From Sphaeroforma arctica JP610 (lineage: Eukaryota), in the NCBI RefSeq assembly GCF_001186125.1, contig NW_014040552.1:59051-97799 (forward strand): a DNA stretch of 38,749 bases, written 5' to 3'. The notes under the pieces are model-generated. The model ran no database searches, had not been told where the DNA came from, and was given only the letters and a program-made list of their open reading frames with translations. Position 1 is the first letter of the stretch, and the number at the start of each line of letters is the position of its first letter. Shown piece after piece: positions 1 to 38,749 of this stretch. Made by a program: the position numbers and the translations under genes.

Positions 1-60
1 TACTATTACGTATAGTACGTACTAGTACGTAGTAGTACTAGTATACTAGTATAGATAGTA

Positions 61-114
61 TAATATATATATATATATATATATATAGTAGTAGTAGTAG
101 AGTAGAGAGAGAGA

Positions 115-198
<84 letters not shown>
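61..198. repeat. (TA)n microsatellite with noisy 5' flank
   Basis: Near-perfect TA run 116-198. Bases 1-115 are low-complexity TAG/TACG sequence. Confidence 0.95.
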
Positions 199-200
<2 letters not shown>

Positions 201-214
201 CGTTTCAATACTAC

Positions 215-880
215 ATTTATCGTATGCAACCAGGAGGATTTTTGTATCGTCCGGATATCCACATATGCTATTGGATCATAGACTGTAAGTCATTGAACCA
301 AGAGTCTGACTTCTTCAAGGATAGTGTTATGGTGGATTTCCTTTTGTTTAAATAAGCAAATCCCTTATCAACCGTCAAGGTGGGTTTGCCCATGCTTTGT
401 GTTACGCGAGATCAATCTCATTCAGAGACATAGTCGGTAGTTGTGCGTTATGTGACGCCGCAAACATAACTATGGTATGTTTGCCCAATCTTTCTTCAGC
501 TAGTCTGAGGAAGTGTGGACGTAGCTTCTAGCCGGTAGTTGTTAGCAAATTTATTTTTTTGTGAAAGCATATCAAACACGTCATCTTTAGGGTGATTCGA
601 ATACCTATAGTTCGGTAGTTGTATGTGTTTTGTAGCCCCGCAAACATATCTATGGCATTTTTGCCCCATCCTTCGTCAGCTTGTTTATAGAAGTTTGGGT
701 GTAGCTTCTAGTTGGTAGATAGTAGCTGTCAGTCAGTCTGTTGTTAAAGCATCTCAACCGCGTCACCCTAAGATTGTGCTCTATGTAACGCCGCAAACAG
801 TTATATGGTACGTTTGCCCCGTCTTTCTTCAGATAGTTGGAAGTAGTGTGGGTGTAGCTTTTAGTCGGTAGCTAGTAATT
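215..880 (-). pseudogene. Dam-like (DIRS MT-type) DNA N6-adenine methyltransferase domain, decayed, N-terminal module present three times
   Basis: One minus frame reads TD*KLHPHYFQLSEERRGKRTI*LFAALHRAQ / TN*KLHPNFYKQADEGWGKNAIDMFAGLQNT / TG*KLRPHFLRLAEERLGKHTIVMFAASHNAQLPTMSLNEIDLA*HKAWANPP*RLIRDLLI. NPP* lies at 386-375, and its TGA is one change from TGG (NPPW). TITLSLKKSDSWFNDL follows after a frameshift. Confidence 0.75.
430..880. repeat. Three diverged tandem copies, periods 180 and 153 bp
   Basis: Anchor CCGCAAACA at 458, 638 and 791. Both spacings are multiples of 3. Confidence 0.9.
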
Positions 881-3265
881 CTCGGACAGTCATTCAATGC
901 CTGGTATCAGACGTGAGAGTGTATACATGGTACATGTTCCATTGTAAAAGAGAACTGGCAGAGGCAATCACGCCATCTGCTTATCAGTTGTTTTTGCGGT
1001 ATCATATCGTTAAAGCATACCAAAGACTTTTGGTCACAAGGCACTTTAAAGTGCATGCCGATAGACTTTAAAGTGCTCCAAGAAAATAATTTGGCAAGAA
1101 GTTATTGCTTTACTTTGGGGTAGTTACGCTAATCGAGGCTTAATGTCTAATACTTAGTAGAGTACACCTCCCACAACATTGTCAGATGCGTCTTTGGCTA
1201 GCCTAGAACTATTCGGTTCGCTGGTCGTCGTATCACAGGTGTATACCATTCAGCGGTTTAACCTTTTTGAACACGTCTTTGCATTCGGCTGTCCATAAGT
1301 CATATATTGCATTCGGCTGTCCATAAGTCATATAGCTTGCCTTTGTGTAAAGGAAGTTGTTTTGATGTGCAGTCTTGTTACAGCTAACGTATGCTGCGTA
1401 CTTGGGGTTTAGAATCATGTATAGCTGTACAGAGCCCTAGGTTCGTCCCTTGATCGGAGGTTTCCACTGTTTCGAACACAGGCCGTCGTTCTCGTTGGAG
1501 TCGGTTTTTGACTCTATAGCATTGTTCCCAGACCGAGTGGTATTTGTTTACGCGTCGTCCGTGTAGGCTTTACAAACAAGTCCCATAATACGTTCGTCAG
1601 CTTTAGTGCTGATTCAAACTTTTGTTTCAGCCACTTATACCCAGTTATGTATGGTCGTTCTGTTTATCCAGTTAGAGATATTATGCATGCACACTATCTC
1701 TGACATGTGTCTGTATTTTTGAACTCATGATTCCCTACGAAGCCTATTTCGCTTTTTGGTCATGATAAGAATGTGTGTCTTTAAAATCACGGAGTAATCT
1801 CCGCTACATTCTAATATACTTGCGAGTGATGGAATTTGTGCGTCACCACTTACGAGCTGCTGTACTTGCTCAAAGGACTACTGAGTTTTGCCCCTTCGAG
1901 GAGTTCATATGTATTTCCGTTGGCATCTACAGTATTTTATGTAGCACTGAAGTACTCCTTTGAAGGCAGGCTCACAGTACTCCAGGCGTCTCCCATGAAT
2001 GATATCGAATTTGTACCCGTGTATATGTTCGTTAAATCTGTCTGGTTGTGTGACAGAGACGTAGTTAGTTCAGCCAAGACGCCTTTGTGTCCTTTTAGAT
2101 CTGTAGAACATGAACTAGTTCTAGTACTATCGCTACCAGTAGTTGCGGGCTTCGGGTCAGTATATTCTACAATTCTCATGGGCATATTGTAAACTTCGAT
2201 GTATATTACTATGTTTCGAACTATGTTAAATAAACTAAAATACAATTTAAGTCAGTTAGGATTTAGCAGTGGTAGCTTGTGTAAGAATGATCAGGGCTGC
2301 CTCTTGGTAAGAGCCTTAATATTCTCGATCACTCAGGACGTACCTCTAGCTGTTTCTTATTGAATTGTTTCCACTAGAAGTACTAAGTGTTCATGACCAC
2401 ATGCCTAAGTTGTAGATAGACATAAGAACGTAAGTCACGTTAATACATTAGCTAATATAAACAAAGTTCCATCTGAAGAAAAGTTAAAAAAGAAAAAGAC
2501 TTATTGGATTTTGGAGATTGACGGAAGACTGAAACCTGTAAGTAGTAGTTCAGAGATTATAAGAAATAGTTTATAATATTCTACATCTACTAACGTCTCA
2601 ATAGGTCCAAGTAAATGAGTCACACCAAATACTCAGGCCATTGGAGCCATCAAAGTGAATTTAGAACACTTTATAAATATTAGAAATAGAACTTGTATTA
2701 GAAATATTTTTAAAGATACAAATATAAACCAATGTGATATCTCATTTGATCTTGATATTTTAGACTGACCGGAGGCCGTATTTCTACTATATAATGAAGA
2801 TTCTCAAAGTTCACATTGTGTTCAGACGCGTATCTACATTTATTATATTGCTCTAGATACGCCTTGTTGTATTTTTTAGAACCAATTGTATTTTTCTCAG
2901 TTATTGCGTATTCTGAGTGGTACATTCATGTCGTGTATACGTCAAGCCTTGGTAAATGCACACTTGAGTCGTCGACTCTTATCGTAGACAATGGCGAATA
3001 CATTGGTTCACGACCGGAGTCAATAACCTCATCCATGGTGTATGGTATGTCATTCTTATGACCTATGTGATAGATCCTATTGCGGTAACGTCGTGGAGAC
3101 TTGTGATGACGTGGCGGTTGGCTACTGGAGCATTCTCGTTCATTGAAGTGAGAAGTGGAAATAGGTCACAGCTTCACACCAGTTGTTGTTACTTCTTCTC
3201 AGACATAAACTCTGTAGTATTTTGAATCTTCCCAAGCAGTCGTTTCAACAATCGAACACAGGAGT

Positions 3266-3425
3266 TTTTGGGCTACACCCAGGTTTTTAGAATCACAAAC
3301 ATAAACTTATTTACATTTATACAAACATACCAGAATATATTTAATAATATTAATATTATATCTATATATGACACCAAAATATAATAAAGACACTTCTTCA
3401 GAAATAAGATTTATACTGTCTTTTA
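3266..3425 (+). repeat. 5' LTR of Copia element (160 bp)
   Basis: Direct repeat of 8355-8544, running TTTTGGGCTACACCC...TATACTGTCTTTTA and containing AATAAA. Confidence 0.95.
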
Positions 3426-3436
3426 GGTTATGGGCC
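3426..3436 (+). promoter_or_regulatory. Primer-binding site, copia/Ty5-type (internal fragment of initiator tRNA-Met)
   Basis: GGTTATGGGCC abuts the 5' LTR and matches the GGTTATGGGCCC PBS known from Drosophila copia-type elements. Confidence 0.85.
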
Positions 3437-3463
3437 TATCTCCAGACAAATATTAACTCCACT

Positions 3464-4920
3464 ATGAACGAAGACACTACCACTACCGTAGTACCCCGCA
3501 GCCGTTGGACCCAACTATCCATAACTGGCGACAATCATGATGATTGGCTTGGCGACCTTCCTGTCGCAGCTTCGACAGCCGAACAGAACGCCCTTCCAGC
3601 TCTCGAATACATTCAAAAAGGCCAACCAATAACCCCCCCTGGCCAGATCCCTATCGTGTACCTTCCTGCCCAGGTGCACCTCCACACAACACAGTTCCGT
3701 ACCACGTCCACCGTAGATGATACCTATTCTCGCGCTCGTCAAAATCTTTTTGACTCCCTCTCTGATGAACTACGTCGCTCCCTTGACTCTGATGAACTAC
3801 TGTCCGACCCCTGGACCCTCCTACAGATCCTCCGGAACATGTACTTTCACAAGTCGGCCACATGTCGCACTTCCAATCAACCTTGCTTACTTGGAGACTT
3901 TCAAGATCCACGATGACGAGAACATGCGTTCATGGACTAACCGGCGCATCAAATTGAAACGTACTGCCGCCCGTCAAGGCAACATTCTCTCCTCGGCATT
4001 CATTCAAGATGCATTTCTCTCCGGACCCGACCAAGCAGCCCAAGATCAAGCTCGTCAATTTATGGTTACAAATGACCATACCAACATCACTCTACTTCAC
4101 ATCTGTGAGTGGATCGAGACATGGCAACAAACCGACCCCGCCTCCGCTGGCATCGAATCCGTCTCATTTGTTCGCCGCCCCCCCCACGTACTAAATTGTC
4201 CACTGCATCATATTCTGATCTTCTGAAACACATTGACACCCTCGAACGTATCGTCGCTAAAACTCGTCCACACAATCGTGATCGTGGAGCTGGTACCCCG
4301 CGCGACCCCCCACCATGTTTCGTCTGCTGGAAAACCACTCATTTCGCCGGTGACTGCCTTGTTGGTTGTGGTCGTTGTGGCAGCCCATCCCACCGTAACG
4401 CCACATGCGACGCAGGACCATTGGCACACAACCTTTGCACTATTAAGGGTCATTCTTCGAAGGTTTGTTTCAAACGTGTCGCAAATAAATCATCTACCAA
4501 TTATCCTGCCGTGATTTCCTGTATTTCTTTGCACATTGACTCTTCCCAAATGACCAATTCCTACTGATTGATGGCGGGGCTACCGTAAACTACCTCCACT
4601 CTACGGCTCGTCCATTACTTCACAACGTCGAACACGGTCAATTTCCACTCCTTTTAGCCGATGACTCTTTAACCCACGTCTCTGAACGAGGCATTCTCCC
4701 CGGACTGGGCCTTACTTATCTTAGCCCGTCCCTGTCTCAGCAAATAGTATCGCAAAATAGACTACAGGATAGCGGATACCGACTTGAATTTCCTAATAGC
4801 CGCCGTATTTGCACTATTCCCCACTCCGACTCTTCGACAACTATACCACGCACAAAAGGGGGTTATACTATCACATACGCGCGACTCAAAGCCCTAGTCG
4901 AGTCCCCACATCACACTAGA
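3464..4920 (+). pseudogene. Copia gag (three zinc knuckles) and aspartic protease, frameshifted
   Basis: ATG at 3464. Knuckles CFVCWKTTHFAGDC, CGRCGSPSHRNATC and degenerate HNLCTIKGHSSKVC. Protease LLIDGGATVNY starts at 4561 and is followed by LLLADDS...LSPSLSQQIVSQNRLQDSGYRLEF. Confidence 0.88.
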
Positions 4921-5170
4921 TTGCTCTACAATACAGTGACATCCACATCGACACGTGCCCCACATGCCGACCCTGTCGACTCAGCCCCTGAGGACTCCGA
5001 TGATGATGACATGCCTGGACTTCGTTCTGACACTGGTGATTTTTCTGACGAAGATGCCACGGACATCCCCCCCTCCTCCTCCGCTTTCTACTCCGTTACT
5101 CCCAATTGATACTCCCACCAATAAATCACCGCCCAATTTTCCAACCCAGGATATTCAACCACCAACCAAA

Positions 5171-6601
5171 ATGACGTACGATGAATATGATCGTAACAAC
5201 GGTCATCGGAGTAGAAAAACTACACTCCGCATGGCCCTCAAGGACAATGTGACACTGACACACCCCCCTCCTCCAGGTGTCACCACCGAGGATTGGATGC
5301 TCAACAAAAACGACTGGGCCTCAGCTATGACCCACCTTGATTTTACGCCGACCATCGATAGATGTGCATCTCAAACCAACTCACAACTACCGAGGTTTGC
5401 TGGCCCGGAAGGTGGTGAAGTCAATGACTTCCGTTAAGTAGATTTTATCGTCGAGAAATGTTACGGGAACCCTCGATGGACAGATATTTCCGACCTCATT
5501 CGTCTTAACATCTCAACGGGATCTACTATCGCTATCTGTGTCCCACTACGGCCTTACGCCAAGTGGTGGACCCTTTTTCTTTCACATTTACAAACACAAC
5601 CATACATAATTCGCAACAATGAGAACACATTCTTACGACATGGAACCACTCCGGTCGGCCGTCCTACCTGGCTTTACACTTTGGTGGCCAAAATCGGCCC
5701 CCTCTACTCTTCCGTCGCCCGTAATGCTGATCTCTGCTCAGCCATCGAATCCGTCCGCGCTAATACAGAATTTCCAAAACACTGTAGGATATGTATCGAG
5801 GGTAAATTTAAGCGAAAAACCAGTACAGCATGCCACATCAGACTCTATCTACGGACCGGCGGCCGATATGAAAACAAATACGCTCTAAACTTGATATGTG
5901 ACGGGACGAAATTTGGAATTCGCAGTAATTTACCTAACAAGAAGACCATTAGTAATGAAAAGCCCTTCTCGTCCAAATACCGTCTCACTATAAGCCCCGC
6001 CGGCTTATTGCTGGCGGGGACAGCGTGTTCCATTGCTTCTTGATCGCGGCATGGCACTCAATCGTACGCCTGCTCATACACCCCAACTTAACGGAAAAGT
6101 CGAGAGGGCGCATGATACACTTAATCAATTAACGCGCACATTACTTATCGATTCTAAACAGTCTCTTTCCTTGTGGAGCCTCGTTGAAGCTTTTGCTGAC
6201 CTTATTCGGAATGAGAATCTCGCCACTAATGAACTCCTACACTCCCCGGCGGACAAATGGCATCAGACCATCGTCCCCTGTTTTCCACGCTCCGCTATGG
6301 ATGCATTGTAGTTTTTAAAATTGAAGGGGCTCCTCTCAAGGGCAAACACAAGTATGAATCTCAGATCGGCCATGGTGTACTAATGGGCAGAGCACCCCAC
6401 TGTACACCGGATACGTGGCTTATACACAACCTCGCCACCCAGCGCCTGATTAATTCTCGGAATGTGAAATTTCTCTCTTATCACATCCCTCAGTGGGATG
6501 CCACAGGCAAGAAGGCTCGCCTCAGTACTAACCCTACAGGTTATAATATACTCGTTGCTTGGTACGAGCTCTTTTCTAATAGTGCGGCGCCACTCCCTTA
6601 A
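5171..6601 (+). pseudogene. Copia integrase remnant (split zinc finger, partial core, C-terminal region)
   Basis: YDRNNGH (5186-5206) ... CRICIEGKFKRK (5783-5818); KYALNLICDGTKF; RTPAHTPQLNGKVERAHDTL..LLIDS..SLW; YGCIV...GVLMG...SRNVKF. The DxGxE segment was not found and is probably deleted. Confidence 0.88.
5288..5695 (+). pseudogene. Dam-like (DIRS MT-type) DNA N6-adenine methyltransferase domain inside Copia pol
   Basis: Frame 2, with one internal TAA at 5435: EDWMLNKNDWASAMTHLDFTPTIDRCASQTNSQLPRFAG..NDFR*VDFIVEKCYGNPRWTDISDLIRL..STIAICVPLRPYAKWWTLF..FLRHGTTPVGRPTWLYTLVAKI. NPRW at 5468-5479 is one base (CGA vs CCA) from NPPW. Confidence 0.8.
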
Positions 6602-7279
6602 GTACCCCATTTACCACCCTTCGTTGGTAAATGGGGTACATAAGGGAGTGGGAATCACCGCCTCTCACTATTCTCCAGGCACCACGACCGACTCGTACTA
6701 CCTCACGCCCTGCTACGGCCACAGACCCGGCTCCTGACCCCACACCTGCCCCTGCTCCCGCCCCAAACCGTCTCTCTGCCCGTGAGGCTCTCGCCAACTC
6801 TATCGCCGCTGCTAAACAATCAATTGTCGATATTACTGACACCATTGCTACTTCTTTTCCCATTTCCCCCCATCTCAATTCTGATATTTCTCAGGAATCG
6901 ACGACTTACCCATCTTTAAACCCGGATTTCAACCGGTATATCACGGAGTACCAGACTCAACGTGAGATCGATGACATGTCCCTTGACGCCTCCCTTCCAA
7001 CCGTCTTGCATGATAGCCAACTCTCCACCTTTGCCCAACACTATTCCGATCGTGAATCAGTTACAGATACCGTCGACGACCCTCGCCAGGATTTTGGGTT
7101 TGAACCCAACTTAGCCGCATTTGCCCCCGAACCTTATGTTCCCAACTCCACCACCCATCATTCCGATGTTGAATTTGACTTTTCCGACGAATCTAGTACT
7201 CCAATTTGACTGACGTTACGTTCACTTTACACTACCACCTCCCCATGCTCGTTACGTGAAGCTACCGCCAACCTCGATC

Positions 7280-8332
7280 ACACTCTCCCCAAAAGTGTCA
7301 AGCAAGCACAAAGAACCCCCGAATGGCCTTTATGGCCTTAAACAAGCCGGCCGGCTATGTAATTTAGACATAGCCAAACGTTTCAAATCTATTGGTTTCC
7401 AACAAAGTGACGCGGACGAAAGCATCTAGTACCACTCAATCCATCACATAATTGTCGCACTTTATGTGGACGAAATTGTTCCCGCCGTGCAGTGGGACTC
7501 AGGCAAAGGAAAAGTGGTTATTTACTCATATTTCTAAATTTTACTCGATGAAAAACCTTGGCAGAGTTCGTCATTTGGTTGGCCTGCGGATCAAACAACA
7601 TATTGACCGCATCGAAATCGACCCACAGGCATACATAGACCACATGCTTGACTCGTTCCAACTGCATGACGCTATACCGAAACATACTCCAGGTACTACC
7701 CACCACCCTGCTGATTCCGACGCGGCCCCATACACCGGATGTGACTTCCATCAACATTTTGGTGCGCTCGGGTTTGCCGCCAATTTAACTCGCGTAGACA
7801 TTGCTGCTACGTTCAATCAGCTTGCCGCTTTCGCTACTAAGCCCATTACAGAACACATGATAGCCCTCTAACGCATTTTACAATACCTCAAGGCTACAAA
7901 GACATTCAAGATTACATACCGTCGCAAAACAGTCGGGTTTTAGGGTTTAGGGGGTTTTTTTTTTGGAAAAGTGCCAAGCAAAAGACTGTTGCAATTAGCT
8001 CCACAGAAGCGGAGTATGTTGCCGCCTCCGAAACCGTCTGCCACATTGCCGGGGCTTGCAACATTCTTCATGCCATGTGTCACACGTTTACACTACCTAC
8101 AACTCTACACTGCGATAACCAAAGCGCTATGAAGGTTGCACAAGGTACTGGCACCCCTAAAGGGTTGATACACACAGATATGCGCACACACTATATTGGA
8201 GATTGTGTTCGCAATAACATTATAGATATCATATACATCAACACTAGCGATAATCTTGCCGATCTCCTCACCAAGTCTCTCCCTCGACTTCAGCTTGAAT
8301 TTCTTCGTAATTCACTTATGTCACTTCACTGA
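7280..8332 (+). pseudogene. Copia reverse transcriptase (N-terminal part deleted) and RNase H
   Basis: PKSVKQA..PEW is joined directly to LYGLKQAGR (~7330); ALYVDE (~7457-7474); MKNLGRVRHLVGLRI; TRVDIA; KQKTVAISSTEAEYVAA; LHCDNQSA...NLADLLTKSL; stop at 8330-8332. Confidence 0.92.
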
Positions 8333-8354
8333 GATGTTTACGATTCAGGGAGGG

Positions 8355-8544
8355 TTTTGGGCTACACCCAGGGTTTTAGAATCACAAACATAATTTCTAT
8401 CGGTAAATTAAGTTTACAAAAACTTATTTACATTTATACAAACATACCAGAATATATTTAATATTACTACTATTATATATATATATATGACACCAAAATA
8501 TAATAAAGACACGTCTTCAGAAATAAGATTTATACTGTCTTTTA
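8355..8544 (+). repeat. 3' LTR of Copia element (190 bp)
   Basis: Follows the PPT. Matches the 5' LTR apart from a ~30 bp indel, AT-tract variation and a few substitutions. Confidence 0.95.
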
Positions 8545-8865
8545 GGAGTGGCTTTTTTTATCGTGTGATAAAAATTGCATAAATTTTACTTAGCCTAACC
8601 TGTGAGGAACGTAATGTAATAAATACAGTAGTTCAGCTACTTAAAAATGTGGTCGAAACCAAGCAACACTTAATAGAGGGTGTGAAGTCTGTGAAAATAA
8701 GTGAATTCAGTCAGAAGTGCCATTGAGAATGGCGCGCCTGCTATATTTATTAATCACGATTCTATGTGGAACGAGACTTTCTCTACCATCGGGGTATGTG
8801 GAAATACCAGTCTCTATGGTTTCGTATGAGTCATCACTTCTATCTCAATAAATTCGCTGTTCCAC

Positions 8866-8980
8866 TAGTCGGTCCGGTTCTTCAGCCAGGTCCTCTGGTC
8901 CGGTCCTAAAACCCCCTAGGTCCGGTCCTCTGGTCCGGTCATAAATTGCTCTCTCAGGTCCGATCCTCATGTATGGTCCT
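8866..8980. repeat. Cluster of GGTCC / GGTCCGGTCC motifs
   Basis: About ten GGTCC-like motifs in ~115 bp. GGTCCTCTGGTCCGGTC occurs twice. Confidence 0.6.
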
Positions 8981-9773
8981 AAATATCCACCTAGGGTACT
9001 TTGTCCACAAGCCCATGCAAGTTGCATGTTGTTACGATCGTGACAACGGTTCAATAAGTATTATCTCAGCTGTATTGTTGGTGGGTGCTTGTGTTGCATT
9101 AATATTAGACTTACGGATATCAAACGCTCTAGTCTCTTCCAATTTTGCTATGTATCGGTAGAGAGGTTCTACTTAGTGGTATCTGAAAGAGAATGTGACC
9201 ACCTACGCTGTGCTTCCAAAGTGTCATACTGTATATTATAGTGGAATACGTGATACAAGAACATGTTTCTTTCACGGTTGACAGAGATAGGCCCGTCTAG
9301 AGACAAAACAGTAGACTAAAATAGTAATAGTTACATAATTCAACAATTAAAAATAAATCGCTATGGTGAGATAGCGTCCGTACCCTGCTTATAAAGGTCA
9401 ACTTGAAAGATATCACCTTCAGGTTGTGTTAGTGACCTATATTCGAATACCTGTTTGATGTGTTTAGACGAAACCAACCAACTTAGTACTAAGTTGGTTG
9501 AGTAATTCATTTAGCTAATTTACTGCTAAAAGCTAGAACAGAGTTGTCACTCCAACTAGGAGTAAATATTAAAATAAACACTCGCACAATTACATGTATG
9601 CATTGTTTTCCCAAAATATCGAAACCATATATAGTACAATATTATTGAACTCCACAATCTTATGTTATCCCCAACTCATAGCGTCTAAACCACACATATC
9701 GCCACGAGTATGGTTATATTTTCTATCTGTAGCTGGCTTACAGAACAGGCCGAATCCACTTTTACGCACTGTC

Positions 9774-9961
9774 TATATTCCTAAATAATAATATTTACTG
9801 ATTATTCTATATCTTACGTTACATCTGTCTAACTTTCAAATCAAGCTCTACATGATTGCCTACAAATTATATTCCTAAATAATAATATGTACTGATTATT
9901 CTATATATCGCGTTATATCTGCAGAACTTTAGAAGCAATCTCTACATGATGGTCTCATAAT
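9774..9961. repeat. Diverged tandem duplication, period 94 bp
   Basis: TATATTCCTAAATAATAATAT.TACTGATTATTCTATAT starts at 9774 and at 9868, and similarity continues to CTCTACATGAT. Confidence 0.85.
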
Positions 9962-22970: not shown

Positions 22971-23583
22971 AATACTGTGTGTGTATTCGTACACAGAAAT
23001 TGCCTTCTTGGTGAACAACAGAAATCAATTCCAGATCAATTTATCTAGTAGTATGAATGGCAGTCTGCACTTATACTCGGGCACACTATGTGATTGGTGA
23101 ATGAAATGGAATGCATCAACAAATGTGTATTCTCTACATTATATGATATACTTGCATTTCATATGATTGAATGAAGAATGTTGCCGCATCGTACTGGAAG
23201 TGGAACGGTGAGCGTTTTTGATTGTACATGTCTACAATTTTATTTCACAATTATTTCGATATAGTTGGTTATTGTACGTCTTGGTGCACCCACTCTGGGC
23301 TGTGATCTATAGGACGGTCCAGTTCGGTAGCGATTGTAGTGAGTGTATTCTTGATTCGTCGTGGTTGTATATGGTCTTGGCTGTGGTGGTTGTATGTTAC
23401 CGTGGCCTTTTATTCATGTATCCTGAGTAATTTCATTTTTGTTGAAGATGCACGACAACGAATAGTCGTTCCTTTATTACATGGATGTTTGATACAAAGT
23501 TTTGGTTTTTTCCTTCATTATTGCCTAATTTGGTACTATTTACATCGAAATTTGACCAGAGGAAAGTACACCATCAGTCGAAA

Positions 23584-23662
23584 TACCGGTGATGATGGAA
23601 AAATTCACATAACTATAGTTTGAGCATTGCGCTGAGAACACAAATTCTGCAATTCTGAGGCA
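23584..23662 (+). ncRNA. Box C/D snoRNA, SNORD96-like 5.8S guide (copy 2)
   Basis: Canonical C box GTGATGA (23589), D box CTGA (23655), same guide as copy 1, outer stem TCAGTCGAA (23574) / TTCGACTGA (23665). Confidence 0.8.
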
Positions 23663-24129
23663 TGTTCGACTGATTCACAACCACACAAGTATAGTAAATA
23701 CCATTGCAAATTGCTCCTCAGAGAAAATCGTTATGAGACGTGCTTGACTACATATACAATCTCTGAATAAAACTTGTAGAACCCGAATTTTAGAATGAAG
23801 TGCATAGTAGCAAATTTTATTGATCAGTGTTTGGGGAGAGCGGGAACGGATGCGTTTCTGAACTAAACTGACATCTGACTGATAATCCGCATTGCGCGGT
23901 GTATTAAGACATTTCAATATCCAACCAATCGGTAGTCCGATAGCTCGTCCCAACACGCTCAGATAGTATCTCCACAGGGACATACTCAATATTCTCGATT
24001 GAAGGAACATAGGTTGCTCTCTAGCCTAACCAGGCTAGCTCAGGCGCGCTTGTATTGTATCATCCCCTTGCGTTTACTCGCCACTACCACTGGTTGGTTG
24101 ACTAGTCATCATTGCTTCGATTCGATTCC

Positions 24130-25700
24130 TCAGAAGTTTTTGGTCTCTTCAAGCTCTGTCAGTACGCCATTTGTATCTTTGGGATGCATGAAGACCACCG
24201 GGTTTCCATGCGCACCGATTTTAGACTCTTTTGCTAGCAGGCGGATGCCATTCTCGGGTAATTCTTTGATAGCGTTGTCAATCTTGTCAGTCTGAGATGG
24301 TAGAGAATAAACGTACATAAGTGGATCAGGAACCATTGATTGATGTCAAAAATATTGCTGAATCTTTATCATCCACACTGAACAAATAGGCGTGAAATGA
24401 ACAAAACGAGTTCGTTGCCACAGATATTTATAAACTTAAACTGGTTTCTCGACCCACGCACCTCGGGAAGAGGTAAATTAATTTAAAAGTGACGCGATCA
24501 GCAGGTAAATGGGCCAGACATGATCCTATATATCTCATCTATCCGACAATAAAGTACGTCAAGTTCGAGTACTACATACCTCGACACATATGTGGTGGAT
24601 GCCTCCACTGGGATTCTTAGCCAAGAAATTCGCGATCGGACTCTTGTCTCCGTAAGGGTGGATGAGTTCTATCTTTGCGCCATCGCCAAGCACCACAAAG
24701 ACTGTGTACACACCGTGCTCCGGTTGGGGCTAGATACGTATAATTTTCATGTGTTATTATGGCGATGTACGTTCACAGATACGGGAAAAAGAAATATGGA
24801 TACGAAGAGGAAAGAGATGAAGTGTGTACAATAATGCGCATGATACATAGGAAGATAATCCCAGCCCATATATCTGTGAGAATATACGGATTGAAGGTGA
24901 AACACCTCGACAATGTGAAAGCGCAAAATGATTATAATACTATAACAATATATGGTCAATTTAGTATAGCCTGTCGGATAACTCTCACAGATTGTAATAC
25001 AATTTTGGTTCAAAGCAATGAAAATTGACTTGAGCAGTATCGTAACAATTTCTTAAAGCTAAAAAGTAAAACCGAGGCAGCGAAGCTTGGAATATGTATA
25101 CCTGACGTACGAATACATAACCTGTAACTACATACAACACACTTCTGTACAGCACGATATTATAGACTATGTGCAAGTATGAATAGTTTCTGCATTCAAG
25201 CGCTTACCACTGGTTCGCTCACGCTTTTAGCCCCCATCGTATCTCTCCAAAACTGTGATGCCTGCTCAAGATCGGGCACAGCTATAGCCACATGGTTCAG
25301 CTTCCCCGTTTGCCACGACTATAAAAAGAAAATTATACATGTATCAGTTGAACATTCAAAAGTAAGCATCGAGTAGCATGCCAACTACATGTAATTGATC
25401 AGACATGCATTAAAAAAAGAGGAGAGTAGCAGGAAAACGTACATTTGTGACTTATCATGCAATACATATTCTATTAGTCCACAATATTTATAAATGACGA
25501 TACATGGATCGAAATTGCTATATACCAGTATATAAAACAACACGCACACAGACACAGACACAGACACAGACACACATATATATATATTTGACAAAATTTG
25601 TATACACACACACACACACATACATACATACACACACCCACACACCCACCCACACATACACCCACACACCCACATATATATATATGTACAAACAAACAAA

Positions 25701-25744
<44 letters not shown>

Positions 25745-25818
25745 CATATACATACACACATGCGCACACACACACACGCACACACACACACTCACACACA
25801 TATGCATATATATATGCA

Positions 25819-25850
<32 letters not shown>

Positions 25851-26701
25851 TATATAATACTTGTAAATTTTGTGGGAACATCTAATATCTCACAAAAAAA
25901 TATACTATATGCTTATGTTTAGAATATTTGTATATATCGAGACATGTAATCGTAGACAAATCCGAGAACTCAATTCTTCATATATAAATATGAGAGCACC
26001 AAGCAGTACCGGGACCGAACAGTATGTGCAGAATGCAAACCGAGCAGAAAAATGGAGTTGTTGCTATGTGCGTACATTCGCTACACTGTCAGTTTTATAT
26101 TTTAAAATATAGTACGAGCGTAGAACGAACATGTAAAAACTAAAACACAGCTCAAAAATGTGTCATATTGATAGACCGGAGAGCAATCTGACCGTTCAGA
26201 GGCAGAAGTTCCACTATCGTCACTTTTACAAACCTCAACTCGATAAGATATTGAATGTAGAATTGTACATGATTCGGATTGTGTCAGCATAGCCATCGCA
26301 CGTAATCGCCTAAGCTACAATTCTATAGGACTTGTGAAGGAAGAGAGTTTGCTATCGGGGGATACGGCTCATAGTGACATACAATACCCCCCCCCCCCAC
26401 CTCCTCCCCTAGACAAGATACAGATAAATACTGCAGTTGATATCAAGAGGTATGCACGGTCATGTGACATGTTCGCATATTTATTGGCTCACATGCAAAG
26501 CAGAGCCATAGAATGGCTCAATTCATCCCACCAGACCACAATCAGACCACAAAATAGGTGCATCAATTTTACCTTGGCACTGGTTGACTGTAGTCGGACG
26601 GCATTCATTTGGTTTGGAGCACTGCAGGGAAGCGCCCTCGCTGAGCTAAAGATAGCACGTGTATGCGGTACCGCTAAGCTACGGAACATAGGTAACACCA
26701 T
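24130..26701 (-). CDS. MCEE: Methylmalonyl-CoA epimerase, mitochondrial, 4 exons, ~183 aa
   Basis: Exons 26701-26573, 25318-25208, 24729-24580, 24291-24130. Motifs GKLNHVAIAVPDLE, PEHGVYTVFV, KIELIHP, GGIHHICVE and KIGAHGNPVVFMHPKDTNGVLTELEE. Exon 1 is presequence-like. Confidence 0.95.
25540..25857. repeat. (CA)/(TA) compound microsatellite in MCEE intron 1
   Basis: Direct inspection. Confidence 0.9.
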
Positions 26702-28364
26702 TGTGGATTGAATATCAAAGAAGCTATGAATGTGCGTATGATCGCGCTAGTTTCTGACCAGTACATACATACTAAATACATTGAGCGCTTAATACTCGTG
26801 ACTCATAGCCACTTTTGTGTACGGTAAATTACAAATATTTATAAAAAAATTGTCCTTCGTCCGGACAATAGTCCTATCAGGTACATTATTTTATTCTTCT
26901 CGTGTAAGAGGGTCATAATTTTTATTATTAATGTATTCATATGCCCAGAGGCCAGAGAGTTGTTCACATTGGCACATCCGGCTAAAAACTTAAAAAGCCA
27001 AAAATACGCCAATGTCGTCAATTCATTGGTGGATCACATATCAACTTTTGGCGGCGTATGTATGCTGTTTGTGTCTTTGTGATATTGACGAGTTTACAGT
27101 TTTTATGTCTATATATATTTATACCAACTTGTTGGGAATGGGAAGTCTGTCGAGTGGACGAGATTAGTACGATTGTTGAAGCCTACAGCCTGCAGGATAC
27201 CTTAATAGTCATATTTCGGAATTCTATCTGGCAGCATTGGACTAACAAAATGAACGAATGCACATATTGTCATTCTCACATATACCTCGGATAGTTTTAC
27301 TAATTGTGCGAGTTCCGTCATAGTACAGCAATGGTACGATGCAAGGTATGGAACAAGCTACATATTGCACCATAAATTACAGGTAAAATAACTACTTGCA
27401 TCGGTTTGTTCACTCTCTGCGAGATTCTAACAGTGGTTTATGATTGATTCCATACATATTTTATAGCAATCGGACGAAGGCACCGATTATTAGCACAGCA
27501 ATTTTGAGCGTGTTTCACAATATTGGAAGGAGCATCACCTTTCCTACGACAGTATGGAGTTATGAAATTTCAATTCTCGTTTGTACATGCCACCGTTTGT
27601 CTCTCGAATACAGTACGACGCTTAGTAGGGTTTGCTATGTCAGCGTCAATCTTCTTTGTTTTTTGGCCTCGGTTCAATGAGCTGACACATATTCTAAACA
27701 TTACGTCTTGGCGGAAAAATACATTAGTACGGGCTTCAATTATACCTATGTATACCTTTTTATTTAATTCCTCCTTATCGATTCACAGAAACGTGACTCT
27801 TGCTATAATTTCCTCATAAGACAATACAACAAAATAAATGGAATTTGACTACTTTCAGAAATGATCTAATTCAATGTCCACTCATGATTTTAAGTGCAAG
27901 GGTTTATTTGCGTATGCATGATCCGCCCCTATAGGTGAAATACCGGTACTCCACCTGACAAAAAGATTCAAATTGATGATAGACACAAAAATTTCTGCAT
28001 GTAAGAAGTTGTGTTTGTTAGTATTTGATATGTGTGAAGATCGCAATCTGATGCGTTGTATGCCACGATTGTTTCAAAATGGCAGATTATAATGTGTACG
28101 TCCCGAATTCGATGGCTATGTAGCAGTTGTTTCTGTGTGCTCCACTTCGATACTGAATCAATTATTTGTATACAGAGCGACGGTATAATAATACATAGTT
28201 GTCACTAATGTTTGAGGATTGTAGATACTTCTTCCCAGCAGAACAAGCACCCTAGTTGTATGGAGGTATATCAGTGATACGACTGCGTTTGTATGTCAGA
28301 CCATTCTTGATGATCACACATACGGATATACTGTTCATTCGTTGTGGCCTCTGCGACCACAACA

Positions 28365-29726
28365 CTAAGTTGACTTTTTGCCACTCGTGGGAGCCGTAAC
28401 TGAATCGAGCATATCTCTACCCATCAACCATAGACACGCACAGGCGCTACCAATAAGTGCCCCCGCCACAATGCCCAATGTAGGAACGTCAAACTCTCTT
28501 AGTATATATCCACCCACTATGGGTGAGATAATGCCACACAATGATCGCACGGCATGCGACAGCGAGATAGCTGTCCCTGTCTGGTCTTGGTGTACACTCC
28601 CAGAGATTAGTGCCCCTAACACAGTGTATATAATGGTCGAGCTGATACTCGTAGGTGTCGTGAGCACTAGCACACTCACCAGATCGGTAGAGTATACGCA
28701 GATGCTGGGGATGCCTACCGCCAGCAGAAAAGAGGCAACAACCATGGTCTTAAAGTCACCTAGAGAACCAGACAAGGCACCTACAACCCCAACGTTGGCA
28801 ACCACAGACAGCACACCCGCGTACGCCATTAACATGCCTAAGCTTTGCGAATCCATGTGTATCGAGTCTGTCATAATAAGGGAAAACATCGACGTGTACA
28901 TGTTCATACCCAAGCCCACCAGGAACGAGAAGGTCACTAGCAAGAATACCTTTTGCACCCGCAGTACCTCTACAATTTCTGTTACATCCAAGGCACTCTT
29001 CTTAGGTTTGGCCTTACACTCCTCCGCCGCCGAATCAGCCTGACTGTCCGTGGTTGTACTGGTTGTTAACGATGGCAAGTATACATAGTTTGTCACAATC
29101 ATTAACAATGACAACACACTCGCACTCAGGCAGGTCATGTGGTCACCGTAATTCTTCGAGATTGTACCCCCCACAGGTGAACCGAGTACCATTCCGATCG
29201 CATAACTAAGCGACAACCGGCCTAAAGCACTCGCACGGTTCTGCGGTAGTGTAATCTTGCTTACAACCGCCTGTGCACACAGCATCGCATGTTGGGCTAT
29301 TGCGGGAACACGGGATAAGAACAGTATGGGAAGCGTGTAGGCACACGCCATGAGAGCGTACATGAGAAAACTTCCACCCTGACTGATGATTAAGCCTGTT
29401 TTGGGACCCGATGTATCCACTATTCTACCCACCAGCGGGCCACCAACCAATGCAAAGACGTTAATCACTGACGACAGTGTACCGAAGACCACACTATCCA
29501 CCCCTAGGGCTTTGGTCAGACTAGGGAGTATAGGTTGTTGCATCCAGAAACAGCACGCGTACACAAATATGTTTGCGTGTACGTGTAAGAGCACTGTAGC
29601 ATGCTCAGCGCGCGCGCGTTGTTCTGCTTCGCTTAGATCTGCAGGATCGGTGTACGTGCCAACAAAGCGCTCTGAAACGATCCTCCACTTAGCAGAGTGT
29701 GGTAATTCTTTTACAGCCCCACCCAT
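28365..29726 (-). CDS. Major facilitator superfamily transporter, DHA1/SLC22A18-like, intronless, 453 aa
   Basis: About 12 hydrophobic segments; motif A GRIVDTSGPK; LPSLTKALGVDSVVFG, LFLSRVPA, RASALGRLSLSYAIGMVLGSPVGG; second-half motif GALSGSLGD. Confidence 0.9.
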   Translation of the reverse strand: MGGAVKELPHSAKWRIVSERFVGTYTDPADLSEAEQRARAEHATVLLHVHANIFVYACCFWMQQPILPSLTKALGVDSVVFGTLSSVINVFALVGGPLVGRIVDTSGPKTGLIISQGGSFLMYALMACAYTLPILFLSRVPAIAQHAMLCAQAVVSKITLPQNRASALGRLSLSYAIGMVLGSPVGGTISKNYGDHMTCLSASVLSLLMIVTNYVYLPSLTTSTTTDSQADSAAEECKAKPKKSALDVTEIVEVLRVQKVFLLVTFSFLVGLGMNMYTSMFSLIMTDSIHMDSQSLGMLMAYAGVLSVVANVGVVGALSGSLGDFKTMVVASFLLAVGIPSICVYSTDLVSVLVLTTPTSISSTIIYTVLGALISGSVHQDQTGTAISLSHAVRSLCGIISPIVGGYILREFDVPTLGIVAGALIGSACACLWLMGRDMLDSVTAPTSGKKST

Positions 29727-30595
29727 GGTGTAATCGCTTAGAGCAAGTGAAGACTGTTTCTTGTTCTATGATAGATTCTTGCGCTATAAGACACTATAGT
29801 GGGGCGGATAAAGTTTTTGTAGTGTATATAAACTACAATTCTCATACATACCATACATACATATATTTATTGTTGTGATTGTTTTTTTAATAGGCGGTAC
29901 GTGTCTATCGAGAAGGCTATGCGGTATGTTATTTACTGTGTATTGTATTGTGAATGCAAAAAGTCAAAAAGCCAAGAGAGGTTCACTATTTATTTAGAGG
30001 TTTCAATATTCAAAATTTCAAACTCGCTTTTTTCATTTTTTTTTTGAGGCTGTGTACGCAGTTTTTTTTTGGAAAACAGCTAAACCCTAAAACAAAGCAA
30101 ATACGGCGTATATGGTCTTTCATCATGGTGTTGTGCAATATCCTGTCTGTCAACGGGTGTACTGTGTGCACAGGGTCACAGGCCCCACCTCTAAATAACA
30201 GGTTGGTGACAGAGTGCAGCGGTGTTGGAATATTTATTTAGCGGAAGACACCACACATTTAAAGCACAGGGGTGTGCTACTAAAGATTCATTTCCATTAG
30301 TAATCATGCCAGAAGCCGGCGAGAGCGTCTAATGGCGCATGAGGATTGGTTCTCGATACCAGTACCAAAGAATTGGGATGGTAAGAAGATGAGTAGCGAC
30401 CTTCTTTCATTGTAGCGAGCAAATAAAAGCGTGCCGCCCTACCGGATCAACCTAAAAAATATACTTCAACCAGGGTATAACTATTCATACTGGCGATGGG
30501 CACGATCATTCAGATATTCCATAGGTATGCAGAACACGCCCAGTACTAAGAATTTGGCGCAGGTACACGATAGGCTTGGGTGGTCCTTCACTCAG

Positions 30596-36689
<6,094 letters not shown>

Positions 36690-37807
36690 GTTGCTTCTAT
36701 ATTAACGAGCCTGAGCTACACTAATGTTTAATATACAAACACAACGACGATGAAGTCACTGTAAATATATATGTAAGTACACAAGCTGAGACTTGAGAGA
36801 AGCCATCTCGCAAACGCATTTTTAAAGTAAGACCCGATTCAAATTCATCACAAGAAGTATAGTATATTCTCCGTGATATGTGCAGGCCACAGGCCCACAG
36901 CTGAGTGCTGTCACAGCGAAATGAACAAATATATTTAATCAATTTAAATCATTAACGATGAGTCATAAATATATAAAGAATGATAACTATAGGAGGCTCC
37001 GAGGCCAGGGTTTGATCTCATTGGCTAACAGAGACTCAGGCTATTTTAGTGAATGGTTGAGACGGAAGACTCTGAAACATTCGATTCCACAAAATTCGTC
37101 AATATAATTGGATTTCGGCACGTAATTGTGTGTGGGATGCGGTTTAGCGTAAGAAATTCCAAGAATGTAAGATGTTCAATGTAGCCTGTGTTAAGTTTGG
37201 TGGTGGTATCATGTATGGTTGTATCTCTCGGTCGCTATAATGTCATTTGAATAAGTGTTCGATGTGAATTGGACTGATGTATTTATACACATCATGAAGT
37301 GTAAGGGTGACGAGGACTCCGACAATGACTGCTTAGAAGAGTTGGGAGTGAGTAATATTGAAGATTGGGAAGCAGAAATCGGGAAGTTGGCACCCCCTAT
37401 ATAGACGAAGTGTTTGGTGCGACATTCCCGCAGGATACGCCAGCATATACATACATGGGCCTGGGGAACACTTTTCATGTTCTCAAGCTACTACCTCTGA
37501 AAAAGTTAAAGACCCATGTGTTTATAAATTTTTGTTTGAGTGACCTACGGCCTCTATTTTAAATACACATGCACATTTCAAAAATCGAAAAATTACTATG
37601 CTTTTAGGTCACTTGATTACCACATTATATCGTTGTTCACAATATTTAAAAACAGTTTCGTTCTACTACATAGAAGGAGGCTAAAAGATATGACGCAAAA
37701 TTACTTTAAAATACAGACCTGAGACCACGAAATTCCCGCGTATTGTCAATGACTCAATTAAATGTCAATAGCTTGTATTTATTATAAATACTACTGTCTT
37801 CACTCTC

Positions 37808-37987
37808 AACTGCAAGTCTGCAAGTCTGCAACTTTGCAAGTCTGCAACTTTGCAAGTCTGCAAGTCTGCGCTGTCTGCAGAGTGCAGACTGCAAGTCTCA
37901 AGTCTCTCTGAGTCTCAAGTCTCTCTGAGTCTCAAGTCTCTCTGAGTCTCAAGTCTCTCTGAGTCTCAAGTCTCTCAGAGTCTCAAG
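37808..37987. repeat. Compound tandem repeat: (CTGCAAGT)n followed by 17-mer (CAAGTCTCTCTGAGTCT) x ~5
   Basis: Direct inspection. The two unit types share CAAGTCT. Confidence 0.9.
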
Positions 37988-38679
37988 AAGTCATGTAGAG
38001 AAAGAACATAACCGTAGTGGTAAAACCCACAAAATAAACCCTAAACAAAAAACTCCACAAAAAACCTCGAGTTAGAAAAACCCTGTAGGCTAAGCGAGGG
38101 CTCAGGGCTTGGGACTTGGAGCCGAGTCCTTCTCGGAGTCTCGGACAGACCCAACTTCCCAAGTTCAACCCAAGGGCTCCCAGACCCCACTCTCGCAAGA
38201 CCCCCCCACCTGCCCCCGACGCCGTAGGGCCGAAGTCCCGTGCGGGCCAAAATCCCACAGTCTCACCAGTCACCCACCACGATCCCTGTTTATTTATTTT
38301 TTATTTTACCACCCCCCACTCCAGTCCCCCACCCCCCCCCCACCCGGCTACCACAGAGTATCCTCTTGGTTTATACTCTCTGAGGGAAGTGTGTGCGCAA
38401 GCATTGCTTAAATATTGGAAACCCAGTCTCTGCAGGCGACCAAACTACACTGTTGTTCTCATCCAGTTGATATACACTAAGAAAGTTTCGTCCGCGCGCT
38501 AGCTCCGAATAAGATGGCCAAAGCTAAGAGCAAGTATGTAGTGCTTTAGAGCAACTGTGTCAGTGATCGTCTATACGTCAGTGTGCTCACGCGGTGGACT
38601 ATGTGCTTATGGCCAGCATAGGTCGAGGAATGGATACCTGTATATATGTTTTTATTATGTATTAATGTGTGAATATACG

Positions 38680-38706
38680 AATATAAATATAAATATATAT
38701 ATACAT

Positions 38707-38749
<43 letters not shown>
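38680..38749. repeat. (TA)/(CA) microsatellite at window end
   Basis: Direct inspection. Confidence 0.9.

What the first reader, a model, noticed from the sequence alone, without database searches (positions are those of the whole stretch)
5171..5820. Copia integrase with a DNA N6-adenine methyltransferase inserted between the HH and CC halves of its zinc finger
Seen: frame 2 is open from 4955 to 6043 except for one TAA (5435). It reads YDRNNGH (5186; D is GAT, one base from His CAT), then a ~135 aa block (EDWML, TIDRCASQTNSQLPRF, YGNPRW, ICVPLRPYAKWW, GRPTW), then CRICIEGKFKRK (5783). Established: in Copia integrases the H-x4-H and C-x2-C-x2-GK halves are usually ~20-35 aa apart, whereas here they are ~190 aa apart. 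The order DW-x-L / IDxFAS-x2-N-x-QLPR[FY] / NPP[WF] / VP-x-W-P-x3-WW is the Dam-like MT domain of DIRS1-type retrotransposons and phage Dam (PF05869-like). Inference: this Copia lineage captured an adenine MTase as an in-frame insertion in integrase. The enzyme would then travel with the pre-integration complex and could methylate its own cDNA or target site. I do not know of this architecture being described for Copia.
Basis: partly seen in the sequence, partly recalled or inferred. Interest (0 to 1): 0.92.

Follow-up and report, generated by a model that had tools for sequence, protein, structure and literature searches.

The report
Copia integrase split by methylase domain
A broken Copia-type jumping gene, and at least five distant relatives from one single-celled relative of animals, carry an adenine-methylase-type domain inside the zinc finger of their integrase, a design not found in the papers searched, which likely let the element mark its own new DNA copies as active, although the enzyme's activity is untested and its catalytic motif is altered.

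Summary
Confirmed, and a lineage feature rather than a one-off. The block sits in a decayed full-length Ty1/Copia element (3266-8544). Its closest relative (P0003, named Sphaeroforma arctica, 54% identical) encodes protease, HH half, Dam-like domain (Pfam PF05869, E 1.2e-5, under the curated cut-off) and CC half in one open frame. Four more S. arctica paralogues run from HH into the domain. A near copy has His at 5189 and a sense codon at 5435. HH-to-CC spacing is 192-194 aa, against 18-39 in ordinary Copia. The domain groups with Gypsy-type DAMs, apart from DIRS-type ones (100/99).

Corrections: the catalytic motif is NP-R/I-W, not NPPW. All copies seen are broken. Closure of the zinc finger and methylase activity are not shown.

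Known: a May 2026 preprint describes DAM-carrying LTR elements, also in S. arctica, all Ty3/Gypsy; its main text never mentions Copia. This scan found six such Gypsy cases on other DNA and no Copia. Verdict: new variant of a known kind, apparently the first Copia case and a new insertion site; seen in one species only.

The parts
3261..3265 (+). Target-site duplication, left copy (5 bp; a 6-bp reading from 3260 fits too)
   Evidence: Same letters flank both LTRs
3266..3425 (+). 5' LTR, 160 bp, ends TT...TA rather than TG...CA
   Evidence: 154 matches, 6 mismatches, 2 gaps against the 3' LTR
3426..3437 (+). Likely primer-binding site directly behind the 5' LTR
   Evidence: Position shown; likeness to the Drosophila copia internal tRNA-Met site is recalled, not tested
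3464..4500 (+). gag region, frameshifted, with three CCHC-type knuckles at about 4316-4468
   Evidence: Translation; N-terminal part matches paralogue P0005; no Pfam gag hit
4540..4908 (+). Aspartic protease region (LIDGGATVNY), frame 1
   Evidence: Motif read from translation; 45% identical to P0003 3-113
5171..5281 (+). HH half of the integrase zinc finger plus its helix; first His is Asp (GAT, 5189) in this copy
   Evidence: His in the near copy and in P0003, P0005, P0006, P0007, P0022; Copia finger profile matches P0003 150-189
5282..5695 (+). Dam-like (PF05869/PCIF1-fold) adenine methyltransferase domain, 138 aa, one TAA at 5435
5468..5479 (+). Catalytic motif IV, NPRW here (NPIW in P0003; NPP[WF] in most relatives)
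5696..5782 (+). Linker with a predicted helix between the domain and the CC half
   Evidence: Helix 188-199 at high confidence in the P0003 model; conserved in P0003
5783..5806 (+). CC half of the integrase zinc finger (C-x2-C-x2-GK)
   Evidence: Copia finger profile positions 38-53; same in P0003
5830..6270 (+). Integrase catalytic core, frameshifted and partly deleted in this copy
   Evidence: tblastn of Copia polyproteins 5952-6269; weak rve_3 hit, E 0.042; indels against the near copy
6296..6475 (+). SH3-like C-terminal part of Copia integrase
   Evidence: Weak Pfam SH3_retrovirus hit, E 0.029
7325..7928 (+). Copia-type reverse transcriptase, frameshifted and partly deleted
   Evidence: Pfam RVT_2, E 4e-5; tblastn
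7952..8329 (+). Copia-type RNase H
   Evidence: 82 homologues, with Copia domains or names where annotated and none with RVT_1
8347..8354 (+). Polypurine tract
   Evidence: Directly before the 3' LTR
8355..8544 (+). 3' LTR, 190 bp
8545..8549 (+). Target-site duplication, right copy

Best explanation
This Copia lineage carries a Dam-like adenine-methyltransferase domain in frame inside the zinc finger of its integrase, likely captured from a Gypsy-type DAM element of the same host and likely used to methylate adenines in the element's own reverse-transcribed DNA so that new insertions would inherit the host's active-chromatin 6mA mark. Shown: the architecture, its presence in several divergent copies, the fold class, and the grouping with Gypsy-type DAMs. 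Inferred: (1) capture by recombination between co-resident retroelements; (2) retention under selection while the family was moving; (3) release of the domain as part of mature integrase, because it lies inside integrase and not between cleavage products, so it would sit on the cDNA in the particle and integration complex; (4) the two finger halves closing around zinc with the domain looped out; (5) methylation, then upkeep by host AMT1, the model that the preprint proposes for Gypsy DAM elements.
For: Architecture: P0003 has protease-HH-DAM-CC in one frame. Of 8 named S. arctica paralogues among the 57 hits, 5 run in frame from HH into the domain and the other 3 start inside the HH-to-domain linker. 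HH/domain-start fragments are only 38-67% identical pairwise, so the insert outlasted long divergence. Constraint: window against P0003 is 53% identical in the domain, 44% in the protease region, 56% in the HH half and 55% in linker plus CC. Fold: AlphaFold2 models of P0003 give pLDDT of about 85-98 over the domain; the best Foldseek hits are the N6-adenine methyltransferase PCIF1/CAPAM (E 7.5e-4), then KsgA/Erm. Key residues: motif-IV Asn in 3 of 3 readable copies, following aromatic in 2 of 2, motif-I Asp in 6 of 6 protein copies readable there. A second-proline substitution occurs in M.HhaII (DPQY; PMC4190342, passage seen; that this enzyme is active is recalled). Source: Copia plus Gypsy-type DAMs separate from DIRS-type ones at 100/99 (27 rows); Gypsy DAM elements occur in the same species, and a decayed one lies 1.9 kb away in this window. 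Host context: S. arctica has ApT 6mA after transcription starts, and its DAM-LTR insertions are more often methylated and expressed (preprint, whole main text read).
Against: Motif IV lacks the second proline (NPRW, NPIW; the third copy breaks after NP), while 42 of 45 non-Copia relatives keep it. The Phe of DLFA is Cys in 4 of 6 copies, and DAF reads DW/DF-R. The preprint's E. coli assay found no 6mA from any eukaryotic DAM tested. Iyer et al. judge DIRS1 MTase domains likely inactive (PMC4738411, passages). The CC half has pLDDT under 50 in both models, so finger closure is not predicted. No intact element was found: the near copy has a 205-nt deletion inside the domain, and window against near copy shows 18 non-synonymous and 5 synonymous listed differences, about neutral. 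Nesting inside the Gypsy clade is not shown (AU p 0.42). The best structural match is an RNA methylase. No relative was found outside one species.
Confidence: 0.45

Rival explanations
1. The domain is a catalytically dead or weak methyltransferase fold kept as a nucleic-acid or chromatin-binding module of integrase, for holding cDNA or genomic RNA or for steering integration.
For: Changed motif IV and SAM-binding motifs across the Copia copies; overall conservation equal to the flanking integrase parts; Iyer et al. propose a binding role for DIRS MTases; negative E. coli assay; earlier scan notes report altered motifs in several Gypsy DAMs (not checked here).
Against: Motif-IV Asn, its aromatic and the motif-I Asp are kept; DPQY precedent.
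Confidence: 0.35
2. The domain is an RNA adenine methylase like PCIF1 and marks the element's own transcript or the RNA strand of the reverse-transcription hybrid, not the DNA.
For: PCIF1/CAPAM is the top Foldseek hit in both models; Iyer et al. place DIRS1 MTases in the PCIF1 clade; two hits also match PF12237.
Against: TM-scores are modest (0.27-0.42 by query) and E-values weak (7.5e-4, 1.8e-3); a place inside integrase points to DNA (inference); Gypsy DAM insertions show more DNA 6mA.
Confidence: 0.12
3. A neutral nested fragment of a Gypsy or DIRS element fell into one Copia copy and was copied passively, with integrase supplied by other elements.
For: All copies seen are broken; a decayed Gypsy DAM element lies nearby; the zinc finger is disrupted.
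Against: Same junction and same frame in copies 38-67% identical; the domain is as conserved as the protease; Gypsy and DIRS carriers match the Copia only over the domain, with no donor RNase H or integrase flanks.
Confidence: 0.05

Closest known systems
DAM-LTR retrotransposons, ichthyosporean lineage (Fernandez-Moreno et al., bioRxiv 10.64898/2026.05.21.726589; whole main text read, supplements not visible)
   Same: LTR element with a PF05869-type domain in Pol; same host species; the domain falls on the same side of the tree as Abeoforma and Sphaeroforma Gypsy DAMs.
   Different: All described lineages are Ty3/Gypsy, classified by RVT_1; 'copia' and 'ty1' occur 0 times in the main text. In the Gypsy hits seen here the domain lies between RNase H and integrase. 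Here the element is Copia (PR-IN-RT-RH, RVT_2), the domain lies inside the integrase zinc finger, and the motif is NP-x-W.
DIRS1-type retrotransposon MT domain / PCIF1 clade (Iyer et al., PMC4738411, passages read)
   Same: Same domain family and motif order; PCIF1 is the best structural match.
   Different: DIRS elements use a tyrosine recombinase and carry the domain after RT-RNase H; the Copia domain is separated from the DIRS-type sequences at 100/99.
Ordinary Ty1/Copia elements
   Same: LTRs, 5-bp duplication, gag-PR-IN-RT-RH order, RVT_2, Copia-type RNase H, H-x4-H and C-x2-C-x2-GK halves.
   Different: HH-CC spacing 192-194 against 18-39 aa; 0 of the 82 RNase H homologues match the DAM profile; LTR ends TT...TA.
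Retrotransposons carrying cytosine methyltransferases (de Mendoza et al., PMC5890265, passages read)
   Same: Capture of a DNA methyltransferase into a retroelement polyprotein.
   Different: C5 enzymes in LINE, DIRS and Gypsy; that paper notes that Symbiodinium Copia elements lack any DNMT domain.

Membership tests
Ty1/Copia | Order gag-PR-IN-RT-RNase H | tested here: met
Ty1/Copia | Copia-type RT and RNase H | tested here: met
   RVT_2 E 4e-5; none of 82 RNase H homologues carries RVT_1
Ty1/Copia | Two LTRs, PBS, PPT, target-site duplication | tested here: met
Ty1/Copia | TG...CA LTR ends | tested here: not met
   TT...TA in both LTRs; non-canonical ends are known mostly from Copia (10.1101/137141, passages), so this does not exclude membership
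Ty1/Copia | Compact HHCC finger | tested here: not met
   Both halves present but 192-194 aa apart: the variant feature
PF05869-type eukaryotic DAM domain | Sequence homology to the family | tested here: met
   40 of 57 hits carry PF05869; P0003 E 1.2e-5, 25.5 bits, under the cut-off of 28.1; the window copy itself has no Pfam hit; own profile 108 bits against 8.7 for the best of 2000 shuffles, but built from the query's own hits
PF05869-type eukaryotic DAM domain | N6-adenine methyltransferase fold | tested here: met
   Confident model of P0003; best hits PCIF1, KsgA, Erm, with weak E-values
PF05869-type eukaryotic DAM domain | Asn-Pro-Pro catalytic triplet | tested here: not met
   NPRW, NPIW
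PF05869-type eukaryotic DAM domain | Adenine methylation activity | not testable with these tools
   Needs a biochemical assay; not shown for any TE DAM in the preprint either
DAM-LTR as described (2026 preprint) | Ty3/Gypsy RT (RVT_1) and organisation | tested here: not met
   The element is Copia
DAM-LTR as described (2026 preprint) | Host with AMT1 and ApT 6mA | not tested
   Taken from the preprint for S. arctica; the host is inferred from the names of paralogues
DAM-LTR as described (2026 preprint) | Raised 6mA and expression of insertions | not testable with these tools
   No base-modification data available here
DIRS | Tyrosine recombinase in place of a DDE integrase | tested here: not met
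   Copia integrase core and RT match instead

The most novel reading that the evidence does not exclude
The first Ty1/Copia methylase element: an integrase whose HHCC finger still folds around zinc with a working adenine methylase looped out of it, so the integration machine writes the host's active-gene mark on its own cDNA or target site. The methylase crossed from Gypsy to Copia within one host, and the rebuilt integrase also accepts non-TG...CA ends.
Probability: 0.3. Interest if true: 0.85.

Novelty: new variant of a known kind. Interest (0 to 1): 0.62.

Why it matters
It extends DAM capture from DIRS and Gypsy to the other major LTR superfamily, as a further independent transfer. It shows that the usually compact integrase zinc finger can carry a 165-residue insertion through long family divergence. 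A domain inside integrase cannot easily be cut away from it, which narrows the open question of what retrotransposon DAM domains act on. P0003 is a natural, unbroken test protein, and nanopore 6mA data exist for the species. Surveys keyed to RVT_1 and Pfam thresholds would likely miss such elements, so more may exist.

Tried and rejected
No hit for the window block in Pfam, PHROGs or PDB sequences; it is too decayed or divergent. No host genome is held, so no genome-wide copy census and no family dN/dS. Word-based protein searches found nothing new (none; only the query); one search missed P0003, so they are insensitive. Viral and metagenome contig scans found no relative; alignment A2 could not be used as a query. 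No RNA holder was listed for the element; no conclusion on expression. The protein atlas was not searched. The complex prediction of HH half plus CC half plus zinc gave no verdict (score 0.04). The wide VIA structure search never ran, because the machine was busy. The near copy's motif-IV residue could not be read: 2 of its differences fall next to the deletion joint and are not listed. Dinucleotide and GATC content of the element show no depletion. A Cys-Glu-Ala just before the domain in P0003 and P0005 sits where the first Cys of the finger would be; it is absent in the other 7 of 9 copies aligned, so I treat it only as a possible junction relic. A one-off nested fragment is rejected (see rivals). 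Literature searches found no Copia with an adenine methyltransferase; most papers were seen only as listings.

Full report
Observation. The sequence is as described: frame 2 is open from 4940 to 6043 but for a TAA at 5435, with YDRNNGH at 5186, the motif block at 5288-5695 and CRICIEGK at 5783. It lies in a full-length but decayed LTR element. The LTRs are at 3266-3425 and 8355-8544 (154 matches, 6 mismatches), with a duplicated target site, a primer site and a purine tract. The order is gag, protease, integrase, RT, RNase H. The RT hits RVT_2 (E 4e-5), Copia polyproteins map to the integrase core, RT and RNase H, and none of 82 RNase H homologues carries RVT_1. The element is Ty1/Copia.

The block is a Dam-like domain. 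The window copy alone hits nothing in Pfam, PHROGs or PDB sequences. phmmer over 1.84 billion representatives gave 57 hits, of which 40 carry PF05869 at E<=0.01. One hit, P0004, is the window's own predicted protein. Most long hits are RT-RNase H-DAM or RT-RNase H-DAM-integrase polyproteins; I labelled them DIRS-type and Gypsy-type from these Pfam orders. A profile from 45 non-Copia regions scores the window block at 108 bits, against 8.7 for the best of 2000 shuffles; this is inflated because the profile came from the query's own hits. Independent of that, P0003 hits PF05869 at E 1.2e-5, just under the curated cut-off. AlphaFold2 models of P0003 are confident over the domain.

It is a family trait. 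The best hit P0003 (SARC_09551, named Sphaeroforma arctica, 54% identical over 216 aa) holds protease region, HH half, domain and CC half in one frame. Seven more S. arctica proteins on other contigs share the junction. In all, 5 of these 8 run from HH into the domain and 3 begin in the linker before it. Their pairwise identities are 38-67%. Contigs of public runs show a near copy with His at 5189 and a lysine codon at 5435, but with a 205-nt deletion inside the domain; loose ends point to further diverged copies. Between the window and P0003 the domain (53%) is as conserved as the HH half (56%), linker plus CC (55%) and the protease region (44%). I infer constraint during the family's active life. 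The window and near copy differ about neutrally (18 non-synonymous and 5 synonymous among listed sites), as dead copies do. The host is inferred from the paralogues' names.

The finger is split. In 35 of 50 ordinary Copia polyproteins the pattern matched, with 18-39 aa between the second His and the first Cys; here there are 192 and in P0003 194. A profile of those fingers matches P0003 in two pieces, 150-189 and 353-367 (E 2.6e-6 over 8 targets); scores of the single halves are low, and the window's HH half is below threshold. None of the 82 ordinary Copia proteins matches the DAM profile. Whether the halves still close on zinc is open: the CC half has pLDDT under 50 in both models.

Origin. 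In a 27-row tree the Copia and Gypsy-type domains are separated from DIRS-type ones at 100/99. Whether Copia nests inside the Gypsy group or is its sister is not resolved (AU p 0.42). A 51-row tree agrees with weaker support (91/87). Rows were chosen from the query's hits, so sampling is biased; the second tree left out 24 short or unlabelled rows. Gypsy DAM elements exist in S. arctica and Abeoforma, and a decayed one with NPP intact lies at 218-1356 of this window. Gypsy-to-Copia capture is the simplest reading, and is inferred.

Is it an enzyme? Motif-IV Asn, its aromatic and the motif-I Asp are kept. The second proline is not (NPRW, NPIW), whereas 42 of 45 non-Copia relatives keep it; the Phe of DLFA is Cys in 4 of 6 copies. 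M.HhaII has DPQY (PMC4190342, passage), so the change need not kill activity. Against: Iyer et al. call DIRS1 MTases likely inactive (PMC4738411, passages), and the preprint's E. coli test was negative for all DAMs tried. I put DNA-methylating activity at about 0.45, a dead binding module at 0.35, an RNA substrate at 0.12 and a passive fragment at 0.05.

Comparison with print. Fernandez-Moreno et al. (bioRxiv 10.64898/2026.05.21.726589; whole main text read) describe five DAM-LTR lineages, one in ichthyosporeans including S. arctica with a conventional Ty3/Gypsy organisation, and propose cDNA methylation kept up by AMT1. AMT1 upkeep of hemimethylated ApT is stated as a suggestion in PMC12695648 (passages). 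'Copia' and 'Ty1' do not occur in the preprint's main text, and its classification rests on RVT_1. Six further searches showed no Copia with such a domain. Six earlier notes of this scan concern Gypsy or integrase-bearing elements on other genomes; none is Copia, and look-ups by sequence and by place were empty.

Verdict. A real, lineage-wide architecture: a new variant of the recently described DAM-LTR kind, new in superfamily and in insertion site. The score is held down by the prior description of the kind, the single species, the dead copies and unproven activity. Interest 0.62.

Noticed in passing
window 218-1356, minus strand: Decayed Gypsy-type RNase H plus DAM fragment with NPP intact; the start of its DAM domain is present three times (repeat at 451-558, 631-738, 784-891). 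It lies 1.9 kb from the Copia.
   Followed up: partly
window 3266-3425 and 8355-8544: Both LTRs start TT and end TA (or TT with a 6-bp duplication), so the non-canonical ends were likely present at integration. This pair is not among the motifs named in the LTR_retriever passages read (its table was not seen). A link to the altered integrase is untested.
   Followed up: partly
P0033 (SARC_09610): S. arctica orphan DAM fragment with NPKW, grouping weakly (88/83) with the Copia domains; may mark a wider NP-x-W subfamily or the donor.
   Followed up: partly
window 4316-4468: gag carries three CCHC-type knuckles in a row; one is the usual number in Copia (recalled).
   Followed up: no
window 11635-12771 (+) and 28365-29765 (-): Intron-free host genes: a PALP-family enzyme (cysteine-synthase-like by my reading) and an MFS transporter, beside an intron-rich DEAD-box helicase gene at about 14700-19620 (-).
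   Followed up: no
window 31560-31977 and 37877-38004: Tandem arrays with 25-bp and 17-bp units.
   Followed up: no
window 20836-20923 / 23576-23663 and 21300-21391 / 21692-21783: Two pairs of about 90-bp direct repeats, 91-92% alike; possibly remains of another mobile element.
   Followed up: no
P0009, P0010, P0011, P0015, P0016, P0021, P0024: Gypsy-type DAM polyproteins, several nearly whole, from mostly unnamed records; further members of the ichthyosporean-like DAM-LTR group.
   Followed up: partly
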